Shown here piece after piece: positions 1 through 64,000 of a stretch of DNA of 64,000 nucleotides (positions within the stretch are counted from its first letter, which is position 1; every line of letters begins with the position of its first letter). The notes beneath the pieces were generated by a model. That model had not been told where the DNA came from and did not search any database. It saw only the letters and a list, made by a program, of their open reading frames with translations. The position numbers and the translations under genes were made by a program. Origin of the DNA: Longimicrobiales bacterium (GTDB lineage: Bacteria; Gemmatimonadota; Gemmatimonadetes; Longimicrobiales; Gaopeijiaceae); contig CBDCNQ010000005.1 of assembly GCA_965219445.1 (NCBI GenBank), forward strand, positions 1,408,001 to 1,472,000, written 5' to 3'.

Positions 1-674
1 ACACTCTCGACGCTGTGGTCTTTCTCACGCATTTCCACTGGGACCACATCCAGGGGTTCCCGTTCTTTCTGCCGCTTTACGAATCGGATGCTTCGCTCCG
101 CATCGTCGGCCCAGACCAAGCTGAGGCCGACATCGAAGAGCTTTTTGCCACACAGATGGCGTCGATCAATTTCCCGGTCCCCTACGCCGCGCTGTCGGCC
201 AAGAAGGAGTTCTCGAGGCTCAACGGGGGAGCCTGGGAGGAGGACGGCTTCCACGTCCGTGCCATGCGCTTGAGGCATCCGTCGTTCACCGTCGGACACC
301 GAATCGAATATGGTGACGTTTCGTTGGCGTACCTGCCGGACAACGAACTAGCCGGTCAGGGCTACGATGTGGGAGAGGGATGGCGGAGGCGCCTCGTGGA
401 CTTCCTCGGCGACGTGGACGTGCTGATCCACGACGCCATGTACACCGAGGAGGAGTACGCGTCGAGAAAGGACTGGGGACACTCGACGTTCAGCCAGACC
501 GTGGAGCTCGCCCACGAGGCGGGCGCGAAGAGGGTCCTGTTCTTTCACCACGACCCCTGCCGAAGTGACCAGGAGCTGTCAGAGATCGTCGACCATCATA
601 GATCCGAGGCCGCAGCACGGGGCTACACTGTCGACATCGGAGCGGCGGCGGAGCGCGATGAGATCATCCGCTGA
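1..674 (+). CDS. MBL-fold metallo-hydrolase (PhnP/RNase Z-like phosphodiesterase family), 5'-truncated by window edge
   Basis: HFHWDH (HxHxDH) motif, later H-P, PDNE, HDA, WGHS and FHH motifs; frame open to the window start. Confidence 0.85.
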   Translation, partial: TLDAVVFLTHFHWDHIQGFPFFLPLYESDASLRIVGPDQAEADIEELFATQMASINFPVPYAALSAKKEFSRLNGGAWEEDGFHVRAMRLRHPSFTVGHRIEYGDVSLAYLPDNELAGQGYDVGEGWRRRLVDFLGDVDVLIHDAMYTEEEYASRKDWGHSTFSQTVELAHEAGAKRVLFFHHDPCRSDQELSEIVDHHRSEAAARGYTVDIGAAAERDEIIR

Positions 675-686
675 GAATCACGTCGA

Positions 687-2618
687 GTGAAACCGATCAT
701 CGTATTCTCTCCTCCGGACCAAGTCCTGGAGGCTCTCCACACGATGGGCGACGGAGTCGACATCGTCCGAATCTCGGACCTGACCGCACTGGAAGCGAAG
801 GATCAACCTGCAGTGCTCGTCCTCACTGCTGAGCTGGCGGAGGGCGACCTGCTCGAGTCGGTGCCGCGGCATGTGATCGTTCTGGCGAAGGGCCCCGAGG
901 CTCGCGCCGCCGCCGATAGCATCGATCGTCTCTTCCTCGACCTCGATGACCTGAGCGGGGCCGAAGCACAACTCCGCACGATCCGCTCAGCAGCGCGCGT
1001 TTCCGCAAGCGAGCTCGCGCGATCTAACGCGGCCTCTCAGCTCGACGAACTCCGAGGAGACCTCCGGGGGCTAAACGAGATCGGCATGGCGCTCATGAGC
1101 GAGCGCGACCCGGACACCGTCCTTGAAATGATTCTCACCGAAGCGAGACGCCTCACGATCAGTGACGCCGGCAGCCTCTACCTCGTCGACGGCAAGGGGG
1201 ACGGGACTCGGACGCTGCACTTTCTGCGTGCCCAGAACCACTCACTCCCGGATCTGCCAAGGCCGAACTTGTCTTTGCCGTTCGACGACACCAGCCTGGC
1301 CGGGTACGTGGCGTTTCACGGGCGGCCCTTGGTCATCGAGGATGTCTATCATATCCCGCAGTCGGAACCGTACTCCCACAATCGCTCGTTCGACCGGGAG
1401 CAGGGATATCGAGCCCGATCCATGCTGATCGTCCCCATGAAGGATCATCTGGACACCGTGGTTGGAGTGCTGCAGCTCATCAATAAGAAGGCTGATCCGG
1501 GAGCGATGATCCGAGACGAGTCCTCTTGCCAGCAGCACGTCCTGAGTTACGAAAAGAGGGACGTGGACCTGGTGCAGTCTCTTGCGGGACAGGCGGCTGT
1601 TTCTATTGAGAACGCGCGGCTCTATGAGGACATCGAGAACCTATTCGAGGGTTTCATCAAAGCGTCAGTGATCGCGATCGACCAACGGGACCCAACGACT
1701 TCCGGTCACTCGGTGCGGGTGGCGACGCTAACGTGTGACATCGCCGAGGTCGCGGACCGGGCGAACGATGGCCCCTTCCGGGACACCAAGTTCTCCCGTG
1801 ACCAGATGAGAGAGCTGCGTTACGCGGGACTTCTTCACGACTTCGGAAAGGTCGGCGTACGAGAGGACGTGCTGGTGAAGTCCAAGAAGCTGCCCCCAGT
1901 CCTCCTGGAGCGAATCGAGGCCCGATTCGACTTGATTCGCCGAACTCTCGAGTCGGATTTCCACCAGAAGCGGGCGGAGCAGCTGCTCAAACATGGCAAA
2001 GACGACTTCGACACATTTCTACAGAGCCTCGAGGAGGAGTACGAAAGGTCCCAGAGCCAGATAGACCGCTTCCAGGAGGCCATTCGCGAGTCCAACGTGC
2101 CTAAAGTGCTGCCAGAAGCCAGCGCGGAGATCCTCGAGAAGATCGCGGCCACGACGTTCCGAAATTTCGCGGATCAGCAGGTTCCGTACGTCACGCCCGA
2201 AGAGCTCCATTTCCTCAGCATTCCCAAGGGCTCCCTGGATCCCGACGAGCGACTTCAGATCGAATCACACGTCACACACACGTACAACTTCCTCATGCAG
2301 ATCCCGTGGACTGCCAACCTGGCCCAGGTAGCCAACATCGCCCACGGACACCACGAGAAACTCGATGGCACTGGGTACCCACGTGGCATCCAGGCGAGTC
2401 AGATCGCCATCCAAACTCGTATGATGACTGTTTCGGACATTTTCGACGCGCTGACGGCCTCGGACCGCCCGTACAAGAAGGCCCTCCCGGCCCAAAGAGC
2501 CATCGAGATCTTGGACATGGAGGCCAAGGCCGGTATGCTTGATCGCTCCGTGGTGGAGCTCGTCCTCGCTTCCGACGTACACCAAAAAATCGTCGATACG
2601 GACTGGCGGGAGCTCTAA
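687..2618 (+). CDS. GAF + HD-GYP domain cyclic-dinucleotide phosphodiesterase
   Basis: GAF (DAGSLYL...GVLQLINK...AAVSIENARL); HSVRV, LLHDFGK, HHEKLDGTGYP, DIFDALTASDRPYK motifs; helical insert splits the HD domain. Confidence 0.9.
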   Translation: MKPIIVFSPPDQVLEALHTMGDGVDIVRISDLTALEAKDQPAVLVLTAELAEGDLLESVPRHVIVLAKGPEARAAADSIDRLFLDLDDLSGAEAQLRTIRSAARVSASELARSNAASQLDELRGDLRGLNEIGMALMSERDPDTVLEMILTEARRLTISDAGSLYLVDGKGDGTRTLHFLRAQNHSLPDLPRPNLSLPFDDTSLAGYVAFHGRPLVIEDVYHIPQSEPYSHNRSFDREQGYRARSMLIVPMKDHLDTVVGVLQLINKKADPGAMIRDESSCQQHVLSYEKRDVDLVQSLAGQAAVSIENARLYEDIENLFEGFIKASVIAIDQRDPTTSGHSVRVATLTCDIAEVADRANDGPFRDTKFSRDQMRELRYAGLLHDFGKVGVREDVLVKSKKLPPVLLERIEARFDLIRRTLESDFHQKRAEQLLKHGKDDFDTFLQSLEEEYERSQSQIDRFQEAIRESNVPKVLPEASAEILEKIAATTFRNFADQQVPYVTPEELHFLSIPKGSLDPDERLQIESHVTHTYNFLMQIPWTANLAQVANIAHGHHEKLDGTGYPRGIQASQIAIQTRMMTVSDIFDALTASDRPYKKALPAQRAIEILDMEAKAGMLDRSVVELVLASDVHQKIVDTDWREL

Positions 2619-2643
2619 CGGGACCTTCGGTGGACCCACCCTT

Positions 2644-3726
2644 ATGAAGATCGCCATCAACACCGGTGGGGGAGACGCACCCGGACTCAACGCCGTGATT
2701 CGAGCGGTGGTTCTCTCGGCCACAAACCTCGGTTGGGCCGTGTGCGGAATTCGGCGAGGGTATCGAGGGCTCTTAGAGGAAGATGGAGTGATCGAGCTGA
2801 CCCCGGACTCCGTTCGGGGTATCGCCCACCTCGGGGGGTCGATCCTAGGGACGACCAGCCGCGGCAATGCACTCAGTTGGCCGGTTGAGCACGACGACGG
2901 CACGGTCGAACTCGTGGACCGGTCCGACGACGTCCTTGAAGGATTTCGGCGACGGAACCTGGATGCGCTCGTCGCCATCGGGGGCGACGGCTCCCTCAAG
3001 ATCGCCTCGGCACTGTCCGAGAGGGGTCTCCCGGTGGTCGGTGTGCCAAAGACGATCGACAATGATCTCGCGTCCACCCAGGTCACGTTCGGTTTCCACA
3101 CGGCAGTCAATACCGCGACCGACGCCATCGGACGACTCCACTCGACCGCCGAGGCCCATAGTCGGGTCATGGTTGTGGAGCTCATGGGCCGCACGGCGGG
3201 GTGGATCGCCCTGTACGCCGGAGTGGCGGCCACCGCAGACGTCATTTTGATCCCCGAAATCCCGTACGACCTGAACACACTCTGTGCGAAGATCGAGGAG
3301 CGATACGAGACGGGCCCGGGATTCGCAATCGTCGTGGCAGCCGAGGGCGCTTTCGCGGAGGGCGAATCGGCCACCTTCCAGGTGCAAGCACCGGGCGGTA
3401 CCTCGGCCCGGCTAGGCGGCATTGCGGAAAAGTTGGCTCAGCAGATCGAAGATCGCACCGGACACGAGACACGTTCGCTCGTCCTCGGTCACCTCCAGCG
3501 CGGCGGCGAGCCCATCGCCTACGATCGTCTTCTCGCGCTCCGGTTCGGATCTGCCGCCGTGGAATTGGTTAGGGACGGCTGCTTCGGCTGCATGGTGGCC
3601 CTCGATCCGCCAGAGGTTCTCGCCGTGCCCCTGAAGAAGGCCGTCGCCAAGCTCAAGCTGGTTCCGACCGACGGCGATCTGGTGAGGGCAGCGAGAAACA
3701 TGGGGGTCTCATTCGGCAACAGGTGA
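2644..3726 (+). CDS. pfkA: 6-phosphofructokinase (group III-type, probably ATP-dependent)
   Basis: Start moved to ATG 2644 (MKIAINTGGGDAPGLNAVIR); GGDGS, PKTIDND, ELMGR, LGHLQRGG motifs. Confidence 0.92.
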   Translation: MKIAINTGGGDAPGLNAVIRAVVLSATNLGWAVCGIRRGYRGLLEEDGVIELTPDSVRGIAHLGGSILGTTSRGNALSWPVEHDDGTVELVDRSDDVLEGFRRRNLDALVAIGGDGSLKIASALSERGLPVVGVPKTIDNDLASTQVTFGFHTAVNTATDAIGRLHSTAEAHSRVMVVELMGRTAGWIALYAGVAATADVILIPEIPYDLNTLCAKIEERYETGPGFAIVVAAEGAFAEGESATFQVQAPGGTSARLGGIAEKLAQQIEDRTGHETRSLVLGHLQRGGEPIAYDRLLALRFGSAAVELVRDGCFGCMVALDPPEVLAVPLKKAVAKLKLVPTDGDLVRAARNMGVSFGNR

Positions 3727-3826
3727 GCCCAATTATTCCGAAGACTGCCAGTCCGTACCGTGTGGCAGCGCAAATCGTTGAAAAATCACGTTTCCGGCCG
3801 TAACGTCAAAATACGGTCTGAGTACG

Positions 3827-5599
3827 GTGATTCCCGCCGCCAGATCGCGCTCAGCCACTGATGATATGACGAAAAAGTCGATAGCCAATGCACGGGCCTC
3901 GCAGAGCCTGCCGCAACCCGCCCAGGCCATGCTCGACACCATGCAGCTCGGCGTGACGCAAGCCAACGCCGACGGAGAGATTCTCTACGCGAATCCGGCG
4001 GTGGGGAAAATGCATGGGTATACCGTCGACGAGTTGCTGGGCAGCAATGTGAGTCTCTTCCCGGCATCGGAGGGCGGCGAGCCGACGATCGACGGTGGGT
4101 CCGACGAGTGGACCAGCTGGGCGAGTGAGCTGGTCCACAAGCGAAAAGATGGCAGTACGCTCGCGGTGCGGGTGACGTCTGATGTGGTCAGCGGATCGGC
4201 AGGCGGGACGATCGTCACCAGCTATGTGGACATCACCGAGCGCCGACAGGAGGAAGAGGCCCTTCACGAACGGCACGAGCGGGAGTCTCTCCACGCTACA
4301 TTGCACGATCCGCTCACCGGTTTACCCAATAAACTCCTGCTACTGGACCTGGTCGAGCACGCGCTGGGCCGCAGCAAACGCCGTGACGATTACTTGTTCG
4401 CGGTGGTGGTTTTCAACCTAGATCGTTTCCACCTGGTCAACGATGGCCTCGGGCACGAGATCGGGGATCAGCTCCTGAATGCGGTGTCGGAGCGGTTAAA
4501 ACCATGTTTCCGCTCCGTCGACACGTTGGCCCGGGTGAGCGGTGACGAGTTTGGAATCTTGCTGGACGATATCAGTGACGTCAGCGACGCAATTCGGGTA
4601 GCGGACCGCATCGAGGAACAGCTCGCTTCGCCGTTTCAGTGTGGGAGCGAGGAGATTTTCACCTCAGGGCGCGTTGGTGTAGCCCTGAGCACGACCGGGT
4701 ACGAGCGAGCGGAGGATGCACTTCGCGACGCGACCCTCGCGCTTCACCGGGTGACAAGCGGCACGGCCGTCCGCCACGCAGTGTTCGACCCGGTAATGCA
4801 ACACCGTGCTCACGCCCGCCTGGAGCTGGAGACAGACCTTCGATGGGCGATGGAGCGCGAGGAATTTTGCGTCTTCTACCAACCGATCGTGTCGTTGAAG
4901 GACGGTGCGATTACTGGCGTGGAGGCACTGTTACGGTGGGAGCATCCCCGTCGCGGGTTGCTCGAACCATCCGCGTTCCTCTCGGTCGCGGAGGAAACCG
5001 GTCTGATCATCCCGCTCGGCTCATGGGTGCTCGAGCGCTCCTGCGGTCACCTGCGAGCGTGGCAGGAGCAGATCTCGCAGGGGTCACCCGTGTCCCTGAG
5101 CGTCAATCTGTCGGGGAAGCAAGTCTTGTGGCAGGACATGGCCCAGCACGTGGAGCGTGTCCTCGCGGAGACGGGTCTCGACGGGCGATTGCTGAAATTG
5201 GAGATGACTGAGACCGTGATGATGGACGACGCCGACCCGATGCTCAGCGTACTCACGGCCCTCAAGAAGTTGAACGTCGGCGTGGATATAGATGCCTTCG
5301 GAATCGGGTACTCCTCGCTACGCTACCTCCACCAGTTCCCGATCGATTCCCTCAAGATCGACCGGTCGTTCATAGAGGATCTCCACACGCGCAGCGAATC
5401 CCAAGAAATTGTGCGTACGATGCTGGCGCTCGCGAAGAACATCGGCGTGCGTGTTGTCGCCGAAGGCGTCGAAACCCCCGACGAACTGGACCTCTTGAAG
5501 CAACTGAACTGCGAGCTCGCCCAGGGGCACCTCTTTTCGAAGCCGGTCCGGCACGACGAAATTACCCCGTTGATCGGAAGCCACCATTACACGGTGTAA
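3827..5599 (+). CDS. PAS-GGDEF-EAL protein with degenerate motifs
   Basis: PAS (ILYANPA...YTVDEL), HDPLTGLPN, SGDEF, FYQPIV, EALLRW, DAFGIGYSS, LKIDRSF, AEGVET; true start may be slightly downstream. Confidence 0.9.
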   Translation: MIPAARSRSATDDMTKKSIANARASQSLPQPAQAMLDTMQLGVTQANADGEILYANPAVGKMHGYTVDELLGSNVSLFPASEGGEPTIDGGSDEWTSWASELVHKRKDGSTLAVRVTSDVVSGSAGGTIVTSYVDITERRQEEEALHERHERESLHATLHDPLTGLPNKLLLLDLVEHALGRSKRRDDYLFAVVVFNLDRFHLVNDGLGHEIGDQLLNAVSERLKPCFRSVDTLARVSGDEFGILLDDISDVSDAIRVADRIEEQLASPFQCGSEEIFTSGRVGVALSTTGYERAEDALRDATLALHRVTSGTAVRHAVFDPVMQHRAHARLELETDLRWAMEREEFCVFYQPIVSLKDGAITGVEALLRWEHPRRGLLEPSAFLSVAEETGLIIPLGSWVLERSCGHLRAWQEQISQGSPVSLSVNLSGKQVLWQDMAQHVERVLAETGLDGRLLKLEMTETVMMDDADPMLSVLTALKKLNVGVDIDAFGIGYSSLRYLHQFPIDSLKIDRSFIEDLHTRSESQEIVRTMLALAKNIGVRVVAEGVETPDELDLLKQLNCELAQGHLFSKPVRHDEITPLIGSHHYTV

Positions 5600-5699
5600 C
5601 GGCGATCGCTTGGGCGCTGGGACGTCACACTAGGGTGGTGTCCCGGAAGTTCGGGAGCCACCGAGAGTGCCGAGGAACGCATCGGGCCGGACTCATCGT

Positions 5700-5818
5700 T
5701 GCTCAGCCATGTTCGCATCACCCACATTGCTGTTCTCTTCGGGCCAGCTGGCCGACGGTACCTGGAACCTGTTTGCCATCGACAAGCGGACCGGCGAGCG
5801 GGTCGGAGCCGTGGAGAT
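5700..5818 (+). pseudogene. Remnant of the 3' part of a paralogous PQQ-dependent dehydrogenase
   Basis: Encodes [39 protein letters not shown]; 5754-5818 matches 7950-8014 at 60/65 nt with all five differences synonymous. Confidence 0.85.
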
Positions 5819-5845
5819 TAAGGCGGATCCCATCGAGAGGATCAG

Positions 5846-5884
5846 ACAGAAGCCCCGGGGGACTGGATCCTCCGGGGCTTCTGT
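5846..5884 (+). terminator. GC-rich hairpin/intrinsic terminator, paralogous to 8148-8187
   Basis: ACAGAAGCCCCGGGGGA-ctgga-TCCTCCGGGGCTTCTGT, 17-bp stem with one G-U pair. Confidence 0.75.
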
Positions 5885-6047
5885 GTTCTTACGGACCCGG
5901 CGTTGATTGCCGCCGAGCGCTCGTACCCGTAATCTCGATGGTTGGAGCAAGGCTCTTGGCTTGTGGACACTATCAGGCTTCCTGTGGTCGAGCGTGGAAG
6001 AGATACCCCTCTTCCCACTAGGTCTTAACTCAGCAAAGGAGATAACG

Positions 6048-8117
6048 ATGGAACGCGACAACTCTTCGCGATCTCGCCGTCCCTTCCCCTTCTTCTTGCT
6101 CACCATAGCCTTCGGCATGATTCTCTCGGCACCGATCCCGAGTATGGCCCAGGGGCCGGGAACGGCGAACGGTGAGTGGACCTTCCTCGGCGGGGATTCA
6201 TGGCACACGCGCTACGCGCCCGCGGCCGAGATCAACGCCTCCAATTTCGAGGACCTCGAAGTCGTGTGGAGGTGGGACGCGTCCAGCTTCGGGCCTAGCA
6301 CCCCACGTGCGACCCCGTCTTACATCGACGGGAAGCTCATTACGGTCACGGGTGACCGTCGCCACGTGGTTGCCCTCGATCCTTCCACTGGCGAGCTCCT
6401 TTGGAGCTTCACCGAGCCAAACACGCCCCGCTTCGAGTACTCCATGCGGGCGGGCTACGGCAAGGGGATAGCTTACGGTGAGATCGACGGGAGAGGCGTC
6501 GTGTACATCTCGACCCCTGCCTTCTTCCTTCATGCGCTGGACGCAGAGACTGGTGAGCCGCTCGCCAACTGGGGCGAGGCCGTGCCGATCGAGGGGTTCC
6601 CGCCCTCGGGCAGCGTGGACCTCGTCGCGGACCTGATCGAGGACTGGGGCCCGTGGGAGAATTTGAACCAACCCTACGATCCCGAGCAGGGGATTCCGTT
6701 GGAGATCGGCTACATCACGAGCTCGTCACCCCCGATCGTGGTCAACGATGTGGTGATTGTCGGTAACTCGGCCGAGCAGGGCTACACCCAGACACGTGTG
6801 GAGATGGTCCCGGGCGACATCATGGCGTACGACGCTCGCACTGGAGCGTTCAAGTGGAAGTTCCACGTCGTCCCGCGCCCGGGCGAGTTCGGGCACGAGA
6901 CGTGGGAGAACGACGCGTGGGAATGGACGGGCGACATCTCGTCTTGGGCGCCGATGTCGGCCGATCCAGAGCTGGGCATCGTCTACATCCCGACGAACAC
7001 GGTCACTATCGACTACTACGGTGGCCATCACCCCGGGGACAACCTCTACAGCACCAGCCTCATCGCCCTCGACGTGGAGACGGGCGAACGAAAGTGGCAC
7101 TTTCAGCTGGTCCATCACGACATCTGGAACTACGACACGTCCGCGGCGCCGATTTTGATGGATGTCACCGTTGATGGCGAGCAGATCCCGGGGGTGTTCC
7201 AGGCCACCAAGCAGGGCATCCTCTACCCGTTCAACAGGGAAACGGGCGAGCCGATCTGGCCAATCGAGGAGCTCCCGGTGCCGATGTCGACGGTGCCCGG
7301 TGAGCAGGTGGCGACCACCCAGCCGTTCCCGACCAGGCCGGCGCCGTTCGAGTTCCTGGGCCGCACCGAGGACCACCTCATCGACTATACACCCGAAGTT
7401 CGACGAAGGGCGCTGGAGGTCGCGCTGGACGGCGACCTGTTCGTGCCCATGTTCAACCCGCCCACATATGTGGGCGATCCGGAGGGGTCTGGACGGATCT
7501 GTCCCTCGGCTGGCGGTGGCGTGAACATCAGCGGCGCGCCGGTGGGGGATCCGGTGGCGGGCGTGATGTTCATCTCGTCAGTCAACTCGTGCGGCAACCT
7601 TTTGGTCGCCCCCGCAATCAACTCACCGCTCGACGGCCCCGATCAGACGGGGGTCACCCACTCCGCCTTCTCGGCAGCCCAGGGCGTAGGGGGTCGACCA
7701 CCCGTAGAGGACATCGATGGTCTTCCGATCTGGAAGGGCGCCGCGGGCAAAATCAGCGCGGTCGACCTGAACACCGGTGAGTACCTGTGGGTGATCCCGA
7801 ACGGGGATGCACCACAAGAGCAACAGGATTTGATCCGGAATCACCCGCTGCTTCAGGGTGTCGATGACGTGATGACGAACCACGGCCGGCGCGGCCGCGC
7901 GGCTATGGTTGCGACGTCAACGCTACTCTTGGCTTCCGGCCAAACTGCGGACGGCACCTGGAACCTTTTTGCCATCGACAAGAGGACCGGCGAGCGGGTC
8001 GGGGCGGTGGAGATCCCTGGACCCACCCGGTACGGCATGTCCAGCTGGGTGCACGAAGGTAAGCAGTATGTGATCATCCAGTTGGGGGACGGGCTGGCGG
8101 CGATGGCGCTGCCCTAA
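6048..8117 (+). CDS. PQQ-dependent dehydrogenase (glucose/quinate/shikimate family), exported
   Basis: SD AAGGAG before ATG 6048; signal peptide; ATP-x-[31 protein letters not shown]-motif propeller repeats, GKQYV C-terminus. Confidence 0.88.
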
Positions 8118-8147
8118 CACACTAGGCAGATCTCTCTACACGGATCT

Positions 8148-8187
8148 ACAGAGGCCCCGGGGGACTGGATTCCTCCGGGGCTTCTTT
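8148..8187 (+). terminator. Intrinsic, probably bidirectional terminator between convergent genes
   Basis: AGAGGCCCCGGGGGA-ctggat-TCCTCCGGGGCTTCT followed by TT. Confidence 0.75.
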
Positions 8188-8189
8188 GC

Positions 8190-9518
8190 CTACCTCCGGC
8201 CCGGGAACCGGTTGTTCACGACGTTGTTGAAGATCGAACCAAACTGGTACGAGATTCTAAAATCCAACGACAGCTCGAAGTCGGTCTGCTGCGTTTGCAG
8301 TTCCAGCAGCCTCTCTTCGTCGGTCAAGTCCTCCCCGGACAAGAAAATCTGGTCGGCTACCTTCGAGTACCGAGCACCCACCTCCAGGTCGAACCCACGT
8401 GTGATCCGGAACTCCACGTCCCCACGCAGAGACACGTTGTACAGCTCCGCATCGTGAAGGTAGGTCGATCCCAACAGTCGGATGGATGCCTCACCCCAGG
8501 CTTGTCGTTGCGAGAGGGCCAGCGTAAGCGCCTGTTGGCCGCGGAGCTCCTCGTTTCTTCCAAGAAGGGTTTCCTCGAGGTAATCTCGGTACACTGGACC
8601 GATTTCGTAGAATGCAGTCAGTGAGCGACGGGTGGCCTCCTCGTACGGGAAAAAGCTGTACTCGATCGCCGGGTTCACCTGCCACCAGAACCTCTGGTTA
8701 CGGCTCGTGTTGCGGCCGACATTGGACCGGACTCCGATCGACATATGTTGGGCGAGGGCGTAGACCACCCGCGTGTTGAAGCCCCAGTCGTACCGGTCGT
8801 CGACGAACCGAGAGCCGTCACTGAGTTCGAACTCTTGCCTTCTGTTGTCGAAGCGTCCGCTGTAGCTTTGCATCCAGGTGGGCGACACCCGAGAGGCGTT
8901 GAATCCGACTCCGAGCTCCCGGCTCTCCTGTTTCGACTCCGCGTCGAATTCCCCGCTCGCGTTTGCACGGAAGACCCAGAGGTCCCAGGGGTCCTGCACC
9001 TGGTCGGCCGAGACGACCCCCAGTTGTGCGGCAGTATCCGCTGCGTCCCCTCCGCCGGCCGGGCCAATACCGCCGACCTGAACGATGTTCCGGAATCCGG
9101 ACTCCGTCGCGAACGCTGCAAGGCCGAGACCCAACGTGAGCGCCACACCGTCGAGCTGCTCCCTCTCCGTGTCGGTGGGGAGCGACTGGAAAATGCTCCG
9201 GGCCTCATAGTCCTGATACGCCCCCCGTCCCGTGAAGTCGAGCAGGTACTCCCGCCCGCCCGCTCCGGTCTGTTGGCTTGTCATGATCACATGGACGTGA
9301 GCGTCCTCCTGATCTCGGACCCACGTCACCCAGGTGATCTCGGTACGGTAGTAAGTGAAATTGCATTGGCGACCACGGCAGTCGAAAAACACCCGAGGAA
9401 CCGTGGCAGCGGCCGCAGGGGGCGCCTCCTGCGCCTCCGCTGGAGCAGCCGAAAGCGTTAGGCCTGTAGTCAGGACCGCCAACGAGAAGAGCGACCGGCA
9501 TCCATCTTTGCGCTGCAT
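8190..9518 (-). CDS. Exported protein, probable outer-membrane beta-barrel of unknown function
   Basis: Signal peptide (..APAEA/QE); N-terminal VFFDC..C domain; amphipathic aromatic-rich strands; ends ISYQFGSIFNNVVNNRF. Confidence 0.6.
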   Translation of the reverse strand: MQRKDGCRSLFSLAVLTTGLTLSAAPAEAQEAPPAAAATVPRVFFDCRGRQCNFTYYRTEITWVTWVRDQEDAHVHVIMTSQQTGAGGREYLLDFTGRGAYQDYEARSIFQSLPTDTEREQLDGVALTLGLGLAAFATESGFRNIVQVGGIGPAGGGDAADTAAQLGVVSADQVQDPWDLWVFRANASGEFDAESKQESRELGVGFNASRVSPTWMQSYSGRFDNRRQEFELSDGSRFVDDRYDWGFNTRVVYALAQHMSIGVRSNVGRNTSRNQRFWWQVNPAIEYSFFPYEEATRRSLTAFYEIGPVYRDYLEETLLGRNEELRGQQALTLALSQRQAWGEASIRLLGSTYLHDAELYNVSLRGDVEFRITRGFDLEVGARYSKVADQIFLSGEDLTDEERLLELQTQQTDFELSLDFRISYQFGSIFNNVVNNRFPGRR

Positions 9519-9646
9519 CCACTATCCTTCGCTTGCGGGAGCCTTGGAAGCCGCGCGACTCCATGTATACTGTTTGACACTGAGGAGAAGAGGGTCGCTG
9601 AGAATCCCTCAGTGGGTACGCTGGAACCGCGCCGCCGGACGGCCCC

Positions 9647-10741
9647 TCATACCACGAGCAGGGCCTCCACGACCAGCCCGGGCCCAAAAGCCAGCGCCAC
9701 GCAGGGTAGCGCGGCGCCTCCCTTCCTAAGCCGCTCCAGAACGAAGAGTACAGTGGGGGACGACATGTTCCCATGGGCCCGAAGAACATCCCGGGACACA
9801 TCCAGCGTGCCGTTCTCCAGGGCCACCGCGTCCTCCACCGCCTCCAAGACCCGCGGCCCACCGGGATGCACGGCCCAACTCCCCACGTCCTCCACACGGA
9901 GACCCTGCTGATGGAGCCAGCCCCCGAGCCAGTCGCCGAGATTCTTCCGGATCAGCTCAGGGACCTCAGCCGAGAGCGTCATGCGGAAGCCGTGGTCGCT
10001 GATGCGCCAGGACATGGCGTCGCCGGAATTGGGCATGAGGAAGGTCCCCTGGGCCTGCACGCTCCACCCGGAGATCTCGCCATTCTGCGCCGGCACCCCA
10101 ACCACGGCCGCCGCCCCGTCCGCGAACAGGGTGTTGGACACCAACATCTCCGAGTTCCACCCGTATGCGAAGTGAAGGCTGCACAACTCGACCGCGCAGA
10201 GGAGGATCCGTGCCTCCGCTTCCCCCGCCTGCGACGCCGCAACCCGCAACCCGTTGAGCGCCCCGTGGCACCCCATGAAACCGACGTGGGTGCGATGCAC
10301 CGTGCGCGGTAGGGCCAAAGCGTCGATGAGGGCGGCGTCGAGCCCGGGCGAGAAGAAGCCCGTGCACGACACAGTAACGAGATGGGTGATCGTATCCACG
10401 GGGGTGGACGCGTCCTCCAGGGCTCGCCGCGCGGCCGCCTCGGCCAGTGGCGGTGCTTCAGCTTCGTACCGGGCCATGCGCTGACCCGTGGTGGGGCCCC
10501 GATCTTCCGGCCCGCTGGCGGCTGGATAGAACGGAACCCGCTCCTGGAGCGTTCCGCCGTCAGCCCGCACCACTACGGTGTTGCGGGTCTCCACTCCGGA
10601 CCGGCCGTAGAGCATGCCGAGCGCGCGGGCCTGCCTGGCATTGGCTCCACAGAAGGCGCCGCTGAACTCGGCGGCGTCGGTCTGCTTCAGTACCCAGGGC
10701 GGGACGGCTGTGCCCAGGCCTGCCAGGTGGAGCTTCACCAT
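9647..10741 (-). CDS. Type III polyketide synthase (chalcone synthase-like)
   Basis: HLVTVSCTG, GFMGCHG (catalytic Cys), VELCSLH, LFADGAAA, WAVHPGG (His), HGNMSS (Asn), AFGPGL. Confidence 0.93.
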   Translation of the reverse strand: MVKLHLAGLGTAVPPWVLKQTDAAEFSGAFCGANARQARALGMLYGRSGVETRNTVVVRADGGTLQERVPFYPAASGPEDRGPTTGQRMARYEAEAPPLAEAAARRALEDASTPVDTITHLVTVSCTGFFSPGLDAALIDALALPRTVHRTHVGFMGCHGALNGLRVAASQAGEAEARILLCAVELCSLHFAYGWNSEMLVSNTLFADGAAAVVGVPAQNGEISGWSVQAQGTFLMPNSGDAMSWRISDHGFRMTLSAEVPELIRKNLGDWLGGWLHQQGLRVEDVGSWAVHPGGPRVLEAVEDAVALENGTLDVSRDVLRAHGNMSSPTVLFVLERLRKGGAALPCVALAFGPGLVVEALLVV

Positions 10742-11919
10742 GGACTACCTCCTCGAAGGGACGGTACCGCCGACGTGTGGTTCACCAGGGGACGGGCCAT
10801 ACCAGGCACCGCGCCCAACGCGCGTAGCGCCATCTGTGCCATCCAGGGTCGCCGAAGGCCCCAGGCCACCATGCCGCAGACCCGCTGGCCCCGTCGAACT
10901 CGGCGGCGGTACACGTGACACCAGCGGAGCACCAATGCCGGGTCCCAGCGTGCCACTCCGTCGCACACCAGGGGCACAAGTGCCAGCGCTCCCCACAGCG
11001 CCCATGCCATGCCCTCGCCGGTGAATGGCTCTACGTATCCAGCCGCGTCGCCCACCAGAAGGAGACGCTCCGCTCCCAGCGAAGAGACCCGTCGCGTGAG
11101 GGGTGGCGTGCCCTTCCATCCGCGGTGGACACTCTCCGGGAGGCCCGGCATACCGGCCGACTTCAGGTGGGCTCGCACGGCATGCTCCGGTGATCCGTGG
11201 TGACGCATCCATTCGGCGTCGAAGGCGGCGGCTACGTTGAGGCGATGATCCTCCTGGCGCACCAGTCCCACGTATCCCGCGGGCCCGACTACCATGTGGA
11301 CTGCTCCGGGACCGTAGCCGGCGCCACCGTCCTCCAGCACCGCACCCACTCCCACACGGGAGCCCGCTCGAACCGTGGCCACCGGCGCGGGACCGGCCGC
11401 TGCCGCCGCGCGCAGGCCGTGAAGCCCGGCTGCGGCGACCACCATGCGGGCTCGAACGCTGTGCTCCTCGCCGTCACCCCGGACCGTGAGGCTCCGTTCG
11501 CCATCGCTGACCGGCCCCAATTCCGCGGAGACTCCGGCCGCGAAATCGACACCCTCCTCCACGGCGGCCCGGACCAGCGCGTGGTCTAGCGTCTCTCTGG
11601 ACAACGCCACAGAGCCGTGGAGGGCTACGGACGCGGTCCTCCCCCAGCCTGTCATCCGGAGCTCCCTTAGCCGTGGTGCCCGCACGTGCGCCACGAGCCC
11701 GTCCAGACCCGCTTGGGCCAGTGCCCCTTGCGCAGCCCCGTTCATGCAGGCCCCGCAGACCTTCCAGCGGGGGAAGGGCTGGCGCTCCAGAAGTAGAACC
11801 GCACACCCCTTCCGGGCGAGCTCCAGCGCTACCATGGCACCGGATGGCCCCGCGCCCACCACGGCCACGTCCCAGAGCCGCCCGTCCAGGCCGCTCACCG
11901 CTCGCAGGCCGTCGCTCAT
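10735..11919 (-). CDS. FAD-dependent oxidoreductase (geranylgeranyl reductase/monooxygenase-like)
   Basis: VVGAGPSG Rossmann motif, KVCG, VGDAAGYVEPFTGEGM; start at 11919 overlaps the upstream stop (ATGA). Confidence 0.87.
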   Translation of the reverse strand: MSDGLRAVSGLDGRLWDVAVVGAGPSGAMVALELARKGCAVLLLERQPFPRWKVCGACMNGAAQGALAQAGLDGLVAHVRAPRLRELRMTGWGRTASVALHGSVALSRETLDHALVRAAVEEGVDFAAGVSAELGPVSDGERSLTVRGDGEEHSVRARMVVAAAGLHGLRAAAAAGPAPVATVRAGSRVGVGAVLEDGGAGYGPGAVHMVVGPAGYVGLVRQEDHRLNVAAAFDAEWMRHHGSPEHAVRAHLKSAGMPGLPESVHRGWKGTPPLTRRVSSLGAERLLLVGDAAGYVEPFTGEGMAWALWGALALVPLVCDGVARWDPALVLRWCHVYRRRVRRGQRVCGMVAWGLRRPWMAQMALRALGAVPGMARPLVNHTSAVPSLRGGSPW

Positions 11920-12638
11920 GCCGCCCTCCATCTGAGGATGAACCGCTCGGGCCAGCCACGGCGGATGACCGCCCCCGTGAGCCCGGCCTCCTCGGCCATG
12001 GTCCGGACCTCCGGTAGGCTGAAGGCGGCTCGAACCGAAAGTGGGCCATCCACGCGGGCGACCTCCGACCGGGATAGCAACCGGAGTGCCGACCACGCGA
12101 GCGCGTATCCCCGGGTGCCCCGCAACAGATCCTGCACCAAGACGCAGTCGCCCGCCTCGGCCATGCCCCTCAGAACGTCCACGGCGTCTTCATCGGAAAG
12201 GTGGTGTTGGAAGAGAGACGAGCACACGAGGTCATACCCCCCTGGAAGGCCCTCCGAGAGAACATCCCTCTCGAGGAAGTTCGCGGCCAAGCCCCAACGC
12301 GCCACCCCACGGCGCGCATGTTCCAACGCAACGGGGCTCACGTCGCACCCGTGGACCTCAAGGGGAACGTCCGCTGACCGCGCCCGGCGGGCCACGTCCA
12401 ACATCACGTCTCCACCGCCACAGGCCACGTCCAGGAGCCGCAGCGGCTCGTCCCTCCCTCGAACGTCGCGCTCCCGGCTCAGGTGGAGGACGTCTTTCCA
12501 GACCCGTGCCGCTACCCCAGAGACGCGGTTCACCCGCGCCAGCGCCCGGAGTGCCTGGACGTGTAGCGCCGGATCCAGGTCCGGCGCGTCCATGAGCTCA
12601 GGCTCGCGATGGCGGTCGTGCAGGCTGGGCAATTTCAC
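11916..12638 (-). CDS. Class I SAM-dependent methyltransferase
   Basis: PELMD N-terminus, LLDVACGGG motif I, YDLVCSSLFQHH, DGPLSVRAAF. Confidence 0.87.
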   Translation of the reverse strand: MKLPSLHDRHREPELMDAPDLDPALHVQALRALARVNRVSGVAARVWKDVLHLSRERDVRGRDEPLRLLDVACGGGDVMLDVARRARSADVPLEVHGCDVSPVALEHARRGVARWGLAANFLERDVLSEGLPGGYDLVCSSLFQHHLSDEDAVDVLRGMAEAGDCVLVQDLLRGTRGYALAWSALRLLSRSEVARVDGPLSVRAAFSLPEVRTMAEEAGLTGAVIRRGWPERFILRWRAA

Positions 12639-12816
12639 CAGGGCTGGGCGGATCGCCTTTTCGGGTGCGATCCATCGGCTCTCTCGGTCCCGAAAAACGT
12701 CAGCAGCGCGCGCTAGCTCAGCGTGGGGAGGGCGTCGGGGTGGAAGACGTCTCGATCAAAACTCCCGCTCGCCCCCCAGCTGAAGAGGGCGAGCGAGAGC
12801 CGATCAATGGTGCCGA

Positions 12817-13479
12817 TCAAAGGGCGAAGCAGTAGAACAGTCCATTCCCTCCCGTTCCGACGAGGTCCTGCTGGCTGCAGGCGCGGCTGAGGTGCACCGC
12901 ATTCCAAGACGAGTTCGCGCCACCGAGACGGTCGTGATGTCCGACCATCGCCCTGCCTTCCCCGTTACTCGTCCAGTTGTTGCACGTGGTAGTGTCTGCA
13001 CCGCCGAGGATCACACGACCGTGTGAATCCGAGCCCGTCAGGATGTCGTGCTGGTTGGGCTGATCACCCGCACCATTTACCTGATCGCCACGCTCATCGA
13101 CTGCGGTCGGCTTCCTGATGTTATTCCGGTCGCGCTCGAAGTCTCCGTGGAGGTCGGCGACGCTCGCAGCGATGATCTGACCATTTGCGTTGTACCAGGG
13201 TCCTTCACCAATTCGATCCCGTGCGTTCACCCCCAGCTGGCCCCCTCCCGACACTGTGCTGAGGTAGGCGCGCCAGGTTCGGTTCCCCGCACCCACCGCC
13301 ACCGCCAGGCTCTGACAGTGCTGGTCGGCCCCCTGGAGACCTCCCAGGTTCGCTCCGTCTCCTGGACCGACACTGGTGATGAAGAAGCCCATCGGCTGGT
13401 TCTGCCCGCTTACGGCAGAGGGAACCAGCAAGAACGTTGCCAAGGCCACTGCAGCGAGTACTTCGATCGATCGTTTCAT
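12817..13479 (-). CDS. Secreted lectin/endostatin-like-fold protein
   Basis: SD GAGAGG before ATG 13479; signal peptide; GANLGGLQGADQHCQ, WRAYLS, HDILTGS, TCNNWTS, LFYCFA. Confidence 0.7.
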   Translation of the reverse strand: MKRSIEVLAAVALATFLLVPSAVSGQNQPMGFFITSVGPGDGANLGGLQGADQHCQSLAVAVGAGNRTWRAYLSTVSGGGQLGVNARDRIGEGPWYNANGQIIAASVADLHGDFERDRNNIRKPTAVDERGDQVNGAGDQPNQHDILTGSDSHGRVILGGADTTTCNNWTSNGEGRAMVGHHDRLGGANSSWNAVHLSRACSQQDLVGTGGNGLFYCFAL

Positions 13480-13685
13480 CTTCGTTCCTCTCTTCGGTGC
13501 GCGGGCATCCGTTGTTGACGCACGGACTAGGGACTCCATCGAGTTCGTGGTTCGTGAGCCGGAAATGATAGAGGGCGCCTGGCCGCCTTGGCAACTCTCA
13601 GTTCGTGAAGTGGTGACGTGCCGGTAGCGTACATGTTGTTCTCGGCATACTGTCGATCGCGAATTCTAAGGCTTGAGGAGGGGGT

Positions 13686-14340
13686 ATGACCGAGAGGCGG
13701 GTAGCCGGAGTGGTCCTGGCCGGGCGCCGCTTCCTTGCACAGCGGCCCGTCGTCGTCGTGGTCGTGCTGTTCTTCGCTGCCGTTGCCGCGACCCTCGCCC
13801 ATGTCCAGGGGCTTCAGTCCCACCTCGTGAGTACGCAAGCGTTACAGAACGCCGAGCTACTGACACAGGCCGTGGCCGAGTTCCGAACGGTCTACACCTC
13901 GGAGGTGGTGGAGCGCATCCGGCCCAGCGGCATCGAGATAACGCACGACTATCTCCTTCGGGAAGGTGCCGCCCCGCTTCCGGTGACGCTGAGCATGATC
14001 CTTGGGAACAGGATGGGGGCGCCCGGGTCCGGTGTGGAGGCGTCCGGCCTGTGTCGATTGTCATAACACGCACCCCGACAGCCCGAAGGTCGACTGGAGC
14101 GTAGGAGATGTCCGCGGTGTCCTCGAGGTGATCACCCCTCTCGACGCCCCTCTCGAGGCCACACGCTCGGGCCTCGTCGATACGGCGGTCTTGATGTTGG
14201 TCCTGGCTGGGATCGGTGTGGCGGTCTTCGGCCTGTTGCTGAGCGACCTTCAGGAGGCAACACAGGAAGCCGCCTCCTTGAAAGAGGAGAGCCGTCGAGC
14301 GCACGAGCAAGAGGCGGAGGAGAAGAGCGAGCACCCCTGA
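13686..14340 (+). pseudogene. DUF3365 (Tll0287-like) heme-c sensor membrane protein, internally deleted and frameshifted
   Basis: Frame 1 TM + FRTVYTSEVV...PLPVTLSM; shifts near 14040 into RPACVDCHNTHPDSPK.DW.VGDVRGVLEV + TM; intervening part of the domain appears missing. Confidence 0.75.
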
Positions 14341-14440
14341 GCCTAGATCTTCATGTTGACCGCTCTGGTCGTGCGCCTCACGTTATGCCGACCCGTCAAC
14401 AGGCCTTTTGTTTTACCTATTCTTTGAACCCCACGACGCG

Positions 14441-14569
14441 ATGCCGGAAGAGATCCCCAGCGATGGCTCCGACAGCTCCCGATTCCGCACGACGCTCATC
14501 CGGGTGATCATCGTTCAGCTCGTCGCGCTCGGCCTGTTACTGCTGCTGCAGCTCCGCTACCAACCATGA
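14441..14569 (+). CDS. 42-aa single-TM small protein (not in ORF track)
   Basis: ATG 14441 to TGA 14569: MPEEIPSDGSDSSRFRTTLIRVIIVQLVALGLLLLLQLRYQP; GC-rich third positions; directly upstream of the SSS gene. Confidence 0.65.
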   Translation: MPEEIPSDGSDSSRFRTTLIRVIIVQLVALGLLLLLQLRYQP

Positions 14570-14651
14570 CCGGTGCTCCACCGGGTCTCCGCTGGGCGAT
14601 CTTCGCTCAGGCGAGCTACCAACAATACCCGAAACCCGGGTATTGAGCTGA

Positions 14652-16313
14652 ATGCACTGGATCAACTGGCTGATCGTCGTCGTCTACGTGGTTTGGGTAG
14701 TCGTCGACGGCATCCGGAGGTCGAAGGATACCGACACGGTCTCGGGCTACTTCCTCGCCAACAAGAGCCTGTCGTGGTGGGTCGTGGGCCTCTCGGTGAT
14801 GGCGACACAGCTCTCGGCAGTCACGATGATCGGCACGCCGGGTCAGGGCGCCACGGACGGCATGCGCTTCATCCAGCTGTACCTGGGGCTCCCGCTTGCG
14901 ATGGTGATCCTCGGCGTGACGATCGTCCCGCTGCTGCACGGGTCGGGCGTCTATACCGCCTACGAGTATCTGGAGCGCCGCTTCGACGCGAGGACGCGCG
15001 CGCTGACCTCGTTCCTCTTTCTGATCTCTCGGGGGCTCTCGGCCGGGGTCATCATGGCGGCTCCGGGGGTCGTCTTCAGCGCGGTCTTCGGGATCCCCCT
15101 CGTGTGGGCGGTGGCCCTCATCGGCGTCCCCACGGTGATCTACACGGTGATCGGCGGGGTTCAGGCCGTCGCGTGGGCCGACGTGAAGCAGATGCTCCTG
15201 ATCGTCATCGCGCTCGTCGCGATCATGATCGTGCTGATCGTCCAGATGCCCGTCAATCCCGACGAAGCGCTCAGGATCGCCGGGGCGACCGGCCGGCTGA
15301 GAGTGTTCGACTTCTCGTTCGACCTGAGCGAGCGGTACACATTCTGGTCGGGCGTGATCGGCGGGACGTTCCTGATGTTGTCGTACTTCGGGACCGACCA
15401 GAGCCAGGTGCAGCGCTATCTCGCGGCCAAGTCCGTCGGTGAGGCGAGGAGCTCGCTGCTCATGAGCGCCTACTGGAAGATCCCGCTACAGGCGCTCGTG
15501 CTCATGGTGGGGGTCGGGGTCTTCGTCTACTACCAGTTCGTGCGTCCGCCCCTACTCTACAACCCTGCGCAGGAGGCCGCGGTGGTCGCCGAGCGAGGCG
15601 CCGCGTACGACGCGCTTCAGAGTGATTACGCCGAGGCGTTCACGCTTCGGGAGACGGCGGCGCAGGCGGTCGCGGATGCGCAAGGCGACGATGACACCAC
15701 GGCGATGGAGGCGTTCGTCGCCCGGGAGGCCGACATCCAGACGATCCGCGGCGAGGCGCTCGCGATGGTCGAAGACGTCACCGGCGAGGCCTCGGGGGAC
15801 ACCAACTACATCTTCCCACGTTTCGTGTTGTCCGAGCTTCCGATCGGGCTCGCGGGGCTCTTCATCGCGGGCGTCTTCGCCGCGGCGATGTCGAGCATCG
15901 CCGCCGAGCTCAACGCGCTCTCGACCGCATCAGTCATCGACTTCTATAGGCGGTGGATGAATCCCGACGCCGACGACGCACACTACCTCTCGGTGTCGAA
16001 GGGCGCGACCGCGTTTTGGGGGGTGTTCGCGTGTGTGGTCGCCACGTACGCGGCGACGCTTGGCTCGCTGATCGAGGTCGTGAACCGCTTCGGATCGTTC
16101 TTCTACGGCTCGATCTTGGGTGTCTTCCTTCTGGCGATGGTGCCCAGAGCCAAGGCGCGCGGGGCGTTTTACGGGCTGATCATCGGGATGGCGACCGTGG
16201 GCTTCGTCGCCTTCGGCACCACGATCGAGTACCTCTGGCAGAACGTCATCGGTGCGGTGGTGGTGCTACTTGTCGGTGTGCCGCTGAGCGGGAGCGGGAG
16301 TGTGGAGGCCTAG
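14652..16313 (+). CDS. Sodium:solute symporter (SSS family)
   Basis: YFLA, LSVMATQLSA, YEYLERRF, GTDQSQVQRYL, AAAMSS motifs; about 13 TM helices. Confidence 0.92.
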   Translation: MHWINWLIVVVYVVWVVVDGIRRSKDTDTVSGYFLANKSLSWWVVGLSVMATQLSAVTMIGTPGQGATDGMRFIQLYLGLPLAMVILGVTIVPLLHGSGVYTAYEYLERRFDARTRALTSFLFLISRGLSAGVIMAAPGVVFSAVFGIPLVWAVALIGVPTVIYTVIGGVQAVAWADVKQMLLIVIALVAIMIVLIVQMPVNPDEALRIAGATGRLRVFDFSFDLSERYTFWSGVIGGTFLMLSYFGTDQSQVQRYLAAKSVGEARSSLLMSAYWKIPLQALVLMVGVGVFVYYQFVRPPLLYNPAQEAAVVAERGAAYDALQSDYAEAFTLRETAAQAVADAQGDDDTTAMEAFVAREADIQTIRGEALAMVEDVTGEASGDTNYIFPRFVLSELPIGLAGLFIAGVFAAAMSSIAAELNALSTASVIDFYRRWMNPDADDAHYLSVSKGATAFWGVFACVVATYAATLGSLIEVVNRFGSFFYGSILGVFLLAMVPRAKARGAFYGLIIGMATVGFVAFGTTIEYLWQNVIGAVVVLLVGVPLSGSGSVEA

Positions 16314-16336
16314 CCGACCTCCGTGCCACTCATCCG

Positions 16337-19021
16337 TCAACGGGGCGAGTGATAGGCGTTCCACTCCTCGGCGGTCAGCGACACGAGATTGGCGAACAGG
16401 CGATGTGGACCTGGCACCCCGGCCGGGAACTGGCGAAAGAAGGCAAGCGCGACGTACGCGTACAACCCTTGGCCTACCGGTGCCACCAACAGCGACCCCC
16501 GCGCAGGCTCTTCATCCGGATCACTGAATTCCAGCAGGGGCGTGAAGCGGTCGTCCCACTCGGCCAAGAAATAGAGCCCCCGCTCTTGAACCCACCCCTC
16601 GAAGTCCGTTTCGACGATCCGATTGGGCGAAGTGAACACGGGAGAGTCACGGTCCAATAATTCGAACGGAGAGCTCTCATCGGTGACTCGTGGCGCAGAG
16701 CGCCCGCTCCCCATGCTGACCCGGTATGGAGCAAAGCCACCCTCCGGGTACCCGTTTCTGTTGTATTGGACGATCACCGTGCCACCGGCCTCGGCGAACG
16801 CGAGGATCCGATCGTTCACCGCCGCAACGTCCGGACGGGTTTCGTAGACACGGATGCCCAGCACAAGTACATCGTACCCGGAAAAGTCCCCCTCACGGAT
16901 CCGATCGGGGCCCACCTCCTCCACGTTCGCACCAAGCTGCCGCAGCGCCTCGAGGCCGTCGTCCCCTGACCCCATCACATAGCCGACCCGAATATCCTCC
17001 CGCATCCGGACCGGGAATACTGCGGCACGCACCTCGGCAAGACGTAGGTACAGCGTCCGCTCCACATGGGGGTAGTCGATGACGTCGACCTGCTCATCGA
17101 AGCGCACCCCGTCGTCCCGCGTGGCCACCGCGCGGAATACGTGCTCTCCCACGTCCACCGCACCGACGGGGCGCACCTCGAAGTTGAACCCACGGCTCGC
17201 CCCCTCCACCTGAAAGTCGAATGGGATACTCGCAGGCGTGACCTCCCACCCATCAGGAACCTCGAGTGCGACATCGCCCGACGACCCGGACGCGGACTCG
17301 TTCTTCAGAAGAACCGTCACCAGACGAGACTCACCCGACCCTTCCGGCCAAACCATCGCAGCGGGCTCGATCGCGACCGCGACCGCAGGCGTGGCGAGAA
17401 TCGGCTCCCGAAATTCGCCGAGCGCCGTGTTCACACCCACGAACTCGGCGTCGTCACCCCACACCACGTGAACGGGTTCGCCCAGCTCCGGAATGTGGAT
17501 GTCGATCTCCCCAACCGCCCGCAGCAATGGGCGCGCGTTTCTCGGAAGCCCCTCCGAGCCCGGGTCGCCCGTCCACCGGTACATGTCCCCATCTCGGGGC
17601 ACTCGTAGGTAGTACAGACGTGAAGATGCAAGACTCTCCCTGAGCCGAACGCGGTAGCTCCATCGAGCGACCTCACCAGGATCTAGAGATTGAGGTTCCT
17701 CTGTCTGGCCTCCGGTGCCGACGAACTCGGCAGGAAGACCTACGTCCTGCTCACCCCCCGCACTCCGGAGCACCGCCCCATCGATGCGGAACGGCCCACC
17801 GTTCCAGAGCTGTACGTCGAGACTCACGTCTTCGCCTGCCACTACGAAGTCGTCCCCGGCTCGCACGTCGATTACGATGGACGCCGCATCGAGAAGCGCG
17901 GACCGAACCAATCCGGCGCGAACCGCGAGCGCCTCCGCGAGAGCCACGGCGGAGTCCCCGAGCCCGCGAATCAGCCCGAACGTAAACTCCAGATTCAGGT
18001 AAGCCCGTCCCAGGGGAGCGGCGACCCGGCTGGGCTGGACGGCGTCGAGAGACTCGCTCGCCTCCTGGATCGCCGCCCGATACGCCGCGATGGACCGCCC
18101 TACTGCCGGCGCGGCTTCCGCCGGAAGCCTGTCCACGAGGCCAGCCAACGTGGTATCGACCCGAGCGAAGAGACCCGTGTCAGAGTTGATCCCCCCCACA
18201 CGGCTCTGAACCAACCGAAGGCCCGACGTGCGATTCCCAAGGGCCTGTGCGGCGCCCATCTCCTGCGAACGGTGCTTGCTTCGGCTCTCCATGGCGAGTT
18301 GGTGGTATGAACGACCAAGCAATGGGTCGAACGTACCGGTCTGAATGGTCAACGGCGCCTCGACGGATCCGGCGCCTCGAGACCGGACCGAGTGATAGAG
18401 CTTGTCCGTACTCCACGGCTCCGCTGCGATCCCCTGTAAATCGGGGAAACGCGCCGGATCGGCGGCAGCCTCGAACGCCTCATTGGCCAGCATCCCGCTC
18501 GCCTGGTGTTGCCCGTGCCCGTCTCGAGGCGTACCGGCCCACACCGAGATGATCACCTGCGGACGGTACATGCGGATCACCGAGACGACGTCCTTGAGAA
18601 CCTCCTCCCTCGGCCAATGTGCGAACGCCTCATCGGCGCTCTTCGAGAAGCCGTAGTCGAAAGCGCGAGTGAAGAACTGGCGCCCACCGTCCAGAGCACG
18701 GGCTGCCTCTAGCTCTCCGGTGCGAATGATGCCGAGACCCTCACCCAGCTCGGGCCCGATGATGTTCTGACCACCGTCTCCCCGAGTGAGCGAGAGATAG
18801 GCCGTCTCGGCGCCCATCCCCCGGGCGAGGGTCGCAAGAAGGCTGGAGTCTTCGTCATCCGGGTGCGCTCCGATCATCAAGACTCGCCTGACGCCATCGA
18901 GTTGACGAAGCGCGAGTCCCACGTCCACGACGCTACTTCCCTGTGGTCCGACCTGGGCCGAGAGGGGCGCGGCCACAAGCAAACCGACCAAGCAAACGAA
19001 CCTCCTACCTGTCATCCTCAT
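16337..19021 (-). CDS. Exported PIG-L/LmbE family deacetylase with NEW3/Ig-like and C-terminal GATase-like domains
   Basis: Signal peptide; AHPDDED, TRGDGGQN, HGQH metal motifs; C-terminal GYVMGSGD...WVQERGLYF...FFRQ. Confidence 0.87.
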   Translation of the reverse strand: MRMTGRRFVCLVGLLVAAPLSAQVGPQGSSVVDVGLALRQLDGVRRVLMIGAHPDDEDSSLLATLARGMGAETAYLSLTRGDGGQNIIGPELGEGLGIIRTGELEAARALDGGRQFFTRAFDYGFSKSADEAFAHWPREEVLKDVVSVIRMYRPQVIISVWAGTPRDGHGQHQASGMLANEAFEAAADPARFPDLQGIAAEPWSTDKLYHSVRSRGAGSVEAPLTIQTGTFDPLLGRSYHQLAMESRSKHRSQEMGAAQALGNRTSGLRLVQSRVGGINSDTGLFARVDTTLAGLVDRLPAEAAPAVGRSIAAYRAAIQEASESLDAVQPSRVAAPLGRAYLNLEFTFGLIRGLGDSAVALAEALAVRAGLVRSALLDAASIVIDVRAGDDFVVAGEDVSLDVQLWNGGPFRIDGAVLRSAGGEQDVGLPAEFVGTGGQTEEPQSLDPGEVARWSYRVRLRESLASSRLYYLRVPRDGDMYRWTGDPGSEGLPRNARPLLRAVGEIDIHIPELGEPVHVVWGDDAEFVGVNTALGEFREPILATPAVAVAIEPAAMVWPEGSGESRLVTVLLKNESASGSSGDVALEVPDGWEVTPASIPFDFQVEGASRGFNFEVRPVGAVDVGEHVFRAVATRDDGVRFDEQVDVIDYPHVERTLYLRLAEVRAAVFPVRMREDIRVGYVMGSGDDGLEALRQLGANVEEVGPDRIREGDFSGYDVLVLGIRVYETRPDVAAVNDRILAFAEAGGTVIVQYNRNGYPEGGFAPYRVSMGSGRSAPRVTDESSPFELLDRDSPVFTSPNRIVETDFEGWVQERGLYFLAEWDDRFTPLLEFSDPDEEPARGSLLVAPVGQGLYAYVALAFFRQFPAGVPGPHRLFANLVSLTAEEWNAYHSPR

Positions 19022-19200
19022 GGATCGAACCTACCTCCAGCACCGAAGACCGGAAAACTCCCGCACACTCGCGAGCGTGCACGAAGTCTACTCGTTCGCT
19101 TGTCCGAAGTTCAAAGCCGCGGATATGTTGGGGCCGAAATTGGGATCATACCAGACCCGCAGTTCTTCCTGGGTCCGCCTCTTGACAACGGAGCGAATCG

Positions 19201-20589
19201 ATGAGCCAACCCCGCGAACACTGGGGTTCCAACTTGGGCTTCATCCTGGCGGCGACCGGTAGTGCCATCGGGCTGGGTAACCTGTGGAAATTCCCGTTCA
19301 TCACGTGGGAGAACAACGGCGGCGCATTCGTACTGCTCTATCTCATGTGCATCGCGGGGGTGGGCCTGCCCATCATGATGGCCGAGCTCCTGATCGGCCG
19401 GAAAACGCAGAAGAGCCCGGTGGGTGCACTGAAAGAGGCGATCGGCCCCTGGTGGGGTTGGGTCGGCGCCTGGGGCGTCATGGCGGGCTTCATCATCCTC
19501 AGCTACTACGCCGTGGTGGCAGGATGGTCACTCTTCTACTTTGTGAAGACCATTGGGTGGAGTCTCGGTGGCTTCCCGGCGGGCATGCAGACTGGGGACC
19601 TCTTTACGGAGGTGATCGGAAACGGAGGCCTCCAGTTCCTCCTTGCGGGGCTCTTCATGGCAGCCACGGTGGGGATCGTTTACTTCGGGGTGCACAGCGG
19701 AATCGAGCGGGTGGCCCGTATTTCCCTTCCGGTCCTGTTCATTATCCTGGTCCTACTCCTCGTCAGCGCGCTCACTATGGAGGGCTCCGGCGAGGCGCTC
19801 GCCTTCATCTTCCGCCCGAACTTCAGTGAGTTGGAGCCCCGGGGCATCCTAGAGGCACTCGGCCACTCGTTCTTTACCCTGTCGCTCGGGATGGGGGCGA
19901 TGATCACCTACGGCTCGTACGTGGCCAAGGACCGGTCAATCGTGAACGCGGCAGGCACGATCGTTCTCCTCGATACGCTGATCGCGCTCTTCGCCACGGT
20001 CATCATGTTCTCGGTGATCTTCACCGTTCCGGGGATGAGCGAGCAGGTGAATCGGGGTGCGGCCGGGATGCTCTTCATCTCGCTGCCCGAGCTCTTCTAT
20101 AACGTCGTGCCCTTCGGGACGGTTCTGGGGCCCCTGTTCTATGTCCTGGTGGCGGTGGCTGCGCTCACATCCACGATCTCGCTACTCGAGGTCGTCGTGA
20201 GCTACTTCATCGACGAGCGGAACATGCCCCGGCCCAAGGCAACGCTGGTGAGCGGCGGCGCGATCTTCGTCTTCACCGTGCTCTCGGCGCTCTCCTTCGG
20301 CGCGCTGCCGGCCCTGTCGACCTTCGAGATCTTCGGGGGGAAAGCGGGTGTCTTCTTAACGCTCGACCACTTCGCCTCGAACTGGGCGCTGCCGCTCGGC
20401 GGGCTGTTGATCACGCTGGGAGCGGGCTGGTTCATGACCCGTGAGGCGACCGAGGGAGAGCTGGTGGACGAAACTACGCCTGGATGGTTCCGCTACGGCG
20501 CCTGGCGGTTCTTCATGCGTTATGTGGCGCCGGTCGCGGTGACGGCGATCCTGATCGCCGTGATCTTCTTCGGGGTGGACTTCTCCTAA
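19201..20589 (+). CDS. Sodium-dependent transporter (NSS/SNF, LeuT-like)
   Basis: GSAIGLGNLWKFP, GGAF, FFTLSLGMG, AALTSTISLLE. Confidence 0.93.
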   Translation: MSQPREHWGSNLGFILAATGSAIGLGNLWKFPFITWENNGGAFVLLYLMCIAGVGLPIMMAELLIGRKTQKSPVGALKEAIGPWWGWVGAWGVMAGFIILSYYAVVAGWSLFYFVKTIGWSLGGFPAGMQTGDLFTEVIGNGGLQFLLAGLFMAATVGIVYFGVHSGIERVARISLPVLFIILVLLLVSALTMEGSGEALAFIFRPNFSELEPRGILEALGHSFFTLSLGMGAMITYGSYVAKDRSIVNAAGTIVLLDTLIALFATVIMFSVIFTVPGMSEQVNRGAAGMLFISLPELFYNVVPFGTVLGPLFYVLVAVAALTSTISLLEVVVSYFIDERNMPRPKATLVSGGAIFVFTVLSALSFGALPALSTFEIFGGKAGVFLTLDHFASNWALPLGGLLITLGAGWFMTREATEGELVDETTPGWFRYGAWRFFMRYVAPVAVTAILIAVIFFGVDFS

Positions 20590-20664
20590 GAGGGCTCCGA
20601 CTCGCGTGCTACCTCCGACGCTGTTCGTGGACGCCATGATGGTACGTGTATTGATCCTCGAGCC

Positions 20665-21540
20665 GTGAAAGCTCTAGCCACTCGCCTGAAGAAGCTGGCC
20701 CTCCGTCCCCTCTGGACGGAATCCGCCGTTTATCGGACCCGCCGCCGCGGTCAGCTTCTCCTGACCATGCCTTTCGTACTCCTGGCCGGTCTGACCTGGG
20801 GCTTCTTCTCCGCTCCCGCTATGGGCGAGGGCTCCACGCTCTTTTGGAGTGTCATGGGAACTATGGGCTTCGGGCTCTTCTTCTACCTGGAGCAGAGGCT
20901 GCTCCCGGTCGTGGCGGCGATGGCCGACCGCACCGGGCTGGGTGCCCTGGCAGTGCTGGCGTGGGAAGTAGGCGTGGTGGGGGGTCTCATCTTCCTCTTC
21001 ACCACTGTCCTGGGTGCCCCAACCGTCCCGGCCGTTGCCCTCGCCATCGGCTTCGGAGTGATCTACAGCCTTGGGATGGAATACCTCGTCTTTGGTCCAG
21101 CAGCGGACCATGTGGCTAACCTTTGGGGCATGGGCCGGGGCTGGTCGGGGCCAAGGGGCCCGGACTACTCCCACGCCGAGGCGCTGGAGAAACGAGGAGA
21201 CCTCGAGGGTGCGATGGAAATCTACAAAGATGCCATCTGGATGAACCGGAAAGATCCCGAGGCCTACGTTCGGCTGGCGGCTCTCCGGAACCGTGCGGGC
21301 CTCTACGAAGAGGCCATCGATATCCTACGCAGAGCCTTGGTTGTGGCACAGTTCAGCGCCCTGGGAAAGGCTCTGGTCGTCCGGGAGATCCATGAGATCT
21401 CCTCGACGCGTCTCGGAGATCCAGCGAGGGCCGCTCCCGATCTCGCCCGATATCTAGAGGGCCAGTCGGAGGGGGAGCACGCGGAGTGGGCCCGCCGTGA
21501 GCTCGCCTACATCAAGGAGCACATGGGCGAAGACGGCTGA
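20665..21540 (+). CDS. Membrane protein with C-terminal TPR-like repeats
   Basis: About 4 N-terminal TM segments; AEALEKRGDLEGA/AYVRLA/GLYEEAIDIL helical repeats. Confidence 0.65.
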   Translation: MKALATRLKKLALRPLWTESAVYRTRRRGQLLLTMPFVLLAGLTWGFFSAPAMGEGSTLFWSVMGTMGFGLFFYLEQRLLPVVAAMADRTGLGALAVLAWEVGVVGGLIFLFTTVLGAPTVPAVALAIGFGVIYSLGMEYLVFGPAADHVANLWGMGRGWSGPRGPDYSHAEALEKRGDLEGAMEIYKDAIWMNRKDPEAYVRLAALRNRAGLYEEAIDILRRALVVAQFSALGKALVVREIHEISSTRLGDPARAAPDLARYLEGQSEGEHAEWARRELAYIKEHMGEDG

Positions 21541-21621
21541 CGTGGACGTCTGGCCATACTACCATGACAACAGGTCCAACCCCCATCAGGTCATACGTGG
21601 TGGTGATCCAACCCGGCGCAG

Positions 21622-23025
21622 ATGGACATGACTGAACTTCAGCGAAAGCTCACGGCCATCCTCAGTGCAGACGTCAAAGGGTATAGCCGCTTGATGAGCG
21701 AGGATGAAGCAGACACGATCCTCACCTTGACCGCCTACCGTGAAGTCATCGCAGAGAGTGTCTATAACCATGGCGGCCGGGTCATAGACTCGCCTGGGGA
21801 CAACCTATTAGCCGAGTTTGAGAGCATAGTGCAGGCCGTCGAGTCGGCGGTGGAGATACAGCGAACGCTCCGGGAGAAAAACCAAGAGCGTCCCGAGATT
21901 CGCAAGATGGAGTTCCGTATCGGGATCAATATCGGGGACGTCGTGATTGAAGGTGACCGGCTCTACGGCGACGGGGTCAACGTCGCTGCTCGGCTGGAGG
22001 CACTCGCCGAAGGCGGCGGGATCTGCATCTCGAGCGACGCATATCGCCAGGTCGAGGGAAAGCTGTCCCTCGCATTTGAGGACTTGGGTGAGCAGCGGCT
22101 CAAGAACATCGCCAGGCCTGTCCGCGCGTACAGGATTCGGATGGAGGGCGGTGGTGGCACCCCGCCGGCGTCCGCAAGTGAGCCACCAACAACGCAACCG
22201 GAGATCCGCTTCTGTACGGCATCCGATGGAGTCCGAATCGCCTTCGCCACTGCCGGCCAAGGCCCGCCGCTGGTCAAGGCAGCCAACTGGCTGAACCACC
22301 TCGAGTATGATTGGCAGAGCCCCGTTTGGCGTCATCTGCTGCACGAGCTTCCGAAGGATCACTTGCTGATCCGGTATGACGAGCGGGGTAATGGGCTCTC
22401 CGACCGGGAGGTCGACGATATTTCCTTCGAGGCATTCATAAAAGATCTGGAGATCGTCGTCGATTCCGTCGGACTGGAGCGTTTCGCGCTCTTCGGAATC
22501 TCACAAGGATGCGCAGTTTCCGCCGTCTACGCAGTGAGGCATCCCGAACGCGTCACGCACCTGGTGCTGTACGGTGGATACGCCAGAGGTGCGCGGAAGC
22601 GTGGCTCGCCAGAGGCGATTGAGGCGGCGGACGCCATGCTGACCCTCATGAGACACGGATGGGGCTCGGAAAACGCTGCGTTTCGACAGATGTTCACGTC
22701 GCGTTTCGTCCCCGATGGGACGGCGGCACAGATGCAGTGGTTCAACGATCTTCAGCGTGTAACTGTCTCGCCGGAGAACGCGGTCCGGATTCGTCGGGTG
22801 CTCGATGAGATAGACGTAGACTCCTTCCTTTCCGAGATCACGGCTCCGACGCTGGTCCTGCATTGCCGCGATGACGGGGCCGTACCGTTCGAAGAGGGAC
22901 GAAGAATGGCCGCTATGATCCCTGGGGCTCGCTTCGTTGCTCTAGAAGGAAGGAACCACCTCATCCTCGAAGACGAGCCCGCCTGGCCTCGATTCTTGCA
23001 CGAGGTGAGGGCTTTTCTCGCCTAG
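21622..23025 (+). CDS. Class III nucleotide cyclase fused to alpha/beta hydrolase
   Basis: ILSADVKGYS, GDNLLAEF, FRIGINIGDV, GDGVNVAARLE; hydrolase YDERGNG, GISQG, RDD, NH. Confidence 0.88.
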   Translation: MDMTELQRKLTAILSADVKGYSRLMSEDEADTILTLTAYREVIAESVYNHGGRVIDSPGDNLLAEFESIVQAVESAVEIQRTLREKNQERPEIRKMEFRIGINIGDVVIEGDRLYGDGVNVAARLEALAEGGGICISSDAYRQVEGKLSLAFEDLGEQRLKNIARPVRAYRIRMEGGGGTPPASASEPPTTQPEIRFCTASDGVRIAFATAGQGPPLVKAANWLNHLEYDWQSPVWRHLLHELPKDHLLIRYDERGNGLSDREVDDISFEAFIKDLEIVVDSVGLERFALFGISQGCAVSAVYAVRHPERVTHLVLYGGYARGARKRGSPEAIEAADAMLTLMRHGWGSENAAFRQMFTSRFVPDGTAAQMQWFNDLQRVTVSPENAVRIRRVLDEIDVDSFLSEITAPTLVLHCRDDGAVPFEEGRRMAAMIPGARFVALEGRNHLILEDEPAWPRFLHEVRAFLA

Positions 23026-23068
23026 GAAAACTCTCAGCGTCCCGGAGTCGAAAGGAGCCTGGTTCGAG

Positions 23069-23536
23069 ATGTCCGTCAAACGGCCCGTCATCCTCTTCGA
23101 TGGCGTCTGCAACCTCTGCAATTCTACGGTCCAGTGGGTGATCGAGCGTGACAAGGAGGGGCGATTCGATTTCGCCACCCTCCAGTCAGACGCAGCTCGC
23201 CGAGAGCTGGGAAAAGTCATGGGCGAGAAAGCGATCAACGCGCTCCCCGATAGCATCGTCCTCCTCGACTCGGACGGCGTACATATCCGTTCGGCGGCGG
23301 CCCTGCGGATCGCGCGCAGGCTGGGCTCTCGGTTCACTCTGCTCCGCCTGGGAATTCTGCTCCCCCGACCAATCCGGGACGCGGTCTACAACCTGATCGC
23401 GCGTAACCGCTACCGCTGGTTCGGTCGACGAGACACGTGCATGACGCCAACCCCTGATCTCGCGGCACGCTTCCTCGACGCAGACGAGCCCCGTCCTCCC
23501 ACTACACTTCGATCGCAGGGGCATGGCCCCAACTGA
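23069..23536 (+). CDS. DCC1-like thiol-disulfide oxidoreductase (DUF393/YuxK)
   Basis: FDGVCNLC (DxxCxLC), RSAAAL, YNLIARNRYRWFG. Confidence 0.88.
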   Translation: MSVKRPVILFDGVCNLCNSTVQWVIERDKEGRFDFATLQSDAARRELGKVMGEKAINALPDSIVLLDSDGVHIRSAAALRIARRLGSRFTLLRLGILLPRPIRDAVYNLIARNRYRWFGRRDTCMTPTPDLAARFLDADEPRPPTTLRSQGHGPN

Positions 23537-23590
23537 CGTGACCGTCTAGGGCATTACGCTCGCGTACAGGATCGAGAATTTCCTTTAAGT

Positions 23591-24019
23591 CTACCTCGTG
23601 CTTGAAGCATCGTGAGCCCGGTTGCCGACCCACAGACCCAACGAGACCCCAGCGACCGAAGCCAGGACGTCCACGACCGAGCCGGAAGCATAAGCCCAGG
23701 TCAGGGGTTGGTAGAGGGCGATGATCATCAGGTCGACGGCCTCCTTGGTCAAAATCAGGATCCCTAGGAGGACCCCCGCCGCCTTGGGGCGCCACAACCA
23801 GGCAAGTGCACCGGCGAGGGAAGCCGAGACGATGACGTGGGCCGGCAGCGCCGCCGGGATGCCCAGCCAAATCCGATCGCTCAAGTCGAAAGGCCTTTGC
23901 ACGGCCTCGAGGAACGAGATTATCCTGGACCGTGAGACCACTCCCACGCACGAAGCCAGAGCGGGAAGACTAGCCCAAACAGCCGCTCTCGCCGTCCGAT
24001 GTGCGAGCCTCAAGTTCAA
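23591..24019 (-). CDS. Hypothetical membrane protein
   Basis: Several hydrophobic segments; fills gap between genes; start codon uncertain. Confidence 0.5.
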   Translation of the reverse strand: MNLRLAHRTARAAVWASLPALASCVGVVSRSRIISFLEAVQRPFDLSDRIWLGIPAALPAHVIVSASLAGALAWLWRPKAAGVLLGILILTKEAVDLMIIALYQPLTWAYASGSVVDVLASVAGVSLGLWVGNRAHDASSTR

Positions 24020-24088
24020 CCACCTCCCGATCGGTACAGAATGACTCGGGCTTTCTCCAACTGTACTCCTTCAACAGCCTTCATCGGA

Positions 24089-24161
24089 TGGTCGCTACTG
24101 GACTCGAACCAGTGACCCCTACGATGTGAACGTAGTGCTCTACCAACTGAGCTAAGCGACC
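24089..24161 (-). tRNA. tRNA-Val (CAC)
   Basis: GGTCGCT/AGCGACC acceptor stem, AGCTCAGTTGGTAGAGC D-arm, CTACG-TTCACAT-CGTAG anticodon arm, GGTTCGAGTCC T-arm; CCA not encoded. Confidence 0.95.
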
Positions 24162-24168
24162 CGCACCA

Positions 24169-24241
24169 TACCCCCACGGGGAATCGAACCCCGGTTTCCT
24201 GGCTGAGAACCAGGTGTCCTAGGCCACTAGACGATGGGGGC
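24169..24241 (-). tRNA. tRNA-Glu (CTC)
   Basis: GCCCCCA/TGGGGGT acceptor stem, CCTGG-TTCTCAG-CCAGG anticodon arm, GGTTCGATTCC T-arm; CCA not encoded. Confidence 0.95.
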
Positions 24242-24272
24242 AAACGCGCGACTCCTCGCGACGAGGGCCGAA

Positions 24273-24301
24273 AGAATATACACCATCGAAGGCCGATTCA
24301 A
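24273..24301 (-). promoter_or_regulatory. Sigma70-type promoter of the tRNA-Glu/Val pair
   Basis: TTGAAT-N17-TATTCT about 30 nt upstream of tRNA-Glu. Confidence 0.6.
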
Positions 24302-24384
24302 GCCCCGGAACGGTCTGGTGTCTCTGGGTTAACTCAACACCCCTCAACCGGTTCCCGCCGCATTGGGAGAACACTTGGAAATAA

Positions 24385-24675
24385 ATGACCGATAAGCTGA
24401 ACGACGAGTCCATCGACGGATGGCTGAAGGGCCGAAAGGGGTGGAAACGCTCGGGAAACGCCCTTACCAAGGACTTCGATTTCCCCTCTTTTCGTGACGC
24501 CATCGTATTTGTAAATCGTGTCGCCAGTCTCGCAGACGACTTCGATCACCACCCGGACATCGACATACGTTACACGACCGTAAGTCTATCGCTTACGACC
24601 CACAGCGCCGACGGCCTTACGGAGAGGGACCTGAAACTGGCCGAGGGGGTCGACTTCGCGACCTCGGCGCCCTGA
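24385..24675 (+). CDS. phhB: Pterin-4-alpha-carbinolamine dehydratase
   Basis: F.F.SFRDA..FVNRVA, DHHPDI, LTTHSADGLTERD. Confidence 0.92.
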   Translation: MTDKLNDESIDGWLKGRKGWKRSGNALTKDFDFPSFRDAIVFVNRVASLADDFDHHPDIDIRYTTVSLSLTTHSADGLTERDLKLAEGVDFATSAP

Positions 24676-24701
24676 CCGGTCCATGGACCGATCGACCCAG
24701 A

Positions 24702-26078
24702 CTAGAGGCCGTTGGCGATGGTCTCGACGAGACAGGTGATGCCGAACTCGACCTGCGCATCGCTCGATACCGCCGGCGGGGCGATCTCGACGACCTCACC
24801 CTGACCGCCGGCCGGCAACACCAATAGCCCCTGAGCCAGAGCGGCTTCAGCCACCCGGGCGCCAGCACCCGCCGCGGGCCCACCGTCCTCAGAGCAAAGC
24901 TCGATCCCGATCAGCAGCCCGAGACCGCGGACCTGCTTCACACCAGGCAGAGTCGAGAGGGATTCGTCTAAACGATTCACGATGCGCTCCCCGATGTCGA
25001 GACTCCGATGGACCAGTCTCTCCTCCTCCAGAACGTCGAGGAAAGCCAGCCCCGTTGCACAGGACAACGGATGACCGAGAAAGGTGCTGGTGTGAAGCGC
25101 CTCGCCTCCCGACTCGGGCCACGCGTCCATGACCTCACGGGATCCTAGGCAGGCGCTCAGCGGAAGCCCTCCACCCAGGGCCTTCCCGAGGCACACTAGA
25201 TCTGGGAGCACCCCCTCGCGTTCGTGCTCGAAGACGACACCGGTGCGGCCCAAACCGGTGAAGATTTCATCGAAGATGAGGAGCGAGCCGTCCGCACGCG
25301 TCAACTCTGCGAGTCCGGCGAGGAATCCGGGAGGTGGAATGAGGACACCCGCCCGGCCCTGCACGGGCTCCACGACGATGGCCCCGACGGGTCGGCGGGG
25401 CTGACCCGCTTCCCGGTGAACACCCTCCGACAACATCCGTTGGACCTCGGCGAGCGCTTCCTCTGCCTCCTCTTTCACCCGAGGGTACGGTGCGAAAGAC
25501 ACCCCCTGGTGAACGCGGGCGCGAAACGGCTCCCTGAAGTCGGGCCGTGCCGTCACGGCAAGGCTTCCGAGGGTGAGCCCATGGTACGCACCTTCGAACG
25601 CGATGATTCCAGAGCGGCCGGTGTGTAGCTCTGCCGTTTTCAGCGCCGCCTCCATCGCCTCCGACCCCGAGGAAGCGAGCACGGTCCTCGTCTCCTCCCA
25701 GGGAGCGAGGGCACTCAGTCGTTCCAGGAGTGCAACCTTGAGTGCAGGGGGATGCACGTCTCCCATGCCGTGGACGAGGCGCTCGGATTGCTCCACCAGC
25801 GCGGTTTGAATCCGGGGATGGGCGTGACCCGCGAACGAGACGCCGAAGCCCCCCGTAAAGTCGACGTAGACGTTTCCGTCCACATCACGGACGTTGGCAC
25901 CCCGGGCTTCCTCCCAAAAGACCGGAAAGTCCTCGGATAGATAGGTGACGTTACGGGACTCGACCGAGCGCAAGCGCTCCGCGAGCGCCCGCGATCCCGG
26001 CCCGGGCGGGGACGCCACCAGCGACGGTAGGATTGAGCCGAACTCAGACGCTGGGTCGGGCACACCGTACTCCTTCAA
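24702..26078 (-). CDS. Class III PLP aminotransferase (GABA/acetylornithine-like)
   Basis: DVDGNVYVDF, SGSEAME, AYHG, VEPVQG, FDEIFTGLGRTG, GKALGGG, STFLG. Confidence 0.88.
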   Translation of the reverse strand: MKEYGVPDPASEFGSILPSLVASPPGPGSRALAERLRSVESRNVTYLSEDFPVFWEEARGANVRDVDGNVYVDFTGGFGVSFAGHAHPRIQTALVEQSERLVHGMGDVHPPALKVALLERLSALAPWEETRTVLASSGSEAMEAALKTAELHTGRSGIIAFEGAYHGLTLGSLAVTARPDFREPFRARVHQGVSFAPYPRVKEEAEEALAEVQRMLSEGVHREAGQPRRPVGAIVVEPVQGRAGVLIPPPGFLAGLAELTRADGSLLIFDEIFTGLGRTGVVFEHEREGVLPDLVCLGKALGGGLPLSACLGSREVMDAWPESGGEALHTSTFLGHPLSCATGLAFLDVLEEERLVHRSLDIGERIVNRLDESLSTLPGVKQVRGLGLLIGIELCSEDGGPAAGAGARVAEAALAQGLLVLPAGGQGEVVEIAPPAVSSDAQVEFGITCLVETIANGL

Positions 26079-26084
26079 CCGCCT

Positions 26085-26984
26085 TCAGTCCCCTCCGAGC
26101 TGGCCCTCTGCGGGCATGCCCATGGCGTGGAAGCCCATGTCCACGTGCAGAGTCTCGCCCGTGACCGCCCTTCCCAAGGGGGAGCAAAGGAACGCGGCCA
26201 CGTTGCCGACGTCCTCCGCCGTGTTCACGTCGGCAAGCGCTGCATTCGCCCGGTAGTAATCGACCATTCGGTCAATCGTACCGATCGCCTTGGCCGCACG
26301 ACTCGCCAGTGGGCCGGCCGAAATCGTGTTCACCCGGATACCCCAGCGACGCCCGGCCTCGAATGCAAGCGTTCGCGTATCGCTTTCCAGCGCAGCCTTC
26401 GCCGAACTCATGCCTCCGCCATAGCCCGGAACGACGCGCTCGCCCGCGAGATACGTCAGGGAGACCACCGAGCCTCCCTGCTTCATGAGAGGACCGAAGC
26501 GCTGGACCAGGCTGACCATGGAATATGCGCTGGCGCTCACGGCGGCCAGATATCCAGCGCGGCTGGTGTCGACGAGCGGCTTCTGCACCTCTGGGCCGTT
26601 CGCCAACGCATGGACCAGGACGTCCAAGCACCCCTCGCCCAGTTCGTCCCTGAGGCTGTCGGCAACCTCCTGGACCGTATAACCCGAGAGATCCCGGTAT
26701 CTCTTGTCCTCTCGAATCTCCTCCGGGACATCGGCGGGCGTGTCGAACGCCGCGTCAAGCGGATGGATCTTTTCGAACTCGATCTCACCTCCTCCCGGAA
26801 GACTGAGATCGAACTTCCCGCGCTCCATACTCTTGAAGAAGATGTTGAGGACGGGAGGCCACGTGCCCACACGCACCAACGCGCCAGCCTGCACGAGCGC
26901 GCGCACGATGGCCCAGCCGTACCCCCTGTCGTCGCCGACGCCTGCGACGAACGCCCTCTTTCCGGTCAGGTCGAGGGATAGCAT
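26085..26984 (-). CDS. fabI: Enoyl-ACP reductase, plant/Chlamydia-type
   Basis: SD AAGGAG before ATG 26984; [55 protein letters not shown]. Confidence 0.9.
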
Positions 26985-27044
26985 GACATCCAGCTCCTTC
27001 CGCTGTCGTTTCATTCTTGGTCGGCTCGAACCAGCACGTCCATC

Positions 27045-27715
27045 CTACGATAAGACCCAAGCGCCCAGGGCAAGGTAGGAGCCGAACAGTACGACCCCCT
27101 CCCTGCGCCGAATCACCAACCGCATACGTCACGTATGGCGAACGCCCCGAGCACCAGCCCCACCATGCCCAGGATGATAAAAACTACGTCCCTCGCAATC
27201 GTCCGGGGAGATAGACCGACCGCCGTCCTGGTGGATTCATCATACTCGCCCAGCGTTTTCGTGTCCTCCTCCTTGGCCGTGCGAAGAACGTAGGAGAGAT
27301 AGGCAAACAGTATCGCCACGAGCACGACGCCCTCGAGGCGCCCGACGTACTGGTTCCAGATCAGTGGCAGGAGCAGTACGGTGACGAGGACCATCACCGT
27401 AACCTCTCTCGTCACAACGCGCGCGGAGACATGCAGAGGCTGCAGGATCGCGCTGATCCCCAGGACGAGGCCGACGTTCGCCAGATTCGACCCCATCACG
27501 TTGCCGATGGCGAGATCGGGACTGCCGCTCAGCGACGCCACCACCGAGATCATGAGTTCAGGAGCCGACGTGCCCATGGAGACGACCGTAAGACCTACGA
27601 CGATCGGGCTCACACCGAGCGAGGTTGCTAGCTTCGCACTGCCACGGACGAGCCACTCGGCGCCGAAATACAAGACGCCGAGGCCACCGACGAAGAGCAG
27701 AATCTCACGCGTCAT
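27045..27715 (-). pseudogene. yrbG: Ca2+/Na+ antiporter (YrbG/CaCA family) with internal deletion
   Basis: First alpha repeat (GTSAPEL, GNVMGSN) present, second absent; out-of-frame C-terminal remnant IRRREGVVLFGSYLALGAWVLS* at 27125-27045. Confidence 0.8.
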
Positions 27716-29484
27716 GTGCTCGTTCGCTGACGCCGGCTGAGCCACTCCTGGATTTCCTCCAGCGTCATCGTGTTCAGTACATCTCCCTTGTTCAGCCAGG
27801 CCCGCCGCGCCTGATCCACTCCGTAGGACATGTGGTCCAGCTGCTGGACCGAATGAGCATCGGTATTGATGCCGATCTTCACCCCCAACTCCTTCGCTCG
27901 GTGGGCGTGCACGTCGTTCAAATCAAGCCGATTCGGGTTCGCGTTGATTTCAACAGCCACGTCCAGATCGCGTGCCGCCTGCAGCACCTCTTCCATTTCG
28001 ATCTGAATGGGCTCCCGGCGGGCGAGAAGTCGTCCGGTGGGGTGACCGAGGATGTCCACCTGCGGATGCTGTATCGCCGTGATGACCCGATCCGTCATCA
28101 CGACCCGGTCCATATCCATGAGCGAGTGAACGGAGACCACCACGAGATCCAATGTCTCGAGGACCTCGTCGCTCATGTCGAGACTTCCGTCCCGGAGAAT
28201 ATCCACCTCCAGGCCCTTGAAGATCGTGATCCCGTCCAGCCCATCCTGAATGCGAGCAATTTCTTCCCACTGGTCCACGGCCCTTTCGGGCGTGATCCCC
28301 CCAACCATGGCCAAGGCCGGACTGTGGTCGCTCATGGCCAGATACCGGTACCCTCGGCCCTCACACGCCAGAGCCATCTCCTTTATGGAAGCCTTCCCAT
28401 CGCTCCACGTCGAATGCATGTGTAGATCACCCTGAATGTCATCCATCTCCAGCAGATCGGGGAGAGAGCCGTCGCCTGCCGCCTCCACCTCGCCACGGTT
28501 CTCACGCAATACGCAGGGCACCCAGGCCATACCGACCGCTTCGAATATGGATGCCTCGGTCTCGCCTGCGACGCGTTCACCCTCCTCCTTGCCCACCTCC
28601 TCCGGATCCACTCCCTCCGGCAATCGAAATACACCCCACTCGTTCACACGGAGGCCCTGCCGCTGGGCCATCTGACGAACGGCGACGTTGTGCTCCTTGG
28701 ATCCCGTGAAGTAATGCAGCGCCGCCCCGAAGGAACGTCGCGGAACGATTCGGAGGTCGACCTCCAGCCCGGATCGGAGCACGACGGCTCCACGCGTGTC
28801 CCCCGCCAACACGACCCGCTCCACCGACTCGAAAGCGGTGAAGTGCTCCATGACGGCGGGAGCCGGTAACTCTGCCTGCACGAGCAAGTCCACGTCCCCG
28901 ATGGTCTCATTGCGGCGCCGGTAGCTTCCCGCAACCTCCACGCGCTCCACGCACGATGCATCTCGCATGTGGTTCAAGAGGGGCTCGATCAGCTCGTCCA
29001 CCTTGGAGATGAGAAACCGACCGGAGTAACGCCGGAAATCTTCGATAGCCGTGAGGATCTTCTTCACGCTGGTCGCGCCGAACCCCTCAAGGCTTTCGAC
29101 GCGTCCCGCCTCCAAGGCCGCCTCGAGCTCATCAACCGTCGTAACCCCCAAGGACTCCCATAATTTCTTGGCCTTCTTGGGCCCCACACCATCGAGCTTC
29201 ACAAGCTGTACGAGAGATCTCGGAACTTCGGCAGCAACCTCCTCCAAACGAGCGAGTTCACCGGTCTCGACGAGCTCGACGATATGGGCGGACAGGTCCT
29301 TGCCGATTGCGGGCAAGGCTGTCAGATCCTCGCCGGCCTCCACCATGACCGAAAGAGGCCGTGTGAGCCCGCGTACGGTGCGGACCGCGTTGCGATAAGC
29401 CCGAATACGAAAAGGATTCGACCCGCTGATCTCCAACAGATCCCCGAGTTCCTCGAGGACACCCGCAATCTCGACATTCTCCAC
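27712..29484 (-). CDS. polX: DNA polymerase X with PHP domain
   Basis: NPFRIRAY, HhH motifs, GSYRR..TIGDVDLL, DLR, FTGSKEHN, DLHMHSTWSDG, SDHS, TDAH. Confidence 0.95.
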   Translation of the reverse strand: MENVEIAGVLEELGDLLEISGSNPFRIRAYRNAVRTVRGLTRPLSVMVEAGEDLTALPAIGKDLSAHIVELVETGELARLEEVAAEVPRSLVQLVKLDGVGPKKAKKLWESLGVTTVDELEAALEAGRVESLEGFGATSVKKILTAIEDFRRYSGRFLISKVDELIEPLLNHMRDASCVERVEVAGSYRRRNETIGDVDLLVQAELPAPAVMEHFTAFESVERVVLAGDTRGAVVLRSGLEVDLRIVPRRSFGAALHYFTGSKEHNVAVRQMAQRQGLRVNEWGVFRLPEGVDPEEVGKEEGERVAGETEASIFEAVGMAWVPCVLRENRGEVEAAGDGSLPDLLEMDDIQGDLHMHSTWSDGKASIKEMALACEGRGYRYLAMSDHSPALAMVGGITPERAVDQWEEIARIQDGLDGITIFKGLEVDILRDGSLDMSDEVLETLDLVVVSVHSLMDMDRVVMTDRVITAIQHPQVDILGHPTGRLLARREPIQIEMEEVLQAARDLDVAVEINANPNRLDLNDVHAHRAKELGVKIGINTDAHSVQQLDHMSYGVDQARRAWLNKGDVLNTMTLEEIQEWLSRRQRTST

Positions 29485-29489
29485 GGCGG

Positions 29490-31559
29490 CTACAGCGCCC
29501 CCGCGGCCCGGAGAAGTTCGACGAAGCCCTCCTCGCTCAGAATCACTACGCCGAGGTCGAGCCCCTTCTGGAGCTTGGACCCGGGGTTCTCCCCTACGAC
29601 CACATGGGTCGTCTCACTGCTCACCGAGCCGACGACCCGGCCGCCGTTTTCCTCGATCAAGCGCTTCGCGTCCGAGCGAGAGAACCGCTCGAGCCCCCCG
29701 GTGAATACGAACCTCATGCCCGTCAGCCCATCACCGCCTGCCCGCTCCGGGGCCACGAGAGCGTTCATGTGACCGATGACCGCTGCAATGCGTTCACGAT
29801 TTCGTTCGTCGTCGAGGAAGGCCCTGATCTGCTCCGACATGATCGGTCCGATCCCGTCCACCGCCTCAAGCTGCTCGACCGTGGCCCCTTGGAGGTCGTC
29901 GAAGGTCAGGAACTCCGCGGCGAGCGCCGCCGCAACCGTCGATCCCACCTCGGGGATTCCGAGACCGTACAGAAAGCGGGCGAGCCCCACCGTCTTCTTC
30001 TCCTCGATTGCCGAGGCGAGGTTTGCCGCGGACTTCTCGGCGAATCCTTCCAGTGGCTCCAGGTCCGCCGCCGTGAGCTTGAAGAGATCAGCAAGCTCTT
30101 TCACGAGCCCTCGTTCCACGAGAAGCGTGGCCGTCTCCTCTCCCAAACCCTCGATGTCGAGACCCGCCCTGGACCCAAAGTGGGTGAGCCCTCTCTTGAG
30201 CTGGGCCGTACACCCGAACCGGTTCGGGCAATAGCTGAACGGGCCGCTCTCTTGAACGGGCGTATCACAGGCGGGACAATTCGCCGGCATCCGGAAGGCC
30301 GCGCCCCGCTTCCTTCCGTCCTCCGCAACGCGCTCCACGACCTGCGGGATCACGTCGCCGGCACGCTGGATCCTGACGAGGTCCCCCTGGCGGATGTCCT
30401 TGCGGGCCACTTCCTCTCGATTATGCAGCGACGCGCGCGCGACGGTGACGCCACCGACCTCGACGGACCTCAAGAGGGCCACGGGTGTCAGCTTCCCGGT
30501 ACGACCCACCGAGACCGCAATCTTCTCGATGCGCGTAATTTCTCTCCGCGGCTCGAATTTATAGGCGAGGGCCCAACGAGGGTGGTGTGAAGTGGTTCCC
30601 AAATCCGCACGTGAGTCCAGGTCGTCGACCTTGATGACCACACCGTCGATCTCATAGTCGAGACCGTCCCGATCCGCCGCATACGTTTCGTGATATCCAA
30701 AAATGTCTTCGACCGTGGTAACCAGCGTCACTCGCTCCGGCGTCCTGAACCCCCATTCCCGTAGTGCCTGCAGGGCCTCGTGATCCGAAGCCAACTGGGT
30801 ACCGCGCACCATGAGAATGTCGTAGGCCAAAAGATCGAGGGGCCTCTCGGCGGTAAGGCGAGAGTCGAGTTGCCGAAGGGAGCCCGACGCCGAGTTGCGT
30901 GGATTCACATAGGGCTCCGAGCCCTGCTCGACCATACGCTCGTTGAGGGCCTCGAACGCCGAGAGATACATCATGACTTCCCCGCGAACGGCAAGCAGCG
31001 CCGGCACGGGCCGATCGGCTTCACGGAGTCGTAGGGGAAGGCTCGGAATGGTTCTCAAATTTTCTGTGACGAGTTCTCCGACGCGGCCGTTCCCGCGTGT
31101 CACCGCCCGTACGAACAGTCCCTCCTCATACACGAGCTCGATGGATGCCCCATCCAGCTTCGGCTCGAGGATGTATTGGGGCTCGTCCTCGAGTCCCCTT
31201 CGCACACGCTCATCGAAGCGTCGCACCTCGGCGGGATCCTGGGTCGAATCCAACGACAGCATCGCGACGCTGTGCTCCGCGTTGGGAAACGCACTTTGCG
31301 GCTCCGCACCCACCCGTTGGGTCGGCGAGTCCACGGTGATCAAGTGAGGATGGGAGGCCTCCAACGCCTGAAGCTCGACGAAGATCCGATCGTACTCCGT
31401 GTCGTCGATCTCCGGGCGGGATTCCACATGGTACAGGTAGGAATGTCGTCGAAGCTCGTCACGCATCTGCTCGAGGCGTTCAGCCACATCCGCGTCACTT
31501 GAATCGCCGTCCCCATCACGGCGAGACACGGCGTCGGCGCGCGGTGCATCGTCGGGCAT
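29490..31559 (-). CDS. ligA: NAD-dependent DNA ligase
   Basis: EPKLDG (KxDG), TRGNG, VRGEV, NPRN, IDGVVIK, RAGDVIP, C4 zinc finger, HhH, BRCT; start set at ATG 31559. Confidence 0.95.
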   Translation of the reverse strand: MPDDAPRADAVSRRDGDGDSSDADVAERLEQMRDELRRHSYLYHVESRPEIDDTEYDRIFVELQALEASHPHLITVDSPTQRVGAEPQSAFPNAEHSVAMLSLDSTQDPAEVRRFDERVRRGLEDEPQYILEPKLDGASIELVYEEGLFVRAVTRGNGRVGELVTENLRTIPSLPLRLREADRPVPALLAVRGEVMMYLSAFEALNERMVEQGSEPYVNPRNSASGSLRQLDSRLTAERPLDLLAYDILMVRGTQLASDHEALQALREWGFRTPERVTLVTTVEDIFGYHETYAADRDGLDYEIDGVVIKVDDLDSRADLGTTSHHPRWALAYKFEPRREITRIEKIAVSVGRTGKLTPVALLRSVEVGGVTVARASLHNREEVARKDIRQGDLVRIQRAGDVIPQVVERVAEDGRKRGAAFRMPANCPACDTPVQESGPFSYCPNRFGCTAQLKRGLTHFGSRAGLDIEGLGEETATLLVERGLVKELADLFKLTAADLEPLEGFAEKSAANLASAIEEKKTVGLARFLYGLGIPEVGSTVAAALAAEFLTFDDLQGATVEQLEAVDGIGPIMSEQIRAFLDDERNRERIAAVIGHMNALVAPERAGGDGLTGMRFVFTGGLERFSRSDAKRLIEENGGRVVGSVSSETTHVVVGENPGSKLQKGLDLGVVILSEEGFVELLRAAGAL

Positions 31560-31738
31560 CTCTGACCGCTTTGTGCTCAAAGAAGCTCCATTTCTTGGCG
31601 TGACGGCGAGGAATAGCACCGCTTTTCGAGGAGGAGCAGGGCGGTAGACACTTCTGGGACACGACACTAGTAACGTGGCGAATAGCAAGGGACCGGGACA
31701 GCCCTAGCGAGGGCCGATGTGGAGTCCTATAACTGGAC

Positions 31739-32974
31739 ATGACGCCCCTCGATATCGATCGGCTCCGGGCCGAGACCCCGGGCACGCGAAACGTCAATCA
31801 CCTCAACAACGCCGGGGCGGGCCTCATGCCGGATCCGGTGCGAGAAGTCGTCGTCGAGCACCTGGATCTGGAGGCGCGAATCGGGGGCTACGAGGCCGAG
31901 GCGGCTCGCCACTCCGAGGTCCAGTCCGTTTATGACTCGGTCGGCACGCTCATCGGAGCCGATCCCCAAAACGTGGCGATCACCGACAACGCTACGGGTG
32001 CCTTCATCCTAGCGCTCTCGGCCGTTCCCTTCGCCCCGGGCGACGTCGTCCTTACGACGCGGAACGATTATGTGTCCAACCAGATCATGTTCCTCTCGCT
32101 CGCCTCTCGCTTCGGTATCGAGGTCGTGCGAGCGCCAGACGAGCCCACCGGCGGAGTAGACGTCCAGGCTCTCGCTAAGCTCGTCCACAGAAAGCGGCCC
32201 AAGCTAGTGGCTGTCACGCACGTCCCGACGAGCTCGGGCCTGGTTCAGCGCGTAGCGGACGTCGGCACGATCTGTCGCGACCGTGAGATCCTCTACCTGG
32301 TCGACGCGTGTCAGTCCGTTGGACAGATGCCCGTCGATGTGGACGACATCGGGTGTGACTTCCTGACCGCGACTTCACGAAAGTTTCTGCGTGGGCCGCG
32401 GGGAGTCGGTTTCCTGTACGTCTCCGACCGTGCTCTCGAACTCGGGCTGGAGCCGCTCTTTCCCGACCTCCGCGGGGCGGACTGGATCGAGGGAGATCTC
32501 TATCAACCCGCTCCGGGTGCTCGGCGCTTCGAGAACTTCGAGGCGCCCGTGGCACTGGCGCTGGGCATGGGTCGGGCGGCCCGCTACGCAAACGATCTGG
32601 GCCTCGAGCTGATTCGGGAGCGTGCCTGGGCCCTCGCGAGATCGATGCGGGAGCGTCTCGCCGACGTGGGCGGCGTGCAGGTCCAAGACAAGGGTGAGGA
32701 GCGTTGCGCGATCGTGACCGTGTCCACCGAAGGTCACCATCCCTTGGACCTTCTGCGGGCCCTCAGGAAGGAGGGCATCAATACGTCACGCACCGGGCGA
32801 GATGCCGCCATCTTCGACTTCGATGAGAAGGGTGTGGACCAAGTGCTCCGGGTCTCACCCCATTACTACAACACCGAGGAGGAGATCGTAGCTTTCGTCG
32901 ATGCGCTGTCGCGTCTCATGACGACTTGGGCCCCGCAAGCGCCTCACGAGTTGCCCGATATCCCTCCTGGATGA
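31739..32974 (+). CDS. Class V PLP-dependent aminotransferase/lyase-like
   Basis: HLNNAG, VDACQS, SRKFLRGPRG, RVSPHYYN; lacks the RxGHHC catalytic Cys loop of SufS. Confidence 0.85.
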   Translation: MTPLDIDRLRAETPGTRNVNHLNNAGAGLMPDPVREVVVEHLDLEARIGGYEAEAARHSEVQSVYDSVGTLIGADPQNVAITDNATGAFILALSAVPFAPGDVVLTTRNDYVSNQIMFLSLASRFGIEVVRAPDEPTGGVDVQALAKLVHRKRPKLVAVTHVPTSSGLVQRVADVGTICRDREILYLVDACQSVGQMPVDVDDIGCDFLTATSRKFLRGPRGVGFLYVSDRALELGLEPLFPDLRGADWIEGDLYQPAPGARRFENFEAPVALALGMGRAARYANDLGLELIRERAWALARSMRERLADVGGVQVQDKGEERCAIVTVSTEGHHPLDLLRALRKEGINTSRTGRDAAIFDFDEKGVDQVLRVSPHYYNTEEEIVAFVDALSRLMTTWAPQAPHELPDIPPG

Positions 32975-33788
32975 AGAAGTGACGCCTTTCGAAGTCGAAC
33001 CCGTCGGTCTCATTGAAGTCCGGCTGCACATAGGTGAGCGGAACGCCGGTCCAGTTCCGTACCGACTCCCTCCTATTCTGGCCAGCCATAATGGAGAAGA
33101 CCCTCTGATGAACCGCGACCAGACCGCCGCCCATCACGGCTCGGGCATCGGCCTGCGGGCCGGCACCGACATCGATGGCGATGATCCGGGTGGCGCCCAT
33201 TTCCGCAGCTTTCCCGAGGGGAAGCATGTCCAACGCCCCCCCGTCGATGAACATACGCCCCCCCACCTCGGCCGGGGGAAAAACAACCGGCAACGCGGCT
33301 GACGCATAGACAGCATCGACCAGGGCCACATCCTGATCGCTCCCGTGACCGAACCAGACCATCTCGCCCGACGCCAAGTCCACCGTATTGACCATGAGAG
33401 GGATGGCCAGCTCGAGCCATTGCTCGGTCGGCAGAAGGTCCAGGATAAAACTCCGCAGCGTGTCGCCCCGGAACATGCTCGGGGATCGAATCCCGTTGAT
33501 CCATACAGCGCGGGGGTTTAGCCGCATGACGTCGCGCCGTCGGAAGCGTTCGGAGTGCTTCTCCATTTCCTCGACGGACCGCCCCCCGGCGAACGCTGCG
33601 CCCATCATTGCCCCGGTGCTCGTACCGATGATCCCGGCCACGGGAATTTTGGCCTCTTGAATCGCCTTCCAGGCCCCCACATGCGCGAACCCCTTGGCCG
33701 CCCCACCACCCATGATGACCCAGGTTCGAGAATGGGCCCCTCTTCCCTCCCCGGGAGGCTGGTTAGAGTCCTTCACTACTCGGACCAT
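32916..33788 (-). CDS. Patatin-like phospholipase
   Basis: GGGAAKG, GTSTG (GxSxG), ASAALP, DGG. Confidence 0.88.
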   Translation of the reverse strand: MVRVVKDSNQPPGEGRGAHSRTWVIMGGGAAKGFAHVGAWKAIQEAKIPVAGIIGTSTGAMMGAAFAGGRSVEEMEKHSERFRRRDVMRLNPRAVWINGIRSPSMFRGDTLRSFILDLLPTEQWLELAIPLMVNTVDLASGEMVWFGHGSDQDVALVDAVYASAALPVVFPPAEVGGRMFIDGGALDMLPLGKAAEMGATRIIAIDVGAGPQADARAVMGGGLVAVHQRVFSIMAGQNRRESVRNWTGVPLTYVQPDFNETDGFDFERRHFFIQEGYRATREALAGPKSS

Positions 33789-33807
33789 GCATGGAACCGT
33801 GCTTGGC

Positions 33808-33836
33808 TTGACGGTATGTTGCAGCCCATCTAGCTT
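33808..33836 (+). promoter_or_regulatory. Sigma70-type promoter of the suf operon
   Basis: TTGACG-N17-TAGCTT. Confidence 0.65.
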
Positions 33837-33840
33837 TCAC

Positions 33841-33860
33841 CTAAATGAGAATCATTCTCG
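33841..33860. promoter_or_regulatory. Fur-family operator (Fur box)
   Basis: TGAGAAT-C-ATTCTCG 7-1-7 palindrome; 14/19 match to GATAATGATAATCATTATC; AT-rich island in GC-rich DNA upstream of sufC. Confidence 0.75.
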
Positions 33861-33891
33861 ATAAGCCCCTCACAGCAGCCTTCGCCTCCAC

Positions 33892-34671
33892 ATGAGCGAT
33901 ACTCCTATCCTTACGATTACTGGCCTTCATGCCAAGGCTGAGGGCGAAGAATTAGACATCCTGAAGGGTGTGGATCTCGAACTTCAACCCGGTGAAATCC
34001 ATGCTATCATGGGACCCAATGGCTCCGGAAAGAGCACCCTCGCCAAGGTGTTGGCGGGGCATCCCGAATACGAAGTCACGGGCGGTGAAATCGTCTTCGA
34101 CGGCGCGTCTCTCCTTGATCTGGAGCCCAATGAGCGTGCTCTCGCGGGAGTCTTCCTGGCGTTCCAATATCCCGTCGAGATTCCCGGCGTCTCCATCGCA
34201 AACTTCTTGAGGTCGGCCCTGCAGGCCCGGCTCGAGGACGGCGAAGAGGTGGACCTCTTCGACTTCCAAGACGAGCTCATGGACCGGATGAAGCTCCTCG
34301 GTATGGAGCCGTCCTTCGCCGAGCGTCCCGTGAACGACGGATTCAGTGGCGGCGAGAAGAAGCGTAACGAAATCCTTCAGATGGCCGTGCTTCGCCCATC
34401 ATTCGCGCTCATGGATGAAACGGACTCGGGACTCGACATCGACGCTCTCCAGATCGTGGCACGGGGCGTAAATACGTTGCGGGAGGAAAATCCGGGGATG
34501 ACGATCCTCCTGATCACGCACTACCAACGCCTGCTCAACTTCATCACGCCGGACGTCGTTCACGTGATGGTCGGCGGCCGTATCGTTCGATCCGGCGGAC
34601 CCGAGGTGGCGATTGATCTGGAGGAGCAGGGATACGCCGACTGGAAGGAACAGGAGGTGGTGACCGCATAA
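33892..34671 (+). CDS. sufC: Fe-S cluster assembly ATPase
   Basis: [53 protein letters not shown]. Confidence 0.96.
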
Positions 34672-34755
34672 CGGACATCAACTGAGAACACGACGTCGTT
34701 TGAGAACACATTGGATCTTTGAGCCGCTCGCCGACTTCAGCAGGACTAGAGTGCC

Positions 34756-36170
34756 ATGCCAGAAAATGAACTAGTAGAAGGACTCGGCCTCGACGAATAC
34801 CAGTACGGGTTCGTCGATGATGAAGCGCACGTTTTCCGGACCAGACCCGGCCTGGACGAGGATATCGTGCGGCAGATTTCGAAGCACAAGGAGGAACCCG
34901 AGTGGATGCTCGAGTTCCGTCTGAAGGCGCTGAAGATCTACGAGCGGAAGCCGATGCCGACCTGGGGCGGCGACCTGTCGGATCTCGAGGCGACGCTCGA
35001 TGAGATCTACTTCTATGTGAAGCCACAGGATCAGATGGAGCGGTCCTGGGACGACGTGCCGGAGACGATCAAGAACACGTTCGAGCGCTTGGGCATCCCC
35101 GATGCGGAGCAAAAGCTCCTGGCAGGCGTCGGCGCGCAGTACGAGTCCGAGATGGTTTACCACTCCCTCAAGGAGGAGTGGTCGTCGAAGGGCGTGATCT
35201 TCGATTCGATCGAAGACGGGCTCAAGAACCACCCGGAGCTCTTCCGTGAGTATTTCGCGACCGTCATTCCCGCTGCAGACAACAAGTTCGCGGCGCTCAA
35301 CTCGGCGGTCTGGTCTGGGGGCTCGTTCGTCTACATTCCGAGGGGTGTGGAGCTCGAGACGCCGCTACAGGCGTACTTCCGGGTCAACCAAGAGCGCATG
35401 GGGCAGTTCGAGCGCACGCTGATCATCGTCGACGAGGGCGCTCACGCTCACTACATCGAGGGATGCACGGCGCCGGTCTATTCCACCGATTCGTTCCACT
35501 CCGGTGTGATCGAGATCGTGCTGAAGAGGGACGCGAGATTCCGCTACACGACCATCCAGAATTGGTCGAACAACATGTACAACCTCGTGACTCAACGCGC
35601 CTTGGTGAACCAAAACGCGAACATGGAGTGGCTCGACGGCAACCTCGGGTCCAAGCTCACGATGAAGTATCCGTCGTGCTATCTCGTGGGCGAGGGAGCA
35701 CACGGCGAGATCATGTCGATCGCATACGCCAGCGACGGGCAGCACCAAGATACCGGGGGCAAGGTTGTCCATGTGGCGCCGAACACGACGTCCTCGATCA
35801 TTTCGAAGTCGATCTCGAAGGGCCACGGCCGCTCATCGTATCGTGGCCTCTGCAAAGTGTACGAGGGTGCGGTCAACGCCCGCTCCAACGTCGAGTGTGA
35901 TGCGCTTCTCATCGACGCGACTTCGCGCACCGATACCTACCCGTATATCGAGATCGAAGAGCAGCAGGCGTCGGTGGGACACGAGGCCACCGTCTCCAAG
36001 GTAGGCGACGCTCAGCTCTTCTACCTCATGAGCCGCGGGCTGACAAAAGAGGAGGCCATGGCGCTCATCGTGCGTGGATTCATCGAGCCCATCGCCAAGG
36101 AGCTTCCGCTCGAGTACGCGGTCGAGCTCAACCGGCTCATCGAGCTCGAAATGGAGGGATCGGTCGGCTG

Positions 36171-36171
<1 letters not shown>
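34756..36171 (+). CDS. sufB: Fe-S cluster assembly scaffold
   Basis: [50 protein letters not shown]. Confidence 0.96.
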
Positions 36172-37521
<1,350 letters not shown>

Positions 37522-37529
<8 letters not shown>

Positions 37530-37851
37530 TGGAGGGGAGGGCGACGGCGCGTGGATAAGGGTCGCCGACCTCGGTGAGTGCGCGCCGGGCAACCTTTTGG
37601 AAGTAGAGGCCGGACCGGAAAGGATCGTCCTGGCCAACGTCGACGGAGATCTTTACGCCCTCGAGAATCGCTGCTCACATGAGGATCAACCGCTCTCCGA
37701 CGGAGAGCTGGACGGGGATCGATTGGAGTGCTTGTACCACGGTGCTCAATTCGACGTGTGCACGGGTAAAGCCATGGAGCTTCCGGCCGTCAAGCCGGTG
37801 GAAACGTTCACCGTCGAAATCCGGGGCCAAGACATCTACGTCCAGATCTAA
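37522..37851 (+). CDS. Rieske-type [2Fe-2S] ferredoxin
   Basis: CSH...CLYHG Rieske ligands; FDVCTG. Confidence 0.9.
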
Positions 37852-37894
37852 AGACGTCATCTTCTGAAGACGTCGAAGAGGTGAAGGAACTGAC

Positions 37895-39142
37895 ATGCCT
37901 ACCACCACTCCTGGACTCGAACGGACGGCCTTGAGGGATCAGTTCCCGATCCTGACCCAGGAGGTGGGCGGGCATCCGCTCGTATACCTGGACAACGCCG
38001 CAACATCGCAGAAGCCCCAAAGCGTGCTGGACGTCCTCTCGGAGTATTATGAGCAGGACAACGCCAATGTGCACCGCGGCATCCACGAGCTGAGCCGCCG
38101 AGCCACCATTGCCTTCGAGGGGGCACGCGTGAAGCTGGCGAAGTTCATCGGCGCGGCGGATTCGGCCGAATTGGTGTGGACCCGCGGCACCACGGAGGCC
38201 ATCAATTTGGTGGCGGGCAGTTGGGGGCTGGACACACTTGCTGAGGGCGACGAGATCCTTCTGAGCTCCTCGGAGCACCACTCCAACATCGTTCCATGGC
38301 AGTTGGTGGCCCGCCGTACCGGCGCCCGCCTCCGGTACATCGAGATGGACGAGCAGGGCCGACTGATCATCGACGATCTTCCTGGGCTGATTACGGATCG
38401 CACTCGGATGGTCTCCATATCCCATATCTCGAACGCGTTGGGGACGGTCAATCCGGTACGTGAGATCGTCGAGCAGGCCAAGAGGGTCGGGGCACTGGTG
38501 CTGGTCGACGGTGCCCAGGCGGTCCCCCACCGTCGGGTCGACGTTCAGGAACTCGGCTGCGACTTCTACGCGTTCTCGGGACACAAGATGTGTGGTCCCA
38601 CGGGGACGGGTGGCCTGTGGGCCCGGCGCTCGCTCCTCGAGTCGATGCCGCCGTACCACGGGGGGGGCGAGATGATTCGCATCGTCGGCCGTGAGGAGAG
38701 CACCTGGGCCGAGATTCCACACAAATTCGAGGCCGGCACGCCGAACATCGCGGGAGCCATTGCTCTGGGAGCGGCGGCAGACTTCCTCGACGAGGTCGGG
38801 TTCGACGCCATCGCCGAGCACGAAAGGGACTTGCTCGCCTACGCTCTCGGACGGCTCGACGACCTGGGGGGGATTCACATCTACGGGCCCACCGACTTGG
38901 ACGAACGGTCCGGCGTCATCTCATTCACCATGGGAGACGCCCACCCTCACGACATCTCGACGATCCTCGACTCCAAGGCGATCGCCATCCGCGCCGGTCA
39001 TCACTGCGCTCAACTCGTCATGCAGCACTTCGGGATCTCAGCCACCGCGCGCGCGAGCTTCTACCTCTACAACTCGAGGGACGACGTGGACCGTCTCGTT
39101 GAGGGCCTCGCCTCGGTGAAGGAGATTTTCGGACCGGCTTGA
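37895..39142 (+). CDS. sufS: Cysteine desulfurase (group II)
   Basis: YLDNAATSQKP, NVHRG, EHHSNIVPW, SGHKM, RAGHHCA. Confidence 0.96.
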   Translation: MPTTTPGLERTALRDQFPILTQEVGGHPLVYLDNAATSQKPQSVLDVLSEYYEQDNANVHRGIHELSRRATIAFEGARVKLAKFIGAADSAELVWTRGTTEAINLVAGSWGLDTLAEGDEILLSSSEHHSNIVPWQLVARRTGARLRYIEMDEQGRLIIDDLPGLITDRTRMVSISHISNALGTVNPVREIVEQAKRVGALVLVDGAQAVPHRRVDVQELGCDFYAFSGHKMCGPTGTGGLWARRSLLESMPPYHGGGEMIRIVGREESTWAEIPHKFEAGTPNIAGAIALGAAADFLDEVGFDAIAEHERDLLAYALGRLDDLGGIHIYGPTDLDERSGVISFTMGDAHPHDISTILDSKAIAIRAGHHCAQLVMQHFGISATARASFYLYNSRDDVDRLVEGLASVKEIFGPA

Positions 39143-39248
39143 AGGCGCGGAATGGAGCTCCGAATTCGGAGATCACCCGGCAACTCGAAATATCCGCATC
39201 GAGGCCGTATACTATGTTTGCTTAGCCCCCCCTTCTTGTGGCCGACTC

Positions 39249-39743
39249 ATGACGGAAGTCCCCTTAACCTCTCTCTACCAAGAGCTCATCCTCGAGCACT
39301 ACCGCCGCCCGCGGAACAAGGGGAAGCTGACCGATCACACCACGGCAGCGCACGTGGCCAATCCGGTGTGCGGCGACGAGGTCACCATTCAGATTCGTCT
39401 CGATGGGGAGCGAATCGAAAAGATCGCTTTCGACGGCCAGGGATGCTCGATCTCGCAAGCGTCCGTGTCGATGATGACCGACCTGGTCAAGGGGAGTGAG
39501 CGGAGCGAAGCCATTCGCCTGGCCGACCTCTTTACCGATATGATGCACGGCAGTGTGGGTGCCTCCTCCGATCGGTCCTTGGGGGACTTGCGCGCGTTAC
39601 AGGGCGTCTCGAAGTTCCCGGTGCGCATCCGGTGCGCACTGCTGGCCTTCGACGCGCTCCGCGAGGCACTCGGTAACGGGCTGGAAGCTGATCCAAGGGG
39701 GGAGACGATGGATCCCAAGGGGAGACGACACACTGATGGCTGA
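39249..39743 (+). CDS. sufU: SufU Fe-S assembly sulfur-transfer protein
   Basis: LYQELILEHY, NPVCGD, GCSISQAS, RIRCALL. Confidence 0.92.
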   Translation: MTEVPLTSLYQELILEHYRRPRNKGKLTDHTTAAHVANPVCGDEVTIQIRLDGERIEKIAFDGQGCSISQASVSMMTDLVKGSERSEAIRLADLFTDMMHGSVGASSDRSLGDLRALQGVSKFPVRIRCALLAFDALREALGNGLEADPRGETMDPKGRRHTDG

Positions 39744-40308
39744 GCATGAGAGCGCTTCCGCAGTTTACTCGGGAGTCTTGCACAACACGCCCGCCGGAGC
39801 CATCGCCGTCTGGGTCACCCGCAACGGGGTTCGCCGGATCGCTGGGGTCACTCCCGAGATGATCGAGGAGGGTCACTGGGATCCGGAGGGACACCGCACG
39901 CTCAGGGTCGCCCTTCACCAGCTCAATCAATACTTCAACCGGAAGAGAGAGCAGTTCCATCTTCCGCTCGATTTCTCCGGAGCCACTGAATTCCAGAAGC
40001 GCATTTTCGAGCGGCTGACTGAAATTCCCTATGGTCGCATCGTGTCGTACGGGGACATCGCCGACGAGATGGGAGTGGCCGGCGCCGCGCGGGCGGTCGG
40101 CCAGGCCGTGGGGGCCAACCCCCTTCCGATTGTCGTTCCGTGCCATCGCGTCATCCGAAGCGACGGCCGGCTGGGGGGCTATTCCGGAGGACTTCGCCAG
40201 AAGGTCGCCCTCCTTGCTGTCGAGGGTGTCGACGTCGACGGGCACCAGCCGGGGAGCCGAGTCCATCCGGAAGTGCTGCGGCTTCCGCTGTCGGACCTGC
40301 ATATGTGA
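39736..40308 (+). CDS. ogt: Methylated-DNA-protein-cysteine methyltransferase
   Basis: IPYG..SYG, ARAVG, NPLPIVVPCHRV, LGGYSGG; start ATG 39736 overlaps the sufU end. Confidence 0.92.
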   Translation: MAEHESASAVYSGVLHNTPAGAIAVWVTRNGVRRIAGVTPEMIEEGHWDPEGHRTLRVALHQLNQYFNRKREQFHLPLDFSGATEFQKRIFERLTEIPYGRIVSYGDIADEMGVAGAARAVGQAVGANPLPIVVPCHRVIRSDGRLGGYSGGLRQKVALLAVEGVDVDGHQPGSRVHPEVLRLPLSDLHM

Positions 40309-40571
40309 AGCTGCACCCATACCGACAACAATCGCACCTGTATGGAGCACACACACCGCGCCTCTGGACACCGGGGGCGTTCGACGCTCAGCAGATGACA
40401 GCCGCGAACCTTCGGCAGAATACCTTGTGCACGATGGCACCCCATCCTAGGCCGCTTGCCGGGAATGCAGCACCCTAGGTATCGTTTAGACAGTGACAAG
40501 AGATTCGAAAGAGTTGGATCGAAGCCGCGCCGAGCGAATTTCCGTGGAGTCGGCCCATTAGGAGTGTTGTT

Positions 40572-40967
40572 ATGCCCCAAGGACGCCGCGGCTTTACTCT
40601 GATCGAGCTTTTGCTCGTGCTGGTAATCACCGCGACCCTCGCTACGATCGCCATCCCCCAACTCTCGGGGGCCAGAGAAAAGGCGTTCATTGCCACGGTA
40701 ACGTCGGATCTCAAGATCATGGCCTCTCAAATGGAGATCTACCAGTCGGAGAATCAGATCTACCCGGCGAACGTCGCGTTGCTGACCAATCTTACGTTGA
40801 GCGACGGTGTCAACATCACCATCAACGAGTCCTCGGCTGGATCGGGCTGGGCCGCGACCGCATACCACAATGCGCTGACGGCACGTCAGTGTGGAATCTT
40901 CTACGGCAATGCATCGGCCAGCAACGCGGTTCCGGCGATTTCTCCGGGCACGGTCATATGCCAATGA
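40572..40967 (+). CDS. Type IV pilin-like protein
   Basis: RRG/FTLIELLLV class III signal with E5, hydrophobic helix, C-terminal Cys pair. Confidence 0.88.
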   Translation: MPQGRRGFTLIELLLVLVITATLATIAIPQLSGAREKAFIATVTSDLKIMASQMEIYQSENQIYPANVALLTNLTLSDGVNITINESSAGSGWAATAYHNALTARQCGIFYGNASASNAVPAISPGTVICQ

Positions 40968-40974
40968 GGGCTCC

Positions 40975-41433
40975 CTAAGTTCTCCTCGACGGCTGAGGTG
41001 GCCGAGCCGCTCCGCGGTCCTCTGCTGCCAGGCCCCCGCCAGATTCGGCCCGCCCACTTAGTGCCACCATCATCCTGTTAAAGCCCGTCTCGACCTCCTG
41101 CAAATACGTATCGGACTGTCGGAATCTCAAACGGTAATCCAAGTCGCCGTGCTCGACGTCCTTGAAGGCCCGTGTCAGATGCACCCACGGACCCGCCAGT
41201 CGATTGGTCGTGAAGATGGCGATCCCTATAGCCACCAATGCGATTATCGGCGTTCGGGTAAGAAGGAAAAACCAGACTTCGCGGTGCAACAATGGCGGCA
41301 CCAGGCCGCTCAGTATCATGCCGACGATGACGACCGGCGCCATCAGCACCACCACAACGACCCAGACGGCAGAGAACCAGAACACGGCTGGAAGGGTGTA
41401 CCTGAATCCGCTTCCAGGGATGTGCTTTTTCAT
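40975..41433 (-). CDS. Small two-TM HAMP-domain protein
   Basis: Two TM helices then RLAGP..L...GDL..RLRFRQSD....E..FNRM; no output domain. Confidence 0.7.
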   Translation of the reverse strand: MKKHIPGSGFRYTLPAVFWFSAVWVVVVVLMAPVVIVGMILSGLVPPLLHREVWFFLLTRTPIIALVAIGIAIFTTNRLAGPWVHLTRAFKDVEHGDLDYRLRFRQSDTYLQEVETGFNRMMVALSGRAESGGGLAAEDRGAARPPQPSRRT

Positions 41434-41506
41434 CTCGATCGCCCTCCCGCTGTGAGATCTCGAAAACCGCGGCTATTCCAACGGTAACAGGTGCAGTACG
41501 ACTTCT

Positions 41507-42787
41507 CTACGAAATCTCACGATGATGCGGACCGCCTTGCCACGGCTGGAGCACCACCTTCACCGCGCCGCTCTTCCGGTGGTTCGCCGCCGCACGCAGC
41601 GCGTCCCGAAACTGCTCGAGCGGATAGACGTGCGTGACCATATCTTGGACGGGCGCCCCCGTCTCGAGCAGGAGATCGTGTGCGATCTCGAAGGTGTGCC
41701 GTCGCTCGCCCCGCCAGCTTTCCTGTCCGTAGCCGACCGCTCCCCGGATGCGGAGCTCTCTGGCCCAGACGAAGGTGAGATCCAGCTTCTTGAACTCGGC
41801 CACGCACCCGATGACCACGATGCGCCCGCGCGGTGAGGCGAAACCGAGCGACTGGGCGACGCTGCTCCGGTTACCGACACAGTCGTAGATGAGTGGAAAG
41901 CCACCCCCTGAGTAGACTTCGGGGCCCACTACGGGCATATAGGCAGACGCCCCGGTGTCGATTAACGCCTCTCGCGCGTCCAAACCCGGTGCCACCACGT
42001 CGGTAGCGCCCAACCTCCGGGCCAACTCCTGTTCATGTGCCCGCTTGGCCTGCGCCAGGATCGGGCCGTGGAAGCCGGTCGCCCGGAGGGCCCAAATGGT
42101 GGCCAGGGCGATCGTGCCACTCCCGATGACCAAGACCGGCTCCTGGTCCCTCGGAGGCGTGCGCAACACAGCGTGCAGGGCGATGGAGAGCGGCTCCAAA
42201 AGCACGGCCGCGTTGTCCGTCAACGCGTCGGCAACGGCAAAGACCTGGGACTCGTGGGCGAGCACGGTCTGGCCCCACCCACCCGGCAGATCTCGGTGAT
42301 AGCCGATTGTGAGGCCTCTTGAGAGCGGCTGATCTCCAATCAACGTGAGGCCCTCCTCGCCGGCCCGCTCACAGGTGCAGTGAAGCCCCTCGTAACAGGA
42401 GGGACACGGATTGTCGGGAGGGTATCCTCGGGTCGTGCACGAGATCATCGGGTCCACCGTCACCCGCTGGCCGGGCGACACCCTGGAGACCTGCGCACCG
42501 ACCGACCTCACCCTTCCCAGAATCTCATGCCCGAGCACCGCCGGGAACGAACCGAAGGGCTCCATCGCCGGGCTCGCGGAGTAGGTCAGGTTGCCGACAT
42601 CGCTTCCACAAATCCCCCCCGCGGTGACCTCGATCTCGACCCAGTCCGGCCCTGGCAGCTCCGGCTCGGGAAGATCGCGCATTCTTACGCCGCTGAGAAG
42701 CCCGAACAGAGCCGAATCCGTGACCCGCCCCGCCGTCTTCGCGAGAAGGAAGTGAGGCACAGATACGTTGAACGTGACTCCCTTCAT
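41507..42787 (-). CDS. Zinc-dependent medium-chain alcohol dehydrogenase
   Basis: GICGSD, GHE, four-Cys structural Zn site, EPLS, GSGTIA. Confidence 0.88.
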   Translation of the reverse strand: MKGVTFNVSVPHFLLAKTAGRVTDSALFGLLSGVRMRDLPEPELPGPDWVEIEVTAGGICGSDVGNLTYSASPAMEPFGSFPAVLGHEILGRVRSVGAQVSRVSPGQRVTVDPMISCTTRGYPPDNPCPSCYEGLHCTCERAGEEGLTLIGDQPLSRGLTIGYHRDLPGGWGQTVLAHESQVFAVADALTDNAAVLLEPLSIALHAVLRTPPRDQEPVLVIGSGTIALATIWALRATGFHGPILAQAKRAHEQELARRLGATDVVAPGLDAREALIDTGASAYMPVVGPEVYSGGGFPLIYDCVGNRSSVAQSLGFASPRGRIVVIGCVAEFKKLDLTFVWARELRIRGAVGYGQESWRGERRHTFEIAHDLLLETGAPVQDMVTHVYPLEQFRDALRAAANHRKSGAVKVVLQPWQGGPHHREIS

Positions 42788-42995
42788 GGTCGCGTGCTTC
42801 GCCTCCCGTTCGTTTCCAGCTTACTCTTCGCTTCGGGCACCGACTCGAGTCATGGCCTCGCCGTCGGGGGGGCCGGAGTCGAACGGGGACCAGTCTAGCT
42901 CCGGACGATTCGCCAAGCCACCAGTGGGTAGCCGCCAGTGGGTCGCAGTCCTCCGTCACGGAACTGCGGCCGGAGGCCGTGGGTTACAGGGGGTC

Positions 42996-44276
42996 ATGAC
43001 CAAGCGCACCGCCATCATCACGGGAATCCGTACGGCGTTCGTCCGGTCCGGGACCGTCTTCAAGGACCTGACGGCCATCGATCTGGGTGTGCTCGCCGTG
43101 CGTGAACTCATGGACCGAAGCGGTGTCCGTGGCGAGGACATGGGCCATCTTGTCTACGGGACCGTCGTGCACGATCCACACGCTCCCAACATCGCCCGCG
43201 AAGTCGGACTGGCCACCCTCCCCAAAACCGTGCCTGCCGTGACCGTCTCCCGGGCCTGCGCCACCGCCAATCAGTCGATCGCGGACGGCGCGAATCTCAT
43301 CGAGCGTGGCTACGCTGACGTCGTCGTCGCCGGGGGTGCCGAGTCGCTCACGCACATTCCGATCACCCTCAAGCACTCCTTCGCGCAAAAGCTGATCGGC
43401 GTCTCCAAGGCGAAGACGCTCGGCGCCCGGCTCGGTACACTGGCCAAGATCCGACCGAGGGACTTCGTGCCCAACTTCCCCCAGATCGCCGAGCCCACCA
43501 CCGGCGAAAGCATGGGTGAGTCCGCCGAGCGCATGGCCAAAGAGAACGGCATCAGTCGGTCTGATCAGGACGAGTGGGCACTCCGCTCTCATCAGCTCGC
43601 CTCGGCCGGTACGAGAGACGGGAGGCTCACCGCAGAGATCGGGCCCGTCTACTTGCCCCCGCGTTTCGAGACCGTCGTGGAGACCGACAACGGCATACGC
43701 ACCGACACCAGCGCAGAGGCCCTGGCCAAGCTGAGGCCCGTATTCGACCGAAAACACGGGAGCGTGACGGCCGGCAACGCTTCGCCTCTCACCGACGGGG
43801 GCTCGGCGGTCCTGATGATGTCCGAGGAGCGGGCGAGGGCGGACGGCCTCGAGCCAATGGGCTTCATCCGCAGCTACGCCTTCTCAGGCCTGGACCCAGG
43901 GGGGCAACTCCTCCAGGGACCCGCCTACGCCGCGCCGATGGCACTGGACCGTGCGGGCGTCACCATGGCGGACATCGGCCTCATGGAGATGCACGAGGCC
44001 TTCGCGGCGCAGGTGCTCTCGAACCTCCAGGCGCTCTCTTCTCAGAAGTTCGCCGAGGAGGAGTTGGGCCGAAGCCAAGCCGTGGGGCATCCGGACATCG
44101 AGCGCATCAACGTGATGGGCGGCTCCATCGCGATCGGCCATCCGTTCGGGGCAACCGGTGCCCGCATCACGACGACGCTGCTCAACGAGATGAAGCGGAG
44201 GGATGTGGAGTTCGGGTTGATCACGGTGTGTGCGGCGGGCGGGCTGGGGTTCGCGATGGTGGTGGAGCGGGCCTGA
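42996..44276 (+). CDS. fadI: 3-ketoacyl-CoA thiolase, FadI-type
   Basis: PNIARE, SRACAT, NASPLTDG, MHEAFAAQ, GHPFGATG, CAAGGLG; start ATG 42996. Confidence 0.88.
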   Translation: MTKRTAIITGIRTAFVRSGTVFKDLTAIDLGVLAVRELMDRSGVRGEDMGHLVYGTVVHDPHAPNIAREVGLATLPKTVPAVTVSRACATANQSIADGANLIERGYADVVVAGGAESLTHIPITLKHSFAQKLIGVSKAKTLGARLGTLAKIRPRDFVPNFPQIAEPTTGESMGESAERMAKENGISRSDQDEWALRSHQLASAGTRDGRLTAEIGPVYLPPRFETVVETDNGIRTDTSAEALAKLRPVFDRKHGSVTAGNASPLTDGGSAVLMMSEERARADGLEPMGFIRSYAFSGLDPGGQLLQGPAYAAPMALDRAGVTMADIGLMEMHEAFAAQVLSNLQALSSQKFAEEELGRSQAVGHPDIERINVMGGSIAIGHPFGATGARITTTLLNEMKRRDVEFGLITVCAAGGLGFAMVVERA

Positions 44277-44337
44277 GGAGGGAGATCTCCGATCGAGCTA
44301 CTGGCCGCCGGGAACGATCTCCTCCGAGCGACCGCTT

Positions 44338-44829
44338 CTACTCGCTCCCCAACTCCCTTTCCAAAGCCTCACGGTTTTCCCGCCGCCGTTTGCCGTCCTC
44401 GAACCTCTCCTTGTCCTCATCCGTGACGAGCTTCAGCCCAGGCACCGGCGCCGGTCGGCTGTTCTCGTCGATGGCCACGAAGGTCAGAAAACAGTCGTTG
44501 GTGTGACGTCGGCGACCCGTGATCGGATGCTCCGCCACGACACGGACGCCGATCTCCATCGAGGTACGGCCGACGTAGTTGACCCGCGCGCTGCATGTCA
44601 CGAACTCGCCCGTGTAGATCGGCTCCTTGAAGTCCACCTGGTTGATCGATACGGTCACACACGGCTGACGGGAATGGCGCATCGCCGTGACGGCAGCGGC
44701 CCGGTCCACCATCGAGAGCACAACGCCCCCGAAAACGTGGCCGAGGTTGTTGACGTCGCCCGGCATCATGAGCTCCGCGATCTCCGAGGCGGACTCGTCC
44801 GGGCTCTTGGCTTCTCGTTCTTCAGTCAT
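44338..44829 (-). CDS. Acyl-CoA thioesterase (YciA/hotdog fold)
   Basis: PGDVNNLGHVFGG, DRAAA, VGRTSMEIGV, TFVAID; start 44829 or 44841. Confidence 0.9.
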   Translation of the reverse strand: MTEEREAKSPDESASEIAELMMPGDVNNLGHVFGGVVLSMVDRAAAVTAMRHSRQPCVTVSINQVDFKEPIYTGEFVTCSARVNYVGRTSMEIGVRVVAEHPITGRRRHTNDCFLTFVAIDENSRPAPVPGLKLVTDEDKERFEDGKRRRENREALERELGSE

Positions 44830-45037
44830 CAGGGGACTCATCCTGGCTCTCGGACTCCGGAATCCATTCCTGCTGCGACACGGAAACGTGTGCACTCCGG
44901 GAAATCCAGATCTGGAAAGCTAAAAGGTGAGCCTGGCTCGGGGCTACCCGGTGTTCACGCGGGTGCGCCGAGGGCACCGGCGGGTACGGCAAAGGGACAC
45001 CGGCGGGCGCCCCCATTTGAGTAGCCCCCGGCCTCCC

Positions 45038-45066
45038 TTGTCCTTCGGCACCCGCCTCACTAGCGT
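45038..45066 (+). promoter_or_regulatory. Putative sigma70 promoter of the DUF305-LVIVD genes
   Basis: TTGTCC-N17-TAGCGT, ATG 10 nt downstream. Confidence 0.45.
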
Positions 45067-45076
45067 ACTGCCCCTC

Positions 45077-45751
45077 ATGAGGAATTTCCTTGGACCGATT
45101 TCAGGCGCCTTCCCTCTCTCAGCCGCCCTCGCAACGGTCGCAGTCGTCGCTGCGCTGCCCGCGAGCGCACAGGATCTGCCGCCAGTCATCGTGCAGCCAG
45201 GCGCCCCCGGTGAGCCGACTCGCACGCTCACTGCCGAGGCGGCGGCCGCCCTCGGGCAGCCGGTACACGTCGAAGCGGACGTTCGCTTCATGCAGGGGAT
45301 GATCCACCACCACGCCCAAGCCCTGGAGATGACCGACCTGCTATCGAGCCGCACCGCGAGTGAAGAGATGCGACTGCTCGCCCAGCGGATCGACATCTCA
45401 CAGACCGACGAGATCGTGATGATGGCGCGGTGGCTGGAGTCCCGCGGTGAGGACGTCCCCGGCTTGCCTGAAGAGGAGGCCTCGCCCCTCAATGACGACC
45501 AACTCATGCCCGGAATGCTCACGGAGGGGCAGATGGCTCAGTTGGCCTCAGCGACGGGCGAGACGTTCGACCGCCTTTTCTTGGAGTTCATGATCGTCCA
45601 CCACGAGGGCGCGTTGACGATGGTAAGTGAACTCTTCCTGGTCTCTGGGGCCGGCCAGGAGCCGGTGATCTTTCAGTTCGCCTCCGACGTCGACGCCGAC
45701 CAGACCGCGGAGATCGGGCGGATGAACACGATGCTGCAGGCACGGCGATGA
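45077..45751 (+). CDS. Exported DUF305 (ferritin-like four-helix) protein
   Basis: Signal peptide; VQPGAPG, FMQGMIHHHAQA, MPGM, FLEFMIVHHEGA, Q..EI..M. Confidence 0.88.
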   Translation: MRNFLGPISGAFPLSAALATVAVVAALPASAQDLPPVIVQPGAPGEPTRTLTAEAAAALGQPVHVEADVRFMQGMIHHHAQALEMTDLLSSRTASEEMRLLAQRIDISQTDEIVMMARWLESRGEDVPGLPEEEASPLNDDQLMPGMLTEGQMAQLASATGETFDRLFLEFMIVHHEGALTMVSELFLVSGAGQEPVIFQFASDVDADQTAEIGRMNTMLQARR

Positions 45752-45752
45752 C

Positions 45753-45781
45753 CCGATACCCCACACGCCGATACCCCACAC
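45753..45781. repeat. Tandem 14-bp direct repeat CCGATACCCCACAC x2
   Basis: 45753-45766 and 45768-45781, between DUF305 stop and next SD. Confidence 0.85.
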
Positions 45782-45794
45782 CTAAGAGGCCTGC

Positions 45795-47591
45795 ATGAAA
45801 ATCCGGTCCACCCTGTCCTGTCTTATGCTAGCCGCGGCCGTCTCCTTGGTCGGCGCAACCCTGGCGGCCGCCCAAGATGCGGCGCCGTCCGCTGATCCCC
45901 GTGTAGGGCTCGCCGCCGGTTGGCACGACGCCGCCTCTGCGATCAGCAACCTCGAGCTGTTGGCATCGGTGCCAAAGGGCGTGGCCTTCGTGAACCCCGA
46001 TTCGGCGTTCGGGAGCGGGTATTCCAACTCGGACATCGCGTTCACGGCGAACTATGCGATCCAGGGCAACTACCGGGGCTTTCAGATCTACGACATCGAG
46101 GACCCGCTCAACCCGACGCTACGGACCGCGGTGGTGTGCCCCGGGGACCAGAGTGACCCCTCCGTCTTCGGCGACCTTCTCTTCATATCGGTACAGGCCC
46201 TGAGCGCGCGGCTCGACTGCGGAACGCAAGGCGTCGCGGACTCGATCAGCGCCGAACGTTTCAGGGGCATCCGCATCTTCGACATCAGCGACATCCGGAG
46301 TCCCAGACAGGTCGCGGCCGTGCAAACGTGCCGGGGCTCCCACACGCATACGGTCGTCGAAGATCCCAGAGACGACGAGAACGTCTACATCTACGTGCAG
46401 GGCACGGGTTCCGTACGCCCCCGCGAAGAGTTGGAGGGTTGTTCGGGCCTTGGGGCAGAAGACCCGAACACGTCCCTTTTCCGCATCGAGGTGATCCGGG
46501 TGCCGCTCGCCCGGCCCCAGGATGCCGCGGTCGTGAACGAGCCTCGCATCTTCGCCAACGAGCAGACGGGGGACATCGCCGGCCTGTGGGGCGGCGGTGA
46601 CCATGGCCCGGGAACCCAAACGTCGAGGGAAACCAACCGGTGCCACGACATTACGGCGTATCCCGCGATTGGATTGGCCGCCGGGGCCTGCGGCGGAAAC
46701 GGCATCCTCCTGGACATCTCGGATCCGGTGAACCCGTACCGCATCGACGAAGTCGTGGACCCGGGGTTCGCGTCCTGGCACTCGGCGACGTTCAGCAACG
46801 ACGGTACCAAGGTGATCTTCACAGACGAGTGGGGCGGGGGTAGTCAACCCCGCTGCCGCGACACGGACCCACTCACTTGGGGCGCAGACGCCATCTTCGA
46901 TATCGTCGGCCGCAAGCTTCTCTTCGCGGGCTACTACAAGATGAGTGCCCCCCAGACCGAGGAGGAAAATTGCGTGGCCCACAACGGGTCGCTCATTCCC
47001 GTGCCCGGTCGGGACATCAAGGTCCAGGGCTGGTACCAGGGCGGCTTGTCGGTTTTCGATTTCACGGATCCGGCGAACCCCATCGAGATTGCGTACTTCG
47101 ACCGCGGCCCGGTCACCGACCTGCAGCTGGTGTCGGGTGGTTACTGGTCGACGTATTGGTACAACGGCTTCATCTACGGAGCGGAGATCTCCAGGGGCTT
47201 CGACGTGTTCCGTCTGGTGCCCAGCGTGCACCTGAGCCAGAACGAGATCGACGCGGCGGTCGAGGTTCGCATGACCGTGTTCAACACGCAGCACCAGCCC
47301 AAGATCGTTTGGGAGCCCACGCTTGCCGTGGCGCGCGCCTACCTCGACCAACTCATGAGGAGCGACGCCATCCGGGCCGACCGGGCCGTGAGCATCGCGG
47401 GCGCCTTGGACCGGTTCGAGCGGCTGGGGAGCGGGCCGGAGCGGACGGAGCTGTTGGCGCAGCTCCAGCAGACGGCATTCGATCTGGAGAGCGACTCACG
47501 GGTTTCGGTCGCCGGCGACCGGCCCACCCATCGGAGTCGTATGCGCTTGCTCGCCGCAACGCTGAGGGGCCTGGCCGGCTCGGTGCGCTGA
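45795..47591 (+). CDS. Exported LVIVD-repeat beta-propeller protein
   Basis: Signal peptide; NSDIAF, CRGSHTHT, CHDIT, WHSATF, TDEWGGG, NCVAHNG, WYQGG, IAYFDRGP. Confidence 0.8.
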   Translation: MKIRSTLSCLMLAAAVSLVGATLAAAQDAAPSADPRVGLAAGWHDAASAISNLELLASVPKGVAFVNPDSAFGSGYSNSDIAFTANYAIQGNYRGFQIYDIEDPLNPTLRTAVVCPGDQSDPSVFGDLLFISVQALSARLDCGTQGVADSISAERFRGIRIFDISDIRSPRQVAAVQTCRGSHTHTVVEDPRDDENVYIYVQGTGSVRPREELEGCSGLGAEDPNTSLFRIEVIRVPLARPQDAAVVNEPRIFANEQTGDIAGLWGGGDHGPGTQTSRETNRCHDITAYPAIGLAAGACGGNGILLDISDPVNPYRIDEVVDPGFASWHSATFSNDGTKVIFTDEWGGGSQPRCRDTDPLTWGADAIFDIVGRKLLFAGYYKMSAPQTEEENCVAHNGSLIPVPGRDIKVQGWYQGGLSVFDFTDPANPIEIAYFDRGPVTDLQLVSGGYWSTYWYNGFIYGAEISRGFDVFRLVPSVHLSQNEIDAAVEVRMTVFNTQHQPKIVWEPTLAVARAYLDQLMRSDAIRADRAVSIAGALDRFERLGSGPERTELLAQLQQTAFDLESDSRVSVAGDRPTHRSRMRLLAATLRGLAGSVR

Positions 47592-47644
47592 GGGCGGAGG
47601 GTGCACCCCGCGCGGCGTGATCCGAAGAGCCTCCTCCATCTGCC

Positions 47645-49168
47645 ATGATGCAGAAGAACCTGACGCAGCGGATCGGCTTGGCACTCGGACCGATTCTGTT
47701 CTTCGTGATCAACTTCCTCGAGCTGGAACCGGGAAACCCGGCCCTCACGCGCATGGCCGCCGTGGCGGCCCTGATGGCCACCTGGTGGATCACCGAAGCG
47801 ATTCCGCTGTTCGCCACCGCGCTCCTGCCCCTCGTGCTCTATCCCCTGCTCGAGATCGAGCGGGGGGGAGGCACGGCGCCCATCTACTTCAACAGCACGA
47901 TCGTGCTGTTTCTGGGCGGCTTCATGATCGCCCTGACCATGGAGAAGTGGAATCTGCACCGCCGAATCGCCCTCACGATCATCCGGGCGATCGGCGGCGG
48001 GCCGTCCCGAATCGTGCTGGGCTTCATGGTGGCCGCAGCGTTCCTGTCCATGTGGGTCTCCAATACGGCCACCGCCATCATGATGGTGCCGATCGGGCTC
48101 GCCATCATCCTCGAGATGGAGAAGGACTTCGGAGAGGACGCTACGCACACTTTCGCGGTGGGCGTCATGCTCGGCATCGCGTACGCGTGCTCGATCGGAG
48201 GAATCGCGACGCTGGTGGGAACGCCCCCCAACCTCTCGCTGGCCCGGATCTTCGAGATCACGTTTCCCGACGCGCCGCCTCTGGTCTTCGGCCAGTGGAT
48301 GGTGATGGCACTGCCCATTTCGATCGTCATGTTGGTGATCGCCTGGCTGCTCATCACCAAGGTCTTCTTCCGCGTGCCGGAGCACATCACCGTGGACCAA
48401 ACCGTTGTTGAGGAGCAGGCGAAGGCGCTCGGACCGGTGGCGTATGAAGAGAAGGCAGTGCTCGTCGTCTTCGGGCTCACCGCGTTCCTTTGGGTGTTCC
48501 GGCTGCCCCTCCAACTCGGCTTCATCACCATACCGGGCTGGTCCCAACTGCTTCCCTACGCCGACCTGATCGATGACGGAACCGTCGCCATCGCCATGGC
48601 CTCACTTCTGTTCCTCATTCCGACGCGCACGCAGGACGCGCCCGCCCCGACCCTGGCGGGCAGAGACATCATCCCACGCCTGCCGTGGGACATCGTGCTC
48701 CTCTTCGGGGGCGGGTTCGCGCTCGCCTACGGCTTTCAGGTCACGGGGCTGTCCATTCTGATCGGCAATAGCTTCGCCGGCCTCGCGGGCGTGCCGCCCT
48801 TTGTGCTGGTCCTGATAGTCTGCCTGTCGATCACGTTCCTCACGGAATTGACGTCCAATACGGCCACCACGGAGATGATCCTGCCGATCCTGGCCTCCGT
48901 GGCCGTCGCGACGAACGTGCACCCTCTGTTGTTGATGATCCCCGCGACTCTGTCCGCCTCGTGCGCGTTCATGATGCCCGTGGCCACACCGCCCAACGCC
49001 ATCATCTTCGGAAGCGACCGGGTCCGGATTCCGGAGATGGCCAAGATCGGACTCGTGCTGAACCTGATCGGGGCCTTGGTGATTACTGTCGCATTTATGG
49101 TCCTGGGAACCGCGATCTTCGGGATCGAGTCGGGGGTGATGCCGGAGTGGGCGGTGTTGGGGGGGTAG
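47645..49168 (+). CDS. DASS/SLC13 sodium:dicarboxylate symporter
   Basis: WWITEAIP, two SNTAT motifs, GTPPN, PVATPPN. Confidence 0.92.
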   Translation: MMQKNLTQRIGLALGPILFFVINFLELEPGNPALTRMAAVAALMATWWITEAIPLFATALLPLVLYPLLEIERGGGTAPIYFNSTIVLFLGGFMIALTMEKWNLHRRIALTIIRAIGGGPSRIVLGFMVAAAFLSMWVSNTATAIMMVPIGLAIILEMEKDFGEDATHTFAVGVMLGIAYACSIGGIATLVGTPPNLSLARIFEITFPDAPPLVFGQWMVMALPISIVMLVIAWLLITKVFFRVPEHITVDQTVVEEQAKALGPVAYEEKAVLVVFGLTAFLWVFRLPLQLGFITIPGWSQLLPYADLIDDGTVAIAMASLLFLIPTRTQDAPAPTLAGRDIIPRLPWDIVLLFGGGFALAYGFQVTGLSILIGNSFAGLAGVPPFVLVLIVCLSITFLTELTSNTATTEMILPILASVAVATNVHPLLLMIPATLSASCAFMMPVATPPNAIIFGSDRVRIPEMAKIGLVLNLIGALVITVAFMVLGTAIFGIESGVMPEWAVLGG

Positions 49169-49240
49169 AAGTAGTCGGGCGCCTCAGGGCTCGAAGGCGA
49201 CACACGCGTTCCCGCGGGAACGTCGAGGCGCGGTAGCGGC

Positions 49241-49651
49241 TCAGGGCTCGCCCGCGGCCTCCGCGAGACGCTGGTCTGCGGTGAGGAGCTCGAGCCCCTC
49301 GATATGCCTTCGAGCGAGGAGGTAGGTCGAGAGGTGGAGCGCATCCAACGTGCGGAGCGACTTGGTGGGAGCGACCCGTTCCGCAAGCTCACACACCTGC
49401 GCCGTGAGTCCCCATACGTCACAGCGCGCCCAAAGGGCATCCAGCTCTCTGGTCGCGTCCGCGAGCGCCTGCTCGCTCACGAGCCCCCGCGTGCGAACCC
49501 GAAGGACGGCCCGGGCAGCCTCGACCAGCGACAGTCGAGAGGTGACGAGCAGGGTGGCGTTTTTGATGCGCTCCTCGACCTTCGGGCTGGTACCTGCCTC
49601 CAGAAGCGCGCGGAGTACGGCGGAGGTGTCTAGATAGAGGGGCACCGTCAT
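49241..49651 (-). CDS. vapC: PIN-domain (VapC-type) toxin
   Basis: YLDTSA, E in SLVEA, LRTLDALHL, LLTADQRL; ATGA overlap with antitoxin. Confidence 0.88.
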   Translation of the reverse strand: MTVPLYLDTSAVLRALLEAGTSPKVEERIKNATLLVTSRLSLVEAARAVLRVRTRGLVSEQALADATRELDALWARCDVWGLTAQVCELAERVAPTKSLRTLDALHLSTYLLARRHIEGLELLTADQRLAEAAGEP

Positions 49652-49962
49652 GAGTCGCTGGGAGACCAATCGCGTCGCAGCTCGTCGAGCAGCTCGGCCG
49701 CGCTATCCTCCGGCAGCCCGAGCCCGCACGTTTGCCACGTCCAATCGTTCTTTGGCGTCCGAGCCCGTTGAAGCTCGCCCGCTTGGGCCAGGCCCTCCAG
49801 GATGTCCTCGATGTCGTCGCGTGGTGGAAGGCGGCCGGACACCGGACGGATCTCGGCGATGACCTCGTCGCGATCGGTTACCAGGAGGGTCTCCCCCGCC
49901 TTAACCGCGCGCAAATACTCGGACAGCTTGGCCTTCAGCTTCTTCACGCCCACAGCCTTCAT
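49648..49962 (-). CDS. Phd/YefM-family antitoxin
   Basis: MKAVGVKKLKAKLSEYLRAVKAGETLLVTDRDEVIAEI. Confidence 0.88.
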   Translation of the reverse strand: MKAVGVKKLKAKLSEYLRAVKAGETLLVTDRDEVIAEIRPVSGRLPPRDDIEDILEGLAQAGELQRARTPKNDWTWQTCGLGLPEDSAAELLDELRRDWSPSDS

Positions 49963-49968
49963 AACCGA

Positions 49969-49997
49969 AAGGTAGTCACTAGTAGTTACCACTACAA
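49969..49997 (-). promoter_or_regulatory. TA promoter (leaderless) with candidate operator repeats
   Basis: TTGTAG-N17-TACCTT 6 nt before the ATG; GTAACTAC-TA-GTGACTAC near-palindromic repeats in the spacer and over the -10. Confidence 0.65.
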
Positions 49998-50043
49998 CCA
50001 CGACCTCGATGGATGATGGGAGAAGACATGGGGCGCTGGAATG

Positions 50044-50071
50044 TTGACATGCCACACAGCTTCGCTATCGT
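50044..50071 (+). promoter_or_regulatory. Putative sigma70 promoter of the pro operon leader
   Basis: TTGACA-N16-TATCGT, ATG 7 nt downstream at 50079. Confidence 0.6.
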
Positions 50072-50078
50072 CCGTCAC

Positions 50079-50227
50079 ATGATCTTTTCGACCATTTCGA
50101 CAGCTCTTTGACCCTTTCGACCGAACTGACCGTGAACCAGCACGTACGACCGCGACGCCGACCGCGAACCGACCGTCCACTTCCCAGGGAGCGGGCGCGT
50201 CCTGTCTTGCGTGGGGAGATTCGATAG
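50079..50227 (+). other. Candidate leader uORFs: MIFSTISTAL* (50079-50111) coupled by TTGA overlap to a 39-aa Pro/Arg-rich uORF (50108-50227)
   Basis: Read from the sequence; lies between the promoter and a terminator that precedes proC. Confidence 0.4.
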
Positions 50228-50258
50228 AACCACCTTCAACCCCCTAGACCTGACGTTC

Positions 50259-50289
50259 GCCGGCCCCCATTCCAGGAGCCGGTTTTTTT
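50259..50289 (+). terminator. Intrinsic terminator in the 5' leader of proC (attenuator-like)
   Basis: GCCGGCCCC-cattcca-GGAGCCGG then T7; ends 18 nt before the proC ATG with no upstream co-oriented gene. Confidence 0.75.
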
Positions 50290-50307
50290 GTTTCCGAGAG
50301 GTTTCCG

Positions 50308-51153
50308 ATGTCCGCAAAAAAAGCATCTGAATCATCGTCCGCCGACCTGGCAATTCTGGGCGGCGGGAACCTGGGCCAAGCCCTTGCACGTGGCTTGGTA
50401 CGTAGCGGGACGCTACGGCCTGAGCAGATTCACGTCACTTCTCTGCATCCGCCCGGCCTGGAGGGATTGGCCGAGGAGGGATTCTCGGTCGGGCGCGATA
50501 ATCTCGCTGCTATCCGGGGCGCGAGTACCGTTCTGTTGGCGGTTCAGCCGCAACAGATCGTGGATCTTCTCGACGAGATCCGGGGAGGTATCGATTCCGG
50601 ACGCCACAAGGTCATCTCGGTGGTGTCCGGCGTGACCGTCGCTCAGTTGCGGGAGATGATCCCGGCTCCGACTCAGGTCGCGCGGGCCATGCCGAATACG
50701 GCGGTCTCGATCGGAGAGTCCATGACCTGCCTCTCGGCCGATCCCGATTCGATGGCTGCCCTCGAAGAGGCGGAAATGTTATTCAAAGGCGTCGGAATCA
50801 CGCTCCGCATCGAGGACGAGATGATGGTCGGAGCCACGGCTTTGTGCGCATGCGGCGTAGCGTTCTTTCTCCGATCGGTTCGGGCGGCCTCGCAGGGCGG
50901 TATCGAGATCGGCTTCCACCCCGAGGACGCGCTCCTGCTCGCGGCACAGACGGCCAGGGGAGCAGCCTCACTTGCCCTTCGCGATAACCAACACCCGGAA
51001 TCGGAGATCGACCGGGTCACGACCCCCCGTGGCTGCACTATCGCGGGGCTGAACGAGATGGAGCATCAGGGCTTCAGCTCCGCGATGATCAAGGGCTTCG
51101 TGCTTTCGGCACGCAAGGCCGGTGCACTGTTCGATGAAGGGGACGCGGCGTGA
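50308..51153 (+). CDS. proC: Pyrroline-5-carboxylate reductase
   Basis: ILGGGNLG, LAVQPQ, RAMPNT, VTTPRGCTIAGL. Confidence 0.93.
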   Translation: MSAKKASESSSADLAILGGGNLGQALARGLVRSGTLRPEQIHVTSLHPPGLEGLAEEGFSVGRDNLAAIRGASTVLLAVQPQQIVDLLDEIRGGIDSGRHKVISVVSGVTVAQLREMIPAPTQVARAMPNTAVSIGESMTCLSADPDSMAALEEAEMLFKGVGITLRIEDEMMVGATALCACGVAFFLRSVRAASQGGIEIGFHPEDALLLAAQTARGAASLALRDNQHPESEIDRVTTPRGCTIAGLNEMEHQGFSSAMIKGFVLSARKAGALFDEGDAA

Positions 51154-52418
51154 CGGACACCCCGGGCACCGGCGCCGGCCGGGACTTCGGTGACCTCCGC
51201 AGAGTCGTGGTCAAGGTCGGGAGCGGCATCATCGCGCCCACAGGGCACCTCGATCCGCTCGTCATCGAGCGTATCGCCAAGGACGTCACAGAGCTCCGTG
51301 ACACAGGCCTCGAGGTCGTCCTGGTCGTGTCGGGTGCCGTCGCGGCGGGATACCTCGGGATGGGACGGGATCAGCCCCCGACATCGGTCGTCGAGCGGCA
51401 GGCCTCCGCGGCGGTGGGGCAGTATCAGCTCATGACAATGTTCGCACACGAGTTCGAGAAGTGTGACACCGTCGTCGCGCAGCTCCTCATGATGCAGGAG
51501 GACATCGAGGACCGGCGCCGGTTCCTGAGTGCCAGGCACACGCTACAGGAGCTCCTGTCGCGGAGCGTCCTTCCCATCATCAACGAGAACGACCCGCTCG
51601 CGGACGACGAGGCGAAAATCGGGGATAACGACCATCTCGCGGCGCTCGTGACCAGCCTCATCACGGCGGATCTGCTCGTGATTTTGAGCACGGTCGCCGG
51701 CGTGCTTCGGTTTGACGAAGACGTGGCCACGGGCGGTGAGGAGGGCACAGGAGGTAAGGAGGCCCGCCAGGACGGCGATGACCGAGCCCACACCGCCGAG
51801 GTGATCAGCACCATTGAAGTCGACTCCGAGATCGACATCCACATCACCGATGACCAGAGTGAGACCGGCGTAGGTGGGATGAGGGCCAAAGTCCGGGCGG
51901 CGAGGCTGGCGAGTGACTGGGGCGTTCCCACCGTCATCGCTTCGGGCAGGGAGCCCGGACTTCTCACGCGCGTCGTGAAGGGCGATGAGGTGGGATCGCA
52001 CTTCGTAACGGGCGCCAAACGCCTCACCGAGCGCAAGCGGTGGATCGCCATCCGGACGCGTTCCCGTGGTTTGATCGTCGTGGACGACGGCGCCAAACAT
52101 GCGCTCATCGAGCGTGGAGCCAGCCTACTGCCGGCCGGGATCCTCAAGGTCGAAGGGGACTTCGGGATCGGTGCGCGCATCGATCTGCTCGACGGGCACG
52201 GACAAGCGTTCGCGGTGGGTCTCGTGTCGTACCCGGCTTCGGAGATCGAGCGCATGAAGGGACGGCAGAGCGAGGAGTTCCAGGAGGTGCTCGGATACAA
52301 GTATGTGGAGGAGATCGTGCATCGAGAGGATCTGGTCTTGCTCGACGTGAAGAACGACAATGGAGAGAGCCTCGACGATAAGGAGAGCGCCTTCGACGAC
52401 GGGGAGGACCGGGGATGA
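51150..52418 (+). CDS. proB: Glutamate 5-kinase with PUA domain
   Basis: VVKVGS, VSGAVAAG, QASAAVGQ, INEND, GDND, GGMRAK, SLLPAGI. Confidence 0.95.
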   Translation: MTDTPGTGAGRDFGDLRRVVVKVGSGIIAPTGHLDPLVIERIAKDVTELRDTGLEVVLVVSGAVAAGYLGMGRDQPPTSVVERQASAAVGQYQLMTMFAHEFEKCDTVVAQLLMMQEDIEDRRRFLSARHTLQELLSRSVLPIINENDPLADDEAKIGDNDHLAALVTSLITADLLVILSTVAGVLRFDEDVATGGEEGTGGKEARQDGDDRAHTAEVISTIEVDSEIDIHITDDQSETGVGGMRAKVRAARLASDWGVPTVIASGREPGLLTRVVKGDEVGSHFVTGAKRLTERKRWIAIRTRSRGLIVVDDGAKHALIERGASLLPAGILKVEGDFGIGARIDLLDGHGQAFAVGLVSYPASEIERMKGRQSEEFQEVLGYKYVEEIVHREDLVLLDVKNDNGESLDDKESAFDDGEDRG

Positions 52419-53683
52419 GTGAGGCAATGAAAGAGGTGATGAGTGAGGTACGGAGGGCGGCCGAGGCCGCACGCGACGCCGCACAGCACGTGGCGACGCT
52501 CACGACCGAGCAGAAGAACGACTACCTCCGTGATCTGGCGGGAGCGCTCGTGGCCGCCGAGGAGGACATCCTCCGGGCCAACGCCGCGGACCTCGCACGC
52601 GCTGAAGAGGATGGCTTGTCGACACCCAAGCTCAAGAGGCTGGGCCTCACGGCCGAGAGCCTCACGCAAATGGCCGAAGGGCTGAGGCAGGTCGCGGTCC
52701 TCGACGATCCGGTCGCGCAGGTCACCCGGGACCAGACCCTCGACAACGGTCTTCGCGTAACTCGCGTGCGCTGTCCGCTTGGCGTCGTGATGATGATCTA
52801 CGAGTCACGCCCGAACGTCACGATCGACGCGTTCTCCCTCTGCTTCAAGTCGGGCAACGCCTGCATCCTCAAGGGCGGCAAGGAGGCGCAAGGCAGCAAC
52901 GAAGCGCTCGCCGAAGTGATCCACGCCACGCTTCGCGAGCACGGTCTGCCCGAGGAGGCACTCGTGCTCGTGGGCTCCGGCGGACGAGAGGCCGTCGCCG
53001 AGCTGCTCACCTTCGACGACTGTATCGATCTGGTCATCCCGCGCGGCGGCGAGCCGCTCATCCGATACGTGAGCGAAAATTCCTCCATTCCGACCGTGCA
53101 GCACTTCCACGGGGTCTGCCACGTGTACATCGACGCCGACGCGAATCTCGAGCAGGCGCTGGAGATTTCGGTCACCGGCAAGACGTCGGCGCCGGCCACC
53201 TGCAACGCGACCGAAGCCGTGCTGGTCCATGAGGACGTGGCGGCGACGTTCGTGCCCGATCTCGCCGCTGGCTACAGGGAGGCGGGCGTCGAGGTCCGTG
53301 GGGACGACGCCGTACGTGCCATCGAGGCGGATGTGACCGTCGCCGCCGCGGACGACTGGGGCCGGGAGTTCCTCGATATGATCGTGGCAGTGAAGGTGGT
53401 TCCCGACATGGACGCGGCCATCGATCACATCCGCCGCTTCGGCTCGGATCATACGGATACGATCGTCACCGAGAACGCGGAGACGGCCGCGGAGTTCACC
53501 AACCGGGTTCAGTCGTCGTGCACCCTGGTGAACGCGTCGACACGCTTCAACGACGGGTTCCAGCTCGGCATGGGCGCCGAGATCGGGATCAGCACGTCCC
53601 GCGTGCACGCGTACGGGCCGATGGGCCTGGAGGAGCTGACCTCGCAGCGGTTCGTGGTGGAGGGAGCGGGGCATGTGCGATGA
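52415..53683 (+). CDS. proA: Gamma-glutamyl phosphate reductase
   Basis: PLGVV..IYESRPNVT, KSGNA..LKGGKEA, IPRGG, CNATE, NASTRFNDG, GAEIGIST, GPMGL. Confidence 0.95.
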   Translation: MSEAMKEVMSEVRRAAEAARDAAQHVATLTTEQKNDYLRDLAGALVAAEEDILRANAADLARAEEDGLSTPKLKRLGLTAESLTQMAEGLRQVAVLDDPVAQVTRDQTLDNGLRVTRVRCPLGVVMMIYESRPNVTIDAFSLCFKSGNACILKGGKEAQGSNEALAEVIHATLREHGLPEEALVLVGSGGREAVAELLTFDDCIDLVIPRGGEPLIRYVSENSSIPTVQHFHGVCHVYIDADANLEQALEISVTGKTSAPATCNATEAVLVHEDVAATFVPDLAAGYREAGVEVRGDDAVRAIEADVTVAAADDWGREFLDMIVAVKVVPDMDAAIDHIRRFGSDHTDTIVTENAETAAEFTNRVQSSCTLVNASTRFNDGFQLGMGAEIGISTSRVHAYGPMGLEELTSQRFVVEGAGHVR

Positions 53684-53710
53684 GGGGGCTGGGCATGTGC
53701 GCTGAGGGGG
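53669..53710. repeat. Tandem 20-bp duplication of the proA 3' end
   Basis: GGGCATGTGCGATGAGGGGG (53669-53688) and GGGCATGTGCGCTGAGGGGG (53691-53710). Confidence 0.8.
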
Positions 53711-53729
53711 GTAGCGCACTGAGCTGAGC

Positions 53730-54446
53730 GTGGATATCCCGCCCTTCGAGCTTCGAGGCGTCGGCCAGGAAAGGGCCGGTCGTACGGTGCTTCAGGACAT
53801 CGACGTTACGATTCCTCGGCATCTGATTACGGTCCTGTGTGGGCCCTCCGGTGGAGGAAAAACGTCCCTTCTCAGGCTCCTCAACCGGCTCGACGATCCC
53901 GTCAAAGGAGACATCCTCCTCGACGGGCGTCCGATCGTCGAGTACGCGGTGCCCGAGCTTCGACGACGGGTGGCGCTCGTCTTCCAGACCCCGGTCATGT
54001 TTCCGGGTACGGTTTCGGACAACCTGGCGGTGGCTGCCGAACTCGGTGGCGTTCAGGACGGTCAGTTCGATCGACAAGCAAGCGAAGTCATGCTTCTCGC
54101 TGAGCTCGAGCCATCGCTGCTCACACGGCCCGGGGATGAGCTATCTGTGGGCCAGAAGCAGCGGGTGAACCTCGCACGGGCGCTGATGACCTCCCCGGAG
54201 GTGCTACTGCTGGACGAACCCACATCCGCCCTGGATCCCGAGACGTCGCGGGCGCTGATGAAGACGATTGGGAGTCTGTCCGAGGTTCGGCGACTGACCA
54301 TCATCGTGGCTACGCATCGAGTCTCCGAGGCCAGGGAATATGCCCATCACGCCGTGGACCTTCGGGATGGACGTGTGATCGACTCCGGCGATTCAGAGCG
54401 AGTTCTCAGCGGGTTTCCGGACCCTGATAGATCTGTGAGGCTATGA
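53730..54446 (+). CDS. fetA: ABC transporter ATPase, FetA/YbbL-like
   Basis: GPSGGGKT, LSVGQKQR, LLLDEPTSALD, H-loop; next to a FetB-type permease. Confidence 0.75.
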   Translation: MDIPPFELRGVGQERAGRTVLQDIDVTIPRHLITVLCGPSGGGKTSLLRLLNRLDDPVKGDILLDGRPIVEYAVPELRRRVALVFQTPVMFPGTVSDNLAVAAELGGVQDGQFDRQASEVMLLAELEPSLLTRPGDELSVGQKQRVNLARALMTSPEVLLLDEPTSALDPETSRALMKTIGSLSEVRRLTIIVATHRVSEAREYAHHAVDLRDGRVIDSGDSERVLSGFPDPDRSVRL

Positions 54447-54498
54447 CGATGGCACCGGATATGAGTCCATGATGACTTCGTTCGAGCGGAGCAGCTGA

Positions 54499-55305
54499 AT
54501 GCAAACGGTCGACATTCTCGAGCAGCCGCTCCTCGATCTCACCTGGATCGACCTGACGGTGGCTGTCGGATTGGTGCTGATGGCGATCGGGCTTTCCGGC
54601 TGGCATCGCACGGGTCTCGCCCGGAGTTTCGCGGTGGGTGCGATCCGTACGGTCCTTCAGCTCACACTCGTCGGATACCTGCTGGTCTACATCTTCGCGA
54701 TCGACCGGTGGTACCTGGTCGTTGCTGCCCTTCTCCTGATGCTGGCGGTGGCAAGCAAGGCCGCCGTCGACCGACAGGATTCGAAGCCAGCCGGGCTGTT
54801 CAACATTACCGGAGCCGCGCTTCTTCTCGGTTCAGGGCTGACGTTGATCTACGTCAGTGTCATGGTCGTGCACGTCGATCCCTGGTACAACCCGAGGTAT
54901 CTCATCCCTCTGTTCGGCATGATCCTGGGCAACGCCATGAACGCGGCTGCCCTGGCGGCCGATCGACTGGCGGGCGAGATGGAGACGCGGCACGCCGAAA
55001 TCGAGGCGTATCTAGCGCTGGGTGCGAACTCGGTGAGAGCGGCCCGAGAGCCGGTTCGAAGGGCCCTGAGGGCTTCGATGATCCCAACGGTGAACAGCCT
55101 GATGGTCGTGGGAATCGTTTCTCTCCCGGGAATGATGACCGGTCAGATCATTGCGGGTTCGGATCCGTTGCTCGCGATTCGGTATCAGATCGTGGTGATG
55201 TTCATGTTGGGGTCCGCGGTGGCCCTCGCTGCGGTCATCGTGGTGTTGGGCTATCGGAGAACCTTCTTTACCGCCTCCGAGCAGCTTCGGCCCAAGGATG
55301 CCTAG
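54499..55305 (+). CDS. fetB: UPF0014/FetB-type ABC permease
   Basis: R..LQL..VGY.L, PRYLIP..GMILGNAM, VGIVSLPGMMTGQI..G, A.RYQIVV. Confidence 0.85.
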   Translation: MQTVDILEQPLLDLTWIDLTVAVGLVLMAIGLSGWHRTGLARSFAVGAIRTVLQLTLVGYLLVYIFAIDRWYLVVAALLLMLAVASKAAVDRQDSKPAGLFNITGAALLLGSGLTLIYVSVMVVHVDPWYNPRYLIPLFGMILGNAMNAAALAADRLAGEMETRHAEIEAYLALGANSVRAAREPVRRALRASMIPTVNSLMVVGIVSLPGMMTGQIIAGSDPLLAIRYQIVVMFMLGSAVALAAVIVVLGYRRTFFTASEQLRPKDA

Positions 55306-55370
55306 GCGTCCCTGGCCGATCTGGTCCCACCCACATACGCCGTTCCGGCCCGGAAGGGAAAGGCCTGGGC

Positions 55371-56540
55371 TCAGGCTTCTAGCGCCTGCTCCACGTCCGC
55401 GATCACGTCTCGGACGTCTTCCAGGCCGACCGAAATTCGGATCAGTCCCGGCGTGATGCCCACCGCCTGACGCTCCTCTTCCGTGAGCTTGGCGTGCGTG
55501 GTCGACGAGGGATGGCTGACGATGGTGCGTGTGTCACCGAGATTGGCGGTGAGCGAACACAGTTTCACGGAATCCATGAAGCGCTTGCCCTGCTCGAGCC
55601 CGCCCTCGACCACGAACGAGAGGATGCCGCCGCCCAAAGACATCTGCCGCTTGGCGATCTCGTACTGGGGATGGGAAGGGAGGAAGGGATAACGCACTGA
55701 AGCGACGCCCGGCCGCCCCTCCAACCACTCTGCCACCGCCAAAGCATTTTCCGAATGCTTCTCCATCCGGACCTCGAGCGTCTCCACGCTCTTGGAGAGC
55801 ACCCACGCGTTGAACGGCGATAGGGAAGGTCCGGTGGCCCGCGAGAAGTCGTAGATCTCCTGTACCAGATCCTTTCCGCCCACCACCACGCCGCCCATCA
55901 CGCGGCCCTGCCCATCGAGGTACTTGGTGGCGGAGTGGATCGCGAGGTGCGCGCCGAACTCGAGAGGACGCTGCAGGATGGGTGTGGCGAAGCAGTTGTC
56001 CACGACAAGGAGGATGCCCTTTTCGGCCGCCAGTTTTCCCAGCCACTCGAGGTCCACCAGGTCCACGGCTGGATTCGTGGGTGTCTCCACGAAGATCATC
56101 CGGGTGTTCTCGAGAATCTCGCCGGGCCACGGATCGGGGTCAGCGGCATCGACGTACGTGTGCATGATCCCGAACCGGGGCAGAATCTTGGTGAGGATCG
56201 TGTGGGTCGATCCGAAGAGCGACCGGCACGCAAGGATGTGATCCCCGCTGGAGAGCAGCGCTCCGAAGGTCGCGAACACGGCAGCCATGCCGGTGGCCAA
56301 CGAGTGCCCCGCCTCGGCGCCCTCCATCCGCCGGATCTTCTCGGAGAGCTCCTCGACGTTCGGGTTGGTGAACCGAGCATAGATGTTCCGTTCGATCTCC
56401 CCCGCGAAGGCAGCCCGCATCTCCTCACTGTCCTCGAAGACGAAACTCGACGTCAGGAAAATCGGCACCGAGTGTTCGTGGTGCGATGATTCCTCGGCCT
56501 GTGCTCGCACGGCCCACGTTTGGGGTTTCCAGTCGTTCAT
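55371..56540 (-). CDS. metZ: O-succinylhomoserine sulfhydrylase-like trans-sulfuration enzyme
   Basis: EHSVPIFLTSSF, YARFTNP, ETPTNP, VDNCFATP, HSATKY, NLGDTRT, RISVGLE. Confidence 0.85.
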   Translation of the reverse strand: MNDWKPQTWAVRAQAEESSHHEHSVPIFLTSSFVFEDSEEMRAAFAGEIERNIYARFTNPNVEELSEKIRRMEGAEAGHSLATGMAAVFATFGALLSSGDHILACRSLFGSTHTILTKILPRFGIMHTYVDAADPDPWPGEILENTRMIFVETPTNPAVDLVDLEWLGKLAAEKGILLVVDNCFATPILQRPLEFGAHLAIHSATKYLDGQGRVMGGVVVGGKDLVQEIYDFSRATGPSLSPFNAWVLSKSVETLEVRMEKHSENALAVAEWLEGRPGVASVRYPFLPSHPQYEIAKRQMSLGGGILSFVVEGGLEQGKRFMDSVKLCSLTANLGDTRTIVSHPSSTTHAKLTEEERQAVGITPGLIRISVGLEDVRDVIADVEQALEA

Positions 56541-56549
56541 GTCTGAACT

Positions 56550-59500
56550 CTACTCCAAACGAATCATCAAGTCACCGGGCGCCACCTGGCTCCCCGGGTA
56601 TACAAGTACCTGGGCCACCGTCCCCTCTACTTCCGCGTAGAGAGTGGTCTCCATCTTCATGGCCTCCAAGCTCAATAGCTTGTCCCCCTGCGCAACGGTG
56701 TGGCCCACGCGGGCGGCTACGTCCACGACCATCCCGGGCATGCTCGCGCCGATCTGCTTCGGATCGTCCGCATCTGCCCGCACCGCGGCTTGCGTCTCCG
56801 GCTCGAGCGATCGGTCGATCACGTTGACGTCGCGCGGCTGTCCGTTCAGCTCGAAGAAGACGGTCCGTTTCCCGTCCGGTTGGGGCTCGCCGACGGTAAC
56901 GAAATTTACGATGAGCGTCTTTCCTCGTTCGATGTCGACGGCGACCTCCTCGCCCGGCTCCTGTCCGTAAAGGAAGACCGGCGTGGGAAGTGCCGAGGTG
57001 TCGGAGTAGCGTCTCTGATGGTCCGCGAATTCGCGGTACACCTTTGGATAGAGCAGATACGAAATGACGTCGCGCCGGGTGGGCTCCCGCCCGAGCATCT
57101 TCTCGACGATCTCGGTGGCGGCGGCGAAATCTACCGGCTCCAACGTCTCACCCGGGCGGTCACTCAGACCGGGCTCACCGCGTAGGACGCGCTTCGTCAC
57201 CTCTTCCGGAAAACCGCCCGGCGGCTGTCCCATGCCTCCCCCGATCAAGTCGATCACGGAAGCGGGAAACGCGAGCTCGCGATTCGGATCCAGGACGTCC
57301 TCCGGCGTGAGCTCGTTCGCAACCATGAACAGCGCCATGTCGCCCACGGCTTTGGACGTCGGCGTCACCTTCACGATGTCGCCGAAGATCTCGTTTACAT
57401 CCGAGTAAACCCGGCAGATTTCGGCCCAACGATCGGCCAGACCCAGGGCTCGGGCCTGTTGGAAAAGGTTCGTGTACTGGCCTCCGGGCATCTCGTGGTC
57501 ATACAGGTCCGCCGTGGCGGGCAGTACCTGGCCGTCGAACGGCGTGTAGAAGTCGCGTGTCGCCCTCCAGTAGTCCGCGATGCCGTCCAGGTCCTCCCTC
57601 GTCAATCCCGGATCGCGGGGAGTGAAGCGGAGCACCTCGGCCACCGTGTTGAGGTTCGGCTGCGACGTCGTGCCCGACATCGGTGCCATGGCCGCATCGG
57701 CGATGTCGAGTCCTACGTTCGCGCCCTCCAGGATCGCCGCGGCCTGCACCCCGGAGGTGTCGTGCGTGTGGAAGTGGATCGGAATGCCCACTTCCTCCTT
57801 GAGGGTGCGCACCAGCTTGGCCGCCGCGTACGGCTTGCAAAGTCCCGCCATGTCCTTGATCGCGAGGATGTGTGCGCCCATCCTCTCCAACTCCTTGGCC
57901 AGCTCCACATAATACTTCAGGTCGTACTTCGTGCGGCTCTCATCGAGGATGTCCCCCGTATAACAGATCGAAGCCTCACAGAGCGCGTCCGCCTTGAGCA
58001 CCGCCTCCATCGCCACCTGCATGTTGGACGCCCAGTTGAGGGCGTCGAACACGCGGAACAGATCGATTCCCGCAGCGGCCGCCTCCTCCACGAACGCCTG
58101 CACGAGGTTGTCCGGGTAGTTCTTGTACCCGACCGCGTTCGAAGCACGAAGCAGCATCTGAAAGAGGATGTTTGGAATGCGCTCTCTGAGGTCGGTCAGT
58201 CGCCGCCAGGGGGACTCCTTCAGGAATCGCATCGAAACGTCGAACGTGGCGCCGCCCCACATCTCGATGGAGAACAACTCGGAGCCCCTCCGGGCGTACG
58301 CATCGGCTACCCTGAGCAGGTCCTGCGTCCGGAAGCGGGTCGCGAGCAGCGACTGATGCGCGTCGCGGAACGTGGTGTCGGTCAGGAGCAGCCGTTCCTG
58401 GTCGGAGATCCACCCGCCGAACTCGATGGGCCCGAGCTCCCGGAGCTTTTGCCGTGTGCCGTCCGGAATCGGGCTCTGGTAATCGACCCTCGGAACCGGC
58501 GCTGGCTCCCGGCGCACGGCTCGCGGGCGATCCTTCACCAGGGAGTTTCCGTTGACGATCGTCTCTCCGAGATACGTCAGAAGCCGTGTCGCGCGGTCCT
58601 GTCTCTCGGGCAGCTTGAACAACTCGGGCGTATGATCGATGAAGCGCGTCGTGCATCCACCCTTCAGGAACTGCTCGTGGGTCACCAAGCGAATCAGGAA
58701 CAGGATGTTCGTCTTCACCCCCCGAACGCGGAACTCCTGGAGGCTCCGCTCCATGCGCCTGGCTGCGTCGATGAAGCGCGTCCCCCGTGTCGTCACCTTC
58801 ACGAGCAGCGAGTCATAGTACGGATTCACGACCGCACCACTGAACGCACTGCCTGCGTCGAGCCGCACCCCCATCCCTGCCGCAGAGCGATAGTGCGACA
58901 CACGCCCGTAGTCGGGCATGAAGTCGTTGGCCGGATCTTCCGTGGTCACGCGGCATTGCATGGCAAAGCCGTCGGTGCGCACAGCGATCTGGGACGGTAA
59001 GCCGATCTCCTCGTCGTCGAGCGCCAGCCCCTGAGCGACGAGGATCTGCGACTTGACCAGGTCCACGCCGGTCACCTCCTCGGTGACGGTGTGCTCCACC
59101 TGGATGCGGGGATTGACCTCGATGAAGTAGAAGCCGCCCTCGTCCTGATCGACGAGAAATTCCACCGTGCCCGCGTTCTGGTAACCCACCTCACGGCCGA
59201 TCGCCACCGCCGCTTCGTGCAGGCTCCGGCGCACCTTGTCGTCCAGCGCCAGGGCCGGCGCGATCTCCACTACCTTCTGGTGCCGCCTCTGCACGGAGCA
59301 GTCACGTTCGTACAGATGGACCAGGTTGCCACGCTCGTCGCCCATGAGTTGGACTTCGATGTGGCGCGCCCTCTGGACGAATCGCTCGATGAAGACGTCC
59401 GCGCTGCCGAAGGCCGAAAGCGACTCGCTGCGAGCGTCCTCGAAAGCGCCAGGGAAGTCTCTCGGATCGCCCACCACGCGCATTCCCCGCCCACCGCCGC

Positions 59501-59993
59501 CCTTGGCGGCCTTGAGAATGACGGGATACCCCACCTTCCCTGCCTGCCGCTCCCCGTCGATCACATCGGTGATCGCTTCCTCGCTGCCCGCCAGGACCGG
59601 CACACCCACCTTTTCGGCGATCTTGCGGGCGGCGGTCTTGTCGCCCAGGCGCTCGAGCACCTCGACCTGGGGGCCGATGAAGATGATCCCCTCACGCTCA
59701 CAAGCACGCGCGAAATCAGGGTTTTCGGACAGGAAACCATATCCGGGGTGGATGGCGTCCGCCTGATTTTCCCGAGCCAGACCGACGATCCACTCGATAT
59801 CGAGGTAGGCCCGGATCGGCTCTTCCTGGTCCCCGATCAGATATGCCTCGTCGGCCTTGAAGCGGTGTAGCGCGTATCGGTCCTTGTGCGAATAGATCGC
59901 CACTGTCCGAATGCCCAACTCGTGGGCCGAGCGGAAGACACGAATCGCAATCTCGCTACGATTGGCGACGAGAAGCTTCTTGATCTCTTTCAT
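56550..59993 (-). CDS. pyc: Pyruvate carboxylase (single polypeptide)
   Basis: ANRSEIAIR, HPGYGFLSEN, RDCSVQRRHQK, RDAHQSL, EMWGGATFD, IKDMAG, HFHTH, EAMKM biotin site; start ATG 59993. Confidence 0.96.
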   Translation of the reverse strand: MKEIKKLLVANRSEIAIRVFRSAHELGIRTVAIYSHKDRYALHRFKADEAYLIGDQEEPIRAYLDIEWIVGLARENQADAIHPGYGFLSENPDFARACEREGIIFIGPQVEVLERLGDKTAARKIAEKVGVPVLAGSEEAITDVIDGERQAGKVGYPVILKAAKGGGGRGMRVVGDPRDFPGAFEDARSESLSAFGSADVFIERFVQRARHIEVQLMGDERGNLVHLYERDCSVQRRHQKVVEIAPALALDDKVRRSLHEAAVAIGREVGYQNAGTVEFLVDQDEGGFYFIEVNPRIQVEHTVTEEVTGVDLVKSQILVAQGLALDDEEIGLPSQIAVRTDGFAMQCRVTTEDPANDFMPDYGRVSHYRSAAGMGVRLDAGSAFSGAVVNPYYDSLLVKVTTRGTRFIDAARRMERSLQEFRVRGVKTNILFLIRLVTHEQFLKGGCTTRFIDHTPELFKLPERQDRATRLLTYLGETIVNGNSLVKDRPRAVRREPAPVPRVDYQSPIPDGTRQKLRELGPIEFGGWISDQERLLLTDTTFRDAHQSLLATRFRTQDLLRVADAYARRGSELFSIEMWGGATFDVSMRFLKESPWRRLTDLRERIPNILFQMLLRASNAVGYKNYPDNLVQAFVEEAAAAGIDLFRVFDALNWASNMQVAMEAVLKADALCEASICYTGDILDESRTKYDLKYYVELAKELERMGAHILAIKDMAGLCKPYAAAKLVRTLKEEVGIPIHFHTHDTSGVQAAAILEGANVGLDIADAAMAPMSGTTSQPNLNTVAEVLRFTPRDPGLTREDLDGIADYWRATRDFYTPFDGQVLPATADLYDHEMPGGQYTNLFQQARALGLADRWAEICRVYSDVNEIFGDIVKVTPTSKAVGDMALFMVANELTPEDVLDPNRELAFPASVIDLIGGGMGQPPGGFPEEVTKRVLRGEPGLSDRPGETLEPVDFAAATEIVEKMLGREPTRRDVISYLLYPKVYREFADHQRRYSDTSALPTPVFLYGQEPGEEVAVDIERGKTLIVNFVTVGEPQPDGKRTVFFELNGQPRDVNVIDRSLEPETQAAVRADADDPKQIGASMPGMVVDVAARVGHTVAQGDKLLSLEAMKMETTLYAEVEGTVAQVLVYPGSQVAPGDLMIRLE

Positions 59994-60285
59994 GAGGTGA
60001 GGCAGTGGGAAAAACCGAGTGACCGTACCGAGGAGGCCGCCAGGCCGCACCGAGAAGGTGGACCATCTGGACAGGTCGAGGCAAGGTGGGGCCCCTCTCG
60101 GCGGCCCACCTCCGCTACCGTTGCTTTCGGCACCGATTGATAAATGCTTCCCGAGCTGCTCTTATGGTTAGACCTGTGTGTGGAATTACCGCGCGAGGGG
60201 CCGGGTAGCCCCACCGGGGTGCTCGGCCCGAAGAGGATCCGCAATCCGGGCGGTAATGGATTTACGCGAGAAAGGGGTGACTCAG

Positions 60286-61347
60286 ATGAGACGCATGCTA
60301 GCCGTTTCCGTGACGGGCCTCCTGGTCCTCGCCCCGGTAGCATCCGGGGCCGCTCGCGCCGCGGCGCAGGGCGCTCAGGAAACGTTCAAGGTGCATCCCT
60401 CGACCCAGGACCCGGCGGTCAAGGTCACCCTCGAGACTCTCGAGCGTTGGGAAACCGAGCTGTCGAACTGGGGCCGTTGGGGCCCGAGGGACCAGCGCGG
60501 CGCGCTGAACCTGATCACCCCGGAAAAGACCCGTGCGGCCACACGTCTCGTCGAGGACGGCGTCACGGTGACCCTCGGGCACTTCGTCACCGAGGAGGAC
60601 GCGATCGACAGCCAGACGTTCGCACCGACCGAGCACTGGATGACCTCGATCGACCCGAACACCGGCCAGCCTCGGGGCGCGCTCGACGCCATGAGCTTCT
60701 CGCTGCATGACGGCCAACTCGCGCACATGGACGCCCTCTGCCACTACGCCACCGAGCGGGACGGGCAAAGAATCATCTTCAACGGCTACCCGCAGAACTT
60801 GACCCTCGGCGGGTGCACCGGCGACCTCGCCATCGACGACATGGGGCCCGGCTACGTCACGCGGGGCATCCTCGTGGACATGCCTCTGCTGCGGGGCGTG
60901 GACTATCTGGAGCCGAGCACGCCCATCTACGTGTCCGACCTCGAGGAGTGGGAGGCGTTCGCCGGGATCAAGGTCTCGAGTGGAGACGTGCTCTTCATCC
61001 GTGGAGGCCGCTGGGCGCGGCGTGAGGCGCTCGGCCCGTGGAACTACGCACGTGGCGGGGCGGGGCTGCACGCCTCCGTACTGCCCTGGCTCAAGGAGCG
61101 GGGCGTGTCACTCCTGGTCGGCGACGCCGTGAACGACGTGCAGCCGTCCGGCGTGGAGGGCATCAACCGTCCGGTACACACCATGACGCAGGTCTTCATC
61201 GGACTTCCACTCGTGGACAACGGCTATCTGGAAGACGTGGCCAGGGAGGCGGCGAGCCGCCAGCGGTGGGAGTTCATGGTATCGTGGCAGATCACCAAGG
61301 TGCCGAACGGGACGGCGGGTCCGTTCAACGCGATCGCTACGTTCTAA
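60286..61347 (+). CDS. Cyclase-family (kynurenine formamidase-like) metal hydrolase with signal peptide
   Basis: NWGRWGPRDQRGALNLIT, HDGQLAHMDALCH, TRGILVD, GDVLFIRGG, PFNAIATF. Confidence 0.85.
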   Translation: MRRMLAVSVTGLLVLAPVASGAARAAAQGAQETFKVHPSTQDPAVKVTLETLERWETELSNWGRWGPRDQRGALNLITPEKTRAATRLVEDGVTVTLGHFVTEEDAIDSQTFAPTEHWMTSIDPNTGQPRGALDAMSFSLHDGQLAHMDALCHYATERDGQRIIFNGYPQNLTLGGCTGDLAIDDMGPGYVTRGILVDMPLLRGVDYLEPSTPIYVSDLEEWEAFAGIKVSSGDVLFIRGGRWARREALGPWNYARGGAGLHASVLPWLKERGVSLLVGDAVNDVQPSGVEGINRPVHTMTQVFIGLPLVDNGYLEDVAREAASRQRWEFMVSWQITKVPNGTAGPFNAIATF

Positions 61348-62489
61348 GGGAGAAAGATATCCTTCGGGATATACCCCGTGACCACCTGAGTGAGGTCGAC
61401 CACCTCGCTCACCCGGAAGTCCACGGCGATGCTCGCGAGCGAGAGCGCCTTGGCGGGTGTCAGTCCCTTTTCCTTCACCAGGAAGTCGACGACCTCCCAG
61501 GTCGCGTGCCGCGTGGCGCGATCGAGGTCGAGGTCGATTCCCATGATCATGTAGTGCGTCTCGTTCTCCGCGCGTGGGCCCAAGATCTCGACGTCCTTGT
61601 GCACGACGAAGCGGAATACGCCAGCGAGTGACTGTTCGATGGCGGTCCCGCTCACCTCACCGTCGCCCTGGGCGCCGTGCGGGTCACCCGTATAGAAGAG
61701 CGCTCCGGGATGGAAGACGGGAAGGTAGAGGGTCGTGCCAGCCTTGAGGTCCTTTACGTCCATGTTGCCGCCGAAGGCGCCCGGGGGCCTCGAGCCCTGG
61801 ACGCCCGGCACCGTCACGCCCGGCTCGCCCAGGACAGGATCGGGCGCGACCGCCATGATCCCCATGAAGGGCGCCAGAGGCACTTGGATGTCGGGCGAGA
61901 ACAGCGCGACCTCACGGCCGTCGACCACGGCGGTGCGAATCACGTGCCGCGTTCCCGGTGGGATGTCCAGCGGCGGGTCGTCGGCCTCGACTCCCGGGTA
62001 GCCCGACGAGAATACGCCACCGTTGGAGCTCGTGTTGTTGATTCCCCAGGACATGCGCGTCTCGAGGGCGAGAATCTGCACCTCGAGCATGTCTCCGGGC
62101 TCGGCTCCCTCGATATAGACCGGCCCGGTGATGACGTGGCCGCTCCGACCCTCTCTCGGCCGCTCATCTCTCGACGCCCAGAAATCCAGCATGTCCTGAT
62201 GGATTTCTTCCCGGGGTATGTCGAGTCCGGTGAGATACTCCACCGGCTCGGCTTCCTGGGTGGACCCGGCGTGGGTCAGCGTGTTGATGCGGACCGTCTC
62301 TCCGGACTGGATCGTGAGCACGGGCTCCTTGTCGATCGGGTACCACCCCCAGCTCACCGTCTCGGGACGCGAGGGCACGAAGTGGTCGGCTTCGATGCTC
62401 ACGCCGGTTGTCGTGGCGTCCGGTCCGGCGCAAGCAGTCGTCGCCAGCATGGCGATGCAAGAGAAGAGGCGGAACGCTGACGTTCTCAT
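61344..62489 (-). CDS. Acetamidase/formamidase family protein, probable lipoprotein
   Basis: Lipobox-like TTAC; GHVITGPVYIEGAEPGD, PFMGIMAV, GGNMD, GDPHGAQGDGEV. Confidence 0.88.
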   Translation of the reverse strand: MRTSAFRLFSCIAMLATTACAGPDATTTGVSIEADHFVPSRPETVSWGWYPIDKEPVLTIQSGETVRINTLTHAGSTQEAEPVEYLTGLDIPREEIHQDMLDFWASRDERPREGRSGHVITGPVYIEGAEPGDMLEVQILALETRMSWGINNTSSNGGVFSSGYPGVEADDPPLDIPPGTRHVIRTAVVDGREVALFSPDIQVPLAPFMGIMAVAPDPVLGEPGVTVPGVQGSRPPGAFGGNMDVKDLKAGTTLYLPVFHPGALFYTGDPHGAQGDGEVSGTAIEQSLAGVFRFVVHKDVEILGPRAENETHYMIMGIDLDLDRATRHATWEVVDFLVKEKGLTPAKALSLASIAVDFRVSEVVDLTQVVTGYIPKDIFLP

Positions 62490-64000
62490 CTAGTTCCCCA
62501 CCCGCTCCCTCAGCTCCTCGAACCAGTTCACGACGACCTCTACTGGTATGTCAGGCGCGCCGGCGCCGGCGTCTCCGGGCTTGGCCCCTACGCTTCCGAC
62601 GAAGACGAACGACGTACCGTCCGGGTGCACGTCCCAGTTCGATACCGGAGCGTTCTGGGGGCGAGTTGCCCAGTTCCCCTCGAAGAGCATGCGGCGCCCG
62701 CGAACAGCCCCGTCCCCCAACTCCGCCCGCCACACGGCACCGCCGTCGAGATAGTATACCGCCGACCCATCGGGCGCCCACACGGGATCGGTGCCGCCGC
62801 CCTCGGAGACCTGGAGCTGACCCACGGGCTCCGGGAAGGAGCGGACGTAGACCTCCGCGTTCCCCGACTCGTCGGACACGTACGCGACGCGCCCCCCGTC
62901 CGGGGAAATCGTGCCGTACGCCTCCGACCAGGGAGCGACGAGGTAATTCGTGAAGACGGCACTGTCCGGACCTAAGGTCAGGATCAGAAGATCGTCGTCC
63001 CGGTCATCGGTGGGCTCCACTACGAGCAGCTGAGTCCCGTCGAGTGATTCCGCCAAGGGGACCTGCGTACCCGGGCGACGGAAGAGCTGCTCGGCCTCCC
63101 TGGAGCCATCCGCGAGCGTGCGGAAGCCGTCCCGCCCGTCTGTGAGTCCTGAGGAGATACTGCTGAAGTAGACGTAGCGGCCGTCCCTCGACCAGAACGA
63201 GTAGTCGTTATTCCCCCCCGTCGTGATGGGCGGGTTGGCCCCCGACTCACGATCCCACACCCAGATCCGGTTCCCCGCGGTGTAGGCGATGTATCGCCCG
63301 CTCGGCGAGAAGCGTGGCATATAGTATGGCCCGGCCCCGAGCGGGGATGCGCTCCCTCGACCCTCCATGTCGACGATGACCAACTGTACCCCCGAGGCCC
63401 CACCGCCATTTCGGGAAAGGGCGTATACGGCGGTACCCGTCTCGGAGACCGCGAACTGGGTAGCGCCACCCACGTACACGAGGACGTCGGGCAGGACCGT
63501 CGACGGCTGACCGGTGACCCGGTGCGTTTCGAGGTCGAAGGGCACCGCCATCAGCGCCTGGCTCTGATGGCCGAATACGAGATGGCCGGTCGGCACGTAT
63601 CTGGGGTTGTCTCCGGTCACGCCCAGATCCGTCATTTCACCAGACCCGATTTCGACCAGCGTCAGCCTTCTTTCGTCACCGTAGAAGGCTTGCAGGACAA
63701 CAGCCCTCCCGTCCGGCAAGAGGTACGGCCGTGTGCCGCCGATGCCGTCCAGCCGTCCCTCGACCTCCCCAATCGAGACCGGGTCGCCACCGGAGGGTGC
63801 AACCCAGTAGAGGCCGCCGTCAGGACCCCCGAACACCAGCATGTCGTCGAGCCCCCAATGTGGATAGGACCCCTCGGCTACGGGCAGGATCGGCCCGCCG
63901 GAGACCTCGACCCGACTGATGACGCCGTCTGCCGCGAAGACGAGCCACTGGCCATCGGGTGAGAAGCCCGGGTGTTGGGCGCCCTCCGTGCCAGGGATCT
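62490..64000 (-). CDS. TolB/PD40 beta-propeller region, likely C-terminus of a Ser/Thr kinase-propeller protein; 5' end beyond the window
   Basis: Frame open to the edge (IPGTEGAQHPGFSPDGQW...); repeated SPDG/WSRDG blades; ends VVVNWFEELRERV; kinase domain not visible, inferred only. Confidence 0.75.
   Translation of the reverse strand, partial: IPGTEGAQHPGFSPDGQWLVFAADGVISRVEVSGGPILPVAEGSYPHWGLDDMLVFGGPDGGLYWVAPSGGDPVSIGEVEGRLDGIGGTRPYLLPDGRAVVLQAFYGDERRLTLVEIGSGEMTDLGVTGDNPRYVPTGHLVFGHQSQALMAVPFDLETHRVTGQPSTVLPDVLVYVGGATQFAVSETGTAVYALSRNGGGASGVQLVIVDMEGRGSASPLGAGPYYMPRFSPSGRYIAYTAGNRIWVWDRESGANPPITTGGNNDYSFWSRDGRYVYFSSISSGLTDGRDGFRTLADGSREAEQLFRRPGTQVPLAESLDGTQLLVVEPTDDRDDDLLILTLGPDSAVFTNYLVAPWSEAYGTISPDGGRVAYVSDESGNAEVYVRSFPEPVGQLQVSEGGGTDPVWAPDGSAVYYLDGGAVWRAELGDGAVRGRRMLFEGNWATRPQNAPVSNWDVHPDGTSFVFVGSVGAKPGDAGAGAPDIPVEVVVNWFEELRERVGN

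Follow-up and report, generated by a model that had tools for sequence, protein, structure and literature searches.

Leader-peptide attenuators of the textbook kind serve the synthesis of Trp, His, Thr, Phe, Leu, Ile and Val, the classical examples being hisL and trpL of E. coli and the two-signal leaders thrL (Thr and Ile) and ilvL; for arginine synthesis, control by a repressor is the standard example, and the proBA genes of Firmicutes are controlled through a proline T-box. In Salmonella, mgtL is a leader with Pro codons, and the nascent SpeFL peptide senses a free metabolite in the tunnel of the ribosome. The principle of classical attenuation is set out in PMC1183508, and a uORF of ilvB in Corynebacterium is described in PMC11109978. 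The leader of Salmonella mgtP has Pro codons in its uORF and read-through that is governed by charged tRNA-Pro (PMC3641672), while consecutive Arg codons in the speF uORF (orf34/SpeFL) sense arginine near ornithine metabolism, acting via Rho, unfolding of the ribosome binding site and RNase G on an ornithine-consuming gene (PMC6386406). The literature that we searched, largely outside subscription journals, yielded no attenuator with a leader peptide for the biosynthesis of proline or arginine: the available part of the main text of PMC2965389 mentions neither amino acid, and the available parts of PMC8632094 and PMC11109978 contain no Arg/Pro leader motif.

The region that we describe here is a conserved regulatory leader with a promoter, a uORF and a terminator, located ahead of proC-proB-proA in the window, i.e. 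the whole 64,000-nucleotide stretch that was analysed. It resembles the classical attenuators in having a short uORF rich in codons for the likely products of the pathway, in its predicted protector, antiterminator and terminator, and in the intrinsic terminator before the first gene; it differs from them in its control codons, which are Arg and Pro, and in its operon, proC-proB-proA. As thrL senses two amino acids, so the proCBA leader is proposed to sense Arg and Pro. With mgtP/mgtL it shares the Pro codons of the uORF that would control read-through by charged tRNA-Pro, but those leaders serve Mg2+ transport and virulence genes, whereas the operon here is biosynthetic and Arg dominates. Unlike speF orf34, the proC leader has an intrinsic terminator, and its genes likely make the precursor of ornithine. 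The Firmicutes T-box is comparable in its terminator-type control of proBA, but the proC leader gives no T-box match and its conserved uORF suggests sensing by the ribosome. Our preferred reading, to which we give a probability of roughly one half, is that the leader is a ribosome-stalling attenuator that senses Arg and Pro and replaces control by ArgR.

All features of the leader and operon lie on the forward strand of the window. The sigma-70-type promoter (TTGACA-N16-TATCGT) is present at 50044..50071, as the sequence-only reading had claimed, with its -35 box at 50044-49 and its -10 box at 50066-71; it is the only promoter-like site across 2 kb (0.4 expected), and it is retained among relatives, with the DNA on its 5' side diverging. 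The predicted 5' UTR of the leader (50079..50131), whose start is placed from the -10 box, is pyrimidine-rich, with units repeated every ~10 nt (seen at 50080-50131). The conserved uORF of 31 codons (VNQHVRPRRRPRTDRPLPRERARPVLRGEIR, 50132..50227) follows, with a GTG start and a weak SD position at 50123..50125, and contains 11 Arg and 5 Pro, with 7 Arg and 4 Pro falling within the 14 candidate control codons R6-R19 (50147..50188). The predicted protector (1:2) hairpin is located at 50171..50201 (-16.8 kcal/mol), and the predicted antiterminator (2:3) spans 50187..50268, with its 5' arm at 50187-50216 and its 3' arm at 50240-50268 (-33.1 kcal/mol). The intrinsic terminator (3:4) occupies 50259..50289 and consists of a hairpin at 50259-50283 (-13.3 kcal/mol) and a T7 tract at 50283-50289, 18 nt from the start of proC; it is thus found where it had been read from the sequence, and a simple terminator scan misses its hairpin.

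The three genes of the operon each pass their NCBIfam cut-off, in agreement with the identities first assigned to them: proC (50308..51153; TIGR00112; SD at 50296-50301) encodes pyrroline-5-carboxylate reductase, proB (51150..52418; TIGR01027) glutamate 5-kinase, and proA (52415..53683; NF001221 and TIGR00407) glutamate-5-semialdehyde dehydrogenase. A ProB with 81% identity to that of the operon carries the label Gemmatimonadota, which suggests this phylum for the source. The statement that no T-box is present also holds, as Rfam cmscan returned no T-box match (with E as high as 10 for the window and 1 for genome G356), and across the 4227 Rfam models no riboswitch or leader family matched the proC leader, which gave chance-level unrelated matches only. 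Divergent from the leader, at window positions 49241-49962 on the minus strand, lie a gene for a Phd-family antitoxin (TIGR01552) and an adjoining PIN-like ORF; the gene on the 5' side of the promoter is not the same among relatives. The copy number of the UTR repeats also varies among relatives, and ribosome standby, Rho loading and a protein site are candidate roles for these units.

A DNA search of 314 genomes of the family matched the leader in 15 of them, 12 with the full leader, across four genera, and 3 with a partial one. The leader genomes are closely related, with a completeness of 73-95% (92% in the source genome, G000), and our conservation counts rest on the 12 genomes unless stated otherwise. 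Identity across the 12 is 87% in codons 1-14, 95% in codons 15-31, 89% in the 3' arm and 95% in the terminator; the loop after the uORF stop reaches 76%, and the four-fold sites of proC 58%. Since 87-95% identity stands against 58% at these four-fold sites, the leader is conserved more than expected by chance. The start (GTG 50132) and the stop of the uORF are kept in all 12 genomes; both the uORF and the terminator are conserved in the relatives. An exact 30-base pattern retrieved a further 24 metagenome stretches, with proC read downstream in 20 of them and one more ending after three proC residues, and with no proC read in the other three under the start rule applied; the pattern spans codons 19-28, and invariance there is therefore built in for the metagenome loci. 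From 33 loci (12 genomic and 21 of the 24 metagenomic), the distinct leaders were taken into an alignment of 26 rows.

The leader is reduced or lost where proBA was not found: G009 keeps proC and the hairpin, with no uORF and no proA match, while G275 and G346 have just the 3' half of the leader, behind another gene, and no proA match. In the two latter genomes (loci L030/L209), the remnant starts directly after the stop codon of the other gene, and that of G275 precedes an M24 peptidase whose best match, below cut-off, is Xaa-Pro dipeptidase. G342 retains the leader, and a truncated proB is read in its matching locus, L111. Searches with blastn and a covariance model found no paralogous leader within the source genome, and none was found at 79 loci from remoter proC relatives (the known carrier L111, the eightieth, excluded), in the viral contigs searched, or outside the family in a DNA search of 301 genomes of the order. 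A model search of 151 family genomes gave no new leader save one 25-nt match (E=0.006), and 401 genomes of the phylum held no further member of the proB clade associated with the leader. The unpublished genomes G177, G056, G186, G037, G115 and G127 are counted in negative tallies only.

The uORF that is conserved starts at a different codon from the frames of the sequence-only reading, which were a leaderless ATG mini-ORF of 10 aa at the predicted +1 (50079-50111) and, coupled to it, a 39-aa ORF from TTG 50108. Both are present in the source genome, and the content of the longer one, with 5 Pro codons that include all four types and with 11 Arg codons, 5 of them CGA, was confirmed; as conserved features we rejected them, because ATG occurs at +1 in 3/12 genomes (one base before it in a fourth, the frames of these ATGs differing) and TTG at -24 in only 5/12. 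The source genome alone has changed the GGA before the GTG, to GAA, which the other 11 of the 12 genomes keep, and the TTG coupling may therefore still act locally in this genome. The 5' UTR varies from 31 to 72 nt among the 12 genomes, six of which differ from the source by a non-multiple of 3; frameshifting indels occur just 5' and just 3' of the uORF, and the sole internal indel is of 12 nt. The stop codon TAG is swapped for TAA in L063/L066, and none of the five CGA codons of the uORF has become TGA, a change that is common, in both directions, in the UTR repeats. The substitution test is flat, with 12 synonymous changes where 12.6 are expected and a probability of 0.20 for finding no stop, and frame +2 matches the frame of the uORF in its count of synonymous changes. 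The Thr-rich frame +2 was itself rejected as a peptide, as it lacks a start codon in the source genome and two variants have lost its stop. The peptide of the uORF has no match in NCBIfam. Taken as a whole, these observations make translation from GTG 50132 likely.

As for which amino acid is sensed, the sequence-only reading had named proline alone, and this part of it was not supported. Eleven Arg in 31 codons is more than expected (P=0.017, best frame, 2000 leader shuffles), as is the combined count of Arg and Pro (P=0.016, obtained in the same way), but five Pro are reached in 84% of the shuffled leaders (P=0.84 for the best frame, 0.17 in frame), and the setting of the pathway suggests arginine. 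Conserved Pro codons were nonetheless found among the relatives, since P11 and P18 are invariant in the 12 genomes, as are R10, R15 and R19; the number of Pro codons is what does not rise above chance. Codon 12 encodes either Arg or Pro throughout, and Arg and Pro are swapped at four positions. Arginine is thus the better-supported signal than proline alone. ARAGORN lists for the source genome a tRNA-Arg gene with the GCG anticodon and a second, longer one with ACG, and none with UCG; given that tRNA-Arg(UCG) was not found in this 92% complete genome, CGA would be read by wobble.

The alternative pairings that were first proposed can be read in the sequence, but folding favours the protector at 50171-50201 and not the pairing of 50180-86 with 50212-18. 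For the leader as a whole, the folding energy is at chance level (z=0.26), and that of the predicted antiterminator, which takes up the 5' arm of the terminator, is matched by 58 of 1000 shuffles. In the alignment, 90.9% of the antiterminator cells are paired, and four pairs of the protector helix vary on one side; several one-sided changes leave pairs intact. Two-sided covariation, which would have lent further weight to the stems, did not appear, as in no helix, the antiterminator and the protector included, are both partners of a pair changed; in G356, a mismatch of the antiterminator becomes pairs through changes on both arms.

When a ribosome is modelled at each codon, the terminator is predicted to be off only at about codons 11-16 (P11-P16). 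The switch window covers R12-R15 with a footprint of 9 nt, extends to P16 if 6 nt are assumed and to P11 if 12 nt are, and, as its centre lies at T13-D14, the choice between Arg and Pro depends on the footprint assumed. With 9 nt, the modelled terminator is off at R15 in 23/26 leaders, on at R19 in 26/26, and on with the ribosome at the stop codon in 18/26; with no ribosome, 8/26 leaders favour read-through. The modelled switch is absent in G356 and weak in G011, and a computed switch also arises in 13 of 40 shuffled leaders. As controls, the model places a switch over the His codons of the source genome's His leader and gives none for its Leu leader. The structural case for a switch, as computed here, is consistent but modest.

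The genes of the arginine pathway set the operon in a context of their own. Among 38 genomes searched, argC is over cut-off in 8, and in none of the 12 leader genomes; in five genomes (G000, G005, G007, G356 and G237), argB and argJ were found in 0/5, and ornithine aminotransferase and OTC in 5/5. In the source genome, argG, argH and carB are present and nothing matches the arginase family; G356 yielded no carB. OTC occurs only within an arcA-arcB-arcC cluster, and the aminotransferase would run in the ornithine-forming direction. Because argC was found in none of the leader genomes while the source genome has ornithine aminotransferase, OTC and argGH, ProB and ProA likely supply ornithine by way of the aminotransferase, and proBA would serve arginine synthesis here. 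In S. aureus, the steps from the semialdehyde to ornithine are taken, starting from proline, together with a catabolic OTC (PMC9239276, PMC3510247).

The regulator argR was found in 2/12 leader genomes vs 25/26 others; G000 lacks it at the trx-argR-argG position, which G275, G356, G325 and G003 retain, and both argR and the leader are present in G342 and in G356. Since these genomes are related and incomplete, the pattern amounts to one or a few events and is no statistical test. A tandem junction pattern, which we take to be that of the ARG box and which was fixed after the loci had been inspected, occurs within 150 bp before proB in 13/19 other family loci (11 without mismatch), against a background of 1 match in 45 kb, and also before argG in argR-positive genomes. 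Its spacing agrees with that of tandem 18-bp ARG boxes 3 bp apart, as given in PMC3293853. The six proB loci without the junction comprise that of G237, where argR stands directly before proB-proA, that of G161, with a single box, and four others, which have argC. Apparent ArgR control of proBA extends to many genera of the family (L089, L093-L096, L098, L099, L101-L108), in most cases with no argC; G161 and G381 have argC at a distance of a few kb from proB. Compared with the ArgR regulon, the proC leader has no ARG box, the junction being found in none of the leaders of G000, G356 and G342, and argR was not found in 10/12 leader genomes; its regulatory job is likely the same as that of ArgR/ARG-box repression in the sister genera, which carry the boxes before proB. 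The leader likely does, in other words, the job of the ArgR boxes of sister genera.

According to the preferred reading, ribosomes would initiate at GTG 50132 and, when charged tRNA-Arg or tRNA-Pro is short, would stall around codons 11-16 (P-R-x-x-R-P). The stalled ribosome would mask an arm of the protector, and the sequence from 50187 onward, thus freed, could pair with the 5' arm of the terminator; this antiterminator pairing would allow read-through into proC-proB-proA. A ribosome that proceeds past codons 17-19 would instead melt the arm from 50187 onward, and the terminator would form. Arginine would be sensed because ProB and ProA feed arginine where no acetylated pathway was found, their glutamate semialdehyde being converted by ornithine aminotransferase, OTC and ArgGH. 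The attenuator idea thus stands as to a conserved leader of promoter, uORF and terminator, and is altered as to the start codon and the better-supported signal. The evolutionary version, in which an attenuator with Arg (and Pro) codons took over after the loss of argR and proBA is an arginine-regulon operon on a non-acetylated route to ornithine, is advanced tentatively, at a little under even odds. If true, the Arg/Pro leader would bring the glutamate family within the reach of attenuation, it would represent a swap, traceable within one bacterial family, from a DNA-binding repressor to an RNA/ribosome sensor, and regulation alone would show that arginine synthesis relies on proBA and does without N-acetylated intermediates.

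Other explanations account for parts of these observations. If the attenuator responded to proline only, with stalling at Pro codons giving read-through, the Arg codons would be GC-rich filler; yet it is Arg that is enriched and not Pro, the His and Leu leaders of the source genome hold just 2 and 4 Arg, and the ArgR and argC patterns link proBA to arginine, so that we consider this explanation unlikely, even with P16 and P18 keeping Pro through synonymous changes and P11 invariant in the 12 genomes, with three Arg positions that become Pro in some relatives, and with footprints of 6 or 12 nt that bring P16 or P11 into the switch window. It is likewise unlikely that the leader is a non-coding riboregulator, riboswitch-like or protein-bound, whose open frame is a by-product of conserved RNA structure. 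The lack of a coding signature in the substitution test and the fixed third codon positions in the 3' half of the uORF would fit such an element, the repeated units of the 5' UTR could bind a protein, and the argG and gltB leaders of the lineage are conserved and end in terminators without a conserved uORF; against this stand the invariant GTG with its SD, the swap of one stop codon for another, the in-frame nature of the only internal indel, the Arg enrichment, the five CGA codons that never turn into TGA while CGA/TGA flips occur in the UTR repeats, and the lack of an Rfam match.

The remaining explanations are less probable. An arrest peptide that senses free ornithine or arginine in the tunnel, the position of the stall setting termination, would agree with the 95% identity of codons 15-31 and with a pathway that goes through ornithine, but these codons double as helix arms, and RNA structure explains why they are conserved; a 4-codon deletion and many changes are tolerated in the N-terminal half, and a late stall in the uORF leads to termination in the model, all of which makes such a peptide improbable. 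Least probable, in our view, is a constitutive throttle or a relic, in which the terminator merely lowers expression and nothing is sensed: the leader does persist in G342/L111 despite the truncated proB, and its 3' remnant in G275/G346 behind another gene, but ~230 nt, the antiterminator arms included, are conserved far above neutral sites. The preferred reading, a stalling attenuator that responds to Arg and Pro, is the one for which we retain the probability given above.

Additional leaders were observed in the source genome. A His leader peptide before hisG (G000:C5:821980-822170, L223), with a leaderless start at the predicted +1 and a terminator, and a Leu-rich leader with a terminator before leuA (G000:C5:692650-692866, L224) represent attenuators of the classical type in Gemmatimonadota; neither matches Rfam, and the identity of the genes behind them was confirmed. 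A long, conserved leader with a terminator precedes glutamate synthase (gltB; G000:C1:50670-50950, minus strand, L221), also with no Rfam match; it was tried as a second Arg/Pro peptide and rejected, its ORF being frameshifted in 2/3 relatives, and it is likely an RNA element. The leader of argG (G000:C2:29840-29960, L222), with no match in Rfam and without an evident conserved uORF, is conserved and structured, ends in a T-tract and occurs in three genera, with and without argR, as a candidate riboregulator of argGH.
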